From a virus: a stretch of DNA of 64,000 nucleotides. Each line of letters begins with the position of its first letter. The stretch's first letter is position 1. The translations under genes were made by a program, and so were the position numbers. This document shows positions 1-64,000 of this stretch, piece by piece. The stretch covers positions 20,981 to 84,980 of the IMG/VR virus record IMGVR_UViG_3300032235_001020; one strand, written 5' to 3'. The notes beneath the pieces were generated by a model that was given only the letters and a program-made list of their open reading frames with translations, had not been told where the DNA came from and made no database searches.

Positions 1-296
1 CCCGAGTACCGCATGGATTGCAGGTCGTAGGAGCAGCCGACGCGGTGCGTGCGCAGCTGCATCAAGGTGTTGTGATCGGCCTTGAGGGCCAGGGTCAGTT
101 GCGGGTGCTCGAGTGGGCCCCAATGCCCCTTGCCGCCCTTGAGGAGACGCTCTACAGCGATCTTGCCGCAGGCGTCCTCAAGCAGGGCCGTCGAGGCGAT
201 GAAGTCCTCGGAGTAGTCGTTATGCAGCGCGATATAGACCAGTTGCTGCGGGCACTCCGTCGCAGCGACACGCTCGACCTTGAAAGCAGGCTGCAC
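1..296 (-). CDS. thyX: FAD-dependent thymidylate synthase ThyX, 5' part (runs off the window; absent from the ORF track)
   Basis: Manual translation from GTG at 296: MQPAFKVERVAATECPQQLVYIALHNDYSEDF...GHWGPLEHPQ...MQLRTHRVGCSYDLQSMRYS. Contains the ThyX (R/T)HR-x7/8-S-x-RY motif and the cyanobacterial-type GH(W/Y)GPLEHP. Confidence 0.92.
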   Translation of the reverse strand, partial: MQPAFKVERVAATECPQQLVYIALHNDYSEDFIASTALLEDACGKIAVERLLKGGKGHWGPLEHPQLTLALKADHNTLMQLRTHRVGCSYDLQSMRYS

Positions 297-355
297 GGGT
301 GGAGGCCAGAGACTGCAGGCAGCCTAAGGACAGGTCTTGCAGAGCGCAACCCCTG

Positions 356-1231
356 TCAGGCCCGCTTTAGGTTGTCGCCCAGGAAGCCGAAGACGCCCCC
401 CTCGCGAATCTTGCGTTCATTCTTTTTCCCAAAGATCTCGTCGTATTCGGGAATTCTGAGATCAAGTGGCAGGTTGGCGATTGCGTTCTGGGCGGCGTAA
501 CCGATCTCGTGGGCTGTCAGGGACGCATTGGCCTGGAGCTGCGGGATAGCGAGGTCGTTGTACGCCTGAACGCCAGCATTGCCCGCTCGATTGATCTCTG
601 TGTAAAGATCGGAGCCAGTCTTCGAGAGATCGGCGACCACGCGCCCCGCAAAGGATCCGCCATTGGCGCTCTCTTGCTGGTACTGATTAGCGCGGTCGTA
701 GGCCTCCCGGGCCTTGGTGAGGCCAGGGCTGGGCTGTGTGCTGGCCGGGGCAACCTGCTGGGCTGGTGCAGCGGCACTGCCTGACTGGGGCTTCTGCTGG
801 ACCATCCAGCTGGGCACAATAGTCCTGTCGACCTCGCGGTTGAGCACACCGTCTGTGTAGCGCGTGAAGTCACTGCCCTCGGTTGCCGGACCCACCTCGG
901 TCGCGCCCATGTAGACATCGCCCCGGCCAAGCTTGGCGCCTTGTAGGCCAGCGATATCAGCCTTGGTGCCACGCCCGTATTTCTTGTCGAGGTCCTCGCC
1001 AGCATCCGCAAACGCGCCAAAGGCGCCCATGGAGCCGTACTTGCCGGTGGGGTACTTGCCCTCGTTGTAATTATTGACGACGTTGGCGCTCAGCCCGCGG
1101 TCCTTGGCGAGCTGCCTGGCAAGGATCTTCGTGACATCAGGATGCTTCTGGCCGCGCTCCTCTTGCCGGCGAATTGCTCGCTGAACAAACTTGTCCCCAA
1201 CAACAGGTCGGTTGGGGCGTGCGAAAGACAT
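356..1231 (-). CDS. Hypothetical Gly/Ala/Gln-rich protein, possibly a virion protein
   Basis: 291-aa ORF with composition similar to the late internal-protein cluster. Confidence 0.6.
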   Translation of the reverse strand: MSFARPNRPVVGDKFVQRAIRRQEERGQKHPDVTKILARQLAKDRGLSANVVNNYNEGKYPTGKYGSMGAFGAFADAGEDLDKKYGRGTKADIAGLQGAKLGRGDVYMGATEVGPATEGSDFTRYTDGVLNREVDRTIVPSWMVQQKPQSGSAAAPAQQVAPASTQPSPGLTKAREAYDRANQYQQESANGGSFAGRVVADLSKTGSDLYTEINRAGNAGVQAYNDLAIPQLQANASLTAHEIGYAAQNAIANLPLDLRIPEYDEIFGKKNERKIREGGVFGFLGDNLKRA

Positions 1232-1279
1232 ATCGAGCGGCGATCACGATACCTCTCATGATAAAGAGCTCGTGATGCT

Positions 1280-1990
1280 CTAGTCTTCCTCGTCGAAATC
1301 AGGGTCGTCGTCAGCGTCGTCAGTCATCAGGGCGGCGATCTCCTCGGCGGTGACTGGTCCGTCTTGCCGCATGCGGAACTCGATCCAGAGCTGATTTGCC
1401 GCCTCCAGTTTCAAGAAGCGCTTGGGGTCACGCTCCTGTGTGGTCTTGAGGAAGAGTGAGGTTTCGTGATTGAGCTTGTGGGTGCTGAACTCAAGATCGA
1501 TCGATTGCAGCCGGCGGTTGTGGTAGTAGTGCGGCACCCCCTGAACTCGCAGGTGCAGGGGATTGCAGCAGCTGTTGTCTCCGCACAGGTGCTTGATCGG
1601 TAGTCGTCCCACGTCTCCCCAGCTGAACCAAGCGGCCACGCGCGGCGCGGCGAACTGATGACTGCGGTGCCAGTGGCGTGGAACGCGAAAGATGGTGGAG
1701 TTCGAGCGGCTGTGCATGGCACCCCGCCAGGGCCAGCAGTCGTCGGGATCGTTGATCTCCACGAAGGACCAGAACTCCAGGAAGCGGCGTCTGTGCTTGC
1801 GGTGAATCTTGTGGACGTCGAGGGTGAGGCGCCCTTCGGTCAGCGACGAGATGCAGCGCACGCAAGCATGGCTGTCGATATAGCGGGGGACACGGCCGTC
1901 CTTACTGCCGATGCTGTGCTCATGGAAGAAGCACAGCGGACCACCAATGATTTCCGAGTGGAGATCAGGCGGGATCGGCCAGCGCGCCAT
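1280..1990 (-). CDS. HNH / His-Me finger endonuclease-like protein
   Basis: CWPWRGA...IKHLCGDNSCCNPLHL matches the zinc-binding HNH homing-endonuclease pattern; acidic C-terminal tail. Confidence 0.8.
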   Translation of the reverse strand: MARWPIPPDLHSEIIGGPLCFFHEHSIGSKDGRVPRYIDSHACVRCISSLTEGRLTLDVHKIHRKHRRRFLEFWSFVEINDPDDCWPWRGAMHSRSNSTIFRVPRHWHRSHQFAAPRVAAWFSWGDVGRLPIKHLCGDNSCCNPLHLRVQGVPHYYHNRRLQSIDLEFSTHKLNHETSLFLKTTQERDPKRFLKLEAANQLWIEFRMRQDGPVTAEEIAALMTDDADDDPDFDEED

Positions 1991-2017
1991 GGGAGAGCAT
2001 CTATTGCATTGAATGTA

Positions 2018-2284
2018 TCAATCAGCAACCTTCTCGATGCGCGAGCTCGCGTGCACGGACGGCGTATTGAGATGGTCCCATTGAACGTGGATGTACTTGC
2101 AGGCGCTGCCGCGAATGCTCTTCTTGATCTCCACGCCGACGACGATGCCGTAGCGGCGGTGGCCAAGGATGCCGCGCACCTGCTGGAAGCTGGGCGAGTT
2201 GGGCGTGACGACATGATCCGCGACGCGCTCCCGTTCGCGAACGCGGTCACCGACAGACAGCAGGGGTGCTTTGGGTTTGCTCAT
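2018..2284 (-). CDS. Small hypothetical protein (SH3/KOW-like)
   Basis: VGDRVRE...GIVVGV...YIHVQWD pattern; ATGA-coupled to the upstream gene. Confidence 0.6.
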   Translation of the reverse strand: MSKPKAPLLSVGDRVRERERVADHVVTPNSPSFQQVRGILGHRRYGIVVGVEIKKSIRGSACKYIHVQWDHLNTPSVHASSRIEKVAD

Positions 2285-2565
2285 TGGATGCGGAGTGGGT
2301 ATCCAGCAGCGGCTTGAAAGCGGCCACCGAGTGCGGGGAACTGTTCCTTGGTGGGGCGAACGTCAATCCAGTGCTCTGGCCAGAGCTCGTTGCGGGTGCT
2401 GCCCTCGATGACGACCGGCACCAGGGAGAAGCGGGTGCCGATGGCCTCGGACTTGCCGATGACGAGCCCGGCCCGACCATCGAGGCGGTTGAGGATCCGC
2501 AAGCCAACCAGAAAGGACTTCATCGTGAGTGAGCTGCGCGCCATGTCTTGCACTGTGCGCGCCAA
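2281..2565 (-). CDS. Small hypothetical protein
   Basis: ORF in operon arrangement, 4-nt overlap with the next gene. Confidence 0.55.
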   Translation of the reverse strand: MARTVQDMARSSLTMKSFLVGLRILNRLDGRAGLVIGKSEAIGTRFSLVPVVIEGSTRNELWPEHWIDVRPTKEQFPALGGRFQAAAGYPLRIQ

Positions 2566-2577
2566 GGGTAGAGGGTT

Positions 2578-3117
2578 TTAGCCCACCGTCAACGGGTCGA
2601 ACAGCTCGTCGGCGTATCCCTCAAGGGCTGGCTCGATCGGACCGCTCATCGGGATCGACGACACGGCGACGCCGGCCTCGATGAACATGAGCTTGGCGGT
2701 CTCGAACGACTCTTGCCAGCGCAGGGGCATGACGAAGTTCGGGATGACGACCTTGTTGAAGCCCGCCTGGATGAGTTGGGCGGCGCACTGACTGCAAGTC
2801 ATCAGCGGCCAGACGTAACAGGTGGCACCGTTGAGGCAAACGCCGTGCCGGGCGGCGTAGCAGATGAGGTTGGCCTCGGCATGCACCGTCATCTGCAGGC
2901 GCAGTTCACGATTACTTAGGCGGCTGATGTCGTCATTGACGTGCATCGGGATGCCGTTGTAGCCGGAGGCGAGGATGCGCCGTTCCCGCACGGCCACTGC
3001 TCCGACCTTGGTGCTGGGGTCTTTGCTCCAGCCAGCGATATTGCGGGCAATCGAAAGGAAGCGTTGGTCCCAGTGCTCAGGCGCCTTGGGCGGACGCATC
3101 TCAGGCGGGTTGGACAT
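2578..3117 (-). CDS. dCMP deaminase (ComEB-like)
   Basis: SKDPSTKVGA, GYNG, HAE and CxxC zinc-deaminase motifs. Confidence 0.93.
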   Translation of the reverse strand: MSNPPEMRPPKAPEHWDQRFLSIARNIAGWSKDPSTKVGAVAVRERRILASGYNGIPMHVNDDISRLSNRELRLQMTVHAEANLICYAARHGVCLNGATCYVWPLMTCSQCAAQLIQAGFNKVVIPNFVMPLRWQESFETAKLMFIEAGVAVSSIPMSGPIEPALEGYADELFDPLTVG

Positions 3118-3176
3118 GATGACTCAGTTAGCGAAGTTTTTTAGGATGTTGCGAGTAAGCACAGGCGCTGCCGCCA

Positions 3177-3383
3177 ATGATTGAAGTTGGTGCCGTCATT
3201 GGCGTTGCGGCAGTTGGTGCCCTGTGGCGGATGGCCTTTGAGCAAGGCTCCATGAAGCGCGGCATGGATGGAATCCTGCATGAATTGCAGATGTTGCGCA
3301 GTGAACTGAGCAAAGACATCCACGAGCTGGAGATCCGTATTGGCGACCACGAACTCAGGCTGCGCGAACTAGAGAAGCGCTAA
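3177..3383 (+). CDS. Small membrane protein with coiled coil
   Basis: N-terminal hydrophobic helix followed by a heptad-rich tail (DHELRLRELEK). Confidence 0.65.
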   Translation: MIEVGAVIGVAAVGALWRMAFEQGSMKRGMDGILHELQMLRSELSKDIHELEIRIGDHELRLRELEKR

Positions 3384-3534
3384 CCGAGTACGAACCAAAT
3401 CACCAGGGTGATCAATAGAGCAAGACCGCATCCCTGGGCGAGTAGTTGCAGCACCAGGCCGGCGAGCTGGTGAGGCTTGGGCGGCTGGTGCATAGGGCCT
3501 GGGCCTGGGATGGCTGCTCCGGCGGGAGTCATGG

Positions 3535-3828
3535 CTAGCCGGCGGCGACGTCTGCGCCAGAGCCGACCTCGACGTCATCGACGATGGCGGGGCGCCAGCC
3601 GGCGGACCAGAGCTTCCGGGCTCGGCGGTAGAGCTGATCGGTATCCATGTGCCAATTGGATAGGGACCGGGCCAGGTCGTGCTGGATGTCCCTGGCGCCT
3701 GGGTAGCCGAGATAGCGCATCAGGAGCCGAGCGCAGTCCGCGATGTCGGCGTCGGTGGGCTGTGCGGCAGCCAGAAGGCGGTCAACGATGGGCCGATCCT
3801 GGTCCTGCATGGGGTGCTTGCGGTCCAT
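3535..3828 (-). CDS. DUF3288-like cyanobacterial protein
   Basis: DRPIVDRLL...ARLLMRYLGYPGARDIQHDL...W resembles DUF3288. Confidence 0.75.
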   Translation of the reverse strand: MDRKHPMQDQDRPIVDRLLAAAQPTDADIADCARLLMRYLGYPGARDIQHDLARSLSNWHMDTDQLYRRARKLWSAGWRPAIVDDVEVGSGADVAAG

Positions 3829-4323
3829 GCCTGCATGCTGTGGCGTGCAGATCGTAGTCCAGGACAGGGTTTTTGGGGCGTCTTGCGTGCTGTGTCGGTC
3901 GTACCGGCGGAATTTGGGGGATCGGCAAAGAGACCGGAACGCTCAGATCGGTTGCAGCGGAATGGATTTGGAGGGCTGTTCCGATAGTACCAGTCTTTTT
4001 GCTTCTCTTTTATATAGATAGGGGGCGACCTCTGGGTTCTTTCTGGGGAACCAAACCCTTCAAATTGTCCAGTACGCAAAGTGTAGCGAACTCAGAAGTG
4101 GGATGCCAACACAGGAGGGAGGGGGACAGGCGTGACCTGGCAGCTCCTGGTCCCAGAGAATATAGGGAAGTGGCGTCACTACCGGCACAACTGGTAAATC
4201 GATTCTCCTGCAGGCGATCTCGGTGTGACGCACCCCCTGGCAAGGTGCCAAATATCCAAGACCTGCCTATCTCAGTATGGGACGCCAAGCAGTGACTAAT
4301 AAGTGGAACCGGCAGGAAGACAC

Positions 4324-4352
4324 AAAAAAGCCGCCCCGTAACAAGAGCGGCT
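4324..4352 (-). terminator. Rho-independent terminator after the primase-helicase gene
   Basis: AGCCGC/GCGGCT stem followed by T6 on the minus strand. Confidence 0.7.
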
Positions 4353-4377
4353 AATCAATGAGGACTCAGGAGGCTGG

Positions 4378-6870
4378 TTAGGCGGCGATGCCCTCGTCGG
4401 CCTTCATCCAAATGCGCCGTGCCTCGCGCCCAATCCTCACGCGCTTCTGCTGGTAGCCAAGGCTCTTGAGGGTGTCGGTCATGGCAGTCCGCACGCTGTT
4501 GTGGCGATCGATCGGGATCTCGAGCCACTCGTACAGGTCGCTGAGGACCACGAAGCTGCGGCCCTGGTGGACGCCCGAATGGCGCAGGCTCAGTGCTGTG
4601 CGGATCCTGGTGTCGAACGGGTTGTCGACGCGGAAGTTCTCCTGGTACTCCTGGATCTGCTTGAGCTCGTCGCTACTGAAGTTGTGAACGGGGTTGTCCT
4701 GGTAGGCCATGTAGGCCGCCGCCCAGATCCCATCACGGTCTTGCTTGAGACGATCCAGATCGATGATCAGGGTTTTGGGATCATCCGGACTGGGCACCTT
4801 GCCGGCAACGACGATCGGCATGAAGCGCCTGTTGCCGGTGGGGTCGACGAAGAAGTCATCGCTGTTGGTGGCCCCGCAGAGCACGAAGGCCCGCATGAAG
4901 TTGCGCTCGTTCTCGTACTTGCGGGCAGAGCGATCCACCGGCACCGAGACCAGGTTCTTGAGCTCCTCGACGTAGCCCCGCTGGAAGTAGCGCTCGGTCT
5001 CGTCCAGGACGACAAACCAGCCGGCATGAAGCAGGTGAGGTTTTTCCTTGAGGCCGCGGATGCCCTGCTGGATCGTGGCGACCCAGGGGTAGACGCCTGG
5101 ATCCGAGGGCGAAGGAGGCGTGATGTACTGGAAGAAGTTGGTCTTGCCGCAGTTCTGCGAGCCAATCAGGATCGGCATCCAGTCATGAGCGCAGCCGGGT
5201 GAGAGCACACGGGCGACAGCGCCCACCAGGAAGCGCTCGAGCACCACGTCCGCCAGCAGGCGTCCCTTCTCAGGGCCACGGGTGAAACATGGGTTCAGCA
5301 GGGGATCCGCCTTAAGACCCAGCAGCTCGCTGGCCAGGGTCTTGAAGTAGGGGCAGGGTTCTGCTGTGCCGGCGCAGTGGGTGAGGTAAGCCTGCACGGG
5401 ATGGACGCGGTTCTCCCAGGCCGTGATGCCTGCGATGTCGATCACCGTGGTCTTGGGGTAGACCGTGCCGGTGCCGAGGCTGATGCGGCAGTAGGCGGTG
5501 GTGATGTCGTCGACGAGGCGGGGGGAATCGAGAGGGCCGTACTCGAGCTCCTGATTCATCATGTTGCGCCGCAAGCCCGGATAGAGGGCGTTGAGGCGGT
5601 CGCGGATGACGCGAACGGTGTCTTCTGGGACGTTGCCATCCCCCCTGCGGCGAGGAACGTCGGGGATAGGGCGATCGGGGCGACGGTCTTCGGGTGGGAC
5701 GTGGCCGTCATCGATGAACTGGAAGCCGGGATCGTTGTCGTCGTCAAAGGGGTCCTCGTCATCATCTGGATCTGAGGATTCGAGCGGCTCGGGTGGCGCA
5801 AGGGTTGGAGCTGCGATGGCTGCCCAGGGGCGCTCGGCATCAAAGAGCCCAGGGGTGCTGTCGGCTGATTGCGGAGCGGGATTGCTGAGGCCCGTATCCC
5901 AGGAGTAGGGGGAGTCCTGGCCGCCATGGAGGAAGTCCTCGTGGTCGTAGCCGACTGCGCCGTGGTTCTTAGGTGGAGCAAACGCACTCTGACGGAGCTC
6001 GTCCGGCAAGGTCTTGGTCCAGCTGGGGTCTTCCTGCATGGCCAGGTAGAAGAGGGTCAGCAGGCTGGAGCGGGTGTTGCGGAAGGAATAGAAGAAGCGC
6101 TCGGTGCCCTGCTTACTGCGGTAGCCACTGGTGTGATGGCAGCGAGAAGCCCAGTTCTGCCAGGCCGGGAACACTGCCTCTCCGCCGGAGCAGGCCGCAG
6201 CGGTCACCTTGATGAAGCGATCACGCTCGCCGTCTTCCGTGGGGGTGAGCACCTGCTCCAGGACATGGCAGGCCTGGCCGATGGTCTGATCGTCGTAGAG
6301 GGAGGCGTCTAGGCGGTGGCGAGCAGAGGCGACTTCTGCCTGGGTCCTGGCGTCCTGGATGATCGAGTCCGGCAGCAGGGCATCGGGCTGCCAGAGCGGG
6401 ACCTGGGCGTTGTCAGCGCCATAGAACAGGCGGCAGGGATCAGTGCAGGATTTGTCGCCGCCCAGGGCTGTAGTCAAGATGGTGACGACGGCCTTGTAGA
6501 GGTCTGGATCCTCCATGCGCTTGGGCAGGCGGAAGATGACCCGGTAGCGAGGGGCGTCGTCGCGGTGGCTGTGGGTGGTGTAAACGAAGCAGGCATGGGT
6601 TGCCAGGGGGTGGGCGCGGAAGGCGTCGAGGTCGAGGCCGTTGTCGACATCCACAACAGCTAGATCAGCGTGGCGGAATGCAGCAGAACTGCGGTGCTGT
6701 GAGCTCATCGCTGCCGAGATGAACGCACCTCCGGTAGTGACGTGATCACGCAGCTCCTGGAGGGAGCCCTCGCGGGACTGCCAGTTGGCGGCGAAGTCGT
6801 TCTGCCAATGGACAGGTTTGTTGCGGATCGAGGGGTGAACAGAGAAGCAGATGGGTGAGGCGGATGACAT
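4378..6870 (-). CDS. Primase (AEP-like + PriCT-2-like) fused to VirE/VapE-type SF3 helicase
   Basis: N-terminal DVD, YTTHSH...PRYRVIF and DPCRLFYG; C-terminal Walker A GSQNCGKT, Walker B VVLDE, and GATN...DPTGNRRF VirE signature. Confidence 0.88.
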   Translation of the reverse strand: MSSASPICFSVHPSIRNKPVHWQNDFAANWQSREGSLQELRDHVTTGGAFISAAMSSQHRSSAAFRHADLAVVDVDNGLDLDAFRAHPLATHACFVYTTHSHRDDAPRYRVIFRLPKRMEDPDLYKAVVTILTTALGGDKSCTDPCRLFYGADNAQVPLWQPDALLPDSIIQDARTQAEVASARHRLDASLYDDQTIGQACHVLEQVLTPTEDGERDRFIKVTAAACSGGEAVFPAWQNWASRCHHTSGYRSKQGTERFFYSFRNTRSSLLTLFYLAMQEDPSWTKTLPDELRQSAFAPPKNHGAVGYDHEDFLHGGQDSPYSWDTGLSNPAPQSADSTPGLFDAERPWAAIAAPTLAPPEPLESSDPDDDEDPFDDDNDPGFQFIDDGHVPPEDRRPDRPIPDVPRRRGDGNVPEDTVRVIRDRLNALYPGLRRNMMNQELEYGPLDSPRLVDDITTAYCRISLGTGTVYPKTTVIDIAGITAWENRVHPVQAYLTHCAGTAEPCPYFKTLASELLGLKADPLLNPCFTRGPEKGRLLADVVLERFLVGAVARVLSPGCAHDWMPILIGSQNCGKTNFFQYITPPSPSDPGVYPWVATIQQGIRGLKEKPHLLHAGWFVVLDETERYFQRGYVEELKNLVSVPVDRSARKYENERNFMRAFVLCGATNSDDFFVDPTGNRRFMPIVVAGKVPSPDDPKTLIIDLDRLKQDRDGIWAAAYMAYQDNPVHNFSSDELKQIQEYQENFRVDNPFDTRIRTALSLRHSGVHQGRSFVVLSDLYEWLEIPIDRHNSVRTAMTDTLKSLGYQQKRVRIGREARRIWMKADEGIAA

Positions 6871-7087
6871 GCGGATGCTCTGCAGGCGTGCGGTGTGACT
6901 GCAGTGGCGCGCACCCTAGCGCTGCACGCAAGCCTTGTCACGCAGGTACCAAGCGCCGGTATGCAGGGTGTGTGCCGGACTAAATCCCTTGGTATGACTG
7001 GCGTTGTACCGTAAGCGTGACGAACTTGACCAGGGTGCGGCACAGCTTGCGTCGCATGTGTATGGTGCAGAAACAACGGGAGAAGTT

Positions 7088-7717
7088 ATGGCCAAAGTCG
7101 TCCCGCACACGCCGATCGAGAAACAGCAAATCGAGCGCTTCATTAGCTGCCTGAACCAGGCGATGGTGGCCGGCCACCTCAGCCAGCGGGGGCTGTGCTC
7201 GAAAATCGAGGTGACAATCGGCTCACTGACCAAGTACCTGCGGGGCGATATAGCCCCGTTACGCGTGGGCCTCGGTATCCAGGCGCTCCTGGCCCAGGAG
7301 CTGGGTGTGACGCTGGATGCCCTCTACGCCTACTACCAGACGGGTAAGTACGTCACGGAGATCAGCGTGGGGCAGGTGGAGAGCTGGATCCGCAGTGAGG
7401 CCGGTCAGCTGGACCTGCCTCGTTTGCTGGCATCGTTGAAGGATGCCGGCGAGCGCTGGGTGGACGAGCCGGTGCCGGCACAGGAGGCGCCAGAGCCAGT
7501 AAGTCCACCGCTCTATACCTGGCCGATCGAGGAGCTCAAGGATGCGGGCGTGAGCGATCTGTTCCGCGAGCGGCTGGGCCTAACGGATGAGGCACTGAGG
7601 CTGCTGGCGACCACGGGCGAATTCGAGGAGGAGCTGGCCGAGGCCTTTGGGATCGCATGCAACTACCAGAAGGCGGCAGTGATCGAGGCCTTTACAAACC
7701 GGGCTGCGATCGGGTGA
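7088..7717 (+). CDS. XRE-family HTH regulator, divergent from the primase gene
   Basis: LSQRGLCSKIEVTIGSLTKYLRG...LAQELGVTLDAL; start taken as ATG 7088. Confidence 0.75.
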   Translation: MAKVVPHTPIEKQQIERFISCLNQAMVAGHLSQRGLCSKIEVTIGSLTKYLRGDIAPLRVGLGIQALLAQELGVTLDALYAYYQTGKYVTEISVGQVESWIRSEAGQLDLPRLLASLKDAGERWVDEPVPAQEAPEPVSPPLYTWPIEELKDAGVSDLFRERLGLTDEALRLLATTGEFEEELAEAFGIACNYQKAAVIEAFTNRAAIG

Positions 7718-7756
7718 GCTGAATGCGTGGTATGGTTTGCTTGCGAAAGATCAAGT

Positions 7757-7786
7757 GCGGGTCCTGTGGTGGGGCCCGCCTTTTTT
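7757..7786 (+). terminator. Rho-independent terminator
   Basis: GCGGGTCC/GGGCCCGC stem followed by T6. Confidence 0.8.
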
Positions 7787-7813
7787 ATGGGGTTTATGGG
7801 AGAGCGATAATTA

Positions 7814-7930
7814 TTCTCAGCACTGGCATGGCAATGAGACCCCGGGCTTGGTGACCTCGGGATCTCACGAGCACACACGGTGCCCAGGTGGCAGCCAATG
7901 CACAAGCTGTTGTGCGCTGCTGCTAGAGAA
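7814..7930. ncRNA. Candidate structured RNA (multi-branched, ~117 nt)
   Basis: Closing stem TTCTCAGCA/TGCT(A)GAGAA enclosing several nested helices; intergenic. Confidence 0.45.
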
Positions 7931-7978
7931 ATGCTAACGAGAAGATCTTTAGACTACGAGTAATGCATCGGTAGCGCA

Positions 7979-8392
7979 GTGCGTACAGCTGGGACTGCTT
8001 TGGGGTATGGCGACCCGGTGACGATGACTGAGTTGGTCGCTCGTGCGCCAAGCTTCGATTTGGGTTACCCGAAGATTCCAGGCCGGGATCTCGAGGGGAT
8101 TCCTAATGCGAATGATCCAGTCATGAAAGAGAGGCTGCGTCAGCGACTGCTCCGCAATCCAGATGGTGGCCAGGAACTGCCTGGCTTCCTGCAGAAAGCA
8201 GAGGCTCCCGGTGGCCTGGGCCCTGTCGCCATGGACCTGCTCTACGACGGAGCCCAAGATGGCGACTACTCGAATATGCCGGTCATCCGTGACGTGGTGG
8301 GCGACGAGAGGGAGCGTGATGCGCAACTGGAGGAGTATCGCCTGCGTGCATTTCCTTCTCCCGGTCTGAACGCTCCCTTGCTGTATAGCTGA
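7979..8392 (+). CDS. Hypothetical late protein (N-terminal RTAG)
   Basis: First ORF after a TAGACT -10 box at 7950-7955. Confidence 0.65.
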   Translation: MRTAGTALGYGDPVTMTELVARAPSFDLGYPKIPGRDLEGIPNANDPVMKERLRQRLLRNPDGGQELPGFLQKAEAPGGLGPVAMDLLYDGAQDGDYSNMPVIRDVVGDERERDAQLEEYRLRAFPSPGLNAPLLYS

Positions 8393-8394
8393 CC

Positions 8395-9315
8395 ATGACA
8401 GAACGTAAGGCCGGATCTCAGCTGATTGGATTCTTCCTGCACGACCCGCTGGGAGAGGAGCTACTGGAGGGAACTGTTGGTGGCTTGATGGCCGGTGCAT
8501 CGCAGTTGGGTAGCGATCAGACACTGGGGCAAACGGCACTGGAGACGGCGACAGCGATTGCAGGCGGCATTGGGCTTGGGATGGCGGGCCGCCGACTGGG
8601 TGCCATGGCTGGCAAGCGCCTGCATAAGGGTCCACTCAAGGAGCAGGATTCGATGGTGGCGAACCTGGCTCGGACCCTGGGGTCGGAGACGACAGCCGGT
8701 GGGCTGCGGGACCAGGGCGTCGTCATGAAGACAGCCGTGCAGGAGGCGCTGGTCAATGAGACCTCAGCCCAGCTGGCGAGGGAGGCGATGAGCAACCCTG
8801 CGGAGTTCGCCAAGCGCTATGGCATGTCCGCTGAGCAGTTCACGCAACTACTGCCAGTCGTGAAAACGGGGCGAACTGCGGCGGCTGCAGCAGAGGCAAT
8901 GAAGTCGATGCCACCCGAGCTGAAGGAGCAGGCTCTCAAGAAGCTGTCCGAGTACGAGGCGGTGGAGAAACTGTTGACCGGCCAGGCCGCAGGAAGTATG
9001 GATGAGCTGATCCAGAGCGTGGCATCGTCTGTGGATCGCCTGCAGAAAGACGTTGATCCCTCTGATCTGGAGGGTCTGCAGGCTGTGCTGAAGGGACGCA
9101 ACCCGAGTGACGCGATCCGCTCTCTGCTGAATCCGGCGCCACCAATTACGGGTGAGCATGTGGGCCGGGCTCTGGGCCGCATGATTGGTGACGAGGTGGG
9201 CATCCTCGGTGGCCTGGCAGCGGGATCACTGCTTGCTCAGCAGCTAGGTATCGAGAGCCCGAAGGACCGCAAGATCCGGGAACTCGAGCAGCAAATGCAG
9301 GGAGCTGGCCGATGA
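8395..9315 (+). CDS. Glycine-zipper helical protein, probable internal virion protein
   Basis: GGIGLGMAG and GILGGLAAG segments; N-terminal RKAG. Confidence 0.7.
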   Translation: MTERKAGSQLIGFFLHDPLGEELLEGTVGGLMAGASQLGSDQTLGQTALETATAIAGGIGLGMAGRRLGAMAGKRLHKGPLKEQDSMVANLARTLGSETTAGGLRDQGVVMKTAVQEALVNETSAQLAREAMSNPAEFAKRYGMSAEQFTQLLPVVKTGRTAAAAAEAMKSMPPELKEQALKKLSEYEAVEKLLTGQAAGSMDELIQSVASSVDRLQKDVDPSDLEGLQAVLKGRNPSDAIRSLLNPAPPITGEHVGRALGRMIGDEVGILGGLAAGSLLAQQLGIESPKDRKIRELEQQMQGAGR

Positions 9316-9647
9316 TGAAGCGACGAATGGCAGGCGACGATGATGTGCTGCGGCTGCTCAGAAGCGATCTCAGTGGCGGCTTGGATGATTCGGTTGCTAA
9401 TGAAGATCTAGGCCTGAGCGATGAAGACCTTTATCGCGGTCAGTGGGGTGTAGTGAGCGCGGACGAGAAAGAGGAGCTACAGGAGCACCTGGAAGGAAGC
9501 GTGTATCCATACCAGCCTTTGTATCCGGCCGAGCAGGATGCTGTGCAGATGGCCTATGAGGCTGATGTGATTAAACGACTGACGACATTGATGATGCAGT
9601 ATCCAGGTGAATCGCCAAATAGACTGCTAGCACTGGCGCTTCAGTAA
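9312..9647 (+). CDS. Acidic hypothetical protein (N-terminal RRMAG)
   Basis: Translationally coupled ORF. Confidence 0.65.
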   Translation: MMKRRMAGDDDVLRLLRSDLSGGLDDSVANEDLGLSDEDLYRGQWGVVSADEKEELQEHLEGSVYPYQPLYPAEQDAVQMAYEADVIKRLTTLMMQYPGESPNRLLALALQ

Positions 9648-9787
9648 TGGCCAAGCAACGCATGGCTGGCGAGAAAGGCAAGGAGCTAGCCCAGGCCTGC
9701 TGGAAGGGCTACGAGGCGATCGGCTTCAAGCAGAAGGACGGCAAGAAGGTGCCTAGCTGCGTACCGAAGAAGGAGGGCAACGGCTGA
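9647..9787 (+). CDS. 46-aa protein with CWKGY...KKVPSCV motif (absent from the ORF track)
   Basis: MAKQRMAGEKGKELAQACWKGYEAIGFKQKDGKKVPSCVPKKEGNG; TAATG and TGATG coupling on both sides; motif recurrent in cyanophages. Confidence 0.8.
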   Translation: MAKQRMAGEKGKELAQACWKGYEAIGFKQKDGKKVPSCVPKKEGNG

Positions 9788-10227
9788 TGGCTCCCCTGGG
9801 CGACTGGGGCTGGACGGGGGAGGCAGCGGAGCTGGACTGGTACTACCCGCTGGACCCAGGCCGGTACAACTATTCGCTTGCCTACGCCAAGGCCAGGCAG
9901 CTGGGGATCGAGCATGAGGCTGCCGTGCAGTCTGCGCAGCGTCAGGTCTACGGCGCGGTCAGGTCTAAGAACCCTCAGCCGGAGAATGCTGACAATCGGT
10001 CCTGGAGCGCTAAGCGGCTGTATTCCACGCTGCCTGCGTTGGGCGCCGCGCAAGCGGCAGTAGAGGAGCTGGAGGCAGCACCGGTCCCGCAGGCGCAAAG
10101 CGGTAGACGTATGGCCATGCGGTATGAGCTAGCTACCCTGGCCGCACTGGGTGGGGTGTATGCACTTTCTGCATTAAGTCAGCCAAGGGCCGAAGTGGAG
10201 CAGGAAAACTATGCGGGGGCGGTCTGA
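9787..10227 (+). CDS. Hypothetical protein with C-terminal hydrophobic helix
   Basis: Coupled ORF in the same operon. Confidence 0.65.
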   Translation: MAPLGDWGWTGEAAELDWYYPLDPGRYNYSLAYAKARQLGIEHEAAVQSAQRQVYGAVRSKNPQPENADNRSWSAKRLYSTLPALGAAQAAVEELEAAPVPQAQSGRRMAMRYELATLAALGGVYALSALSQPRAEVEQENYAGAV

Positions 10228-10514
10228 TGGCTGAGTCAATCCGGTATGCCGGCGAAGTCTTCCAGGGCTACAACAAGCCCAAGCGCACCCCGGGCGACAG
10301 CAAGAAGTTTGCGGTCCTGGTCAAGGATGATGAGGGAGAGAACAAGATCGTCAGGTTTGGTGATCCAAGAATGGAGAACTACCGCAATGGCCCTCGCGGT
10401 GAAGGCGGGCACGGCGATGAAGAGCGCAGGGAGGACTTCAAGCGCCGGCATAACTGCGATGAGAAAACAGACAGGACCACGCCAGGCTGGTGGAGCTGCC
10501 AGTGGAGCTGGTGA
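10227..10514 (+). CDS. Conserved small phage protein (KIVRFG...FKRRHNC...GWWSC family)
   Basis: Recognisable widespread phage motif set; N-terminal RYAG. Confidence 0.75.
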   Translation: MAESIRYAGEVFQGYNKPKRTPGDSKKFAVLVKDDEGENKIVRFGDPRMENYRNGPRGEGGHGDEERREDFKRRHNCDEKTDRTTPGWWSCQWSW

Positions 10515-10574
10515 GCCTAGAGATCCTGGCTCTAGTGGGCTTCTTAAGATAGGCAGAGTGCAATAAGTCCTGCA

Positions 10575-12002
10575 GTGCCTGGTCGGGAAGAAGCGCTAGA
10601 TCGTGCTCGTCGCGTGCGCTCAGTGGACATCATGGGGTTGGCTGGTGAGTTCGTCGAGCCATACGGCCTCGATGTGCAGCCTCCCCTGGAGAACGCACCA
10701 TTTCCGTTGCACGATGCAGGGCATCGCCGTGGCAATATTCCGGCCACTATTTACGGAGAGCTGCTTCAGAATGTTCACGACCATGCAGCTTTTGACAAGC
10801 TCTATGGTTCCGGAGCAATTCATGGGAGCCCGCCAAGCTACAGGGAAGGCGTGTCAGGTGAAGCTGGTGACGCTAGGCCGAGTTCATTTGTGAACTACGG
10901 GGGGATGGAGGACAAGAATCACTTCGATCAGCGCAGAGATCGCGCCGTCAGGATGGGAGCGACACCGGATGACTTCGAGGCTGGAGGTGAATATGGATGG
11001 GATGCAGCCGTTGCTCAGAAGATAACGGCTCAGCAAGCGGATCTCAGCAGGCTGATGAAGGTTGCGGAGGATCGATTCAGTAAGGGTGACTATACCTTCT
11101 TTCAAGGAGCTGGTGGGTACGACCCTGCGCAAGGGTTCATGCCATCTGTCGACCTGCGGAATACAAGAGAAGTGTCGCCAGAGGATGTCAATACTGCCAG
11201 GACTAGAGGCGAAGACTTTGCGACTGCCTTGCGCAAGGGCTACGACGATGCGGTAGCCAATGGTGAGTATCGCCCGCAGCGTGGCGTGACCGATGGGATG
11301 ATTCATGCTGCCGACCTATCGGATGCGGCCATGCAGGGCCAAGTCAACGTGGGTCGCGGATGGGCCGACGAGGGCTTCTTCCCATACAAGGACAGGGTGG
11401 GTGCGCTGTCGAATCCTCCAGCTCGGATTGCCCCGCGAGTCCTGGAATCGCCCGCTGCCCTGCGACAAGTGCTGGATCAAGCGGCTGAGGCCAGAAGTGC
11501 ACGCGACTTGAGCCGGTTGACTGGCGCGGTCCGAACCGGGGCTACTGCCACGACAGATATCGCCGGATCCGTCCCATTGTTTGACCCGGAATTTCGCAAT
11601 GCCGTTGAGACTGGAAACGTCCGCAAGGCGGGAGAGCAGGTAGCTAAGGAATACCTGGCTGGGACCCTTGCAGCCCCTCTAGTGGGTCTGGGAGCAGGGA
11701 CCCTGCAGCGCATGGCACCTCAGGTCGCGTCGAAAGCTCTGCCCATTGCCGCTGGAGCTGTGCGTACCGCCAACCCCGTAGCGGTCGTCTCTCAGCTGGG
11801 TGGCAGTAGCAAGCCGTCGCGCCGTCAGGTTGCTGTTGAGCGCAATCAAGATCCCGCCGCCTTCGGCGCCCAGGGTCCAAGCGCGGACCCCCAGCTGCTC
11901 AGGGCAGAGGCGGCACGTCGGCGTGGCGGTCGTTGGAAGATTGGCGGCTTTACTGTGCCTGATCTTGGGATCAGCGAAGCCGGGGGACTGCTCTTCCGTT
12001 AA
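10575..12002 (+). CDS. Hypothetical protein, possibly a virion protein
   Basis: 475-aa ORF after TAAGAT at 10545-10550. Confidence 0.7.
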   Translation: MPGREEALDRARRVRSVDIMGLAGEFVEPYGLDVQPPLENAPFPLHDAGHRRGNIPATIYGELLQNVHDHAAFDKLYGSGAIHGSPPSYREGVSGEAGDARPSSFVNYGGMEDKNHFDQRRDRAVRMGATPDDFEAGGEYGWDAAVAQKITAQQADLSRLMKVAEDRFSKGDYTFFQGAGGYDPAQGFMPSVDLRNTREVSPEDVNTARTRGEDFATALRKGYDDAVANGEYRPQRGVTDGMIHAADLSDAAMQGQVNVGRGWADEGFFPYKDRVGALSNPPARIAPRVLESPAALRQVLDQAAEARSARDLSRLTGAVRTGATATTDIAGSVPLFDPEFRNAVETGNVRKAGEQVAKEYLAGTLAAPLVGLGAGTLQRMAPQVASKALPIAAGAVRTANPVAVVSQLGGSSKPSRRQVAVERNQDPAAFGAQGPSADPQLLRAEAARRRGGRWKIGGFTVPDLGISEAGGLLFR

Positions 12003-12316
12003 CCCGCCTGGCCGCGGAACCACTTCTGCTTACTACTGAACCACTTCGCGAGAGTGGTGGGATCCTGGGGTCCAACCAGGTGATCGCTGGGGTCCGGTTC
12101 GCCCAGGTCGAGGGCCTGGCAAAAGGCATCGAGGCTGCCCTCCTGGACGTCGCCTTGGATGGCAGAGCGGCGTGCCTTGCGCAGCCAGCTGTCGACAGTG
12201 GGATTCAGGGAAGCCAGCTTCTGCAGCCAGGTCATGTCGCTGAGTTCGACTGCGGCTCCCTTGGCAATTCGATCGCAGATGAATTCAACGCGCAGCCTGG
12301 TTTGTGTCGACAGCAT
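11999..12316 (-). CDS. Conserved cyanobacterial/cyanophage hypothetical protein
   Basis: MLSTQTRLRVEFICDRIAKG...W...LRKARR; minus-strand TAGACT at 12338-12343. Confidence 0.7.
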   Translation of the reverse strand: MLSTQTRLRVEFICDRIAKGAAVELSDMTWLQKLASLNPTVDSWLRKARRSAIQGDVQEGSLDAFCQALDLGEPDPSDHLVGPQDPTTLAKWFSSKQKWFRGQAG

Positions 12317-12366
12317 CCAAATGCTGCATGTCTACGAAGTCTAGGAATTCCCTACCTGGAAACCCG

Positions 12367-13155
12367 TCAGGCGGGCTGAAGGATCTTGCAGTCGCCAGCC
12401 ATGGACTCCTGCTGTTCACGCTCAAGCTTTTCCTGTTCGATCAGCTCGTAGTACTTGCGGACCTTCTGCAGCCACTTGATGCGGTAGTGCACCAGGTCGT
12501 CGCCGTGCAGGTAGAAGGACTGATCAATCTCAGGCGTGGAGACCAGGATCTGAGCGCAGTCGATCTTGAGATCCAGGGTTTCCTTGCAGGCCAGGGCGTA
12601 GGCCGCTAGCTGCACGGAGCACTTGTTGAACTTGTTCCAGCCGGTGAAATTACTGCGGTCCTTGTCCTTGGGGTAGAAGCGACAGTACGGCTGGTTGCTG
12701 GTTTTGAAGTCAGCCAGGATCGTGACTCCATTGCGTACGCCGACCAGGTCCGGGCAGCCGGCATAGCCATGCTCATGCGACCAGATGCGGTGGATGCCAT
12801 CGTCGCCAGAGCAGAACTTCCACTCTGGGCGCAGAGGCTTTTCACTCCAGAGGAAGTAGTCGTATTTGTCGAGATGCTTGGCCAGACCGTCCCAGAACGG
12901 GCGGTATTCATCGGGGATCTCGGTGGGTAGGCCGCGGATGTAACGCTCACAGGCGTAGTGGACGGCAGTGCCCCGAGCAGCGGCTGCTTCCTTGCCGCCA
13001 GGGTTCTTGAGGCCCCAGTTGTAGAGGGCCTTCTTGCTGTGCTCAGATGCTGTCTTGCCGAGGATGGCGGTGACCGAGGCGTAGGCCTTGTTGGGATCGT
13101 CACCGGACCTGTAGAAGCGAGTGCCGTCTACCTCAAAACGTGTAGCGACACCCAC
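12367..13155 (-). CDS. PD-(D/E)xK exonuclease
   Basis: SVTAILG, RGTAVH, YAGCPDLV...LADFKTS, QLAAYA. Confidence 0.9.
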   Translation of the reverse strand: MGVATRFEVDGTRFYRSGDDPNKAYASVTAILGKTASEHSKKALYNWGLKNPGGKEAAAARGTAVHYACERYIRGLPTEIPDEYRPFWDGLAKHLDKYDYFLWSEKPLRPEWKFCSGDDGIHRIWSHEHGYAGCPDLVGVRNGVTILADFKTSNQPYCRFYPKDKDRSNFTGWNKFNKCSVQLAAYALACKETLDLKIDCAQILVSTPEIDQSFYLHGDDLVHYRIKWLQKVRKYYELIEQEKLEREQQESMAGDCKILQPA

Positions 13156-13202
13156 TCACCAGCATGCTGCTGTATGTAATGTAACGAGTTGCTACGTGAT
13201 GT

Positions 13203-13469
13203 CTATTTGGCGCTCTCGTCTGGGCAGTCAGACGCGGCCCCAGGGACGCCCTTGGTATCGCTCAAGTGGGCAATGGCCTGCACCGTGACGATGGGCGAGG
13301 GTCCGTAGCCGACGTTGACCTTCCATCGGCAGCCATCGGCATCCACCAGGCTGGTCATGCCGGCGTTGTCCCTGGCAATGATGAATAGGGCCGTCTTGGT
13401 GTCTTGATAAACAATATGCGCATCTTGCATAGCCCGCCAGTAGCGGTAGATCTCGAGCGGGCTACTCAT
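13203..13469 (-). CDS. Hypothetical protein
   Basis: Start reassigned to ATG 13469 (MSSPLEIY). Confidence 0.5.
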   Translation of the reverse strand: MSSPLEIYRYWRAMQDAHIVYQDTKTALFIIARDNAGMTSLVDADGCRWKVNVGYGPSPIVTVQAIAHLSDTKGVPGAASDCPDESAK

Positions 13470-13764
13470 GGCCAAAGACCTCGAGGCAGAGGGCACGCGC
13501 CTCGGGTGTGAGCGCGCCGCAAGGAGAGGGCTGGCCGAGGGAGTTTTGCTGAAGCAGCATCTGTGCAGCTTCCTGGAGCTTGGGCAGCTCTTCTGGATCG
13601 AGCAGGACGTGGCCCTCGGTGCCATGGGAGTCCTGCTTGACGGAGACGAAGAAGCCGCCGCCCATGTCGTCGAGCGAGACAACCGTGGCTTCCGGTGTGA
13701 CCAGAGGGTTGTCGCCCAGGCGGTGGATCGTGACCTGGGTGATGGTGCAGACGTAGTCGCTCAT
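13462..13764 (-). CDS. Hypothetical phage protein
   Basis: Start at ATG 13764 (MSDYVCTIT...LDDMGGGFFV). Confidence 0.6.
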   Translation of the reverse strand: MSDYVCTITQVTIHRLGDNPLVTPEATVVSLDDMGGGFFVSVKQDSHGTEGHVLLDPEELPKLQEAAQMLLQQNSLGQPSPCGALTPEARALCLEVFGHE

Positions 13765-14198
13765 GACTCTTCGCTGGGGGTGTCGCCCTGGTTCCAGGGG
13801 TCGTTGATCAGTTCGGTTTGCTCTTCGAGGTAGTCGTAACTGCCTTGCTGGGAGCGATAGGCCGAGAGTTCGTCGAGTAGCTGGCGGGCAAGCAGGGTGC
13901 CGCCCTTGATCAGTTCGTTGATGTCTGAGGCGCCCATGTCCATGCGCTGCGCCAGGAGCGGGCCCATCAGCGCCAGGTAGGCCAGGGTCATCTGGTCGCA
14001 CTGGTAAGCGGAGAAGGACGCACCGCCAGAGGTGAAGCCATTGACCAGATAGGTCAGATTCTCCAGCTGATCTGTGTGCATCCGCTGACCTTCCAGCACC
14101 TTGATCAGCAGCCGATTGGTCGTCTGCAGCTCGGCCAGCAGGAGCTTGCTGGTGTCAAAGAGGGTCAGATTCTCCGAAGTCGGAGGCAGTGAGGTCAT
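13761..14198 (-). CDS. Hypothetical protein
   Basis: Start at ATG 14198; ATGA-coupled to the next gene. Confidence 0.6.
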   Translation of the reverse strand: MTSLPPTSENLTLFDTSKLLLAELQTTNRLLIKVLEGQRMHTDQLENLTYLVNGFTSGGASFSAYQCDQMTLAYLALMGPLLAQRMDMGASDINELIKGGTLLARQLLDELSAYRSQQGSYDYLEEQTELINDPWNQGDTPSEES

Positions 14199-14627
14199 GA
14201 AAGATGTCTCCTTGGAGGGCGCGAGCCAGCAGCAGGGAGCAGCGCTGGATGTAGGGCACATGAGGCCAGGCCTCGTGAATGTCCTGGGCCTCATGGCGCT
14301 GCTGGACCGCGGCGACATCCCTGCTGTTGCGAGCCGCGCAGAGCTCCTCGAGGATCTGAGGGTCAGGCGCGGACGACAAGGATCGCTGGCTGGGGCTTGG
14401 AATCAATGTATCGGTAGTCGCTCAGCACGCCAAGGCTTGCAAGGTGAGCCAATGCAGATCGTTGCACGGACTCAGGTATGTCGGGCAGGGGCGCGAGCAA
14501 AAAGAGATCGCCGGACTCCGATTGCGCGAACGGCATCGTTCTGTTCATAGCCCGCTGGTAGTGGTCAGCAGCTGAGAGAAGGGCGCAGTCAGCAGTAGCG
14601 GGCATCGTTAGCGTAAGAGGACAGCGT

Positions 14628-14924
14628 GTGAGCCCCGGCATGAGCAATGCACACCCGGAGCGTGGGATAGACGACGGCCTTGAGCCCACCGTTGGGGAAC
14701 AGCTACGGCTCGCGCAATTTGTAAATGCGCTGGACCGAGCAAATGAGCAGGAGCTGAGGGAAATTGCCAAGCAAATGGCTCAGCAGGTGATGGTCACCTA
14801 CCCTTCAGCGTTGCGCTTCCTGGCGCGGGAAGCGGCTAGGAACCTATCGGGGCAGCAGTGGTCGCCAGAGTCTTCAGAGAAGCTGCTGGCGGCGCTGAGC
14901 GGCCCGGTTAAGGGGCCTCAATAG
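14628..14924 (+). CDS. Possible NblA-like protein (phycobilisome degradation adaptor)
   Basis: LEPTVGEQLRLAQFVNALDRANEQELREIAKQMAQQVMV fits the NblA two-helix pattern; similarity is remote. Confidence 0.4.
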   Translation: MSPGMSNAHPERGIDDGLEPTVGEQLRLAQFVNALDRANEQELREIAKQMAQQVMVTYPSALRFLAREAARNLSGQQWSPESSEKLLAALSGPVKGPQ

Positions 14925-15075
14925 TACCGGTGCATTGGCACTTTTGTGGCATTCCGGCAGGAGCTGGAAAGTCTATGCAGAAAGTGCAAGAGCCCTGCTG
15001 CGTGCTAGAGGCAGCAGGGCTAGATGCGTAGCTGATCTGCAGCATGGTGCTGCAAATGAGCACTGTGTATCGGTA
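14925..15075 (+). ncRNA. Candidate structured RNA (151 nt) filling the convergent intergenic gap
   Basis: 11-bp terminal stem with G-U pairs, 11-bp perfect hairpin, 7-bp hairpin, purine-rich GAAA/GGAA loops. Confidence 0.5.
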
Positions 15076-15076
15076 G

Positions 15077-15778
15077 TTACCAGCCCGCGGGCATGGCTTC
15101 TGCAGACACGGTGGCTACCTCGTGGTCGGCGCCCAGTTGATCGCGGTGCGTGGGAGGTAGGCCTTCAGGTCGGCCAGCATTGGGCTTGCCGGCGAAGGGG
15201 TCGCCGTTGACGTAGAGGGCAGGCAGCCAGATGGAATCAGCGACTTCGCTCCAGCGCTTCTCGTCGGCCTTGGTGGGCACCTTGAGGGTGGGGGTCAAGG
15301 TGTAGGCCGTGTTCATCTCAGTGCCCTTGCGCTTGAGGGTGAGATAGAAGTTGGCCACGCCGGAGGGCAGGATCTGGTAGTCCTCGAGGTTCAGGACCTC
15401 TTCAAGCTGCTCGCGCAGGTCCTTGCGCTGGAACGTGTAGATCAGGTAGTCGTCGTCTTCTTTGGACAGTCCGACGAAGGACAGGAAGTAGCGGGGCTTG
15501 TCCTTTTCGCCAGTGCCATTGGTCTTGCCGGCCCAGGTCAGACCGATCTCTTCGGCGAAGTTCTCGGGGTATTTGGGGAACTTGCGGGGCTGGCCGTCCA
15601 TCGTGAAGTAGGACCAGCCGGCAATCACGTGGCCGGTGTCGTGCAGGCCGCAGAGTCGGAAGGTGGTGGACTCGCCATCCTTGAGGCGCTGGCCTGGATC
15701 GAAGTAGCGGGTGCGCTTGGTGCCGGCGGTGTCAGTTGCGCCGGAAGTCGGGCGGTAGTCAGACGGTAGGAATCCCAT
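15077..15778 (-). CDS. Phage ssDNA-binding protein (gp32-like)
   Basis: YF...LKDGESTTFR...LKRKGTEMNTAYTLTP...LYVNGDPF pattern; replication context. Confidence 0.65.
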   Translation of the reverse strand: MGFLPSDYRPTSGATDTAGTKRTRYFDPGQRLKDGESTTFRLCGLHDTGHVIAGWSYFTMDGQPRKFPKYPENFAEEIGLTWAGKTNGTGEKDKPRYFLSFVGLSKEDDDYLIYTFQRKDLREQLEEVLNLEDYQILPSGVANFYLTLKRKGTEMNTAYTLTPTLKVPTKADEKRWSEVADSIWLPALYVNGDPFAGKPNAGRPEGLPPTHRDQLGADHEVATVSAEAMPAGW

Positions 15779-15796
15779 GGTTATGTCAGTAGGTGG

Positions 15797-16459
15797 TTAG
15801 TTGTTCCAGTCGCAGGGCATGTTGTCGGCGGTGTTAACAAAGTCCTCGTGGTCGTATCCCACGGCCTTGGTGCCAGCGGCGGGGTTGCTCGTGCCCTTGT
15901 TCCCGCGCCCGCGTTCAAAGGCGCGGATCGAGCGGCCTTTGACTTCGCTGTAGGGCTTCCCCTCGCGATTAGTACGTAGATCGAGGGTGCCCTCGACCAT
16001 GGCCAAGGTGCCGACGGGCAAGGAGATCAGCCGGTCCATGACGTAGCCGTAGCCACGCAGGGTGAACCAGTCGGTTACCTCTTCGCCATTGACCATGCGG
16101 TTGATGGCCAGCGAGCGAGATGCGGATTTGTTGGACTCAGCGACCCGTGCTTCTTTGGCCAGGCGGCCGGTGACCGTCACCTGGTTGATGTAGGCGTCGG
16201 GGGAGACATCGCAGAGGGTGTGAATGAACACAACCGTCTGACTGTCTTCGAGAAGAAGGTCGCCAGCGATGATCAGGGTCTGGCCTGCGGTCTTGGTCTT
16301 CAGGGCCTCGGCTGTCTTACTGCCTGATGCGCAACGCAATAGAACAGGAACCTGGTCCTTGCCGTTGGTTGCGGCAAAGACTTCCAGGACCTGCTTGCCG
16401 TGCGCGACGGTTTCGGCAGGTTGCGCCGCCAAGGCCACAACAAGAGTTGCGGTGCTCAC
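15797..16459 (-). CDS. ssb: SSB with tandem OB folds
   Basis: INQVTVTGRLAKE...LAINR...TDWF...G...VEGTL; N-terminal half is a degenerate second OB fold; acidic tail. Confidence 0.8.
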   Translation of the reverse strand: MSTATLVVALAAQPAETVAHGKQVLEVFAATNGKDQVPVLLRCASGSKTAEALKTKTAGQTLIIAGDLLLEDSQTVVFIHTLCDVSPDAYINQVTVTGRLAKEARVAESNKSASRSLAINRMVNGEEVTDWFTLRGYGYVMDRLISLPVGTLAMVEGTLDLRTNREGKPYSEVKGRSIRAFERGRGNKGTSNPAAGTKAVGYDHEDFVNTADNMPCDWNN

Positions 16460-16517
16460 GGAATTCGAGAAGGCGCAAGCCAGGCTAACCGGATTGCAAG
16501 ATCTGGCAAGCAGCTTG

Positions 16518-17123
16518 TCAGCCGAAGTGCTGGATCCAGTCGGGCAGGGCTGGGATCGGCTCGGCGGTCTGGGGCATGACCAGGATGATCAGCTCGATGG
16601 TCTCGCCCTGCAGCCGCAACGGACCGCCGTCGAAGGCCGAGAGCACCAGCGAGTCAGCGAGCAGTCCGGCCGCCTTGATGGCGCGCTCGAGGTAGGCGAC
16701 CCGGTACCGGCCAGCGGTTTCGCTGAGCGTGGGGGTGGCACTCCATCGCTGCACGCAGGCCGCCAGAGCGCTGTCGATGTCCGGGAAGGGGGTGATGCTG
16801 TGCTGGAGCGGCAGCTGTTTGCCGTTGTTGCTGCTGGTCTTGTAGTAGGTGGTGACCGTGGCCGTCTCGCCGTCGATCACGAGACCGCGCTCGGCAGTCT
16901 TGATGCCACTGCTGGCCTTGAGTAGCTCTGGGCTGGGGATGATGGTGATGGACTCATCGGCTGTGCCCTTGCGGTCAAAGCCAATGGCCGTCACCTTGCC
17001 CTGATCACTGGCAGCTAGGAGCACCCCGCCGCAGTGAGGGCGGATGTGCACCGACTGGTAGGGCGCGTAAGGCCCCGTGAAGGAACCCACGGCAGCCAGG
17101 AGGGCGGAGTTGAACTGCAGCAC
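16518..17123 (-). CDS. DNA sliding clamp (Pol III beta)-like protein
   Basis: SVHIRP..GGVLLAASDQG, FPDID, YLERAIKA...PLRL...LVMP resemble beta-clamp domains. Confidence 0.6.
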   Translation of the reverse strand: MLQFNSALLAAVGSFTGPYAPYQSVHIRPHCGGVLLAASDQGKVTAIGFDRKGTADESITIIPSPELLKASSGIKTAERGLVIDGETATVTTYYKTSSNNGKQLPLQHSITPFPDIDSALAACVQRWSATPTLSETAGRYRVAYLERAIKAAGLLADSLVLSAFDGGPLRLQGETIELIILVMPQTAEPIPALPDWIQHFG

Positions 17124-17405
17124 GAGCTCAGGCCTGAGTTGCCAGCTGGACGACGCCCTGGAGCTGGGCGGTCCGAGGCGCCCACTGCCAGCGGTAGGAG
17201 AGCTGGTTCTTCTGCATCAGGGCATTGGCCGGCTCCAGCTCGCCCAGGCCGAGCATGGGTTGCCAGGCCGGATCGAGGGGCTGGTTGGTGCGGATGTCGA
17301 CCATCAGGGCGCGGCGTCGCTCCATCGGGGAGTCTTGTGTCGGCCCTTCAGGCTAAGGAGGGTTGCAAGCCCCTTCATCATTTCGCACGATTTGTCTTAC
17401 GTAGC

Positions 17406-17651
17406 ATGGAGCTGGCCGCTTGGCTGAGGCAGATGGACCGGGGCGACGAAGAGCTGCTGAACCGTGCCTACGCGCGGCGGCATGAGCTGCTGGCTCAGCC
17501 GGAGACCAAGTGGGTGCGCATGACGCTGGAAGCGCGCGGCGTCACGTTTGTGCTGGAAGAGCGCACTGGTGTTGAGCGCATCGAGTGGATGCCCAGGCAG
17601 CAGGAGCCGGCAGATGGGGGCAGCGGCAATGGTGCCTACGACCGGGAGTAA
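17406..17651 (+). CDS. Hypothetical protein
   Basis: MELAAWLRQMD...; start approximate. Confidence 0.45.
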   Translation: MELAAWLRQMDRGDEELLNRAYARRHELLAQPETKWVRMTLEARGVTFVLEERTGVERIEWMPRQQEPADGGSGNGAYDRE

Positions 17652-17653
17652 CG

Positions 17654-17914
17654 ATGCCGGTCTGGTTGTGGCGATCGATTATCGGCGTGGCGTCGACAAC
17701 TGCCCTGCTGGTGATCATGCAGTGGGCGGCATGCACGTTCTATGTGATGCCGAAGATCTGGCCCTGGTATGCCAAGTACAAGGGCACAGCCATCGCTGAG
17801 AAGATCGAGATGCCACCGGTGGGATGTGATGACGCCAGCGGCCGCTCCGTAGCAGCGCTGATGGCACTTCTGACTACATTGATCTCATTGAGTCGCCAGG
17901 CCGACGACCGCTAA
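17654..17914 (+). CDS. Small protein with two hydrophobic segments
   Basis: MPVWLWRSIIGV...LMALLTTLISL. Confidence 0.55.
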   Translation: MPVWLWRSIIGVASTTALLVIMQWAACTFYVMPKIWPWYAKYKGTAIAEKIEMPPVGCDDASGRSVAALMALLTTLISLSRQADDR

Positions 17915-17920
17915 AGACCG

Positions 17921-18298
17921 ATGGAAACAACAGACTCTGACCTGATGAGCCTTGATGAGCACGAGCCGGTCTTTCATATCGAAGACGATGGGCTTGGCAT
18001 CAAGGGCTATGAGATTGATGGTCGGTTCATCGTGGACTTTGACTGGGAGCCCGGCAGCCAGTGGGAATTCCTGGACGACGAAGAAGCATTCCAGGACTAC
18101 GTGGCTCGCTGGCTCGAGGTGATGACCGGTGAACCCATGAGCGCCGTTGAGGTCAAGGCGCTCCAGGTCGCACGTGAATCGGGTGCTGCTGAGCAAGCGA
18201 TCTGTCCGATGCCATCAGGGCAGGATCTTGCTGGCAATGAAGATGGCAAGGATGCCGATGCCGGAGAGTGCGCCTGCGACTTCAAGCAGGTTCAGTAA
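17921..18298 (+). CDS. Acidic hypothetical protein
   Basis: 125-aa ORF with FDWEPGSQWEFL. Confidence 0.55.
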   Translation: METTDSDLMSLDEHEPVFHIEDDGLGIKGYEIDGRFIVDFDWEPGSQWEFLDDEEAFQDYVARWLEVMTGEPMSAVEVKALQVARESGAAEQAICPMPSGQDLAGNEDGKDADAGECACDFKQVQ

Positions 18299-18605
18299 CT
18301 GCGGATCCATCGGTAAGAGCGGGGAGATCCTCCTGGAGGCATAGGTCGTAGAAGCCTGCGACCTTGCGCATGGCCTCGACGTTCCTGCACTCGTTGAAGG
18401 CGAGTTGGGTGCCACCGCGCATGATCTGCTCCTCCTGGAACCCAGCTGATGCGAGCACCCGCTCGAACAAGTGGAACCAGGCATGCACGGAGCAGTCACT
18501 CATTTCGGTGCTGATCGTTGTGGTGATCGCATTGGGATCATCCAGGCCATCACCGCCTGAAGTTTCGACGGTGATGGAGAGCTTGGTGAAGTGCTCGTTC
18601 GACAT
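18282..18605 (-). CDS. Hypothetical protein
   Basis: 107-aa ORF. Confidence 0.55.
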   Translation of the reverse strand: MSNEHFTKLSITVETSGGDGLDDPNAITTTISTEMSDCSVHAWFHLFERVLASAGFQEEQIMRGGTQLAFNECRNVEAMRKVAGFYDLCLQEDLPALTDGSAVTEPA

Positions 18606-18775
18606 GAAGTCAGGGACTGATCAAGTAAGCGCATGTGCTGCCCGACCTGCGAAAGGTCTCGGCATGTGGGGTTGGGCCAGCAACATGACGATCAGTCCAA
18701 CGTACACAGCAAGTGCGCTGACTGCAGGTGCTGTCGTGACAGCGGCACATGTCCAGCGGTAAACGGGTGCGAGGT

Positions 18776-18940
18776 TCAGTCGGGAGGGGGAGCATAGTTA
18801 AAGACGTAGGGATTGTCTCCTGGATCCGGCAAGCCGCGGACGATGGCGCAGGCGCGGGTATAGAAGGGTGAGCTGGTCTTACCTGCCGCTTCCAATGCAG
18901 CCTTGACCTTCGCCCAGTTCTCGTGATTGGTGCTGTCGAT
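18776..18940 (-). CDS. Small cyanophage-type protein (NWAKVKAALEAAGKT family), possible ATC start
   Basis: Paralogue at 30577-30717; TAGCGT -10 box upstream. Confidence 0.6.
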   Translation of the reverse strand: MDSTNHENWAKVKAALEAAGKTSSPFYTRACAIVRGLPDPGDNPYVFNYAPPPD

Positions 18941-19009
18941 GAGCCTGAGAACGGCTCGCCATACGCTAGTGAAAAACAGATGTGACATTTGATGCACTGT
19001 TGGTGCAAT

Positions 19010-19035
19010 AAAAAAGCCGGCCTGGTGGGGCCGGC
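19010..19035 (-). terminator. Rho-independent terminator
   Basis: GCCGGCC/GGCCGGC stem + T6, followed by a degenerate CAACAGTGCAT box. Confidence 0.8.
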
Positions 19036-19053
19036 GTGATGGGCGGATGTGAT

Positions 19054-19323
19054 CTAGCGCTGTTCCAGTGCAATCTGGATGGCGGCCTGGAAGTAGCCCG
19101 CGACCTTCATGCGGCGGAACTCGGCGTGGCCCTCGTCGGATTGCTTGCGATCGAGCTGCTCGTGGTTGCGGCGGGACTCATTGAGGGCAGCGAGGGTCTC
19201 GACGTTGAGCATCTCGAGCTCCTTGGCTGAGAGCTGAGAGAGCTTGTCCAGCTCGATGTTCTTGCCAAGGATGAACGAGCGGAAGAAGGGCATGAAGGAT
19301 GTATCGGTCATGGCAGTAGACAT
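19054..19323 (-). CDS. Hypothetical protein
   Basis: 89-aa ORF ending just before the terminator. Confidence 0.65.
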   Translation of the reverse strand: MSTAMTDTSFMPFFRSFILGKNIELDKLSQLSAKELEMLNVETLAALNESRRNHEQLDRKQSDEGHAEFRRMKVAGYFQAAIQIALEQR

Positions 19324-19799
19324 GGTTTGGGAGCGGTGCGGAGGGAAAGAGAGTGGGTGGCGTCCGGGCTATTGGAGGAGTGCCCTGATCACGCCAGATG
19401 AGGTAAGCTGTTGGTCCAATGATTTTCAGGAATCACTGGGCATTCCGTAGCTGGCCGGCTGCGGTGAGGTGGGCACCTCGTGAGGACCCGCCACCGGCCA
19501 CCCCATTACGGCAGGATCTTGGACGCCAGCCATAACGTCAGGCAGCAGACCACGACGTAGGCGACGAGCAGCTCGAACATTAGGTGGACGGTCATTGGTC
19601 CTCCAGCTCGGCGGCGATGGCGAGGAGACGAAGGCGCGTCAGTTGTCGGGCTTCTACTGCGGCATCCACTCCGGTCAAATACTCGTGCGGCACCACCTGA
19701 TCCGCAGCGGCGCGGAGGGCGGCGGCGACTCGCTTGGATCCAACCAACGGTTTTTCGCAGTAGTACGCATCCAGCACAGTTTGTGCGGCGGGGGAGAGG

Positions 19800-20171
19800 T
19801 CAGTCATCGGGCAGGGCCTCCAGGGCGCGGCGGATGGTGTGTTGGTCATCGGCAGTAGGAAGTTGATCTATGCGGTCCAATGCCTCAAGCGCTTGCTCCT
19901 TCAAGCTCGGCGCCTTGGGGCGGCGGGCGGCGCGGAGGTTCCCAATCCCTCCTGGGTACTCATCCCGACACCAACCAGCCAGCCACTCACAGCACGCCTC
20001 GAGCTCCTGGTCGGCGCCCCATTGGGCGGCGCGGGTGGCCAAGTCATCTACGTCGAAGTGGATCTCGCCTGTTTTGGATGCATCGCACCACTGCTGCACC
20101 AGCTCCGGCGGCGGGGTGATGCCGGAACTCCTAATTTGGCTTGGATTAGGAGTTGGTTGGGAGTTGGTCAT
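19800..20171 (-). CDS. Hypothetical phage protein (ITPPPELVQQW...WGADQELEACC family)
   Basis: Recurrent cyanophage small-protein pattern. Confidence 0.65.
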   Translation of the reverse strand: MTNSQPTPNPSQIRSSGITPPPELVQQWCDASKTGEIHFDVDDLATRAAQWGADQELEACCEWLAGWCRDEYPGGIGNLRAARRPKAPSLKEQALEALDRIDQLPTADDQHTIRRALEALPDD

Positions 20172-20431
20172 TCGGGTATGTCATTGATAATGGCGTGCTC
20201 ACCGATGATGGCAAGTGCTGCCTTGTTGTAGGCGCGAGCTGCATCGATCTCACTGACATGGTTGCCGAGGTAGTAGCGCCGTCCCTTGTACGTCAGGTTG
20301 GCTCGATACAAGCCTTTGTTGCCCTTGCTGACGCCTCGGTACTTGCTGTAGGCAGTAGCAGGCCTGGGCCTCGATGCCTGAGACAGGTAGAAGTCCTTGT
20401 CAGACATCTTCCGAGTGAGATAGCTAACCAT
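20168..20431 (-). CDS. AP2-domain DNA-binding protein
   Basis: SKYRGVS...YRANL...YLG...AARAYNKAA. Confidence 0.88.
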   Translation of the reverse strand: MVSYLTRKMSDKDFYLSQASRPRPATAYSKYRGVSKGNKGLYRANLTYKGRRYYLGNHVSEIDAARAYNKAALAIIGEHAIINDIPE

Positions 20432-21178
20432 TGGTGCTTACGGTTCTGCTGGTGCGTTATTGCGGTGACTGCTGGCAGCAGTGGATGCTTTGTCAGCGGG
20501 GCTGAGTGGCCTGGCCGTGGGTGGTGGCCCAGCGCGCCAGGGCGCCAAGGGCAATGCCAACTGCGAGTGCAAAGAAGGCGGAGCGTTTCATGACAGTTGG
20601 GTGAGGTAGATCGTGACGGCAAGGATGCCGAGTAGCCAGGTCAGTCCGAAGGTGACGATGGGAGGCATTGCGGGTACATGCGGAGGAGCTGTGCCTTGCG
20701 CTCGTCAATCAGGTGAGCGGATGAGACGATCGAGCACGGTCCGCCTGGGATGCAGATGCGGTAGCAGTCGTGCCCGTGGGAGTCGATGTAGTACTCGACA
20801 TCGAGGTCGTCAGGGGTCATTGAGCTGGGGTGGCTTCAGGATCCGAGGCAGCGGATGGTCCGGTCATCTGCTCGTAGTGCGAACGCAGGACTTCTTGCCA
20901 CTGCCAGGCTGACCACTGGCGACCCGTGCGGAGATTGAGGATGCGGCTGGGTGAGTAGGAACCCAGTAGCAAGCCACCGGCCTCATGGGGTAGGAGTGCC
21001 CCGAAGGCCAGGAGTTCACTGCGCTGAATCTTGAGGTCAGCGGGCAGTGCGCCGGCGGTCCGGGGTGTAGTGGAACTGGCGGCCGTGGTCGTAGATGAGT
21101 CTGTACTCAATGTCATTGTCTGCGCAGGTCTTAATGAGCTCACGGAGTTGGGCTCCGTTGTGGAGGGGGAAGTAGACG

Positions 21179-21964
21179 TCATTGACCGGCAGGGACGGGT
21201 AGTGGACGAGCATGGGAGTGACCGCTGCGGGAGTAACCGGAGAATTGACCCTGGGCTCGGCGCTGCTGGATGGCTTGCCCGGCTGCGGAGTGCTTGGGTT
21301 GGGTGCCATGAACAAGGTGTGCGAAATGAGTTGGTGTTGTTTGGTAGGCCAGGGCGTCAGTGAAGTCAATGGCCAGGCCCAGAGCGTATGCCTCTTCTTG
21401 CGTATTGACAACCCTCGCTGTCCGAGGAAACAGACCGTCTGCCAGGAGGAAGTCGTAGCGCCCGCCCCAGGAGGCGGTCATGGTCATGTTGCTGGGCAGG
21501 GGCAGTAGCGCACCGCGATCCAGCCAGAGCGGCAGGTTCTTGCTGTACAGGTAGAACTGGAGGTCGCTATGGCGTTGAGCGGTCTCGATCAGGGCATCAC
21601 GCAGCTGGTCGTTGTAGCAATCGCCGGAGGTGAACCAGCGGACGCGTTCGGTGTAGCTGCGGACCTGGGCGCGCAGGGACAGATCCAGTAGATCGGCCAT
21701 GGCGCCAGCGTTGAGCCCGCGCAGCAGTGACCAGTTGTGGTGGCGCGACTTGCGGACGGAGGGCCGGGTCTCCTCGCTGGCGGCAGAGCAGCGAAACAGG
21801 GTGTGTTCGCCGTCGGTGATCCTGCCTGTCGTGGGGTCGGCCTTGGACAGACAGAGCAGAGCGCCCGGGCAGGTGAAGCCAGCGGGCAGAGCGAACGTCA
21901 TGGTGGTGTTGGGCAGCTTGGCGTTGCCGTGCCCGAACCGCAGCAGCTGATCTGACAGGGTCAT
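21179..21964 (-). CDS. GP88-like protein
   Basis: GNAKL...FALPAGFTCPGALLC...VRWFTSGDCY...FYLYSK. Confidence 0.75.
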   Translation of the reverse strand: MTLSDQLLRFGHGNAKLPNTTMTFALPAGFTCPGALLCLSKADPTTGRITDGEHTLFRCSAASEETRPSVRKSRHHNWSLLRGLNAGAMADLLDLSLRAQVRSYTERVRWFTSGDCYNDQLRDALIETAQRHSDLQFYLYSKNLPLWLDRGALLPLPSNMTMTASWGGRYDFLLADGLFPRTARVVNTQEEAYALGLAIDFTDALAYQTTPTHFAHLVHGTQPKHSAAGQAIQQRRAQGQFSGYSRSGHSHARPLPVPAGQ

Positions 21965-22228
21965 GCGCCCTCCTGGCGAAGGGCGGCAGCGCGCATATGC
22001 TGAAGTTGGGTCTCGGCTACAGCCTGTGCTCGCTGAATACCGAGCTCCAGTTGGGTGATTGAGCTGAGCAGCGCGCGCTCATCGTTGGGTTCGATGGAGG
22101 TATTGGACTCGCGGTAATGAGCCAGGAGACCAAGGAGCTCGAAGTACAGGGTTTCGGCTTGCGGCGGGGAGAGCCGGAGATGAACGGCTGAGGGTCTGGG
22201 GAACATGCACAGGTGTTGAGGTGCATGC

Positions 22229-22260
22229 AAAAAGGCCGCCCCGCGAGATGCGAGACGGCC
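22229..22260 (-). terminator. Rho-independent terminator
   Basis: GGCCG/CGGCC stem + T5. Confidence 0.65.
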
Positions 22261-22591
22261 GGTGAGGTGTTGGATGTTTGGTGATGGCTTAGCCGCCTTG
22301 ACCGTTCATGGCGCACTCGAGCAGGTAGGCGCAGAGGTTGGACAGCGATCGCCCTTCCTGGTCACTGCGGACCTGCAGGAGGGTGAACAGCGTCGGGTTG
22401 AGGGAGACCGTGACCCGTTTGCTGATGCTCGTGTTGCGGCGGCTGCGGGGTTGAGTGATGAACATGGTGGGTTGGGAGTGTGAGTTGAGAGGCGAGGGTG
22501 TCGTCGTGCCAGTGCTCCAGGCGGGTGGCTTCTATGTGGTGTGTCAGGACTAGCCGGCTGCCATCGGGAAGCAGGACCGTGATGACCTGCT

Positions 22592-22984
22592 CTACGGGGA
22601 GGTCGATGGTTGCCATTGCTGTCGCTCAGGTAGATGGGACCAGGACGTGCGCTTGCCGATGCGGTAGTACGTGCTCGAGGCAATGCCAAAGCGGCTCTTG
22701 ATCTGCATGTAGGTCAGACCCTGGTCGTAGGCCTGACGGATGGCGTAGACATCCTTGTCCTGCAGAATCGCCAGCGGGTTGCTCTCGCCTTTAAGGGCGT
22801 AGTTGATGTTGCGCCGGGTAGCGCCTCGCTTGGGCCCTGGCTTGGGCTTGATGTAGCACTCCTTGGTGATGAACCGGGTGTCACAGTCGAAGCAGCGGAT
22901 GTACCTGCGTTGATGGTCGGGGTAGATCTCCGTGCAGGTGACACGGGTCTGCTTGGAGTTGCAGGTGCGGCAGTGCATGGCCAT
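22592..22984 (-). CDS. NrdR-like zinc ribbon fused to a C-terminal HTH
   Basis: CRTC...TRV...RRYIRCFDCDTRFITKE followed by GESNPLAIL...FGIASST. Confidence 0.7.
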   Translation of the reverse strand: MAMHCRTCNSKQTRVTCTEIYPDHQRRYIRCFDCDTRFITKECYIKPKPGPKRGATRRNINYALKGESNPLAILQDKDVYAIRQAYDQGLTYMQIKSRFGIASSTYYRIGKRTSWSHLPERQQWQPSTSP

Positions 22985-23632
22985 CGCTTGCTCAGGCCCT
23001 GGGACGATGGCGGGTCAGCGGATAGCCCAGGTCATTGAGCTTGGCGTACTCGCGCTGGGACAGCCACCGCACTACGAGGTGGGGCGGCAGGAGTGGCATA
23101 GACAGCCAGGGATGCCGCTTGCTGGTATCCACGATGCGACGAGAGATCGAAGCAAGGTGCTCGATGCGGTGCTTGGCCTGGAGCAGCGGAGTGAGATGAA
23201 GCACGAGAGGTATCTGGAGTGGGGTCAGATCGTCAGACCCTTAGGGGTAGCGGAGCTTGATGCCAGACGACGGCGTGTCAGTTTCTGACACTTTGTATGG
23301 GGAGTCGTTGAGTCAGGGGCCGGTAGCCAGCCCGTTGGCGTAGCTGCCTTGCGGTGATTGCACCGTGGGCCAGGGGGTGCCCGCGAGGATCAGCGTGCAG
23401 CCGATGAGGACTGCCATTTCAAGCAGCCTGCGCTTGCGCCCTGGAGAACGCCTCGGCGTTTTGATCGTGGATGAGCTGATCAGGCGGCAGCGTGCCATGC
23501 GCCCAGAGGAAACGGGTACGGAAACGCGGCGGCGGCGGATCACCCGGGGCGGCAATGGCGGCAAGCTTGGCGACATAGATGGAGTAGTCATGGATGTCTG
23601 CGTCAGTGATGAATTGGCGGTCGGTCATGGCG

Positions 23633-23827
23633 TCAGGTGTGGGAGCGACCGTTGGCTTCGATGAGTCCGTAAAGCCCGCACCAGGGCAGGGTTCCGGTGA
23701 TGGCCCCGTCCATGAAGGGATCAGGGCGGAAGTCTTCAAGGAGGACGTCGACGGGTGTGTTCTTCTCGGCGGCGCAATCGAGGAAGCGTCGCTGCTGGGC
23801 GGGAGAAAGCTGTTGGAGGGTGAGCAT
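23633..23827 (-). CDS. Small hypothetical protein
   Basis: MLTLQQLS...GLIEANGRSHT, preceded by a TTTCGCA leader motif. Confidence 0.55.
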   Translation of the reverse strand: MLTLQQLSPAQQRRFLDCAAEKNTPVDVLLEDFRPDPFMDGAITGTLPWCGLYGLIEANGRSHT

Positions 23828-23879
23828 GAGATGCGAAAGAAGAGGAGATCGCCCCACGGGTGTGAGGCGTGGGTGGGGT

Positions 23880-24908
23880 TCAGGCGGCGACGAGTTCGCG
23901 TTGCTCGAGGAACTGGCCTTCGAGGAAAGCGAGGAAGCCGGTAGCGGTACGGGCTCGTGCGCCTTCGAGCTGGGAGCGGAAGGCGGTGGCGTCGTTGCGC
24001 ACCTTCTCGTGGGAGGTGTACTGGGTGACGGCCGAGGCCAGGCGCCAGGCATTGCCCGTGCGGGTATCGAGCTCACCACCGATTAGATCGCTGGTGTAGA
24101 TCTGCTCGAGGCGCTGGGCGAGGCGACCTTGGCCTTCGGGGTCAGCGAAGTACGTGCGCAGGGCAGTGCGAGCGGTATCCATGGAGATCTCGGTCGCGAT
24201 CATGCGCTCCTTCATGCGGTCGTAGGCCTTGCACTGCCGGACGGCATGGCCAAGGACGGCGTGGACGATGTCCTGGTTCATGGCCTGGGTGTGGCTGAGC
24301 CTGACCTCGCACTCGGTGACCTTGCGGGCCAGGCCGTTGGTGCAGACCAGCTCATTGGCGATGACGGAGACGCGGGGGCGCAGTGCCTCGCCGAAAGACT
24401 CGCTCAGAACCAGCCAGTGGTCAGTGCGGTCTTCCTTGTTGATGTAGGCGGAGTGGCCGGGGCGGCTGATGAACAGCCCGCCATCGGCTTGGAGTAGTTC
24501 GCCGTTGTTGCCGCTGAGCTTGGCAGCCATGTAGAGGCTGCGGCCTTTGTTGTAGGCACCGACGACGTCGAGGGAGATGGCTTTGCCTGAGGCGTCGCAG
24601 AAGGCGCGGAAGTAGTCGATGAAGGTGGAAGGCTGGATGGCCTGCCGCTTGGCACCAAAGAAGCCGAGGAGATCTTGGTTGTCGTCCCGGAGCCAGAGCT
24701 GGCAGTCGGGGTAGGGGCGTCCGGCGTGTACAGCGGGTGTACGTACAACATTGAAGTTGCAGCCGATCGAGGCGAGGATCTCGCTGTCGCTCATCCAGGG
24801 CTGGACTTCCGCGGCTGTGCCCCGGAACAGGGAGCGATCAGCAGGAGTGAGCTTGCTGGTTGAGGTGGTGGTGTCGGACTGGAGTGCTGTGGTGATGGTG
24901 GCGGTCAT
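23880..24908 (-). CDS. DUF932 (LGT_TIGR03299-like) protein
   Basis: VCTNGL, VRLSHT, GNAWRLASAVTQYTSH. Confidence 0.82.
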   Translation of the reverse strand: MTATITTALQSDTTTSTSKLTPADRSLFRGTAAEVQPWMSDSEILASIGCNFNVVRTPAVHAGRPYPDCQLWLRDDNQDLLGFFGAKRQAIQPSTFIDYFRAFCDASGKAISLDVVGAYNKGRSLYMAAKLSGNNGELLQADGGLFISRPGHSAYINKEDRTDHWLVLSESFGEALRPRVSVIANELVCTNGLARKVTECEVRLSHTQAMNQDIVHAVLGHAVRQCKAYDRMKERMIATEISMDTARTALRTYFADPEGQGRLAQRLEQIYTSDLIGGELDTRTGNAWRLASAVTQYTSHEKVRNDATAFRSQLEGARARTATGFLAFLEGQFLEQRELVAA

Positions 24909-25498
24909 AGTTCAGAGGAATCGTCTGGGTGATCGGTGATCTGGTCGAGGTAGGTGGTGACCGCAGTGCGCTCGACTTCCAGGGAGTCGAGGAGCTCGTC
25001 AGAGATGAGGAGGTGACTGCGGAAATCACGCATCAGGACACGCTTGGCTTTGAAGCGGTCCTCGATGAGCGCCTGCGCGCGTTGGCTGTAGTAGGGGTAG
25101 CCCACCTGGGTGAGCACGTCCTCGAGGTGCTTGACAGCGACCTTGAGGCCCAGGGTGTGGTCACGCATCACGCGTCCGAGCACCTGCTGATCAGCTGCGG
25201 GGAGCTGGTCATAGGGCTCGTCCTCGAGGGCCAGTGAGGTGAGGTGCTTCTCGAAGTGGCTTTCGACGTCGGTCAGCAGGTGCATGGCGGCAACCAGCAT
25301 CTGGATGATGTTGGTGCCGTTGCTGGAGCGCTCGATCAGCTGGCAGATTGCAAACTGCAGATCGCAGGGCGCGCCGAGTTCGCCCCCGAAGTCCAGGGCT
25401 GGTACGACCTGACTGATGGGCAGCGGGTTGCGCCCACGCAGCAGGGTGTCGAGCATCTCAGGCGAGATGCTGTCCGGGATCTCGGGGGTTGCGGTCAC
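24905..25498 (-). CDS. Hypothetical protein
   Basis: Coupled ORF. Confidence 0.65.
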   Translation of the reverse strand: MTATPEIPDSISPEMLDTLLRGRNPLPISQVVPALDFGGELGAPCDLQFAICQLIERSSNGTNIIQMLVAAMHLLTDVESHFEKHLTSLALEDEPYDQLPAADQQVLGRVMRDHTLGLKVAVKHLEDVLTQVGYPYYSQRAQALIEDRFKAKRVLMRDFRSHLLISDELLDSLEVERTAVTTYLDQITDHPDDSSEL

Positions 25499-26112
25499 TG
25501 GAACTGGGGCTCGAGGTCAAGGGAGCGACGCAGGCGATCGACGGTGACCTCCAGGGTGTGGCGGTCAGGGTCAATGGCTTGTGACGAGACCCGCGCCGGT
25601 GCTTCGCCGCCCAGTTCGCCGTAGACGAAGAGGTCGATGAAGTTGGCAACGTGGCCGTAAGCGTTGGGCTTGGTGCCCCGCCGCGCACAGATTGTGCCTG
25701 CCATGGCTCGCATGTCAAGCATTCTGTCAGCCGTGGCGAGCGATCCGAGCAGGGTGCGGACCGGCCAGGAGCTGCGGTCGGGTTTGCAGTTGAAGACCGG
25801 CAGCGACAGGACGAAGATGTGGTATGGGTGAGGGGAGCCGAGGGTGACGTCCAGGTAGAGCTTGCGGCGATCGCCTTGGCGCTCGAAGGCCTTGATGTCG
25901 TGGACGCCGAGGAAGTTCAGGCCGTCGTCGGGGCTGGAGAGAACGCGCTTGGGCGTGGCATGGGATTCGCCGTACTCATACAGCTGGCCGACTTGGTTGA
26001 TACCAAGGCGGATGAACTTGGTATTGGGGGGTCGCTTGGTGATGGCAGCCGCGAGGGGATCGTCGATGTCTTCAAGGCAGAAGGGATCGTCGATGGGGGC
26101 GAGAGCGTTCAT
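25495..26112 (-). CDS. Hypothetical protein, first gene after a repeat element
   Basis: ATG 4 nt after CCTGACT. Confidence 0.7.
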   Translation of the reverse strand: MNALAPIDDPFCLEDIDDPLAAAITKRPPNTKFIRLGINQVGQLYEYGESHATPKRVLSSPDDGLNFLGVHDIKAFERQGDRRKLYLDVTLGSPHPYHIFVLSLPVFNCKPDRSSWPVRTLLGSLATADRMLDMRAMAGTICARRGTKPNAYGHVANFIDLFVYGELGGEAPARVSSQAIDPDRHTLEVTVDRLRRSLDLEPQFQ

Positions 26113-26116
26113 ACGA

Positions 26117-26187
26117 AGTCAGGTAACGACAATGCACTGCTGAAAGAGTGCACGCAAAAAGCCCCCACCTGAGGCTCAGGCAGGGGC
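26117..26187 (-). promoter_or_regulatory. Repeat element copy: terminator + CAGCAGTGCAT-N8-CCTGACT
   Basis: Same motif and spacing as the copies at 34.8-36.0 kb. Confidence 0.75.
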
Positions 26188-26225
26188 GGCTGAATAGACT
26201 GGGGCGAGGGTTAGATGACTGGATC

Positions 26226-26735
26226 GTGCAGCAGGAACAAGGGCTCCTGATGGAGATGCCACAGGTGCAGATGCAGTCCTGCGAGGGCGATGGCGTTGCC
26301 CAGCTGGTCCAGCAGTTGATCGTGCTGGCTGCGTTGCTCAAGGAGCTGCAGACCCAGAGTCACTTGATCCATGTGAACTATGAAGGTGCGAACTTCCTGG
26401 AGGTGCATGCGTTCCTGAAGGAGCGCTATGAGGAGCACCTCGAGCAGTTCGACCAAGTGGCTGAGCAGGTACGGACGCTGGATCACTTCATGCCGATGTG
26501 TGCCTGCGGCCTGAAGGAGGCGATGCCGCCCTTCCAGAACGTCGAGAGCTACGAAGGGCGCTCGATGCTGATGGCCTATTACGTCAACATTGAAGGCATG
26601 GGCTACCTGGCCAAGGAGCTTGAGCAGGTAGCCGCAGAAGCAGGTGCGCCGGACGTGCAGAATTACATGGCCGAGCTGGTGGGCTCAGCCTTTAAGACGT
26701 CGTGGATGCTGAAGAGCATCCTGCGCGGCTGCTAG
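26226..26735 (+). CDS. dps: Dps / ferritin-like protein
   Basis: HLIHVNYEGANFLEVH...YEE...FDQVAEQVR ferroxidase signature and C-terminal WML; TAGACT at 26195-26200. Confidence 0.85.
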   Translation: MQQEQGLLMEMPQVQMQSCEGDGVAQLVQQLIVLAALLKELQTQSHLIHVNYEGANFLEVHAFLKERYEEHLEQFDQVAEQVRTLDHFMPMCACGLKEAMPPFQNVESYEGRSMLMAYYVNIEGMGYLAKELEQVAAEAGAPDVQNYMAELVGSAFKTSWMLKSILRGC

Positions 26736-27410
26736 TCGAGTGCGAAGAAGTCGCAGGCCTTGCCATTGAGCGTGATGCCATCGCGCCAGGTCAGGCCGAT
26801 GGATTGCCCGCTGGTGTGGTCAATGGTGTAGCGCAGGGCAGGATTGCAGGCATTGCCTGGATTGTCAGGGTGGCTTGGGCCCTTGCGCACGGTGTAGCTG
26901 CTGTTCTGCCAGTGGACAGTGCGGCCGGCGTCGACGGCAGTGGCGATCTCGTTGAGGGTCATGGGCGTGTGAATCATGTCAAGGAAGGATGATGGTTTCT
27001 TTGGCGCGCCAGCCTTTGCGATCGACCCAGGCATTGAATGCTGCCTTGGCTTCCGGGGTCATGTAGCCGAAGACTCGATTGAGCACGTGCTTGAAGGCGT
27101 GCTCTTTGTCGGCGAGCTTCTCATGTTCTACTGCGGCCTGAGCGGCGCAGGCGATGTCCAGTAGGTCGTACATCGGAACGCTGGCTCGGGTGTTGGCCTG
27201 CTCGTTATTCATGAGATGGAGGGAGTGTGGGCGTTGTCGAGGGCTTCGTAGAAGTAGAAGGCGGATGCCCAGGCTGGGAACTCGGGGTCTTCCGGGAGCG
27301 GATAGCCCTCTACGTGTTCCCAGTCGGACTCATGTATTCCTTCGGGGGAATACCAGCCGCCCTCATCGGCTGTCCAGCCGGCCTGCCAGCGCAGGCGGTG
27401 GACGCGGTCG

Positions 27411-27692
27411 TCATGAGCCATGGCCGCTTCCACTTGGGAGAGATGCTCGTACCAGTTGGGGCGGTGTTCGAGTTGGAGCAGGTTGCAGGCAGGGTCGTTC
27501 ATGGGCGGCGCGGCGGAGAGAGGCGTGGATATTGCGCTCGGATCTGGCCGATCGCTTGCGGCCAAAGGGCACGATGGTGCGCCCGCCATCGGGGTGACGG
27601 GCATGCCAGTGCTTGCGGCCAGGCGTGAGCTGGAAGCCCAGCTCGATCGCATATCTGAGGCAGGGATCTTTGCGGAAGAGTGGATTGGTCAT
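27411..27692 (-). CDS. HicA-like dsRBD-fold protein
   Basis: AIELGFQLTPGRKHWHARHPDGGRTIVP. Confidence 0.5.
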   Translation of the reverse strand: MTNPLFRKDPCLRYAIELGFQLTPGRKHWHARHPDGGRTIVPFGRKRSARSERNIHASLRRAAHERPCLQPAPTRTPPQLVRASLPSGSGHGS

Positions 27693-28306
27693 GAGTAGTT
27701 CATGGCCTTCTCGTCGGTGTCGTTGAGGGTGACGCCGCGTTCCTTGAGCCAGGGGATCATGCAGGTGACGACGATCTTCTGAGCTTCCATAGGGCGTGGC
27801 TTCTCGGCAGTGCCGATCAGCTTGCAGGTGAGATTGAAGGCACGGGAGGCCTGTTCAATCAGCATCAGCAGGTCGATGTCGATGTTGTGCTCAGCGGCGC
27901 GGGCTTCGGCGTTGCGCTTGCGGACCGTGGCCGGCCTGACGCCGCGATTGGGAATCACGGCTGTGCGATGGGCGACTGCCGTCATGGCCTGCGGGTCGGC
28001 GGACTCGAGGGCAGCGAGATGGTCAGGATCGGACCAGCCTTCCTCTCGAGCAGGGATCGCAGGATCCGCCAGTTCCGGTTCGTCAAAGTCAAGTTTGAGA
28101 ACAGAAGCCTTGAGGTCTGTGTCGAAGGTGAGGCAGCTGTCATCGAAGACGAAGCCCTTCTTGACGATGTCACGGATGGAATCGGGGACGAGTGCTGCGC
28201 ATTCGCCGCCGTTGGCAAGCTTCTTGTTGAAGTAGAAGTAGTAGTAGCCGCGGTGCTCAGTCTTAGTGCTGGGCTTGGGGTCTGAGGTGGTGATACGGAC
28301 GGCCAT
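27689..28306 (-). CDS. Hypothetical protein
   Basis: Start probably MAVRIT (about 28306), after a TTTCGCA leader. Confidence 0.6.
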   Translation of the reverse strand: MAVRITTSDPKPSTKTEHRGYYYFYFNKKLANGGECAALVPDSIRDIVKKGFVFDDSCLTFDTDLKASVLKLDFDEPELADPAIPAREEGWSDPDHLAALESADPQAMTAVAHRTAVIPNRGVRPATVRKRNAEARAAEHNIDIDLLMLIEQASRAFNLTCKLIGTAEKPRPMEAQKIVVTCMIPWLKERGVTLNDTDEKAMNYS

Positions 28307-28343
28307 GAGTGGTTGTCTGGTGTGCGAAAGGAATGGATGGCGG

Positions 28344-28568
28344 TCACCGGGGTGTGACGTCGAAGAAGCGGGAGCCGGGACCGAAGTCACGAACGACCTC
28401 TGGCCAGGTGTCGTAGATCTTGCGGGCGTTGTTGCCGTCCGCTCTTGAGAGAGCAGCGGCCAGGCCGGAGATGAAGCCGCCGCCGTGTAGCCGCATGGCG
28501 TCCACGGTGCGGCCCCGATAGGCGTAGAAGGTCTCGAAGTCGGCGATGGCGATGGAGGTGGTGATCAT
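28344..28568 (-). CDS. Small hypothetical phage protein
   Basis: GGGFISGLAAALSRADGNN...TWPE. Confidence 0.65.
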   Translation of the reverse strand: MITTSIAIADFETFYAYRGRTVDAMRLHGGGFISGLAAALSRADGNNARKIYDTWPEVVRDFGPGSRFFDVTPR

Positions 28569-29134
28569 TTGATGGTCCAGTTAGTGCGTTGAACGATGCG
28601 AGCGCCTGCGATCTCTTGGCCTCCCTTGAGGGCGGCCTTGATCGCGGTCTTGTCGGGGGAGCGGGTGGTCTTGCTTTTGAAGAGGTCGTCAGGGATGAGG
28701 TCTTCGTCCTCGATCTCGACGGCCTCACTGCGGCGGGAGCGCAGTTCGTGGGTGGGCAGGGAGAAGCGGTTCGCCTCGGGCTGCAAGGTGGTGAGGACCT
28801 TGAGCATGTAGTCGGTGAGCGACTGGGCGCGCTTCTCGTCGGCTGCGGCCAGATCAGCTAGGCGCTGGGACTGGTCCTTGCGGAACTTGGCGACCGCTTG
28901 CAGGTGGTCGATGTAGCGGCAGATGTTGTCGGCCTTGGACTCGAGTAGAGCCGCGGTGTGGGCCTGGGCCTCGAGGTACTGCTCGACCAGGCGGATCGCG
29001 GTGTCCTCCTGTTCGGGGTCATCTGAGCCGAGGAGCTCAGCGGCAAGAGCCAGTTCGCCGTCGACGTACTGGGCCTGGATGCCAAGGGCGTAGAGAGACT
29101 CCGCGCCCTGTGCTCTTGGGTCAGTAGAGCTCAT
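28565..29134 (-). CDS. Siphovirus Gp157-family protein
   Basis: KADNICRYI...VEIEDEDLIPDDL...PDKTAIKAALKGG..IAGA. Confidence 0.85.
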   Translation of the reverse strand: MSSTDPRAQGAESLYALGIQAQYVDGELALAAELLGSDDPEQEDTAIRLVEQYLEAQAHTAALLESKADNICRYIDHLQAVAKFRKDQSQRLADLAAADEKRAQSLTDYMLKVLTTLQPEANRFSLPTHELRSRRSEAVEIEDEDLIPDDLFKSKTTRSPDKTAIKAALKGGQEIAGARIVQRTNWTIK

Positions 29135-29602
29135 GCTCGTGGCGAGGGCCGACGTAGTGCTGGATGACGAGCGCTTGCGGCCAGGCGGATGGTTGGCCGG
29201 TGCGGAGGTGATTGACGTAGGTGTTGCGCTCGAGCTGGCTGCTGAAGTCACAGCGCCAGCAGAGTGTGGTTTCGGTGTCATAGACGTAGACGGAGTAGCG
29301 GTGGTCAGTGGTGACGCGGCACAGCAGATAGCGCGTTCCGCGCTCGCTTGAGGTGGCGGTCAAAGGACGCCAGTTGCCGCTTGATCGCTTGGACTGAGCG
29401 GTGGTCTTGGGACGGGTGGCCTGCCTTGAGGGCGCGTTGCGCTTCGAGCAGGAGTTCCGCGGTCGCATCACGGAGGCGAACCAGCGGAAGCAGGCGTGAA
29501 TCGATGGCATCTCGCATGCTGCAAGCCGTAGCTTGCGCATTGTGGCTGGAAAATCCAGAAAGGGAAGCCCCGGCAGGCGGATTGCTCGCCGGGGCGTGGA
29601 GA

Positions 29603-29977
29603 TCAGGCCGCGGTGGTGGCCTTGGCGTCAGCGGTTACGGACTCGGTTGCGGTCTCGGCAGCGGCCAGGCCGTGCTTGACCGCCTTGGTGTAGAGGGTCT
29701 TGGTGTAGACCTCCTTGGCCGAGATCGCGTAGACGCCGGTGGGCGAGGAGACGATCTTGCCGAAGTACAGAGCGCCGGTTTCGGGGCACTCGAACGTGTC
29801 GGCAGGGTTGTCCTTGCCGGCCATCTCGGTGAGGTGGTCGGACTTGAAGCCGGCGTTGATGGCGGTCTCACGGCGAGCCATGCCGCCGTTGCGGTTGGAG
29901 ACCCAGGCCAGTTCGGCGTGGGTCCAGTTGCTGCCGGAGTAGAGGCGAGCGGAGATAGGGCCGAGGTTGAGTTCCAT
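29603..29977 (-). CDS. Hypothetical early protein
   Basis: Downstream of the repeat copy at 30005-30030; GC-rich hairpin at 29565-29595 after the stop. Confidence 0.65.
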   Translation of the reverse strand: MELNLGPISARLYSGSNWTHAELAWVSNRNGGMARRETAINAGFKSDHLTEMAGKDNPADTFECPETGALYFGKIVSSPTGVYAISAKEVYTKTLYTKAVKHGLAAAETATESVTADAKATTAA

Positions 29978-30089
29978 GGTGGGTTGCGAAAGTGATGTGA
30001 AACGAAGCAGGCCCCTTACATGCACTGCTGTAAGAGGCCACAAAAACAAGCAATTAGAATGCAAGCAACGCAGTACGAGTCGTTCCGCG

Positions 30090-30575
30090 ATGCTTCGCGA
30101 CATTGGCGCAAAGATCCAGGGCCTTGATGAGCGCGTGCGCCAGTCATGGGCCGAGCGAGCAATGGATGCCCGCTCCCGGCAATTGCAAGCTTCTTACAAT
30201 GAGCTGTCGGGGCGGATGGGTGGCAAGAGCCCTGACGTTGCCAGCGTGAGCGCTGCAATTGCACATCGACTGCAAGGCTCTCCGGAGGATTACAGCAAGG
30301 TGCTGCAGAGCCGGGCAAAGGGCGCCCAGTCGGGCCGGGAGGCTCTGTACCAGCAAGCGGCTGCGGCAGAGAAGCCTGGCCTGGGAGTTCGGCTCAATGA
30401 CATGCTGTCGGGAACAGATGCCATGAGCCGTGCTGGTCAGGTGGCGACTTACGGCGCCATTGGCGGCGGCACGGTTGCCGGTCTGACGGCTGCCGGTCAG
30501 GGCCTGGTGGCTCTGATGGGTTACCTGCAGCAAGGGCAGCAGGTCGAGGACGAGCGTCAGGCACCGCTGGCCTGA
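30090..30575 (+). CDS. Hypothetical protein with C-terminal Gly/Ala helix
   Basis: TAGAAT at 30055-30060 upstream. Confidence 0.65.
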   Translation: MLRDIGAKIQGLDERVRQSWAERAMDARSRQLQASYNELSGRMGGKSPDVASVSAAIAHRLQGSPEDYSKVLQSRAKGAQSGREALYQQAAAAEKPGLGVRLNDMLSGTDAMSRAGQVATYGAIGGGTVAGLTAAGQGLVALMGYLQQGQQVEDERQAPLA

Positions 30576-30576
30576 T

Positions 30577-30717
30577 GTGGAATCACCGCAGCGCTGGGAA
30601 TGTGAGCTGTGGGTCCGGATCAAGGCCGCCTTGGAAGCAGGTGGCCGTACCCGGACGTCCCATTACGTCATGGCGGAAGAAGCAGTCCGCCTTTGCAAGC
30701 TGAAAAGCCATGGATAG
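30577..30717 (+). CDS. 46-aa paralogue of the 18.8-kb small protein (absent from the ORF track)
   Basis: MESPQRWECELWVRIKAALEAGGRTRTSHYVMAEEAV... Confidence 0.55.
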   Translation: MESPQRWECELWVRIKAALEAGGRTRTSHYVMAEEAVRLCKLKSHG

Positions 30718-31547
30718 CGACTCTCGAGTACCTGCGGGATCTAGGTTTGGACTGGAACCGATGGACATACGCAAGGGCCTAAGTAACGGGTCTTTGAATG
30801 GACTGAGGCTGTCCGCTGCGGTTGGTCCCTTATGGCAAGGGAACCCGATGGCGCCAGAGAACAGTGAGCCGTACTACACGGCAAGTGGTGGATACCAGCC
30901 GGAGCAGGCGTACGGGGCCTAGTCAGTAACAGGCCCCATCAGGCGCCGGAAGTCAGCGGTGAACTGGGCGCAATCGCTGACGGATTCCTCGATGTCGAGG
31001 AGGACGCGGGCCTCTGCTGCGAGGGTGAGGTTGGAGTCGAGCGCCAGGGTGCCGACGATGAAGCGGCGCTCGAGTGATTTGTCGTCGATAAAAAGGTTGG
31101 TAGTGGTCATGAGTGTTCGTCTTGGTAGCGGATTAGAACGGTGCCGAAATAGCCGCCGAAGTCTTCGTCGATGTCGGGCTTGATGTAGGACAGGAAGCCG
31201 TCTTCGGTTGGCTCCTGCTGCTGTTCTTCGCAGTACTCGAGATAGAGGGCGGGTGTGTAGGTGAGGGTCTGGGTGGCCTGGACCTCGGAGATGTTGAAGG
31301 TCATGGGAGATCAGGTGCGGAGGTGTAGGTGGCGGGGGATTCGTAGTTGTTGGCTATTAGTCTGGGAGTTCAGGGTGATCAGGAGTGTCAGTATCAGTAG
31401 AGGATTGTGCGTAGAGGTTGCCCTTGCCGTCGATGAAGAAGCCAAACCCGAAGCCGCCAGCGGCACGGGACTTGGCGTTGAGCTCGGATAGCAGGCGAAG
31501 CATTTGATCCCGGGCGGGATCAGCGCCGTCTGCGGGAACGGGCTTGG

Positions 31548-33239
31548 TCATTGGGCGAGTGCCTCGGATTGTTGTTGCAGCGCCTGTTGCATGCCTTGCT
31601 GATAGAGCAGGCGTTGGTCGGCGCTGAGTGATTGGTTGGAGGTGGAGACGACCTGGTCGGTAAGGAGCTGACCGTCGCGGTGGCTGAGCTGGATGGTGAA
31701 GGTGGGCTTGCCGTTGACCATGCCGAGGACGATGAAGTTCTGGAACTTCTTGATGCGATCGGCATAGGCACCATTACCGACGCAATTGCGTACGGCGGTG
31801 CCCCACTCAGCCAGCTGGTGGACGGAGTTGGGCTGAAAGAAAGAGACGCGGTCATCGCTGAGGGTGACGCGAACGGGCTCGGGGAAAAGATCCTGAGGCA
31901 GTGGTGCATCAGGAGTCTTGAGTTTCCAGAGCCGCTCTTCTAGCTGGCGATTGAGATCAGCAAGGCGCAGGCGCTTGGGCCTGGGTAGCTCACGCACGCC
32001 GACCCAGCGCTGCTTTTCGTCTGACCAGGTCATGCCGTAGGTGATGTATTCAGCAAGTTGATGGTTGAACCTGTGGATGTCTGAGAGCCAGCAGTTGTCA
32101 TGCTCTTCAGCGGAGCGGCGCATCCAGTGCACGAAGGTGGCCAGGGGCAGGTGCTCCCTGATCCAGGCGATCACGGGGTTCTCGCCAAAATGCCGGAAGC
32201 CGCTCTGGCCGTAGCGCCAGTTAGCGCGGGTGATGTTGTCGAACGACAGGCGGCGGTTGATCTGTTCGCTGAATGCCCAGAGCGCTTGAAGGTGATCAAG
32301 GCTGGCGTCGGGCCAGATCTCAGTGATGGGCTGGAGGCCTCCACACTGTTGCCTGAGAGCGATCCATTGATTGCGGACTTGGTGAGGCGATGCCACCGGA
32401 GCGTCGTACTCGGCGAGTATGTCGTTGAGCTTGCCTTGGATCTGGTTGCGGAACCAGGGCGTATCAACGAGGGTGCCTTTGAGGAAGTCGGAGTGGGATG
32501 GCACCCAGCCCGCCGGGGCGTCCGTAATGCGCAGGATGGAGGCCCAGGTGTCCTGGACGCGAGCGAAGGGGCAGGAGCCCTGCTCTGCCCAGGACTTGCT
32601 GAGCATGGACTTGGCGTAGCGGTGGACGCGGTCGCCGGTCTGCTGGATGAACTCGCTGTTGGAGCAAGCGGCGCGACCGTTGTCTTGGCCAACGGTCCAG
32701 ATGTTGGCGACGTGGAGATAGCGGGTGTCCGAGGCGACGCTGGCTTCCGTGAAATACCAGCGGCGCACTTTGAAGGTGGAGCGACTGCACTCGAGGATCT
32801 CGGCGGCCTCGTCGTCGAAAGGGTTAGAGCCGGGCGCTCCCTCGTAGAGGAAAAGCCGGTGCGGCAGTGAGGCTGCGCCTGGCCTGGCGGCCCATGCCAG
32901 ATGTAGTCCCTCGGTGGGATCGGCGTAGGCGGCGACCCAGAGTTTACGGCCGTCCCCGGCATTGACATGCCAGACGGCGGCTTTGAAGTTGGCGTCATCA
33001 TCGAGCCAGTGCTCGTGCTGACGAATGGCAGGTGAGTTGTTGATGGTTTGTAGCGCCCGCAGGAAGGCGTCTGCCGGGACGATCTCGGGAGGGATCAGTC
33101 CGACCGGCAGGCCAAGCGGGTAAGCAGGACCCCGTGTGGCCGAGCGCTGGGCAGCGGCCTCGGCCTTAAGTCTGCTACGCAGGGCGGGGTCGTACTTGGC
33201 GATGCGCTGCTGGAGATTGGCGGATACGGTGAATTGCAT
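31548..33239 (-). CDS. PcfJ-like domain protein
   Basis: C-terminal LAEWGTAVRNCVG..YADRI...FTIQL. Confidence 0.75.
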   Translation of the reverse strand: MQFTVSANLQQRIAKYDPALRSRLKAEAAAQRSATRGPAYPLGLPVGLIPPEIVPADAFLRALQTINNSPAIRQHEHWLDDDANFKAAVWHVNAGDGRKLWVAAYADPTEGLHLAWAARPGAASLPHRLFLYEGAPGSNPFDDEAAEILECSRSTFKVRRWYFTEASVASDTRYLHVANIWTVGQDNGRAACSNSEFIQQTGDRVHRYAKSMLSKSWAEQGSCPFARVQDTWASILRITDAPAGWVPSHSDFLKGTLVDTPWFRNQIQGKLNDILAEYDAPVASPHQVRNQWIALRQQCGGLQPITEIWPDASLDHLQALWAFSEQINRRLSFDNITRANWRYGQSGFRHFGENPVIAWIREHLPLATFVHWMRRSAEEHDNCWLSDIHRFNHQLAEYITYGMTWSDEKQRWVGVRELPRPKRLRLADLNRQLEERLWKLKTPDAPLPQDLFPEPVRVTLSDDRVSFFQPNSVHQLAEWGTAVRNCVGNGAYADRIKKFQNFIVLGMVNGKPTFTIQLSHRDGQLLTDQVVSTSNQSLSADQRLLYQQGMQQALQQQSEALAQ

Positions 33240-33287
33240 GGTTCGACGTGGGTTGCGTTACGTGTGTCGTGGCAGGCAGATTGGCAT

Positions 33288-33322
33288 AAAAAGAAGCCCT
33301 GCTAGCGGGGTGCTGGCAGGGC
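33288..33322 (-). terminator. Rho-independent terminator
   Basis: GCCCTGC(T/C)AGC 11-bp stem + T-rich tail. Confidence 0.75.
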
Positions 33323-33596
33323 GGGAATCAGAAGGCAGGAGCGGGCCATGCGTAGCGCTCTTCGAGGGTGCGCTCGTAGATGGCCTCCAGGACTTCGATG
33401 CGTTCGTCGTCGAGTTCATCGCCGTGGTCTTCGTCGGAGGTGACGATGACCTCGCCGGGGAAGAGCTGCTCGAGGATCAGGCCGATGGGCTCGAGCTGGT
33501 CGGGGGTGCCGCGCACGGAGAGGCGGACGCGGCGATCGGGGCAGTACTGAGTGAGGACCATGTGTTTGTTGAGAATAGTTTGCAGTAAGAGTTGAA

Positions 33597-33881
33597 TCAG
33601 GCGGTGAAGCCAGCGACGGCACGGGACTTCGCCTTAGGAGCGGCGGTCCGTGCCTTGGGCTTGGCAGTGCTGATGTGCTGCGGGCGTGCGGGCTGGCATT
33701 CGATGACCAGGGTCTCGAGCTGCGGGGGTACGGTGCTTTCCCGTACTGGAGTCCTGGGCTCGGAGAAAAGGTCTTCGATGCCGGGGAAGAAGTTCTTCAG
33801 GCCCGGCCAGAGCAGGCGCTGCCAGAAGACGGTTGCTATTGCTGCGGTCCAGGCCGCGATGGTGATGATGGTGTTGCGCAT
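33597..33881 (-). CDS. Small early protein with N-terminal hydrophobic segment
   Basis: MRNTIITIAAW...; follows the repeat copy at 33901-33968. Confidence 0.6.
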   Translation of the reverse strand: MRNTIITIAAWTAAIATVFWQRLLWPGLKNFFPGIEDLFSEPRTPVRESTVPPQLETLVIECQPARPQHISTAKPKARTAAPKAKSRAVAGFTA

Positions 33882-34234
33882 GGTGGTTGCGAAAGAGCGA
33901 AGGAAGGGGCGCCCCATGCACGGCTGCAGGGGCGCAGTAAAAAACCCCACCCGGCAGGCCGAGTGGGGTGTGAGGTGAGATGGGGACTGGCGACTAGCAG
34001 CAGAGCCAGATGGGAATCCCGAGTTGGGTCTGTCCCACCCGTTGACAGCGCATGAGGTCCGGGGACACCCAGGCAGCGACGTGGAAGCAGCTGCTCTGGG
34101 CGATGGCAGTCGAGGGGGCTAGTGCCAGTAGGGCGAGGAGTGGGAAGAGGTAGCGCATGGGGGCGTAGTCAGTGGAGGAAGAATAGAGCAAAGGAATTTC
34201 TTGCGATCAGAAGGTATAAGAAGTACTGGGGAGC

Positions 34235-34732
34235 TCAGAAGGCGACTTCTTCGCTGGTGGGCTCGGCGTAGGGCTTGAGGGTTTCGGGCTCAGCTACGGG
34301 AGCTGAGTTGAGGACCTCGATGCGCTGAGCGCGGAGTTGTCTGCGGAAGGCGACGGGGTAGCCGCGTTCGTTGCGGGTGATCTCGCCGTAGACGGTCCAG
34401 TAGCCGCTGATGGCGACCCTGGCCCATTCGGTGGTGTTCGCGATCTGCTGGATTTCAGTCGCGATGGGCACACCGTTGTCGGTGGCGATGATCGAGTCGA
34501 TGGGCAGGTCGACGCGGATTTCCTTGCCAGCGCGGTTGTCGCTGGTGGAGTTGGTGAGGATGGCCGAGACGGTGAACTTGCCGCCATCGGGACGGGAGAT
34601 GTCCTTCACGGCTTTGAGCATGCCGACGAGTCGGACCATGCCAGCCGTCTTGGGATCTCCGTTCGAGGTGGCGAGTTGTGCTTCGAGCTCGTTGATGCGA
34701 GCTTCGAGGTCGGCCTTGGTGGCGATTGCCAT
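34235..34732 (-). CDS. OB-fold/SSB-like early protein
   Basis: Beta-strand pattern RLVGMLK...VAISGYW...LRAQRIEVL; acidic tail ending EEVAF. Confidence 0.5.
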   Translation of the reverse strand: MAIATKADLEARINELEAQLATSNGDPKTAGMVRLVGMLKAVKDISRPDGGKFTVSAILTNSTSDNRAGKEIRVDLPIDSIIATDNGVPIATEIQQIANTTEWARVAISGYWTVYGEITRNERGYPVAFRRQLRAQRIEVLNSAPVAEPETLKPYAEPTSEEVAF

Positions 34733-34861
34733 GGGTGGTGCCGGCGGCGCCGGTGCGAAAGAACCACGCCTCATGTCAGGCAGCGTCAATGCACTGCTGA
34801 AAGGAGGCAATAAAAAAGCCCCCACCCGCAAAAGCGAGTGAGGGCATGTGTGTGCTCGAGC

Positions 34862-35134
34862 TCAGAAGGGGCAAACGTCCAGCTCGAGCTGGTGTATTGC
34901 CGGCCGATTGAGGTTGGCGAGCTCCTGGCACCAGGCGATATGCCGGCGCTGGAGATCACCGAGCGGGTGGCCGTCCATGATCTGGTCGATCATGGCGTTG
35001 AGGTGCTCGCGTGCGACTTCGATCTCCTGGGAGATCTCGCCGTGGAGCTTGCGGCCATCGTCGGTGATGGTGACGCCAGCGCGCGCCAGGAGGCGAAGTT
35101 GCTGGCTGAGACGGTAGAGCTTGCCTTCCGTCAT
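34862..35134 (-). CDS. Hypothetical early protein (cassette)
   Basis: Lies between two repeat copies. Confidence 0.7.
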   Translation of the reverse strand: MTEGKLYRLSQQLRLLARAGVTITDDGRKLHGEISQEIEVAREHLNAMIDQIMDGHPLGDLQRRHIAWCQELANLNRPAIHQLELDVCPF

Positions 35135-35258
35135 GGTGGTAACCGGGGATCCCGGGGCGAAAGAACCACATGCCGTCAGTCAGGTAGCGCGTATGCACTG
35201 CTGAAAGAGGGCAATAAAAAAAGCCCCCACCCCGGGTAAGCGGAGTGAGGGCTGTGGA

Positions 35259-35426
35259 TCAGAGGTGGAGAGGAGGCGCGTCGACTGCGGCCATGTACTC
35301 ATCGAAGGTGAGTACGTAGGGGCTGTGGTAGTCGGCCTCCTCTTTGGAGGAGTGGAGTCTTGCGGCCCAGCCGGAGTCGGGATCGGTGGGATCGACGGGC
35401 TCGTAGGCGACGAAGAGGTTGGACAC
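35259..35426 (-). CDS. 55-aa early protein (cassette)
   Basis: GTG 3 nt after CCTAACT; MSNLFVAYEPVDP... Confidence 0.65.
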   Translation of the reverse strand: MSNLFVAYEPVDPTDPDSGWAARLHSSKEEADYHSPYVLTFDEYMAAVDAPPLHL

Positions 35427-35512
35427 CGTAGTTAGGCAGCGCGAATGCACTGCTGAAAGAGGGCAATAAAAAAGCCCCCACCCCGGTAAGCGGAGTGAGG
35501 GCGAGGGCGTGG

Positions 35513-35710
35513 TCAGCGGAAGAGATGTGGTGTCTTGACGGGGTTGATGAGGCCGAGGCCGTAGAGGGCGAAGCCGACTGCGACACCAGCGCCGCCGATG
35601 AGGCCATGGGCGCCGAAGAGTAGATAGCCAATGCCGCCATAGATGAGGCAGCCGAGGGCGAGTCCACCGAGAGAGCCGAGGACGTAGCCGAACCAGATGG
35701 GGAGGGTCAC
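35513..35710 (-). CDS. Small Gly-rich membrane protein (cassette)
   Basis: GTG 3 nt after CCTAACT; two hydrophobic helices. Confidence 0.7.
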   Translation of the reverse strand: MTLPIWFGYVLGSLGGLALGCLIYGGIGYLLFGAHGLIGGAGVAVGFALYGLGLINPVKTPHLFR

Positions 35711-35806
35711 CGGAGTTAGGCAGCGCAAATGCACTGCTGTTGGAGGTCAATAGAAAAGCCCCCACCCCGGACAAGCGGAGTGAGGGCTAGGACCCACAAG
35801 GAGAAG

Positions 35807-35986
35807 TTAACGAGTTGCCAGATAGGTCCGGCAGAACTCGAGGTGGGCGGCGTGCTGGTGGACGGGCCAGTTCTGCTGGGCGCATTGAGCGCGGGTGGCG
35901 GTGTCGAGTTGAGCGACTGCGGAGTGGATGCCGGCGATGACGAGGACGGGGGTGGCGATGAAGAAAGCGAGGAGAGCGCGTGTCAT
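35807..35986 (-). CDS. Small protein with hydrophobic N-terminus (cassette)
   Basis: ATG 3 nt after CCTGACT; QC...WPVHQH..H.EFC. Confidence 0.7.
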   Translation of the reverse strand: MTRALLAFFIATPVLVIAGIHSAVAQLDTATRAQCAQQNWPVHQHAAHLEFCRTYLATR

Positions 35987-36019
35987 CGGAGTCAGGCAGC
36001 GCGTATGCACTGCTGTTAA

Positions 36020-36830
36020 GGGTCACACCCCTGAACCCGCTCCTGTTAACGCGCGTGGCGTGTACCCTTGGCGTGATTTAACAGCGGAGAGGGGTCCAAG
36101 CACGGCGCGACGCGAGCGGGGAGAAGGGTGTGCGGCAGAGCAGATGCGGGGTGGAGCGTGTCGTGGTGAGTAACCTCCAGCGGAGAGAGAGTGGAGGCGT
36201 GTGGAATGTGCGGAGAGTAAAACAGAGAGCACAATAGAAGCATTGGGTAATACCGCGGCGCGCTAGAATAGGGGCACGAAGAGAGCAGCGCATCCCTCAA
36301 ACCCACGGTGGGCATTGAGTTTGGCGCCGAGAGCGGAAGAGTGAGCGGGGGTATGAGAGAGCGCGAGGGTCGTAGTTACGCGTGTGTGCGTAGCGTGTCA
36401 GATGCGCGTGCTGTTGTATAGCAAGCGATTGCATGTGCAGTTGCGTGTGAAAGCTTAAGAAGCGTGCGCGTGTGGAAGCGTTAGAGCGCGTTGCATTTGA
36501 GTGTGCAACTGTAAGCAGCGGTTGTTCATATGTACCGTTGCTGTACCGTTGCCCTGCGTTCGCTTGCTGCTGCTCGCTTCTGCTGGCAGAAGGGCGCGCG
36601 CGTCTACTTCTTTTTTTTGTTTGGGCGCAGACGCAACCTGACGGGGGTGTTTGATGCGTACCGCGCGGCGCAGCAAAAAATTAGGTCTCTCCAGGGGAGC
36701 GGCCTTGCTTTAGGGCGACGCTTCCTCGTGTGAAATTTGGGCGTTTTACACGGCACGGGAATGCGCGCGCCGCGCAGGTGTGACGCATGAGTCTCGATAG
36801 ACTTGTCTTACGTACTGAATACCGGCTTGC
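36020..36830. other. Non-coding divergence region; candidate genome end / packaging site
   Basis: No credible ORF; early genes point left and late genes right; RY-alternating tracts, T8 run, tandem TGTACCGTTGC. Confidence 0.55.
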
Positions 36831-36833
36831 GGT

Positions 36834-39167
36834 ATGGCACCTCGGGACCCCGCTGATTTATATCGTCAGCTGGTTGGGTTGGAGACACCTCAACCTGCAA
36901 ATATCGTGGGGTTGCCTGCACCTAACGAGCCAAATAATTACTACGTCACTCCACGCGGCTACGAGACGCTGATCAGTGGGACGGCCTACACCGACGAGGA
37001 CGGACGCCGCGCTGGTTACCGGCCCGCATCCCGCCTGGATAGCAAGGATCGCCTGAGTCGCTCGAGCAATTGGGCTAGCACCGAGCGCCCTGGCCCGGGT
37101 CGGGAGGCCGACCGGGCTGCCGAAAAAGCAGAGGCTCTGCTGCAGCGTGTCATGGGTAACCGCGGGGGCGTGGTGAGCGACCCGGATATTCCCGATCTCG
37201 AGGCCGCCGCTAATGCACTCCTGGGCGAGGAGCCGATTAGTGCCCGCACCATCGACGAATCCGTAAGCCCCAATGAGCTGACCGGCGCGTTCGCTTCAGA
37301 GGACCCCACTGAATACGCGGCGCGCAAGCAGATCTCCGCTGACATCAACCCGTACTACACCGTCGAAGTTCCAGCTCGCGTCGCTCGCGAAGGTGGCCGC
37401 AGTGGCACCTGGACCGTAGAGACCGCCCAGGGATTCCGTCCGGCCATTGCGCGCATTGATCCCTCGCAGGTCATCGATTCCGAGGTTCTGAACCGGCGCA
37501 AGGGGCGCGACGGTTCCTTCACTGGCGAGTCGGACAACACCGCGTCATTCCAGCGCGAACGCCCGATCACCATTGGCGACCTCGTTAAAGAGGCCATGAA
37601 CGAAGAGCGCACGCCCGTGATCACGGCTAGCGCTCTGGAGGCTGCCCGTTCCGCTGGTCGCGCGCGTTCGCTCCCGGCTGGCGAGCGAGACCGGAACTTG
37701 GTTGGCTACATGCGCCCACCGGGCTCGGATAGCGAGGTGCCTGTTTACGCCGTCACTGATGCAGAAGGCGATCGCAAGGTCACGGAGGTGACTCGGCCCG
37801 ACCCGAAAGACCCATTGCGCAAGGTGGTTACCGAGCTGGAGGAGTATTTCCGTGTCGGCGGCCCCTATAACCGCGACAGCACCGCGATTCGCGAGCAGAT
37901 CGCCCCGGCGCTGGGGGTCACGGCAGACGGCCAATACGGCCCTGCGCCGGTCCTGGGCAACCAGTGGGACCGGACTTACGCCGAAAAGACGTTCCAAAGT
38001 CCCAAATTCGAGGGATTTCTGCGTGAACTGGCCGGCGGGTCCTTCATGCAGGAGCCCGACGAGGCGGCGTCCTCCTACAAGTTGCTCGCACAGGCCCTGA
38101 TCACGGGCCAAATGGAGGTCCCAGGCCAGAAACCGGGTACCACTCAGGCGATTCCAGTGGATCGTCAGGCGCTTTTGGCGCTGAAATCGGACGATGGCCG
38201 CCCCCTCTTCGCTCCTGGCTCCAGCGCACGCACCCTGCTGGGGCAAGCGGTGTCGGAATTGCGCGGCGGGCGGGAAGTAGACCTCTTCTCCGAGGCCTCG
38301 ATTGGTGAATTGGGCAACGATTTGGCCTCCGTACAGCGCGGAGAGGCCTCAATCCTTGATCTGATCCGCCAACTCCAGGGCAACAGCAGTGGCCAGGCCG
38401 CTGAGGCTGCGGCCGGTGAGCTATTCGGCTTTGAGGGTGGTGACTCGGACGCAGCGGGTGACACTCTGCAGGGTCGATATGGCGATTTCGGTGATGTCCC
38501 TGGTGGGGTATCAGTGAAATCGGCTCCTGCTGGGCCCGTAGACGCCCTAGATCGGGCGGCCATTGCGCTCACTGGCGATCTTGGCCAGGGTTTGTACCTC
38601 GCTGATGTCGCTCGCCGGAGTTCGGCACCAGGCCGCAGCAGTGGCACCAATGCGTACGGCACCACCGTGGGTCCCATAAAGGAGACTCCCGCCCGCGATC
38701 CCATGGCCACGCTCCTGGAGCTGACCGGAAAACGCGCCCCCGTCGAAGCAACACCCGGTCCCCAGCAAATTCGCCGCAAGTATCAGAACGACTTTGCGTC
38801 GATCAGCGGTACGGGAAGGCACGTTCGCGGTCAGCGCGGTTACAACATGATGGCCGAGGGCCTTGGTGCCAGCGTCGGCTCGCCCGCGCAGGAAAAAGCC
38901 ATGGCTCTCCTGGCTGGACGCCTTTCTGCTCAGCGGGAATCCCAGCGCGACAGCTTTCCGGGTGTTGCAGGGGGGATGCCCGCTGCACCGGCGACAACTC
39001 CAGCAGGGTTACTGGAGGGCACGATGTTGAATGCCCCCGTCATTCCCGCCAAAGACCCTGAGGCAATGGAGCGCCAGGCCGGGGTTCAGCGACTCCAGCG
39101 CCGCCGCCAGGGATATACCGGTGGGATCGCTGATCGCTTCGTCGAGAACTTCGGCCAACTGGGATGA
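36834..39167 (+). CDS. Large hypothetical late protein
   Basis: 777-aa ORF after TAGACT at 36798-36803. Confidence 0.75.
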   Translation: MAPRDPADLYRQLVGLETPQPANIVGLPAPNEPNNYYVTPRGYETLISGTAYTDEDGRRAGYRPASRLDSKDRLSRSSNWASTERPGPGREADRAAEKAEALLQRVMGNRGGVVSDPDIPDLEAAANALLGEEPISARTIDESVSPNELTGAFASEDPTEYAARKQISADINPYYTVEVPARVAREGGRSGTWTVETAQGFRPAIARIDPSQVIDSEVLNRRKGRDGSFTGESDNTASFQRERPITIGDLVKEAMNEERTPVITASALEAARSAGRARSLPAGERDRNLVGYMRPPGSDSEVPVYAVTDAEGDRKVTEVTRPDPKDPLRKVVTELEEYFRVGGPYNRDSTAIREQIAPALGVTADGQYGPAPVLGNQWDRTYAEKTFQSPKFEGFLRELAGGSFMQEPDEAASSYKLLAQALITGQMEVPGQKPGTTQAIPVDRQALLALKSDDGRPLFAPGSSARTLLGQAVSELRGGREVDLFSEASIGELGNDLASVQRGEASILDLIRQLQGNSSGQAAEAAAGELFGFEGGDSDAAGDTLQGRYGDFGDVPGGVSVKSAPAGPVDALDRAAIALTGDLGQGLYLADVARRSSAPGRSSGTNAYGTTVGPIKETPARDPMATLLELTGKRAPVEATPGPQQIRRKYQNDFASISGTGRHVRGQRGYNMMAEGLGASVGSPAQEKAMALLAGRLSAQRESQRDSFPGVAGGMPAAPATTPAGLLEGTMLNAPVIPAKDPEAMERQAGVQRLQRRRQGYTGGIADRFVENFGQLG

Positions 39168-39403
39168 GTCAGGGGAAACGTGAAAAGGCCCGAAGCCTCG
39201 CGACGGCCTTTCAGAAAATGAGTAAGCCTGCTAGCAAGGGCGGCACTGGTGGGACGTTCAGCGCTGCCGCAACCAAGGCCGGACATGCGGACAGCCCCGA
39301 TGGCCGCAAGGAATTCGCCGATAAGGTCTTGAGTAGTCCTGATGGCTACTCGGACAAGATGGTGAAGAAGGCGAACTTCTACCGGAATGTGATCACTAAG
39401 TAG
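39164..39403 (+). CDS. Small basic protein (GTFSAAA...KKANF family)
   Basis: Coupled ORF with a recurrent phage motif. Confidence 0.7.
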   Translation: MSQGKREKARSLATAFQKMSKPASKGGTGGTFSAAATKAGHADSPDGRKEFADKVLSSPDGYSDKMVKKANFYRNVITK

Positions 39404-39439
39404 GGTCGTTAGACTGAGATTGCCCAGTATGGCTGCCTC

Positions 39440-41746
39440 GTGGCGAACCAGTTCGGTGATCCCGTTAAGTTCCGCCAGGCAGTAGACATGGGTCTTGCAG
39501 CTCGGGCGCGACTGCAGGAGCAGTTTTCCCCCACGCCAGCGGGTTACCCGATCGGGAAGTCTTTCTCCGAGGTAGCCGACAGGACGGTCAGAAGCCGAGA
39601 AGAGGGCTCCCCTGCGGAGATCGCTGAGTCTGGCTTGAACTATGCAGGGGGAGCCGTGAACCGCACGGCGGTTCGCATGGCGGGGGAAAATGAAGCAGCT
39701 GTCGCACAGCTTGGATTAAATGCAGGGCGGTCGTTCTATGACGCTGCAAACGATCCCAAGAATCCGAACAAGAAAGGATTGGGCGATTTCGCGAACCAGC
39801 TGATGCAGTTCAATAGCGCATTCGGAGGCATGGCCTGAGATGAGGTTTGCTGGGCTCGCTAAAGACGTCGCCAGAGCGCTTAGACCCGTAGGCCCGCTAG
39901 ATGCGGCGATTCGGTACGGGCCGGAGGCGATCTCCCTGCTTGCAGCGGGGACCGCCTGGGCGCCTCCCAATGCAACGGCCCTGGAAAGGGGAGGGATGAT
40001 GGCAGAGGAGGCTATAGCGGGGCTAGGCCTGTCGGCATTGCTGAGTGGCGGAGCTAGGCACATAGCCAGGCGCCATCTACTGGGTAAACGCCAGGGCATG
40101 AGCTCGGCTGACTATCAGAACAAGCTTGTCCAGGCCCAGCAGTTCGGCGACCTGGCCAACATTCCAGTCCAGATGCTTGCGCCCTCTTTATTGCGTCCAT
40201 ATTCCCAGAAAGTGCTGGAAGATGCATATGCTCGTCAGCCTGAGGGAACCCCTGAACCGCAGTCGTCTCCCTCGGCGGGGGGGATGACGGATGAAGAGAT
40301 GGCAATGGCGCTCCTTGCCACCGGAGCGCTCGGCGGCAGCGTTCTGGGCCCCCGTGACTCGTTCTCGACGCTGCGCGATCCATATGATCTGCGTGGATTG
40401 GGCGGGGCGGTGTGATGGCCGAGTTCTCGCGCGACGATCTGCTGTACGGACTGGAGCGATCCGCAGTAGCCCTGCCTGGAACGGCTCAAGCTCGGATCCG
40501 CAGACAACTGGGCGATGAGTACGAGGGCACGCCTGTTGAGCAGATGCTCCAGGGCTCGCAGCTCCTGAATTACGCACGCCAGCGACTGCCGGAAAATCTC
40601 GCCGCAACGCAAGTCGGCCAGAAGCTCGTTGGCATGCTGCCGGAGGATGCCAAGAAAGCGCGAGCGGCCATCGGCTCTGTACCTCTCGGCGGCTTCAACG
40701 AGAAAGAAATTCAGCGGCTGGATGCGTACCGGGACGGGGACCCCTCGCTCGAGATGGAGGGCGATCCGGAGGTCCAGCGCAACACGGTTCGCGTCGGCAA
40801 GTTCCCAGTGCCCGGTGGCGAGGTGCCGACCGGTGACAGCTTCAGGGCAGCCGCCACTCAAGCCGCAGGGGTTGGGCTGGCGGATCTGGCATCTGATGGC
40901 CTGCGCAATATCTGGTGGTTCCTGAATGCTCCGCAGGCATTGACGCAGCTAGCCATGCTGCAGGGCACGCAGAACGCAGGGCAGGAGCACCAGGCCATTG
41001 GGCGCCAGGCACCGCTGATCAAGAACCGTACGGTGCGGATGGCGACGACCCTGCCTGCCCTGATCGGTGTATCGATGGCCGTTGGCAATGCGTACCGCCA
41101 GCCCGGCTTCAAGGCGGTGGTGCCAAGCGAAATGGATCCAACGCAGACTGCGGATCCCCTGGCTGAGCTGGGCTCGCGCTACTTCCTGGGCCGGAGTGGC
41201 GCACTCTTGCCGTACGAGGAATTCGTCAAGGAGCGGCCCGACGTCTCCAAGGGTGAGTACGAAGCGTACAAGTCGTATCTGTTCGGTAATGCATTACCAC
41301 TCAAGGCCACAGCTGAAGGAATCCATGGCCCTGAGGTGACCTTCCTGGGCAAGAGTATCCCGCTCGCCACCGGCATCCTGCCTGCAGTGGCGGCGGTGAT
41401 TGGTGGGCGACGTGGCGCCCGCAAGGCTGGAGAGCGACTGGCCCGGAAGGGGGACCTGCAGGAAGCCGCAGATCTCCGGGAGACATGGGTAGAAATGAAG
41501 CGAGAAGCAGGTAATCCGGATTCGGATATTAGTCCGGCAGACATTGCAGATGCGTACAACCGCTACGAAGACGTGCAGATGAAGAACGAGCGAGAGGTAG
41601 CGCTGCAGACAATCCTCTACAGCAGTCTTGGCATGGGCGGGACCGCGATTGCGGGGCAAACCCTAGAATCAATCCGTCGGGCTCTCAAGGGCAAAGCACC
41701 CGTTGAAGAGCCGTTGGTTGAAGAGTCTTCACAGCCTGTTGCGTAA
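39440..41746 (+). CDS. Three consecutive Gly/Ala-rich ORFs (39440-39838, 39840-40415, 40412-41746), probable internal virion/ejection proteins
   Basis: Tightly packed, hydrophobic glycine-rich helices, late operon position. Confidence 0.65.
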
Positions 41747-42132
41747 TGTCGGCAGCCATCCCAAATGCCTCCGGAATTCTTGGGAAGGGAGGCGACTCTC
41801 TTACAAGCGCCGGTGATTTCAACCAGGCCATCCAATACGGCTTACTAGGAAGTGGCCTTGGATCTCTAGCCAGGCAGCGTGCAGGGGAGTATCAGCGCCG
41901 TGCCATCGGCGAGTCTGCGGCGATTCGGAGCAATAGCATTATGAACCAATCGTTCATGGATGCCGGCTTTGACCTACTCGGAGCCGGACTGGGCGCTGGG
42001 ATTAAGTCCTTCAAATCAAATGCCCCCACGATGGGAAGCGGGGAAGTATCAGCCCCGTCGATCGACGTGGGCAGCGCGACTGCGGGGGAACAGGCGCTCA
42101 TGAATGCCAAGTACAAGCTGCACGGGTGGTAA
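41746..42132 (+). CDS. Gly-rich hypothetical virion protein
   Basis: Coupled ORF. Confidence 0.6.
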   Translation: MSAAIPNASGILGKGGDSLTSAGDFNQAIQYGLLGSGLGSLARQRAGEYQRRAIGESAAIRSNSIMNQSFMDAGFDLLGAGLGAGIKSFKSNAPTMGSGEVSAPSIDVGSATAGEQALMNAKYKLHGW

Positions 42133-42656
42133 CTGCGATGACAAGTCAGGCAGCTATAACGGACCCATTCCAGGAAGCAAGGGAGCGTGCGGCACTCTGG
42201 AAATCCCGTGTTGACAAGGACTTAAGCCTGGCGTCACCACCCACCGCAGGTCTATCAAGCTCGCGCAAAGAGTACGACAGAGCGGAGGGCAGTCTGAGCG
42301 CATCAGATTTGAGTGTTCCAGGTTTTGCGTCCCTTGGGCCTAGCCCCCTGAGCGAAAGCAGTCGCTTCCAGCAGGAGCTGCAAGGGCAGGTCGCCGCATC
42401 CGGAATTAGCGCCATGACGGATATCACCGAAGCCGAGAAGACTGCCCAGGCGCAGATAGATGCGGCTAAGAGGCAGGCTAATGCGGCGAATTCTGGCGGC
42501 TTGATTAAAGGCATCACGTCGGTAGCCAGTGCTGGCCTCGTGGCACTGTGCGATTGCCGCCTGAAAGAAGACATGGCGCCATTGCAGGAATACGAGGTGG
42601 ACGATGCACTCGCTGCACTGGCCGTCGCTGTGCAAGAACTGCATGACAATCCTTGA
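42126..42656 (+). CDS. Virion protein ending in a partial peptidase S74 (intramolecular chaperone) motif
   Basis: CDCRLKEDMAPL...LAALAVAVQEL. Confidence 0.65.
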   Translation: MVTAMTSQAAITDPFQEARERAALWKSRVDKDLSLASPPTAGLSSSRKEYDRAEGSLSASDLSVPGFASLGPSPLSESSRFQQELQGQVAASGISAMTDITEAEKTAQAQIDAAKRQANAANSGGLIKGITSVASAGLVALCDCRLKEDMAPLQEYEVDDALAALAVAVQELHDNP

Positions 42657-42867
42657 GAAGGTTCTTCAGTTAAGACCGATCCAGTTCCGCTATGTAAGAG
42701 ACGTAGATCCTGAGCAGAGGCTGCGCGCAGGGTTTTCGGCACAGCAAGTCCAGGAGGTATTCCCGCAAGCTGTTGTTGAGGTCAACGGTCACCTGGTGCT
42801 GGACCTGCGAGTCCTGGGCGATCTCATAGACGAAGCAAGAAAAGAGCGGTCGAAGGGGAAGTCCTAG
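42643..42867 (+). CDS. Stand-alone peptidase S74 chaperone core
   Basis: LEKVLQLRPIQFRY...AGFSAQQVQEVFPQAV. Confidence 0.8.
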   Translation: MTILEKVLQLRPIQFRYVRDVDPEQRLRAGFSAQQVQEVFPQAVVEVNGHLVLDLRVLGDLIDEARKERSKGKS

Positions 42868-42900
42868 AATGACGCCATATCCAGGTATTACAGCTAGGTC

Positions 42901-45502
42901 GTGATGCGTCCGTATCCGTCGTATCCAGGTAGCGGCGATGTATCTCTGGAGCTGAGTGATGATAGACGTCACTTGACCGCATTGGATCCAGGACCCAACT
43001 TGAGCGTCGACCCTGGCGCGGCAGTGGCGGGGGCAGCCGAGATTGCGACTCCTGGCATGCTTGATCAGATGCGTCAGGCGATTGGACGCAAAGCCGGTGA
43101 TGGACCCGCGAATTGGATGAAGACATTGGGTTCTCCCAAGAACCTTATGCGCGGCGCCGGTCTTGCGGCAGGTATCCCAATCGTGATGGAGTTAGCTTCC
43201 GACGCACCGGTCGACGAGAAGCTCGCACGAGCTGGAGGCTCGCTGCTGGGGATGCCGGCAGGCGCCCTTGGTTTTGTGCTGGGTGGTGGCCCTACGCCCA
43301 TGGGCTTGGCCCTCGCGACACTGTTCGCAGCGGGGGGCAGTCAGCTTGGCTCTGCCGCCGCGGAGGGCGGGCTGAATTTCCTGAAGGGAGGGCCAGAGGA
43401 TGCGGCCGCGCGTGCTGCGATTAAACAGGCCGAAACGCAGGCCAAGATGGCTGACATTCTGCTGCCCGCCGAGCAGAGAAGGATGCAGGCCGCCATTGAT
43501 GCTCGGGTAGCGGAGACCGCGGCAATGGCGCCATTTATCAATGATCAGCGGATGCGGCAGGTCCTGGCCCAGCAATCAGCCGCAATTCAGAACGCTGCGA
43601 TGATGGATCAGCTCCAGCGCAGCCAGAACATCTTCGGGGGGAGCCTCTCGTGACGTTCCCGATAACGGCCGCCGCCGCCGCTCTCTACGGCAGAAGCTTG
43701 GGCCCGGGCGATCTACGAAATCCGGCAGAAATCCTGTCCACAAGTGGAACCGATGCGTTCCAGGAGGCTTCGAGGGCTAACCAGCAAAGCCTGGCCGCGC
43801 TGGCCACCACGGGGCTGGCAGGGCAGGTGAGGCTGGTCGAGCAGGACAAGATGCTTGACTACAACCGGGAAGCAGATGCGCTGATCGCCGGGCGGGACAA
43901 AAGGAAAGGGCTATTCGATGTGGTAACGAGCATCGGAGTGGGCGGTGGGGCGACCCGCAAGGCGGGCATCCTCGATCGGATGGGGATCTCCCTGCCCGGC
44001 ATGAACCCTGTGGAGATAGCCAATCAAGTCTCGGCGTGGAACCAGTATTTTTCGGGTCAGGAAAATCTGCTTGGGCAGCGGACGGAGGCATCCGCTGCAG
44101 CTACAAACGCTGGGACACTCGCAGCCATAAGGAATTTACAGGCTAGGTAGCGAAAGAAGCTGTCTAAGATAGAGGTAGTGGGCCACCCGTCTGGAGCCAT
44201 GGCATACGGAGAGACTCCAATTACAGCCATTCAGGATTGGGCGTCGGGCAATGCCAACGGCCCGAAGCTGCGTGCTCTTCAGCGAAAGACGGAGCTTGTA
44301 GAGGCCGAGAAACGAGCTGCTCTGGCTCAGCAAGCGCTTGATCGGGCCAAGAAGGATGTGGTCGCGCTGTCGCCGATTGATGAGCGCAGGCAGCTGGATG
44401 CGCAAAATGTTCAGCAGCAGTACGATCTCCTCGGACCCGCTAGCGCCAAGGCCAACTTGGATCTTCGCGTTCGGGGGGAAAGGGATGCGTTAGACATAAA
44501 CAGAGAGAAGGCGCAACAGCAGATCGCCACCGCCAGCGACATAACCAAGACAGATAACCTATACGGCAACCTGACCGGATTAGTTCAGCAGCAGGGTAGC
44601 TTTCAGGACGCAGCCAGAGATGCCTACATCGGAGAGAATGCCGACGTGCGCAGCTGGATCAGTAGTGAGCGGGCTGCAGCGCAGCAGTTTGCGGCTGATC
44701 AGCTGAAAGGGAACTTCCTGGACCGACTCTCGCAGACGGCTCAGGCATTGGCACCATTTGTACTTGGCGCAATTGCGCTGCGGGGTTGAGGGATTAAGCG
44801 ATGGCATCGTTTGCGCAGAAAGTTAAGTCCAATCCTTCGGTCGCTGCAGCAGCAAAAGCCGTCGGCGTGAAGGCAAAAGACGTCGCCAGTGGGGCGGCTG
44901 GACGCAAGGAGGCCAAGCAGCGTGTTCAGGCTTATATGTCGGGGAAGGCATCTGCCCCAGAAGCAGGACCGTCGAGGACGCAGCAGCTGATTCCAGGCGG
45001 GCAGCCGTACAGCTATGCAACTACGGGCGGAAATGCCTTCGGGGCCGGCTTCGGAATTCTTGGCGACCTGGCGACCAGGTTCCAAGGTAATGAAATTATT
45101 GGCGGCGAAATCGCCGGCAGCTTGATTAACGCTGGCCAAGGCCTGGCCAATGTCGGCCTCGCGGACCTATATACACGCAATACTTTCGCAGCCCTGGGCG
45201 ACTACAACAGCAAGGAAGACACGCGGCGTACAGGAAACCTGAAGGATCTAATGTCGACGGAGGCTGCGCTGAACTCTCAGACGATTCGCGACACCGGCGA
45301 AGAGCAGCGCAAGGGATATGTGACACAAGGGGAACAGGAGCGCCTTACCGTGATCGAAACCGGGGCTCAACAGCGCCTGGGCTTCCAGGAGCAGGGTTCA
45401 CAGGAGCGCGAGACCCTAGGCCGAAAGGGTCTTGAAGAGAGAAAGATGCGCGCAGATGCTCGAGGCGCGATACGTTCACAGGGTGCACGTTTCTACGGCT
45501 GA
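42901..45502 (+). CDS. Four Ala/Gln/Gly-rich ORFs (42901-43653, 43650-44150, 44178-44789, 44801-45502), probable ejection/pilot proteins
   Basis: Glycine zippers and coiled coils; 11-aa xGx(E/Q)(Q/E)R repeats in the last ORF. Confidence 0.65.
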
Positions 45503-46011
45503 TGGCAGTACTGGGCGAGGGGCCGGTAGCGTTTTTCCTGGCAGCGCTAGACGACGATCGCCGTGAAGGCTTTCTGAACTATGCGGAGAACACCTACTCG
45601 ATTTACGAGATCTGGGTGTACGCCAGCGTGCTTGGCTACAGCGACAGCTTCACGTCCCTGGAGCGATGGGTCAACAAGCACTACCGCAAGCTGAACAAGC
45701 GCGAACTCTTGTTGGCCGAAGCCTGCAAGCTGGAGGCTGATGTGGACTTCTTGCGGCAGCAGGTCCAGGCCGATCTGGTCAAGCCAGATGCCGCCGCCAG
45801 TCGCATTGCCCACCTGTCGAAGGAACTGCGGGGGCACCTGTCCGAGATCGACAAGATGACGCGAGCCACCGATCGCAAGGGCTTGATTCTGGCCGGTGCT
45901 GACTCGGTGATGCGCCAACTGCGAACGATCTTCAAGGACAACGAAGACGTCACCACGGCACTGGATTCCGCGTTCGAGTCCGTGTGGGCGCAACTGGAGA
46001 GCGAGAAGTAA
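45502..46011 (+). CDS. Probable terminase small subunit
   Basis: Helical 169-aa protein directly upstream of terL; positional inference. Confidence 0.5.
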   Translation: MAVLGEGPVAFFLAALDDDRREGFLNYAENTYSIYEIWVYASVLGYSDSFTSLERWVNKHYRKLNKRELLLAEACKLEADVDFLRQQVQADLVKPDAAASRIAHLSKELRGHLSEIDKMTRATDRKGLILAGADSVMRQLRTIFKDNEDVTTALDSAFESVWAQLESEK

Positions 46012-46079
46012 GCAGGGAATTTCACCACTGCCGCTAGTCGGTCCCCCTGGGAATAGTGAAAAACAGGTAGATTAAGCGC

Positions 46080-47624
46080 ATGGCAGGCGTATCGATTGCC
46101 CTGGCGCGCAAACGCAGTGCGCTCAAGGCGGCTCAAAGCATCAAGAAGCAGCCAGAGGTGGTCGTCGAGGAGCCCGTTCTTCCTCCGCATGTCCTGAAGG
46201 CACGGGAGAACTTCGGGTACTTCTGCGAACTGATGGGCAAACCGCCAGCCCGGCACATGAAGGAATGGCATAGCGCCTTCTTGACCGGGCAAAGCAATGA
46301 GCACCTGCTGGACATCGCGGGCCCGAACACCTGCCTGCTCAGCCCCAGAGGCAGTGCCAAAAGCACGGTACTGGGTCTGCTACTGGGCTGGCTGATCGGC
46401 AGGCACGCGCTAGCCAAGAAGCTGCTGCGCATCCTGTATGTCTCGTACAACGTGGACGTTGCGCGCAACAAGAGCGCAGCCATCAAGAACCTGATCCTCT
46501 CCAAGACTTACCAGGAGATCTTCCCGTGCGTGCGGCTCTCCAAGACCAGGACCTCGGACGAGCTGTGGGGCATTGACTGGGATTTCGCCGACATCGACGT
46601 TCGAGGGGAAGACGCCTTCACGGTCGCCTGCGCTGGTCTAAAGGGAACGATCACCTCCAAGCGGAGCTCCCTGATCGTCGTGGATGACGCGATCAAGAGT
46701 GCGGCATCGATCGCCAACCCGGACATCCGCCGGGAGATGGAGAACAACTGGAACGCGGTGATCGTGCCGACCATGTTCCAGGGTGCGCGGGCCATCGCCT
46801 TGGGAACGAGATTCCACTTCGACGACCTGTTCTCGACCATCTACACCGAGAAGAAGGGGTGGAAGACCGTTGTTCAGTCGGCGCTGCGCTACGACGAGGA
46901 CGGCCGGCCGAAGTCCTACTGGCCCGAGATGTGGTCCACCAAGTACCTGCTCAAGCTGCAGAGTGACGATCGGATCTCGTTCTCGTACCAGTACCTGAAC
47001 CAGCCGGTGCGTTCCACGGAGCTGGGCGTCAGTCCAGAGCTGTTCGTCCGCGGCGAGGTGCCGGACACCTATGACATGGTCGGGGTGGGCATTGACCTCT
47101 CTGCGGGGATGAGCGAGCGGAACGACTGGACCGTGTTCACGCTGGCTGGCCGGGTCGACGACAAGTGCTACATCATCGATTACAGGCGCATGCGCTCGAT
47201 GGGCAACATCGAGAAGGTCGAAGCCCTGTGCGAGCTGCTGATGGAGTGGAACCTGCTGGCGGTCAACGACAATGGCCAGTACTTCCCAACAGCCTCAGCG
47301 GTCACGATCTGGCCTGAGGTCGTGGCCTATCAGAAGAGTTTCGAGGGGGACCTCAAGCGGGTGCTGTTCAACGAATGGCAGCTCTACAACCTGCACATCT
47401 CGCCTGTGAAGGGGTTCCGCGGCGACAAGCTTGCTCGGCTGCGCGGCATTCTCGGTCTGTTCCAGGCCAAGAAGATCATCTTCAACAAATACCGCGATTT
47501 CAGCTACATGATCGATGAGATCACGAACTTCGGTCATAGCCCCCATGACGACTGCGCTGACAGCCTCAACATCGTGGTGCAGGGGCTGATGAAGCGCGGA
47601 GCTGCGCAAATCGAATGGACCTAA
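46080..47624 (+). CDS. terL: Terminase large subunit
   Basis: PRGSAKST Walker A, IVVDD Walker B, GTRFHFDD, YQYLNQP, GIDLS, HDDCADS nuclease motifs. Confidence 0.95.
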   Translation: MAGVSIALARKRSALKAAQSIKKQPEVVVEEPVLPPHVLKARENFGYFCELMGKPPARHMKEWHSAFLTGQSNEHLLDIAGPNTCLLSPRGSAKSTVLGLLLGWLIGRHALAKKLLRILYVSYNVDVARNKSAAIKNLILSKTYQEIFPCVRLSKTRTSDELWGIDWDFADIDVRGEDAFTVACAGLKGTITSKRSSLIVVDDAIKSAASIANPDIRREMENNWNAVIVPTMFQGARAIALGTRFHFDDLFSTIYTEKKGWKTVVQSALRYDEDGRPKSYWPEMWSTKYLLKLQSDDRISFSYQYLNQPVRSTELGVSPELFVRGEVPDTYDMVGVGIDLSAGMSERNDWTVFTLAGRVDDKCYIIDYRRMRSMGNIEKVEALCELLMEWNLLAVNDNGQYFPTASAVTIWPEVVAYQKSFEGDLKRVLFNEWQLYNLHISPVKGFRGDKLARLRGILGLFQAKKIIFNKYRDFSYMIDEITNFGHSPHDDCADSLNIVVQGLMKRGAAQIEWT

Positions 47625-47633
47625 ACTAGACCC

Positions 47634-49853
47634 ATGAGCCAACCCAAAACCGAGCGTTTTCGCCGCATTCTGGAGGCCGCGCGCAAGCGTGACGGCACGG
47701 CTGGGGTCGACACGATGGTGGTCAACTCGCATCTCTCGCAGATGCGGTTGTTCATGCTGCGGGCCGGTTTGGAGTTCTACCCCGCGCAGGACACCTTCGG
47801 CTTTCGCAAGAGCTTCCTCGCGGCGCTGATACAAGAGAACGAGATCGACGCCCGACTCGAGGGCATCATCGACGACTTCCTGCTGGATGGGAAGGGTCTG
47901 TGGTACTTCCGTCCGGTGGGCGACAGCTACCGGCTGATGTGGTTCAGCAAGGAAAACTACCGCGCGTACTACGACGCAGCCGGCCAGCTGGAAGAGGTCG
48001 AGCTGATCTACAGCTTCACGGTGCGTGACGGGCTGGGGGCGATGGTTGCCATGGCCGGCGGCGATGGCGGGTCCCTGCGCTACGTGAAGCTCCAGGTTCG
48101 GCGCGACACCATCAAGGAGTCGATCACGACCGAGAAGCCGAGTTTTGACGCAGCCATTACGACGCTGACCTATGCGCCCAACTCGACGCGCACCCTGAGC
48201 AACAGTCTGGGCTTCATCCCCGCTGTCGAGTCATTCAACAACATGCGCTCGACTGGCATGGACGCCAGCGGCGAGTTTGATTGGCTGAGCGATCACATCG
48301 TCACGCACGACGATCTGATCAAGAACATCCGCGCCAACATCACCTTCTACGGCAACCCCACGCTGGTCTCGAGTCGTCCCAAGCAGGACCTGATCGAGTC
48401 TGGCGATGGAGAGGAGTTCCGCCCGACTATCAGCTCGCAGGCCGGCTTCTATGCGGCGAATCGCCCCTCGACGCGCCTGAGTTCCCCGATGGGAGCTGGC
48501 GGTGGCGGCGGCGTCAAGGTCCCGCGGATCATCGCCAACATTGAGGCCACGGACCGCGTGGCGTACATCACGCCCGATGCGGTGTCTGGCGACCAGAACC
48601 TCTACGCCCGCCAGTACCGCGAGGAGCTGCGCAATGCCATGGGCGGCGTCGACGAGCTTGGTATCAGCTCTGGCGCTACGGCGTACGAAGTCAAGTCCCT
48701 CTATGGCCGGGCGGCGACAACGGCATCGAGGAAGTGCCGGGGCCTGCTCACCTACGGGCTGTGCAAATTGCTCTCGCTCGTCCTGTTCAACGAAGAGAAG
48801 ATCTTCCGGGAGTCCTTCGCCGCTGCCGTCGGCCTGGAAGCACCACCGGTCCCCCTGCGGGAAGAGTTCCCCGATCCGCAGCAATACCAGGAAGCCGTTG
48901 CTGGATTCCGCGATACCTATAAGCAGTTCGAGGAAGCCCTAGAAGCCCAGATCAGGGACGCGGTGCAGGCCCGGGAATTGCCACCAGGTGTCGTTGGTTT
49001 GATCCCCGATGGCGATCGCAAGATTGATTGGCGTTGGCTGGGTCCCGTTTTCGAGGACTCCACAGAAGATATACTGAACTCAAGCATTGTTGTGCGAAAC
49101 CTGCAGGAGCTCGGTGTCAACAGCATCGAGGCCCTCAGGTACCTCTTCCCGGATAAAACCGACGAAGAACGCAGTGCAATGCTCAGTGGCTATCCATTCC
49201 GAATGGCTCAAGCCACGCAGCAAAGCATTGGAACCTTCCTGTCGCTGATTCAAAACATGCGACAGACCCCGCACCCGCAGGCTCCGGATCTCCCCCTGCT
49301 AGCGGACCCCAAGCTCGATCTGACGCCCTACGTCTATCGAGCTCTCGAATTCCTTAAGAGAGAACTGACCTATGCAGGACAGTACAGCGATGGCGACGGC
49401 AGTGGCGACCCCACAGCCCTCGATCCCATCCAGCGTGGCCGCGCCGACCGTGGCCTCCCCATCGATCCAGCAAGCGGCCCCAGCTTCATACCCGACGGCG
49501 CAACCGCAGGTTCCGGCTTACGCCCCGGAAGCTCCGGTTTCAGTGCCTCAGGCGAACCCCTGGCAGGCGGCGTACCAGGGGCTGCTCGCCAGCTTGAGCG
49601 CGACGCCTCAATCCCAGTCCCAGGGGTACTACTCAGCTCCGACCCAACAGGAGGCCCCTACCCCGGCGACCTACTTGCAGGCACCGGTGAGCTACCAGGC
49701 GGCTCCCTCCGTTACGGCGCCGCTGACCTCAGCGTTCCCACAAACGGCGGCCTATTCCCAGGCGATTCCGGCACAGGCTCCGAGCTACAACAGCGCGCCG
49801 AGCGCAGCCGCGAGCGACGAGTATCTGCAAAGCGTCAGCAGCGAAAGTCTTGA
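47634..49853 (+). CDS. Portal protein
   Basis: Large ORF directly after terL and before the scaffold gene; low-complexity C-terminal tail. Confidence 0.75.
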   Translation: MSQPKTERFRRILEAARKRDGTAGVDTMVVNSHLSQMRLFMLRAGLEFYPAQDTFGFRKSFLAALIQENEIDARLEGIIDDFLLDGKGLWYFRPVGDSYRLMWFSKENYRAYYDAAGQLEEVELIYSFTVRDGLGAMVAMAGGDGGSLRYVKLQVRRDTIKESITTEKPSFDAAITTLTYAPNSTRTLSNSLGFIPAVESFNNMRSTGMDASGEFDWLSDHIVTHDDLIKNIRANITFYGNPTLVSSRPKQDLIESGDGEEFRPTISSQAGFYAANRPSTRLSSPMGAGGGGGVKVPRIIANIEATDRVAYITPDAVSGDQNLYARQYREELRNAMGGVDELGISSGATAYEVKSLYGRAATTASRKCRGLLTYGLCKLLSLVLFNEEKIFRESFAAAVGLEAPPVPLREEFPDPQQYQEAVAGFRDTYKQFEEALEAQIRDAVQARELPPGVVGLIPDGDRKIDWRWLGPVFEDSTEDILNSSIVVRNLQELGVNSIEALRYLFPDKTDEERSAMLSGYPFRMAQATQQSIGTFLSLIQNMRQTPHPQAPDLPLLADPKLDLTPYVYRALEFLKRELTYAGQYSDGDGSGDPTALDPIQRGRADRGLPIDPASGPSFIPDGATAGSGLRPGSSGFSASGEPLAGGVPGAARQLERDASIPVPGVLLSSDPTGGPYPGDLLAGTGELPGGSLRYGAADLSVPTNGGLFPGDSGTGSELQQRAERSRERRVSAKRQQRKS

Positions 49854-50370
49854 GGTTCTCCAGCATTTCGGTGCTGAGGCCCCTGCCCTGCTGAACCGCT
49901 ATGCCTGCGTGGTCGAGGACGCGCTGCTGAGCCAGGCCCGGCAGACCGCCGAGGCCCTGAGCCAACTGCAGACCATCCACGGTCAACTGCAGAACTCGCA
50001 CACTGTGATCGAGGCTGCGGCTGAGGACAATGCGGCTTATCACACGCTGCTGACCAACCCCGAGATCCTCGCTGAGTACGTCAACGAGTTCTTCGGTCCC
50101 CAGGGTCCCTATCCCACCGAGCTGCCCCAGGATCGCCTGGCTGCTGAAGTCGCCGCCAACGAGCGTCGCTTCGCCCCCGCCCCTGCGACCTATCAGCGCC
50201 CTCAGATGGAGATGCCCGCTCCTGACGTGCAAGCCAGCAATGGCGGCGGTGACGACTTCTGGGCCACCTTCTCTGCCCTGAGCGAGCGCAACCCTGCGGC
50301 CGCCTGGCAGATGCTGAGCCAAGCCACCCCTGAGGCTCTGCGCAGCAAGGTGCTGGTTTCCGAAGGCTGA
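49372..50370 (+). CDS. Probable capsid scaffolding protein
   Basis: Pro/Ala/Gln-rich N-terminal half, coiled-coil core; overlaps the portal 3' end. Confidence 0.7.
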   Translation: MQDSTAMATAVATPQPSIPSSVAAPTVASPSIQQAAPASYPTAQPQVPAYAPEAPVSVPQANPWQAAYQGLLASLSATPQSQSQGYYSAPTQQEAPTPATYLQAPVSYQAAPSVTAPLTSAFPQTAAYSQAIPAQAPSYNSAPSAAASDEYLQSVSSESLEVLQHFGAEAPALLNRYACVVEDALLSQARQTAEALSQLQTIHGQLQNSHTVIEAAAEDNAAYHTLLTNPEILAEYVNEFFGPQGPYPTELPQDRLAAEVAANERRFAPAPATYQRPQMEMPAPDVQASNGGGDDFWATFSALSERNPAAAWQMLSQATPEALRSKVLVSEG

Positions 50371-50384
50371 ACAAGGAGGACGTA

Positions 50385-50675
50385 ATGGCAAATCTGCCGC
50401 CCAACCTGCCTGCTCACTTCAATCCGGTTGCCACTCAATTGAGGGCAGGCACCGCGGTTGCCCAGGTTCAGCAGTCACTCCAGCAAGAAGAAACGCGCCA
50501 AGGCGTGCGCGAGGAAGCCCGGGAAGTTGCCGCCAATGCGCTCGTTCAGCGAGCCAAGAAGGCGGTACAACTGGCCGTTGTTCAGCAGGGTAGTGGTGAT
50601 CCTCGTGACACCCTCCCCGGCCTGACAGCTATCGCTGATCGCCCTGAGCTGCTGAATAACATCGGCCTCGGATGA
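50385..50675 (+). CDS. Hypothetical protein
   Basis: AAGGAGGA ribosome-binding site upstream. Confidence 0.7.
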   Translation: MANLPPNLPAHFNPVATQLRAGTAVAQVQQSLQQEETRQGVREEAREVAANALVQRAKKAVQLAVVQQGSGDPRDTLPGLTAIADRPELLNNIGLG

Positions 50676-50711
50676 GCCCCGGCTAGATTAGGTTTACTGC
50701 GTCAGACGTGA

Positions 50712-51035
50712 ATGCGTTTAGCGGGTAGCCCTGAGCTGTTTGATGCCCTGGTTCGGCAATACGCCGGCCGGGGCATTCCTCGTGGGGCATCTCAGCACCT
50801 GGCGGCAGAGACGGTGACCGGCGGGGATTCAGTTGAGACCCGGCTGGATGCGTTCTTCGGGCTGTATGAACTCCTGCAGTCCAAGGGCTACAGCGAATCA
50901 GCAGCACAGCACCTGGCTGTCGAAATGATGGAAGGGCGCGAGCCCATGGCGCAGTCAACGCTTCGCTACGCAGGAGTTTATGGCGATTCACCCGCAGACG
51001 CTGGGATTGGCGACTCGGCTGATCGAGGAATTTGA
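50712..51035 (+). CDS. Hypothetical protein with duplicated A(S/A)QHLA(A/V)E motif
   Basis: N-terminal RLAG, C-terminal RYAG; TAGATT at 50684-50689. Confidence 0.7.
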   Translation: MRLAGSPELFDALVRQYAGRGIPRGASQHLAAETVTGGDSVETRLDAFFGLYELLQSKGYSESAAQHLAVEMMEGREPMAQSTLRYAGVYGDSPADAGIGDSADRGI

Positions 51036-52146
51036 AGGGATTGAACTCGAGGCCTATCTCGATCCCGTCGGCATTCCAACGATCTGCGCTGGTCTGACCC
51101 GTTATCCGAACGGGGAACCCGTGCGCATGGGCGACCAGTGCGACCACAGGATCTGCAAGGCGCACCTCCAGGAACTACTGAAATCACAGTTCGTGCCTGC
51201 GATGGAGTGCATTCCTGGCTGGGATCGACTGGGCCCACAGCGACAGTCTGTCTTGCTGAGCTTTGCCTGGAACCTGGGCGCCATGTTCTACGGCAGTGCA
51301 GGATTTGAATCGATCACGCGTGTACTGCGGGAAGGCGCAGTGAAGGCCGAGCAATACAGACAGATGCCTCAGGCTCTTAGCCTTTATGTCAAGGCAGGGG
51401 GTAGAACACTGCCAGGACTGGTTAATCGCCGCCACCGCGAAGGTGAGATCTGGCAACGAGAGGATGACGGCACCATGAAGTTCATCGCACAGCAGGACAC
51501 CCTGCTCAAGAAGGCGCCGATCGACGGCCATTACTTGTCGGAAGCAGGCAAGAAGCCAGTCAGCAAAGGCGAATTGCTGGCAGTCAGCAAGCTGGACGAG
51601 ATTCCAGGCGACAGTCATGCATGGGTGACACTGCATGGATCTGGCGAACGGTGGGTGCTGTTCACGCCGCACTGGCTCGAGGAGCGTGCCAAGCCAGCGC
51701 CAGCCCCCTCTAGTGCGATCAACTGGAGCGACTTTGCCTGCCCAGTGGGCAAGTACGTCACGGTCGGCGAGGTCCTGCAGTACGACGCTCGCCGGGCGCC
51801 TAAGGCCGGCAGTGCCGAGGAGAAGGCCATCATCGAGGTCTGCCGGCAGTTCGATGCGATCCGCACGGCATGGGCCGGTCCACTGGGCATCACCAGCGGC
51901 TACCGCCCAGAGCCGATCAATAGCCAGGTGGGCGGGGTGCCGGGCAGCTACCACGTCAAGGGCATGGCCTTGGACATCTATCCCATTGGCGAATCACTGC
52001 AGAAGTTCCACGAATGGCTGGTGCAGCGATGGAGCGGCGGTTACGGCGACGGGCGTCCGCGCGGATTCATTCACATCGATACTCGCAATGGAGGCAAGTT
52101 CACTGCACGTGCTGGAGTAAAGCCATCTGCAATTTGGGATTACTGA
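50980..52146 (+). CDS. Endolysin: GH24 lysozyme + peptidase M15A
   Basis: EEFEG...AYLDPVGIPTI...LPGLVNRR; TSGYRP...VGG...SYHVKGMALDI...FIHIDTR. Confidence 0.92.
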   Translation: MAIHPQTLGLATRLIEEFEGIELEAYLDPVGIPTICAGLTRYPNGEPVRMGDQCDHRICKAHLQELLKSQFVPAMECIPGWDRLGPQRQSVLLSFAWNLGAMFYGSAGFESITRVLREGAVKAEQYRQMPQALSLYVKAGGRTLPGLVNRRHREGEIWQREDDGTMKFIAQQDTLLKKAPIDGHYLSEAGKKPVSKGELLAVSKLDEIPGDSHAWVTLHGSGERWVLFTPHWLEERAKPAPAPSSAINWSDFACPVGKYVTVGEVLQYDARRAPKAGSAEEKAIIEVCRQFDAIRTAWAGPLGITSGYRPEPINSQVGGVPGSYHVKGMALDIYPIGESLQKFHEWLVQRWSGGYGDGRPRGFIHIDTRNGGKFTARAGVKPSAIWDY

Positions 52147-52190
52147 GCTCGTTAGACTTGATCTAACGCATAGACATCTGGCGAGCACAA

Positions 52191-52640
52191 ATGGCCGTCA
52201 TCAGCAAGATCAACCGCCGTGGGATCAACGGAAAGCAGGTGATCACGGGCCCCGGTCAGCTGATCGGCCCGAAGTCTGGCGATACCAAGAGTGACTTCTC
52301 CCGGCTGAGCGGGATTCAAGGTTCCGTCGACCAGTACGAGATCACCACGGGATCAGGCACCAGCGCTGGTAATTACACCGTCACACTGCGGCCCTTTAGC
52401 GAGAATGGTTTTACGGCCTCGCACCGCGCCGTTGGAGACGTAGCAGTTCTGCGTCAGATCAACGGCGTTGCAGCACCCACGGCGGCGATCAACTGCCTGA
52501 GCCGCAAGCGCCCCGCGCGGGGTACGGCAACGGTGACACTCGGACCCTTCACGGTGCTGGCAGGAGACCGGCTCTGGGTCGTGATCGAGCACAAGGACCA
52601 CTCGACCCTGAAGTATCAGGTCGAAGTCGATTTCGTCTGA
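52191..52640 (+). CDS. Hypothetical beta-rich structural protein
   Basis: TAGACT at 52153-52158 upstream. Confidence 0.65.
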   Translation: MAVISKINRRGINGKQVITGPGQLIGPKSGDTKSDFSRLSGIQGSVDQYEITTGSGTSAGNYTVTLRPFSENGFTASHRAVGDVAVLRQINGVAAPTAAINCLSRKRPARGTATVTLGPFTVLAGDRLWVVIEHKDHSTLKYQVEVDFV

Positions 52641-52649
52641 TAACTGCCG

Positions 52650-52781
52650 TTACTTGCCTTGGCCGCGCTTGAGCTTGCGGCCATGGCTGGCTTTACTGCG
52701 ACGACCGTTGCCTTGGCGGGTCATCTTTTCGATCGGGTCCTTGTGGATGGCGCAGGTCGGCGATTTCTTGGGTTTGACCAT
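52650..52781 (-). CDS. 43-aa basic peptide (TRQGNGRRSK...RGQGK family; absent from the ORF track)
   Basis: MVKPKKSPTCAIHKDPIEKMTRQGNGRRSKASHGRKLKRGQGK; TGATG-coupled. Confidence 0.75.
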   Translation of the reverse strand: MVKPKKSPTCAIHKDPIEKMTRQGNGRRSKASHGRKLKRGQGK

Positions 52782-53197
52782 CAGACCAGACGGATCGCAA
52801 GTGCGCCGGCGTTGAATTGGACGGTGTCACCAGCGACGACGTCAACGGAAGTGGTGAGCTGACCGGATGCCAGGAAGTTGCCGCCAGTGACGGCATCCCA
52901 CACGCCGAAGTAAGTCACCGTGGCGCCAGCGGCCGCGTTGGTGGTGATCTGAACCGAATTATTGTTCGTGATCTGGAATCCGCCACCCGGGGCGGAGCCG
53001 ACAGTGCTGAACGTAGAGGTCGTCACACTGGTGCGGTTGGCACTGCCGGTGATCGTGGACTGGACGTTGTTACTGGTCCCAGCGGTACCGGGATCGCCGG
53101 AATGGAGGCTGACAAATACAGTCGACAGTGCCGTGGGGAATGTCGTGCCTTTCACCCAAACCAGGATTTTATCGGCCAGATACTGGGAAAACGCCAT
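52781..53197 (-). CDS. Phage structural protein (tail/decoration type)
   Basis: FSQYLADKIL...LHSGDPG...VTYFGVWDAVTGGNFL. Confidence 0.8.
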   Translation of the reverse strand: MAFSQYLADKILVWVKGTTFPTALSTVFVSLHSGDPGTAGTSNNVQSTITGSANRTSVTTSTFSTVGSAPGGGFQITNNNSVQITTNAAAGATVTYFGVWDAVTGGNFLASGQLTTSVDVVAGDTVQFNAGALAIRLV

Positions 53198-53257
53198 GTC
53201 CTCGTTGGACCACTCGCGGGCAATGGAATGATTCTAGGAAGAGCGAGTGATGCCCTA

Positions 53258-54058
53258 TTAGTAACCGTAGCCGCCGCCATACGGTGCTTCGCTGCTGAGC
53301 GTTCCTTGAGATTGATCGCCCCCGCTGGCAACTCCTCTGAGCTTCCAATTCATCATCAGACGGCCAGTAGGCACCATGATGCCGGCGGCAACCCCGCGCA
53401 TAATCGAAAGAGTCAGGGTTGGCGTTGCAGTACCCCCTGCAGGGCCTTGCGCCTTCTTGATCACGCTGGGCCGAAGGAGGGCCCCCTCCAGTGGAGCACT
53501 GCCCCGGGCGGGCGCGATGACCTTGACCAGTGGAATACGCCCGCCGGGAACAAAGGCTCCCTGGGCGGCACCATTCAAGAGTGCGTACCGCCCGACGGAG
53601 ACCGTAATCGCAAAGGGAATGCGCTGCCACTGACTGCTGGCAACCGTGATGTAATAGGTCCCCGCTGGTAAGCCCAGCAGGTTTTCGTACGCTTCTGTGC
53701 CGTAGACGTCGCACTCGGTTGCGTAGCCGCTGGCATCCATCTGAATTGGCTTGCGCTCGCCATCGAGAATGCCAACACTGACGAACCGGTCGGTGCTGGC
53801 GCCGCTGGCGCGCTTGCGGACACTGAGCTCGACGCGTCGCGGCAGGGACACCTTGAAGAACAGAGTGTTGCTGCCGGCTTCTGATCCGATCTCACCAGCG
53901 AGATCCGCAACAAGGATGTCCGTCTCGCCGAGATCGCGAGATTTGCTGATGGAGTTGTACTTGACGTAGTACGGCCGAAGATACGATGGCAGCGTCGAGT
54001 CACTGCCGCCGTAGCTAGATCGAATGCTCTCGTAGGACTGGGTCTGGGATAGTGCCAT
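53258..54058 (-). CDS. Structural protein with PPC-like beta-sandwich
   Basis: LPAGTYYITVAS motif. Confidence 0.65.
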   Translation of the reverse strand: MALSQTQSYESIRSSYGGSDSTLPSYLRPYYVKYNSISKSRDLGETDILVADLAGEIGSEAGSNTLFFKVSLPRRVELSVRKRASGASTDRFVSVGILDGERKPIQMDASGYATECDVYGTEAYENLLGLPAGTYYITVASSQWQRIPFAITVSVGRYALLNGAAQGAFVPGGRIPLVKVIAPARGSAPLEGALLRPSVIKKAQGPAGGTATPTLTLSIMRGVAAGIMVPTGRLMMNWKLRGVASGGDQSQGTLSSEAPYGGGYGY

Positions 54059-54222
54059 CAGAGTTCATAGATGCGGCACTCTTCGGCCCAGGGGTTCTCG
54101 TGGCAGAAATTGAGGAACTTGCGCCGCATGCCGGAGTCCAGTGGATCGGCGACCTCATCCGGCCGCGCGCCGGTGTAGTCGGAGTCCAGCGTCTGGTCTT
54201 CGGGGGCTCCTTGCTGAGCCAT
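54058..54222 (-). CDS. cp12: Mini CP12-like protein, C-terminal motif only (absent from the ORF track)
   Basis: MAQQGAPEDQTLDSDYTGARPDEVADPLDSGMRRKFLNFCHENPWAEECRIYEL; the C-x8-C-R-I-Y-E end is the CP12 signature. Confidence 0.8.
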   Translation of the reverse strand: MAQQGAPEDQTLDSDYTGARPDEVADPLDSGMRRKFLNFCHENPWAEECRIYEL

Positions 54223-54228
54223 ATAATG

Positions 54229-54429
54229 CCCGCCAGGGATGACGCAATGCTACTCAATACGCGGATCCCGAATATGTGACAGCTATCCGGAATGCGAGTA
54301 CCAGGCGCCGCCGCACGCTGATCAGACGCACGGCGGTTCACTCACCAGCTCGGAGAAACGGCAAAAATCCGAGCTCCTGGAAAATAGACCCCTGCCGCCG
54401 TTCTTCTTCGGGGTCGCTACCGAAATAGC
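54229..54429 (-). ncRNA. Candidate ~200-nt structured RNA with kissing loops
   Basis: UUCG hairpin, six further helices, 9-bp loop-loop complementarity, TAGCGT -10 box 6 nt upstream. Confidence 0.6.
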
Positions 54430-54438
54430 AGAGTTACG

Positions 54439-54999
54439 CTAACGCCTCAGAGTTGGCAGCTTGCAGCGGGGAATGAGCTGCCTGAGGTCCTGAATGAGGT
54501 CATCTGCGTAGATGCCCTGAAACTCGAGGCGGCCTTTCTGCACCAATGACGGCAGGTAGCCAAGGCCCCGCACCCACTCCTGCAGATGCTGCGTTTCCTC
54601 GAGGTTGGCCCAGGAGCGTAAGACGACCTTGCGGCGCGAGGCGGTACCGGTGTCACACCACAAAGCAGCAAGACCCTGCATGCCGACGATCTGGAGGATC
54701 TCAGGCGTCAGGCGGCGCTCGTCTCTGAAGAAGAGCAGGTCATAGACGCGATACAGGTCAGGGCTATGGACGCGAATGCGCCGGTCGTCGTAGAAGCCAT
54801 CGGCCTGGATGATGTCCGAGACCGCCTCGAGCTTGCCGTCATGCGCCTTGTGGAGCATGCGCAGTTGGTGGTTCAAGTACGTCAGGTCGGTCTCCCGGCG
54901 CTTGATCTCGAGCCACGGCCGCTTCTTCACCCCCTTCAGGCCAATCGTCCCGCGTCCCAAGCAGTAACTCAGTGCGAGCGCTACGAATGAGGCTGACAT
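54439..54999 (-). CDS. LAGLIDADG-fold protein with degenerate motifs
   Basis: LALSYCLGRGTI and GLAALWCDTG helices at LAGLIDADG_2 spacing. Confidence 0.7.
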   Translation of the reverse strand: MSASFVALALSYCLGRGTIGLKGVKKRPWLEIKRRETDLTYLNHQLRMLHKAHDGKLEAVSDIIQADGFYDDRRIRVHSPDLYRVYDLLFFRDERRLTPEILQIVGMQGLAALWCDTGTASRRKVVLRSWANLEETQHLQEWVRGLGYLPSLVQKGRLEFQGIYADDLIQDLRQLIPRCKLPTLRR

Positions 55000-55609
55000 C
55001 CCAGACTTCCTCTTTGAATAGGTGAATGCGACTCGCCGGTGCGTAGGGCAGTAGGGCCTTGCGGATCTTGCTGGCCTCTCGCTTCTGAAAACGCAGGCGA
55101 GGCTGGATGTGGGTATCGGCCAGGGTTGCCTCGGCGCCGGTCAAGACGCCAATCCACTGGCAGACCCGCAGAGCCTCATCGAAGGATTTGCCGACCCGCG
55201 CCAGGTCGACATAGCCCTCTAGATGGGGGCGGGCCCCCTCAGCCCAGAGCCAGGCAGCAGCTTGAGCGCCGAGCATGTCGAGCGCGGTCTGGCTGATCTC
55301 ACGCTCGCCAGTTGGGTAGAGCAGGTTGTAGACAGGGCGAAGGCGGGTCGATGAAACCCGGAAGCGCAGCACCGACGTGCTCTTGCCGTTGGCGCGTGGC
55401 TTGGTTTTGTAGTGAACAATCTGCGCCTGTGTCGGCACAAATTGACGGAATTCGGCGACCTTCTCCTCGAGAAACGCGGACTCCGCTGCGCCGGCTGTCA
55501 GCGTGAGCTGGATATATCCCCCTCCAGGACTGCGATATGGCACCAGGCTGCCATCGGCGAGTAGCAAACTGAGCAGACCCCGGACGTCTGTGGCGTCCAA
55601 CTTTTTCAC
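54839..55609 (-). CDS. Double-motif LAGLIDADG endonuclease-like protein
   Basis: LLSLLLADGSL and AAAWLWAEGA; YNLLYPTGERE; start GTG 55609. Confidence 0.82.
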   Translation of the reverse strand: MKKLDATDVRGLLSLLLADGSLVPYRSPGGGYIQLTLTAGAAESAFLEEKVAEFRQFVPTQAQIVHYKTKPRANGKSTSVLRFRVSSTRLRPVYNLLYPTGEREISQTALDMLGAQAAAWLWAEGARPHLEGYVDLARVGKSFDEALRVCQWIGVLTGAEATLADTHIQPRLRFQKREASKIRKALLPYAPASRIHLFKEEVWDVSLIRSARTELLLGTRDDWPEGGEEAAVARDQAPGDRPDVLEPPTAHAPQGA

Positions 55610-55690
55610 ACTACGAGACTGTTTTATAGTAAGCCCCAGGAGGCGCCTTGCGTGCCTTCTCGCACACTTGTCGCTCGGACATTTCATCCC

Positions 55691-56833
55691 ATGTGGATTG
55701 ACAATGACTTTCCGAAGCTGCTAGGTGCCGAGCTTTATCGACCCCATCCCTCGTACATCGTGGAGATGGCGGTCGAGCCCGTGGTTGTGCACGACTTCGC
55801 CAAGCAACCCGGCCAGACTGTTCAGCTTGATCGCTACCGCTTCTGGGGTGCCCCTGGCACTAAGGACAGCCGTGAGCGCACTGCTGATCAGACTCTCGGC
55901 ACTGCATCTTCGCGCTCGATCGTGAAGGATAAGGTGCTGGTGAACCTCAAGGAGTACACCGGCCCCGCTGATCCGACCGATACTTCCGCCCCCTCCACCT
56001 TCAAGGTGGCCCGGGAAACCCTGCTGACTGCCCAGCGCCTGCTGCTGGACACCGGCAACCTGAATGTTTTCCACCAGTCGATCGGTTCGCTGACCCTGCT
56101 GGATGACTATCGCCGCTGGCGCGACCGCGTCTTCGCCGACGAGCTGTTCAAAGCCGAAGCCAACGGTCTGGCTGACAGCACCAAGGGTGGTTACTTCTAC
56201 CCCCTGAAGAAGGCCAAGGCAGCTTCTGCTCCCTTCCTGAGCTACACGGCTGGCGAGTCCGCCAAGTTCGATGTCAAGACCGACCTCCTCGAGGTCGTGA
56301 AGGACATGCGCAAGCGGAACGTCCCCACCTTCGCTGACGGTTACTACCGTTGCATCGCGGATCCCACCGCAATGATGCACCTGCGCCAGAACGACGCGTT
56401 CCGTGAGATCGCTCGTTACGCAGGCAACGGCATGGTCAACCCCATGCAGCCCGAACTGGCCCCCAACGCCAGCTTCTTCCGTGGCATGGGCCCCGCCTAT
56501 GGCCAGGCCGGCTTCGTCGCAGGTCAGCCTGTGATGCCCTCGGGCTTCCTCTTTGAGGGCGTCCGCTGGTTCGAGTCGACCAACCTTCCCGAGAAGTCAC
56601 TGCAAGTGACCATCGCCGACGCGTCGATCACCTCGACCGTCACCACTGCTGCCCCCATGCTGTTCTTCGGCCCTCAGGCCGTGGGCGTGGGCATCGGCGG
56701 CAACAACGCTCAGATCCTGCTGAATAACAACGACGATTTCAGTCGTTTTATCATCATGATTTGGTCGCTCTTCGCCGGTTTCGAGATCCTGAACAAGGAC
56801 TTCGTGACCGTGGCCTACTCGTTCGTGTACTGA
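55691..56833 (+). CDS. Major capsid protein (N4-gp56-like)
   Basis: MWIDNDFPKLLGAELYRPHP...QPGQTVQLDRY...FEGVRWFES; strongly biased codon usage; TATAGT at 55625-55630. Confidence 0.88.
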   Translation: MWIDNDFPKLLGAELYRPHPSYIVEMAVEPVVVHDFAKQPGQTVQLDRYRFWGAPGTKDSRERTADQTLGTASSRSIVKDKVLVNLKEYTGPADPTDTSAPSTFKVARETLLTAQRLLLDTGNLNVFHQSIGSLTLLDDYRRWRDRVFADELFKAEANGLADSTKGGYFYPLKKAKAASAPFLSYTAGESAKFDVKTDLLEVVKDMRKRNVPTFADGYYRCIADPTAMMHLRQNDAFREIARYAGNGMVNPMQPELAPNASFFRGMGPAYGQAGFVAGQPVMPSGFLFEGVRWFESTNLPEKSLQVTIADASITSTVTTAAPMLFFGPQAVGVGIGGNNAQILLNNNDDFSRFIIMIWSLFAGFEILNKDFVTVAYSFVY

Positions 56834-56849
56834 TAGGAGGTATCGAACT

Positions 56850-57491
56850 ATGGCTAAGAAGATCTATCCCGGCAACTACGTCAACCGCCTGAGCTCCTAC
56901 CAGGGCCAGCCCGCGGTTTGCCTGCCCGGCCGTGTGTACTACCACATCACTGGCTACGCCCTGGTTACCGCCACTGGCGGCACCAGCTTCGATGTGATCA
57001 TCCCCTCGCCTGATAAGCGAGCCGATGACCGCCCCCGTGCTGACATCACCGGCCTGATCCTGCCCGCAGGTGCTTGCGTCTATGACGTGGGCATTCGCGT
57101 GCCTGACATGCGCAAGGACCGCGGCGTGGGTACCGCCTTCACTGGCCTGGTTGGTACTGCTACCAACCGGATCAAGCTGGCAGACGCTCTCGCCAACGAC
57201 GACGTCATCACCACCGGCACGCTGTCGACCCCGAGCGCAAGCATCGTGGTTGCAGCTAACGGCTCCGTGGCCCCTGCTGCGGCAACCAAGACTTCGGTCA
57301 CCCCGGTTGTCCTGGCTGCAGCTGAAACCCTGCGGGTCTACGTGACCAACAGCACCGGCACCGCTGCCGGCTCGACCCTGACCTCCAGCCTGACTGGTGG
57401 CACCCCCATCATCTGCGAGGTGGCTTACTACCTTGACGATGCCGTGGCCGAGCTGAATGACGTGAGCCTCCCCTACATCACCGAGTCCTGA
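56850..57491 (+). CDS. Capsid decoration / minor structural protein
   Basis: AGGAGG ribosome-binding site; follows the major capsid gene; Thr/Ala-rich. Confidence 0.7.
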   Translation: MAKKIYPGNYVNRLSSYQGQPAVCLPGRVYYHITGYALVTATGGTSFDVIIPSPDKRADDRPRADITGLILPAGACVYDVGIRVPDMRKDRGVGTAFTGLVGTATNRIKLADALANDDVITTGTLSTPSASIVVAANGSVAPAAATKTSVTPVVLAAAETLRVYVTNSTGTAAGSTLTSSLTGGTPIICEVAYYLDDAVAELNDVSLPYITES

Positions 57492-57523
57492 ACTCTGTGA
57501 TCCGAGGGTTTGTCCCTACAATG

Positions 57524-57554
57524 AGGGCGTCTGTTTGAACAGGCGCCCTTTTTT
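57524..57554 (+). terminator. Terminator after the capsid operon
   Basis: AGGGCGTCTGTT/AACAGGCGCCCT stem + T-run. Confidence 0.85.
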
Positions 57555-57565
57555 GTCTGTGCGTT

Positions 57566-57997
57566 ATGGCGCTGTACCAGAACACCAAGAACGGTCAGAT
57601 CGTTGAGTTCATCGCCCACCACGACAAGGACTGGGCCATGATCCGCAATTCCGCCGGCGCGGTGCAATATCTCGCCCTCGCCGACCTTGCTGCTTACGAG
57701 CCTGGCAAGGGTCGTGTTGGCGATGGCCCGAAGCCGCAGTCTGCCGAGCAGTCTGTCGATGAGGATTCAGTACCCGAGAGCGTGATCCCGGTGGATACTC
57801 GCTTGAACATCAACACCGCTTCCGCCGAGGCAATTGCCAAGGTCGTCAAGGGCATTGGCTACAGCACAGCCAAGAAGATTGTGGAGCTGCGCCTGAGCCT
57901 GTCCGGTGAGCGCTTCACGAACCTGGACCAACTCAAGCGGATTGGCCGTGTGGATTGGGACGAGGTAATCGGAGCTGATCTGATCTACGTCGGCTGA
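57566..57997 (+). CDS. Helix-hairpin-helix (ComEA-like) DNA-binding protein
   Basis: LNINTASAEAI...KGIGYSTAKKIVELR...FTNLDQL. Confidence 0.85.
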   Translation: MALYQNTKNGQIVEFIAHHDKDWAMIRNSAGAVQYLALADLAAYEPGKGRVGDGPKPQSAEQSVDEDSVPESVIPVDTRLNINTASAEAIAKVVKGIGYSTAKKIVELRLSLSGERFTNLDQLKRIGRVDWDEVIGADLIYVG

Positions 57998-58033
57998 GAA
58001 TCCTAGAATCAGTCAAGGTCGGCGGTCAGTCCA

Positions 58034-58519
58034 ATCGAACTCAACGATTACGACAAAAGCCGTTGTCGCTTTCACCTCGGCTACAACGTCGGGGCCAACT
58101 TGCCGGCGGGTGACATTGCCCGCCTCGAGGAAGCGATGGCTCGCGTACCCGATAGCTATTTCTATAGCCGGATAATCGAGCATCTAGATCGCTGCGACAA
58201 GGCCTACCGGATTTCTCAGATCTTCAGGGTCGAGGATCAGCCCCAGCCGAGCCGCATTGAGCGCATCACTGGGGATACAGATCGCGCGATCTATCAGTCC
58301 GACCCCCTTAAGGCGGCCAAGGACTACCGGGAGGTCTACCTGCGGGAGGTGGACCTACTGGCTGAAACCCTCTACGTGGCGAACTATCGCCGCGAAGAGG
58401 TCCGTCGCTACGCCTTTGAGCGCGGTGGCGTGGAATTCATCATGGCCGTCCCGGGGCCAGCAGACACAGCCGTGGGCACTCGCATCGCCCAGGCGACAGG
58501 TTCCATGAACTGGAGGTAG
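58034..58519 (+). CDS. Probable head-tail adaptor; N-terminus extends to an ATC codon
   Basis: In-frame (I/M)ELNDYDKSRCRFHLGY upstream of the called TTG. Confidence 0.6.
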   Translation: MELNDYDKSRCRFHLGYNVGANLPAGDIARLEEAMARVPDSYFYSRIIEHLDRCDKAYRISQIFRVEDQPQPSRIERITGDTDRAIYQSDPLKAAKDYREVYLREVDLLAETLYVANYRREEVRRYAFERGGVEFIMAVPGPADTAVGTRIAQATGSMNWR

Positions 58520-58522
58520 ACC

Positions 58523-60355
58523 GTGGGCAGTCAGGTCGTTCGCAAAGGCAAGACCTACTACAAGGACGACAGCGGCAATCTGCACGCCAACTATCGGGCG
58601 GCGGTAATGCACAGCCTGCCGGAAGCTCAACTGGGCCGCGCCATCGGGTCGGCCTATAGCGCCCTGGGCGGCAATGCGACGGTGCAGCGGGGGCTCGAGG
58701 CAACCGGCAACCAGCTCTGGCAATCCATGGGTGTCACCCCGCCTGCCTCGGCAGCGCCCGCACCAGCGCCATCCAAGGCTCGGCCACGGGTCGACTTAAA
58801 TGCCGGCATGAGCGGCAAGAACTGGCCCGATGGCGTCCCAGGTCCCGGGGCCCGGCCCGATCCCGCCACTTGGCAAGTAGCTCCGGGGCTCGGTCGACCC
58901 GCCCCGCATGTTGCCCCCGCTGAACGTGCTCGCGACTCGAACCTGACTGCCATGGCGCAGCAGTATGCGCCCAACTATTGGCAGCAGTCACAGAACGAGG
59001 CTGCGCTCCTGGCCGCCCGCGGAGCCGGCGATGCAGCAGCAGCAGCACGAGGGCAGGGTCCTTTGGCCGAGTTGGCCGATTCATCGAACCCGCGGTCTCA
59101 GGCCTACTGGGATCGGGCTGACATCCAGCAGTGGGCGAAAGCTAATGACGGTTTAGCTAGGCGGTTGCGCACCAAGCACGGCCTCCCGGAAGACCCCACC
59201 GCAGCAATCCCGATCGCCATGCCCGCAGTAGATGCGATGGCAGTGACGGCGGAAGACAGGGGGTTGGCCGAAGCTGGGTATCAGGGACAAGTGATTAACC
59301 CTGGCGAACGCGCTGGCCTGGCGCCCGTTTCGGCAGGCGAATTCACGCCCGAGGCACGCTTCACCTCGCCGACCTATGGGGTGATGGAAGGGTCCGACCC
59401 TGCAGCCGAGCAGCTGATGACGGCCGCAGGAGAGCGTCGAGTCGCGGAAGGTGGCTATGGCGCTGGTGCTATCGCGGCATCTTTGACAGGGGCTACACCT
59501 CTGCCTAGGACGGGGTTTGTTGGTGGCGGACTACCCGCAGGACAGTCCTTCGTCGCCAGTGGGAATGCGCAGTCTCCTGAGTTCACGGAGCCCTTCTTGC
59601 CGCCCAATGAGATGCGCGCCCTCAATCTGGGAGGGAATGACGCCCTGCAGGTGGCGCACAGCAGTCAACAGCAGTCGACCGGGGTGGCACTAAAACCCGC
59701 GAGCGCGGAGGGAAGCGAAATAGCGGCCAACCCTGCGAAAGCGTCTGAACCAGCCAGTGCGGCCAACCCCGCCGATGAGCTGGCCCGGCGCTACCTCAAT
59801 GGCATCACCCGTACCGCTCGCCTGGGTTACTGAGCCATGAACAGCCGTCATCCACAAGGTCGCTTCAATACCGGCGAAGTCCGCGGTGAGACCCCGCAAG
59901 AGGGGCGCTGGTACAAGGACCGGGCTATGGAGCGTGAGATTAGCCGTGATTTCACTGCAGCATCAGGCATGGTGCCCACGAACCCGAGCAACTTCTATGC
60001 CGCCAAAGCAAAGCCGTCGGAGTTTCGGTATGACGCGATCGCAGATGGCCTGACCTCCTATGTCAGCCCCTATGGCGATGGTCGTCAGTTTCTGCGCCAG
60101 GAAGAGCCCACTCTGACGACACCGGGTCCTGCCGCCAACATGGTCGCAGCCGCAGACCCAGCCAAGGGAGCCGCTGATCAGTCGCGCACCCCGGGCTATG
60201 GCTTTGGGGCGGGCAGTCGCTTGGCCCAGATTGATGGGGCCATGCAGCAGAACCCTGCCGCGCCGATGGCTGCAGAGTCGGCGCCAACTCTGGGAATGTC
60301 GACAGGTATTTCCCTGGGCAGTGGGCCTAAGCGAAATGTACCAAAGCCGGCCTAA
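58523..60355 (+). CDS. Two Pro/Ala-rich hypothetical virion proteins (58523-59833, 59837-60355)
   Basis: Consecutive ORFs in the late operon. Confidence 0.65.
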
Positions 60356-60415
60356 TTGTCGCGGTTAGACTGCAATGCAGGTCTTGCAGTCTGGCTGACG
60401 CCTCGGGGGTAGAGA

Positions 60416-60955
60416 TTGGCAACGAGCTCAAGCAACAAGATGCCCTTGCTGGTCGATCGACCGTTGCATTCCTTTGCGACGATCGGCGGCACAACGGCAC
60501 TGACGAGTGCGACGAATTTCAATACCCCCAATGGGGCCGGATGCGCCCTGCTGGTGGATTGCAGTTCCAATGACGGCGCTGTCATTGATTCGCTATCAGT
60601 GCTGGTCACGGAAGCGTCCACGACGACCAGCACTGTCCTGGTCTTCTTGAGCACGGCCTCATCGACCGCAACGATCTCAGCGTTGAACACTGCACTTGTG
60701 GCTAGCGTTGCGATCCCGGGCAGTAACACCGCCGGCCAACGGGTCAACATTTCCCTGCCTGCATTGTCGGTCCCGATGCCGAACCTTGCGTCGCCGGCAG
60801 CGACCATGGCCACCTATCCAACCGAGACGGATAAGAAGAATACGGGTCTGTATGTGCCCTCAACTGCGTTGGTATACGTGGGTGTGAATACTGCGCTGAC
60901 GGCACCCAGTGCAGCCACGCGCGTGCATGTGTTTGCGCAAGGCGGCTTCTTCTGA
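60416..60955 (+). CDS. Structural (tail) protein
   Basis: SSSNKMPLLVDRP...AQGGFF; Thr/Ser-rich; TAGACT at 60366-60371. Confidence 0.7.
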   Translation: MATSSSNKMPLLVDRPLHSFATIGGTTALTSATNFNTPNGAGCALLVDCSSNDGAVIDSLSVLVTEASTTTSTVLVFLSTASSTATISALNTALVASVAIPGSNTAGQRVNISLPALSVPMPNLASPAATMATYPTETDKKNTGLYVPSTALVYVGVNTALTAPSAATRVHVFAQGGFF

Positions 60956-60964
60956 TTCAAGATC

Positions 60965-61816
60965 ATGCCCAACAACAACAGGCAAGAGCAGAAAGCGCGT
61001 GACAAGGCACGCGAACTACTCCAGGAGGTTGGGAACAATCTCAGCGTCAGAGAAGCTGAACGCATCGAGCGGAAGACTGGCGTTGATATTGATCGGATCA
61101 CCAGGATCGCTGACCGGCAGGACATTAACGTCCCTCAGCGCGTCGAGAATAGAGTCGATAACATCGTTCAACAGCGGCAGGGCGGCAGCACTAGTCCTCC
61201 GCCCCCCAGCAACACCAACGTCAGTAATACCAACGCCAACCCGGGGCAAGACGCCTATTCGCAAATCTATGCGACCCTGGCTGAGCAATACAGAACACAA
61301 GCAGAGAGCTACAAGACAGAGGCTGCGCAATACAAGGCAGAGGCTCAGGGTTACGAGTCAAAGCTTTCAGACTATGACTCGACATTTACAAGCCTTAAGA
61401 ATCAATACAGCAACGCTCTTGCACAACAGCAGAGTGCCAATGCCCAGGCCGCCTCAGAGAAGAAGCGCGCTGACGAGCTTGAGAAGCAACGCAAAGACGA
61501 AGAGGAACTCGAAGTCGCACGGCAAGTCAGCAGCTTGCGGAGTGGCTCGACCGTCTCAGGCAGTGTCGGTGCCGGGATGGGCAGCCTGTCGTCGGGAGGT
61601 ACCAGCCGGTCTATTTCGACGGGCGCCAGAAATGGCGGCATCCTGGACCGGGCCTATCAGGACATCGATCCAACCGACAGTGTCTTAAATCGCGACGTCG
61701 CGACCGGCGCATCCAGGGAGATGCGGAGCAGTGGGGGCTCAAGAGCGCAGGCTCGCCAGCGCGCGCTGAGCAGCGGGACAACGGCAGGTCAGTATTACGC
61801 ACGTCGGTTTGGGTGA
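60965..61816 (+). CDS. Coiled-coil virion protein
   Basis: Heptad repeats AEQYRTQ/AESYKTE/AAQYKAE. Confidence 0.65.
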   Translation: MPNNNRQEQKARDKARELLQEVGNNLSVREAERIERKTGVDIDRITRIADRQDINVPQRVENRVDNIVQQRQGGSTSPPPPSNTNVSNTNANPGQDAYSQIYATLAEQYRTQAESYKTEAAQYKAEAQGYESKLSDYDSTFTSLKNQYSNALAQQQSANAQAASEKKRADELEKQRKDEEELEVARQVSSLRSGSTVSGSVGAGMGSLSSGGTSRSISTGARNGGILDRAYQDIDPTDSVLNRDVATGASREMRSSGGSRAQARQRALSSGTTAGQYYARRFG

Positions 61817-63225
61817 TGCCGCGCCAGTTCGGCGACAAGCTGAATCGAGGCATGAAGCTGGCGCCGGTTGCGCGTCCAGCCAAGAGACGGGCTGACGGGA
61901 TCTACCCATCCAAGGGCGCTGGACTCGGGGAGTACGGCAGCACGGTCTACCCAACGGTGATCGAGGCGTACAACCGCGAGAGCGACTACAGGCGCTGGCG
62001 CCTCGGCCAGGAGTATTTCTTTGGGACGGGCCGCAGCTGGGGGGACTACCAGATCTACAGCCTGGCGCGCTTTGTGACTGGCGCTGTGGATGGCACGTCG
62101 AAGGAGATCACGACCCTGTTCCCAAGTGCGACATCACCCGAGAGCGCCTGGTACGCGAGCTGCCGGACCCGAGGATCGATCATCCTGCCGCAGCCCATCA
62201 CGGCAGCTCGGGTCACGACCAACACCAGTGGCGACGACCCCAGCACGCACACCCTGACGTTGAATGTCAGCGGCATCCTGAGCGCAGCGCAGCTCGCGGT
62301 ATTCAATATCTTCATTGGCGATCAATTCGAGGACTCGGCCAGCGGGCCTAGTTATCCCGGGAACTTGGTTGAACGCGATGCCGGCAGCGTGGCGCTGACG
62401 CTGACAGCAGTGAATGTGGCCGGACTGACCCTGACGTTCGACCTGTCACGCCCTGCGGGGAGGGTGCAGCGCAATGGCCGGGTGTACTGGGACAACCTGC
62501 CCTACAACCCGAGTGCCCCGACAGTTTGGAAGACGGACGGGACGCGGCATCTGTGCTCGTCCTTCAAGTTCTTCTGCTGCTGCCCAGATCACCTGGGTGG
62601 GGCGCTGGCCAACTTGGAGAAGCCAGAGAGGGGTCAGCGGCGAGATCGATTCCCGCTACCGAACGCAGCTCGGGACGTGAATTCGCCCTGGGAGCGACAG
62701 GGCGCTGGCTACTACCGTCAGTGGCGCACGCTGCCTCGTCGGCGCGATGAGCGCAGGGAGTGCAAGCACATTCACTCGCTGCGCTGGCAGTGCGGAGTCC
62801 CCTGGCTGGAGCCGGATGACTATCCCGTCGGCGACGAGCGCATCATCTTGGAGTTCCAGGCCGACGCCGAGCGCCAGTACTCCAGCGAGGAAATCATGGA
62901 GTACTTCCGGTTGCGTCAGCTGAACTGGGACCGCTTTGCGATGACGGTGGCGGACGTGGTGGGCATCATCCTGTTCCCCGGGGGCGACCCAAGGGATGCG
63001 ATTCGCCCTGACGCCAGGCCGCTGTTGTGGAATGACGCGGAAGAGCCGCTGGACATTTGGTGCCGTCAGAACGATTGGTGGCTAGAGCGCGGCACCCAGA
63101 CCCTGCGCATCTTCAATGCCGGTACGCAGAACTTTGACAGCACCGTGACCGTAGGTGGCAATGCGTTTCCGGTATTGGACTTTGTTGATCCTGGCAGCCC
63201 TGGTGCACCAGTAATTGTGCCGTAG
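61813..63225 (+). CDS. SWIM-type zinc finger-containing protein
   Basis: CCCPD...CKHIH with a long insert. Confidence 0.6.
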   Translation: MMPRQFGDKLNRGMKLAPVARPAKRRADGIYPSKGAGLGEYGSTVYPTVIEAYNRESDYRRWRLGQEYFFGTGRSWGDYQIYSLARFVTGAVDGTSKEITTLFPSATSPESAWYASCRTRGSIILPQPITAARVTTNTSGDDPSTHTLTLNVSGILSAAQLAVFNIFIGDQFEDSASGPSYPGNLVERDAGSVALTLTAVNVAGLTLTFDLSRPAGRVQRNGRVYWDNLPYNPSAPTVWKTDGTRHLCSSFKFFCCCPDHLGGALANLEKPERGQRRDRFPLPNAARDVNSPWERQGAGYYRQWRTLPRRRDERRECKHIHSLRWQCGVPWLEPDDYPVGDERIILEFQADAERQYSSEEIMEYFRLRQLNWDRFAMTVADVVGIILFPGGDPRDAIRPDARPLLWNDAEEPLDIWCRQNDWWLERGTQTLRIFNAGTQNFDSTVTVGGNAFPVLDFVDPGSPGAPVIVP

Positions 63226-63259
63226 GAGCTTCCTAGAATTGGCATAAAGCCTGGCGGAA

Positions 63260-64000
63260 ATGGCTGGCAATACGGATCCTCAGCGCAGGCCTGTATACGT
63301 CGATCGGGTCAATCAGCGCCTATTGGCCGACCCGATCGGGGCGGGGGCATGGCCAGTTGTGCCACTGAGTTACAGCATGCTGGGCGAAATATCTGCCAAT
63401 ACCCTGATAGGACGAACAGGGAGCGCGGGCCCTGCTCAGGAGCTGAGCGCTGATGTTGTCGTCGACCTCATCAATGCTGCGACGGGATCGGTTATCGCAG
63501 CCGCAAGGGTTACTGCAGGTAGTACTACCACAAGTGGAGTAGTGCAGCTAACAGATAGCACAACTAGCACCAGTGTCACGACTGCCGCGACGCCGAACAG
63601 CGTAAAAATCGCAGCAGATACTGCCGCCGCCGCACTCCCTAAAGCGGGTGGCACGCTGACTGGAGCCCTCACGCTTGCAGCCGATCCAACTCAGTCGCTT
63701 CAAGCGGCGAGTAAGAATTACGTTGACACGGCGGACGCAGCCTTACTGCCTAAAGCCGGCGGCACGATGACCGGAGCGATCACCTTCGCTTCAGGCCAGG
63801 CCTACCCGCAGATCCCGCAGAATTCCAAAACATCGGCGTACACGCTGGTAGCAGGAGACGCGGGTCGCCATATCTCGATAACAACTGGGGGCATTACTGT
63901 GCCGGCCGGCGTCTTTAATGTGGGTGACGCAATCAGCATTTACAACAACAGCGCCAATAGTCAGACGATCACACAAGGTGCAAGTACAACCCTGAGATTG
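63260..64000 (+). CDS. Tail fibre protein, 5' part (runs off the window)
   Basis: GVVQLTDSTTSTSVTTAATPNSVK fibre repeat and two LPKAGGT(L/M)TG repeats. Confidence 0.85.
   Translation, partial: MAGNTDPQRRPVYVDRVNQRLLADPIGAGAWPVVPLSYSMLGEISANTLIGRTGSAGPAQELSADVVVDLINAATGSVIAAARVTAGSTTTSGVVQLTDSTTSTSVTTAATPNSVKIAADTAAAALPKAGGTLTGALTLAADPTQSLQAASKNYVDTADAALLPKAGGTMTGAITFASGQAYPQIPQNSKTSAYTLVAGDAGRHISITTGGITVPAGVFNVGDAISIYNNSANSQTITQGASTTLRL

Follow-up and report, generated by a model that had tools for sequence, protein, structure and literature searches.

Organization of the locus

The window analysed here covers 64 kb of an IMG/VR virus record that is 84,980 bp long and carries direct terminal repeats. 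On the minus strand, a 216-nt intergenic gap lies between a LAGLIDADG_2-like ORF upstream and a CP12-domain ORF downstream. A sequence-only reading, made without database searches, had described a structured RNA in this gap; when the minus strand is read, its stems, three-way junction, loop–loop contact and TAGCGT box are all found where that reading had placed them. The features of the locus are as follows.

54439..54999, minus strand: LAGLIDADG-like ORF, 186 aa, upstream neighbour (Pfam LAGLIDADG_2, E 0.0046, sub-threshold)
54436..54441, minus strand: -10-like box TAGCGT; its TAG doubles as the stop codon of the LAGLIDADG-like ORF upstream
54416..54429, minus strand: 5′ hairpin GCUAU-UUCG-GUAGC, clade-specific (13 of 51 sequences, judged by eye)
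54387..54415, minus strand: hairpin A, stem (G)ACCCC/GGGGU(C) and 17-nt loop GAAGAAGAACGGCGGCA (5 of 5 stem pairs covary, 99.6% paired)
54395..54403, minus strand: kissing helix, loop-A strand (GAACGGCGG) (all 8 pairs formed in each of the 51 sequences; 4 of them change on both sides)
54376..54380, minus strand: helix P, 5′ strand CCAGG, closing the three-way junction (4 of 5 pairs covary, 98.0% paired)
54347..54375, minus strand: hairpin B, stem AGCUCGG/CCGAGCU (54375-54369 / 54353-54347) and loop AUUUUUGCCGUUUCU (7 of 7 stem pairs covary)
54356..54364, minus strand: kissing helix, loop-B strand (UUGCCGUUU) (same basis as the loop-A strand)
54337..54346, minus strand: junction strand GGUGAGUGAA, leading from arm B to arm C (two A residues and a GA kept family-wide)
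54308..54336, minus strand: hairpin C, 10-bp stem CCGCCGUGCG/CGUGCGGCGG (54336-54327 / 54317-54308) and 9-nt loop UCUGAUCAG (9 of 10 stem pairs covary)
54301..54305, minus strand: helix P, 3′ strand CCUGG (covariation alignment of 51 sequences)
54251..54300, minus strand: variable 3′ stretch with hairpin UACUC/GAGUA (about 14 to 60 nt across homologues; outside the conserved core)
54247..54252, minus strand: second -10-like box TAGCAT (TAGCAT or another TAnnnT stands 3′ of the RNA in most homologues, by eye)
54058..54222, minus strand: CP12-domain ORF, 54 aa, downstream neighbour, outside the RNA (Pfam CP12, 24.7 bits against a cut-off of 22.7)

The conserved core of the RNA comprises 116 nt (54415-54300), or about 130 nt when the clade-specific 5′ hairpin is included; six nucleotides separate this hairpin from the TAGCGT box (54441-54436). 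Loop A, with GAACGGCG(G) at 54403-54395, is complementary to (U)UGCCGUUU of loop B (54364-54356) over 9 pairs in the window and 8 family-wide. Stem C contains tandem U-G/G-U pairs, and a palindrome, CUGAUCAG, is found in hairpin C at 54325-54318. The two outermost hairpins of the sequence-only reading have a narrower standing. The 5′ hairpin is present at 54429-54416 but is not a family-wide element: it is confined to the GC-rich subclade of the window, in which, as judged by eye, its sequence is almost wholly different from member to member while the hairpin is always formed. The last hairpin, UACUC/GAGUA, is likewise present, but in the variable stretch beyond the core.

In the 186-aa LAGLIDADG-like ORF the first motif is degenerate and the C-terminal tail basic. 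A sequence search of solved structures returned no match for either of the two LAGLIDADG-like proteins of the locus. The genome encodes a canonical large terminase with both ATPase and nuclease parts (phrog_38, residues 27-509, E 1.5e-69). The Rfam model for group I introns (RF00028) has no match in the window or in the whole record.

Comparative support for the fold

Folding energy by itself does not mark the region out. The z-scores are unremarkable: the 216-nt gap has -0.75, its opposite strand -0.66 and the 116-nt core -1.45. At minimum energy the core folds into hairpin A and the three-way junction, which reproduces helices A, P, B and C. For the entire gap, minimum energy pairs the two ends together, a fold that was set aside, as it receives no support from comparison.

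Homologues were gathered in three ways. A pattern for loop A retrieved 85 viral contigs (set 1), and these contigs together with five further loci supplied the 19 distinct homologues that were aligned with the window in alignment A2. The capsid protein, used as an independent bait, matched at least 598 viral contigs, the best 80 of which were kept (set 2); the covariance model built from set 1 matched 29 of these 80, in all cases with E ≤3.4e-10. Whole-record searches (set 3) found a single copy in the window's own record and one copy each in 8 of 10 further records.

In the 20-sequence alignment 99.0% of the cells are paired and 10 of the 35 pairs show compensatory changes, a level that none of 500 shuffles attained. 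The 26 distinct capsid-fished sequences are 98.1% paired, with compensatory changes at 25 of 35 pairs. Pooling gives 51 distinct sequences, the related members of which are not independent; in this set 98.3% of 1769 cells are standard pairs and 29 of the 35 pairs are compensatory, where the alignments A3 and A4 had been fitted to the nested helices of the model. The covariation score of the 51 sequences is 0.556; shuffles give 0.180, and none of 500 scored as high. Sliding the partners by 1–3 columns reduces pairing to 39–46%. Every helix contributes covarying pairs: 5 of 5 in A, 4 of 5 in P, 7 of 7 in B, 9 of 10 in C and 4 of 8 in the kissing helix. The sequence-only reading had staked the existence of the RNA on such covariation, and on that count the RNA stands.

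The contact between loops A and B, proposed from the window as a 9-bp kissing interaction, holds over 8 bp in 51 of 51 phage sequences, with no unpaired cell. The kissing helix was left out of the search model, so that its count is independent of that model; in the 19 sequences fished by the loop-A pattern, loop A is invariant by construction. The variable triplets of the helix are GGC/GCC, GAC/GUC, UAC/GUA, UGC/GCA, UAU/AUA and AGC/GCU. Covariation of loops A and B does not by itself require that the two belong to one molecule.

Two G-U pairs in the kissing helix are invariant, and two more in stem C are nearly so. Since an invariant G-U would read A-C on the opposite strand, these pairs fix the minus strand, as the sequence-only reading had argued from the window. 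Taken as a whole, the comparative evidence for a structured minus-strand RNA is decisive.

The loop of arm C

The loop of arm C varies in sequence across the family while staying self-complementary. Among 29 distinct loops, a Watson–Crick palindrome of at least 4 bases is present in 23, of at least 6 bases in 15 and of 8 bases in 5. Shuffled loops yield on average 11.0 and 2.4 palindromic loops at the thresholds of 4 and 6 bases, respectively, and none of 5000 shuffles reached the observed counts. The central tetramers, all at the same loop position, are GAUC (10), AGCU (6), GGCC (5), CAUG (1) and UUAA (1). The exceptions are three 9-nt loops of the UCGCU type and three very short loops (L250, L254 and L255).

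The outer bases of the loop could lengthen the stem, but the central four cannot pair inside one hairpin; the simplest reading at the level of RNA is therefore pairing between two molecules. We infer that the palindromic loop points to dimerisation of the RNA, and the earlier suggestion of a dimerisation loop, made from the single palindrome of the window, gains comparative support from the 23 palindromic loops. In retroviral dimerisation hairpins, two copies pair loop to loop. The HIV-1 dimerisation initiation site resembles arm C in having a 9-nt loop with a palindromic core that differs by lineage; there is no sequence or evolutionary relation between the two, and the phage dimer is predicted from sequence only. 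The self-complementary core of the arm-C loop, kept in 23 of the 29 distinct loops, is new here.

The palindromes may alternatively have a meaning at the level of DNA, since all five loop-C cores are typical restriction or methylation sites. A more far-reaching reading takes the whole element to act as DNA and not as RNA, be it as an operator, a site of replication or packaging, or a signal for methylation or restriction. Hairpin C would suit this reading, being a near-perfect inverted repeat centred on a 4–8-bp palindrome of the restriction-modification kind. However, the invariant G-U and U-G pairs of stem C and the kissing helix, together with frequent G-U intermediates, would be tolerated only in a minus-strand RNA, and both the promoter-like box at a fixed distance and the kinship to a transcribed sRNA class (see below) speak against it, so that we regard a DNA element as extremely unlikely.

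Kinship to the CyVA-1 RNA class

No Rfam family matches at the gathering or curated thresholds anywhere in the window. Below these thresholds, hairpin A matches CyVA-1 (RF02965) at 23.1 bits against a cut-off of 41.4, over positions 39–67 of 77, with E 0.003–0.014. The strong Rfam match that the sequence-only reading had said would remove the novelty of the RNA was thus not found, this match being partial. Hairpin B matches positions 9–32 of CyVA-1 weakly (10 bits, E 2.4). Five of the six relatives scanned score 21–28 bits to CyVA-1 over positions 38–68. Rfam families other than CyVA-1 give no meaningful match in the scans of the window, all with E above 4.

The structure line of the CyVA-1 model has a closing helix that encloses first a hairpin with a U-rich loop and then the hairpin with the GAAGGAGAACGACGUCA loop. 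The loop GAAGGAGAaCGACGUCA of the CyVA-1 hairpin has its counterpart in the window in GAAGAAGAACGGCGGCA, which aligns without gaps to model positions 45–61. The order of the hairpins is not that of CyVA-1: the counterpart of the CyVA-1 hairpin with the U-rich loop (GUUUUaCCGUUuug) is hairpin B (54375-54347), which stands 3′ of hairpin A and not 5′.

Cellular copies were collected by a genome-wide pattern scan. Many of its matches lay in coding sequence, where the other strand specifies a conserved motif of a membrane protein; these were set aside by eye, and a B-type loop was required nearby. This filter left 28 of 72 loci, 26 of which entered the tally of loop positions, the other two (L110 and L130) having only a B′-type loop upstream. 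The copies were found in Cyanobacteria and Acidobacteria. With the same tool as used for the window, 14 of the 18 cellular loci scanned are CyVA-1 at 44–74 bits, with the same two loop types. The complementarity of the two loops in CyVA-1 is an observation made here on these cellular members: 24 of the 26 copies are compatible at the variable position, and the remaining two (L125 and L146) have an A opposite a C at the covarying loop position.

The phage and cellular RNAs share an A-type hairpin loop GAAGRAGAACGRCGUCA and a B-type hairpin with the U-rich loop UUUUNGYCGUUU; in both, these loops are complementary to each other, the design is that of a three-way junction and the size is about 80–120 nt. 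They differ in layout: the closing helix of CyVA-1 encloses B and then A, whereas that of the phage RNA encloses B and an additional arm, C, not found in CyVA-1, and leaves hairpin A outside, on its 5′ side. They also differ in loop A, which reads GAAGAAG in the phage RNA and GAAGGAG in cellular members, and in that the RNA described here is phage-borne. Loop A as a mimic of a Shine–Dalgarno sequence was considered and rejected, by reasoning only: the cellular GAAGGAG fits the 16S tail and the phage GAAGAAG is mismatched. The 3′ half of hairpin A may loosely resemble a cyanobacterial CRISPR repeat, a likeness that plays no part in the interpretation.

The score below 41.4 and the differing architecture place the phage RNA outside the CyVA-1 family, though it is plainly kin. 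On the grounds of its two loops and their arrangement, the phage RNA is best described as a rearranged relative of a catalogued RNA, and not, as had been proposed from the window, as part of an undescribed system.

The name CyVA perhaps stands for Cyanobacteria, Verrucomicrobia and Acidobacteria. To our knowledge, no activity or function has been assigned to any member of the class. The cellular copies have no constant downstream gene. The cyanobacterial gene upstream of CyVA-1 belongs to no Pfam or NCBIfam family, and the best 120 of its 564 relatives carry only the name 'hypothetical protein'. CyVA-1 has the Rfam type 'Gene; sRNA' and goes back to Weinberg et al. 2017, which names it once in its main text (PMC5737381). 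CyVA-1 transcripts are mentioned at low abundance in the cyanobacteria of a halite community (PMC7002113). Among the texts searched, which for Weinberg et al. 2017 was the main text, none was found that ties CyVA-1 to phages or a kissing loop to a cyanophage.

Genomic context across the phage group

In the 48 RNA loci that adjoin a capsid gene the gene order is constant (48 of 48). The capsid gene occupies one strand; the other strand carries, in order, LAG282, LAG186, the RNA, an optional CP12 gene, a 266-aa protein and a gp80-like head protein.

The sequence-only reading had offered three roles for the RNA, each of them tied to a part of this neighbourhood. In the first, the RNA would be a riboswitch-like leader controlling CP12, whose ORF it directly precedes in the window. 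By tblastn, CP12 lies downstream of the RNA in 13 of the 29 capsid-fished loci and in 14 of the 19 pattern-fished ones, but not in the rest, where an RNA of identical form stands ahead of other ORFs (L024, L030, L043 and others). No conserved expression platform pairs with the start region. A CP12 riboswitch is thus refuted as far as comparison of sequences can refute it, and we give it next to no chance.

In the second, the RNA would serve the neighbouring pair of LAGLIDADG-like proteins as a subunit or a ligand, either in a maturase-like RNP or with a domesticated regulator. The pair has homologues between the RNA and the capsid gene in every one of the 48 capsid-adjacent loci, the promoter of the RNA overlaps the end of the 186-aa ORF, and the degenerate first motif and basic tail of that ORF would suit such a partner. 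In addition, many relatives have group I introns inside the capsid gene, on the strand opposite to the RNA; the window's own genome has none. The co-occurrence, however, is explicable by shared descent in one clade, and the association fails in both directions. L181 and L188 have the LAGLIDADG pair and sufficient flank, yet no RNA, even with filters off. Conversely, among capsid relatives of ~80% identity without the pair beside the capsid gene, all six whole records carry one RNA copy elsewhere, far from the capsid gene and among unrelated neighbours, and tblastn of the 3-kb loci around these RNAs (L250–L255) finds no LAGLIDADG homologue. Bacteria without such proteins also carry CyVA-1-type RNAs. 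An obligate partnership with the LAGLIDADG pair is not supported, and a partnership of any kind appears improbable.

The six relocated copies also show how variable the surroundings can be. In L254 the last base of the RNA is 1609 and a tRNA-Leu, in a run of three tRNAs, begins at base 1610; in L252 a tRNA-Ala stands 40 nt upstream of the RNA. Two of the relocated copies thus sit within tRNA clusters. Since the RNA is found elsewhere in six genomes without the LAGLIDADG flank, it is tied to the phage group and not to CP12, the LAGLIDADG pair or the capsid gene, the three for which the sequence-only reading had asked whether the RNA tracks with them. The RNA is carried by a large group of aquatic cyanophages. 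The only relative in the phage database is S-EIV1, a distant one, matched via a capsid fragment.

The third role proposed from the window was that of a packaging or virion RNA, similar to the pRNA of phi29, oligomerising on the prohead. The phi29 pRNA is likewise about 120 nt in size, has a three-way junction and a covarying loop–loop pairing, and in the window the RNA lies beside head genes and has loops that could be paired between molecules (A with B, C with C). The pRNA, however, pairs the loops of neighbouring molecules on the portal, and its phages lack a nuclease-type terminase, whereas the phage here has a canonical large terminase and an RNA whose position is not fixed to head genes, being far from them in relatives. 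The CyVA-1 match is the only meaningful one in Rfam, and the class of RNA to which it leads occurs in bacteria too. We consider a pRNA-like role very improbable.

A probable gene of its own

A TAnnnT hexamer is found upstream of the RNA in 51 of 51 sequences, against a background rate of 5.2% at random positions in the same loci, which bears out the -10 box that had been proposed at TAGCGT. The distance from the end of the hexamer to the first base of hairpin A is 4–8 nt in 38 of the 51 and 17–20 nt in the 13 with the extra 5′ hairpin. A scan for the sigma-70 consensus does not call TAGCGT, because there is no -35 element. At the other end, a U-rich run directly follows helix P in many low-GC relatives; no U-tract or terminator was found 3′ of the RNA in the GC-rich clade of the window, so that transcription may there continue into CP12 and the structural genes. 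The whole-record searches point to one copy per genome; the S-EIV1 record (at E ≤0.1) and the L181 record yielded none.

The promoter box, the single copy and the shifting context together indicate a stand-alone small RNA gene, and the RNA appears, from these features of sequence, to behave like a stable small RNA. The TAGCAT box (54252-54247) is probably the promoter of the downstream mRNA.

The main rival, kept alive by the missing terminator in the window clade, is that the RNA is the cis-acting 5′ leader of a downstream operon of late or structural genes, which comprises CP12, the gene of the 266-aa protein and that of the gp80-like head protein. Here, the knot at the 5′ end would either shield the message from 5′-end-dependent RNases or, like the antitermination RNAs of phages, modify RNA polymerase. 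The promoter would place the 5′ end directly at a hairpin, the RNA heads the same co-oriented string of genes in all 48 capsid-adjacent loci, and short two-hairpin versions stand directly ahead of an RBS and ATG in other viral contigs (L015 and L076). This is countered by the second -10-like box between the RNA and the next ORF, by the U-rich runs that follow the RNA in many relatives, by the different downstream neighbours in the six related genomes (in one, the abutting tRNA) and by the cellular CyVA-1 copies, with their lack of a constant downstream gene. A leader function is thus unlikely, while retaining a real share of our expectation.

Proposed function

The explanation that we favour, and hold to be reasonably probable, is a stand-alone minus-strand small RNA gene with its own -10 promoter, whose product has a kissing-loop fold, would dimerise through the loop of arm C, and is a rearrangement of the CyVA-1 RNA acting in trans. 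Transcription would start from TAGCGT, a few bases ahead of the first hairpin. The RNA would then fold into hairpin A followed by the three-way junction, in which helix P carries arms B and C, a fold that is backed by comparison; pairing of loops A and B over 8–9 bp would lock it into a compact knot. Two copies of the RNA may join via their arm-C loops, in the manner of the retroviral hairpins. Loop A has a purine run, GAAGAAG, and loop B a run of U; both stay unpaired and are conserved, and they may form tertiary contacts or a binding face.

By descent, the phage RNA would represent a rearrangement of the CyVA-1 class that keeps the same two loops and their complementarity in a new order and with a new enclosing helix. 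It is most likely a stable, trans-acting RNA that binds protein or RNA and would replace whatever role a CyVA-1-type RNA has in the host, in which case it would probably engage the same partner as the cellular CyVA-1 RNAs.

A more elaborate form of assembly is also conceivable. If the arm-C loops joined copies of the RNA and the A and B loops paired between molecules, dimers or larger closed assemblies would result, which the phage could use as a scaffold or as a decoy for the host factor that normally binds the CyVA-1 RNA of the cell. The rings of the phi29 pRNA and the recently described multimeric large RNAs of bacteria and phages offer models for such closed assemblies. We regard a self-assembling particle of this kind as rather unlikely and put it forward tentatively.

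For annotation, the CP12 gene and the LAGLIDADG pair are to be treated as neighbours of the RNA and not as parts of one system with it. The RNA offers a compact and well-defined object for experiments: it is 116 nt long, has five helices and probably makes a dimer contact. If loop C does drive dimerisation, the RNA would be a rare bacterial or phage case of a dimeric small RNA and would also give access to the partner that the CyVA-1 class has in the host. The phage group concerned is one whose capsid gene matches the viral contigs counted above, and the presence of one rearranged CyVA-1 copy per cyanophage genome, with its loop–loop pairing perfectly conserved, suggests that the fold matters during infection.

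Second B-type hairpin and gene neighbourhood of cellular CyVA-1 loci

Bacterial CyVA-1 loci have a second hairpin of the B type, which the Rfam model does not cover and which lies 70–300 nt downstream of the Rfam-defined core. The loop of this hairpin, UUUUUGYCGUUUCC, is followed by CUUUG and is also complementary to the loop of hairpin A, with compatible sequences in 24 of 26 cases; possibly the hairpin serves as the terminator for a cellular RNA longer than the core. Examples from cellular loci are as follows.

Second B-type hairpin in cellular loci
L095, 1255–1279
L102, 3134–3158
L133, 1356–1380
L146, 1351–1375

In distant cyanobacteria, CyVA-1 is preceded on its own strand by the gene of a conserved hypothetical protein of 206–240 aa, which belongs to no Pfam or NCBIfam family; approximately 170 nt separate the end of this gene from CyVA-1 (loci L095, L104, L110, L114, L127, L130, L146, L159 and L164). 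A convergent gene for pterin-4a-carbinolamine dehydratase lies downstream of CyVA-1 in L099, L103, L104 and L114, and likewise in the acidobacterial locus L116.

The RNA and the following ORF in viral loci

A short, two-hairpin version of the RNA (A, then B) is present in two unrelated viral contigs, where it immediately precedes a ribosome-binding site and ATG, and scores 34–41 bits against the covariance model built here.

Short A–B versions
L015, 6326–6398
L076, 3846–3939

The start context of the ORF after the RNA, GGGCAUUAUAUG(G) (window 54219–54231 and the equivalent position in relatives), is conserved even where the ORF itself differs, being CP12-like in the window and another small ORF in the relatives L027, L028, L049 and L074. 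This start lacks a Shine-Dalgarno sequence.

Capsid gene and LAGLIDADG-like ORFs

In many relatives, group I introns divide the major capsid gene into two to four pieces. The introns score up to 87.5 bits with Rfam RF00028; in tblastn comparisons the breaks fall near capsid residues 61/62, 120/121, 152/154, 296/297 and 304/305.

Intron-split capsid genes, on the strand opposite to the RNA
L016, 4128–6371
L024, 2913–4755
L049, 1348–4667

The gene is also split in L005, L027, L028, L030, L043, L062 and L090. The capsid gene of the window (55652–56833) is uninterrupted, and there is no group I intron anywhere in its whole virus record.

Two overlapping LAGLIDADG-like ORFs are found in the window.

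LAGLIDADG-like ORFs
54439–54999, minus strand, shorter ORF
54839–55687, minus strand, longer ORF

The longer ORF, whose true start is probably about 28 residues downstream of the listed one, retains the classic motif GLLLADGSL; in the shorter, the first motif is degenerate (LSYCLGKG) and the tail is basic. One relative with the pair, L181, has lost the RNA: its usual place (2880–3480) is taken up by AT-rich sequence together with a CP12-like ORF, and no copy was found elsewhere in the record, which is 91% complete. The pair is not sporadic: each of the 48 capsid-adjacent loci has homologues, with 38–96% identity and the same ORF overlap, in the interval from the RNA to the capsid gene. This looks like vertical inheritance over the long term, rather than a mobile nuclease.
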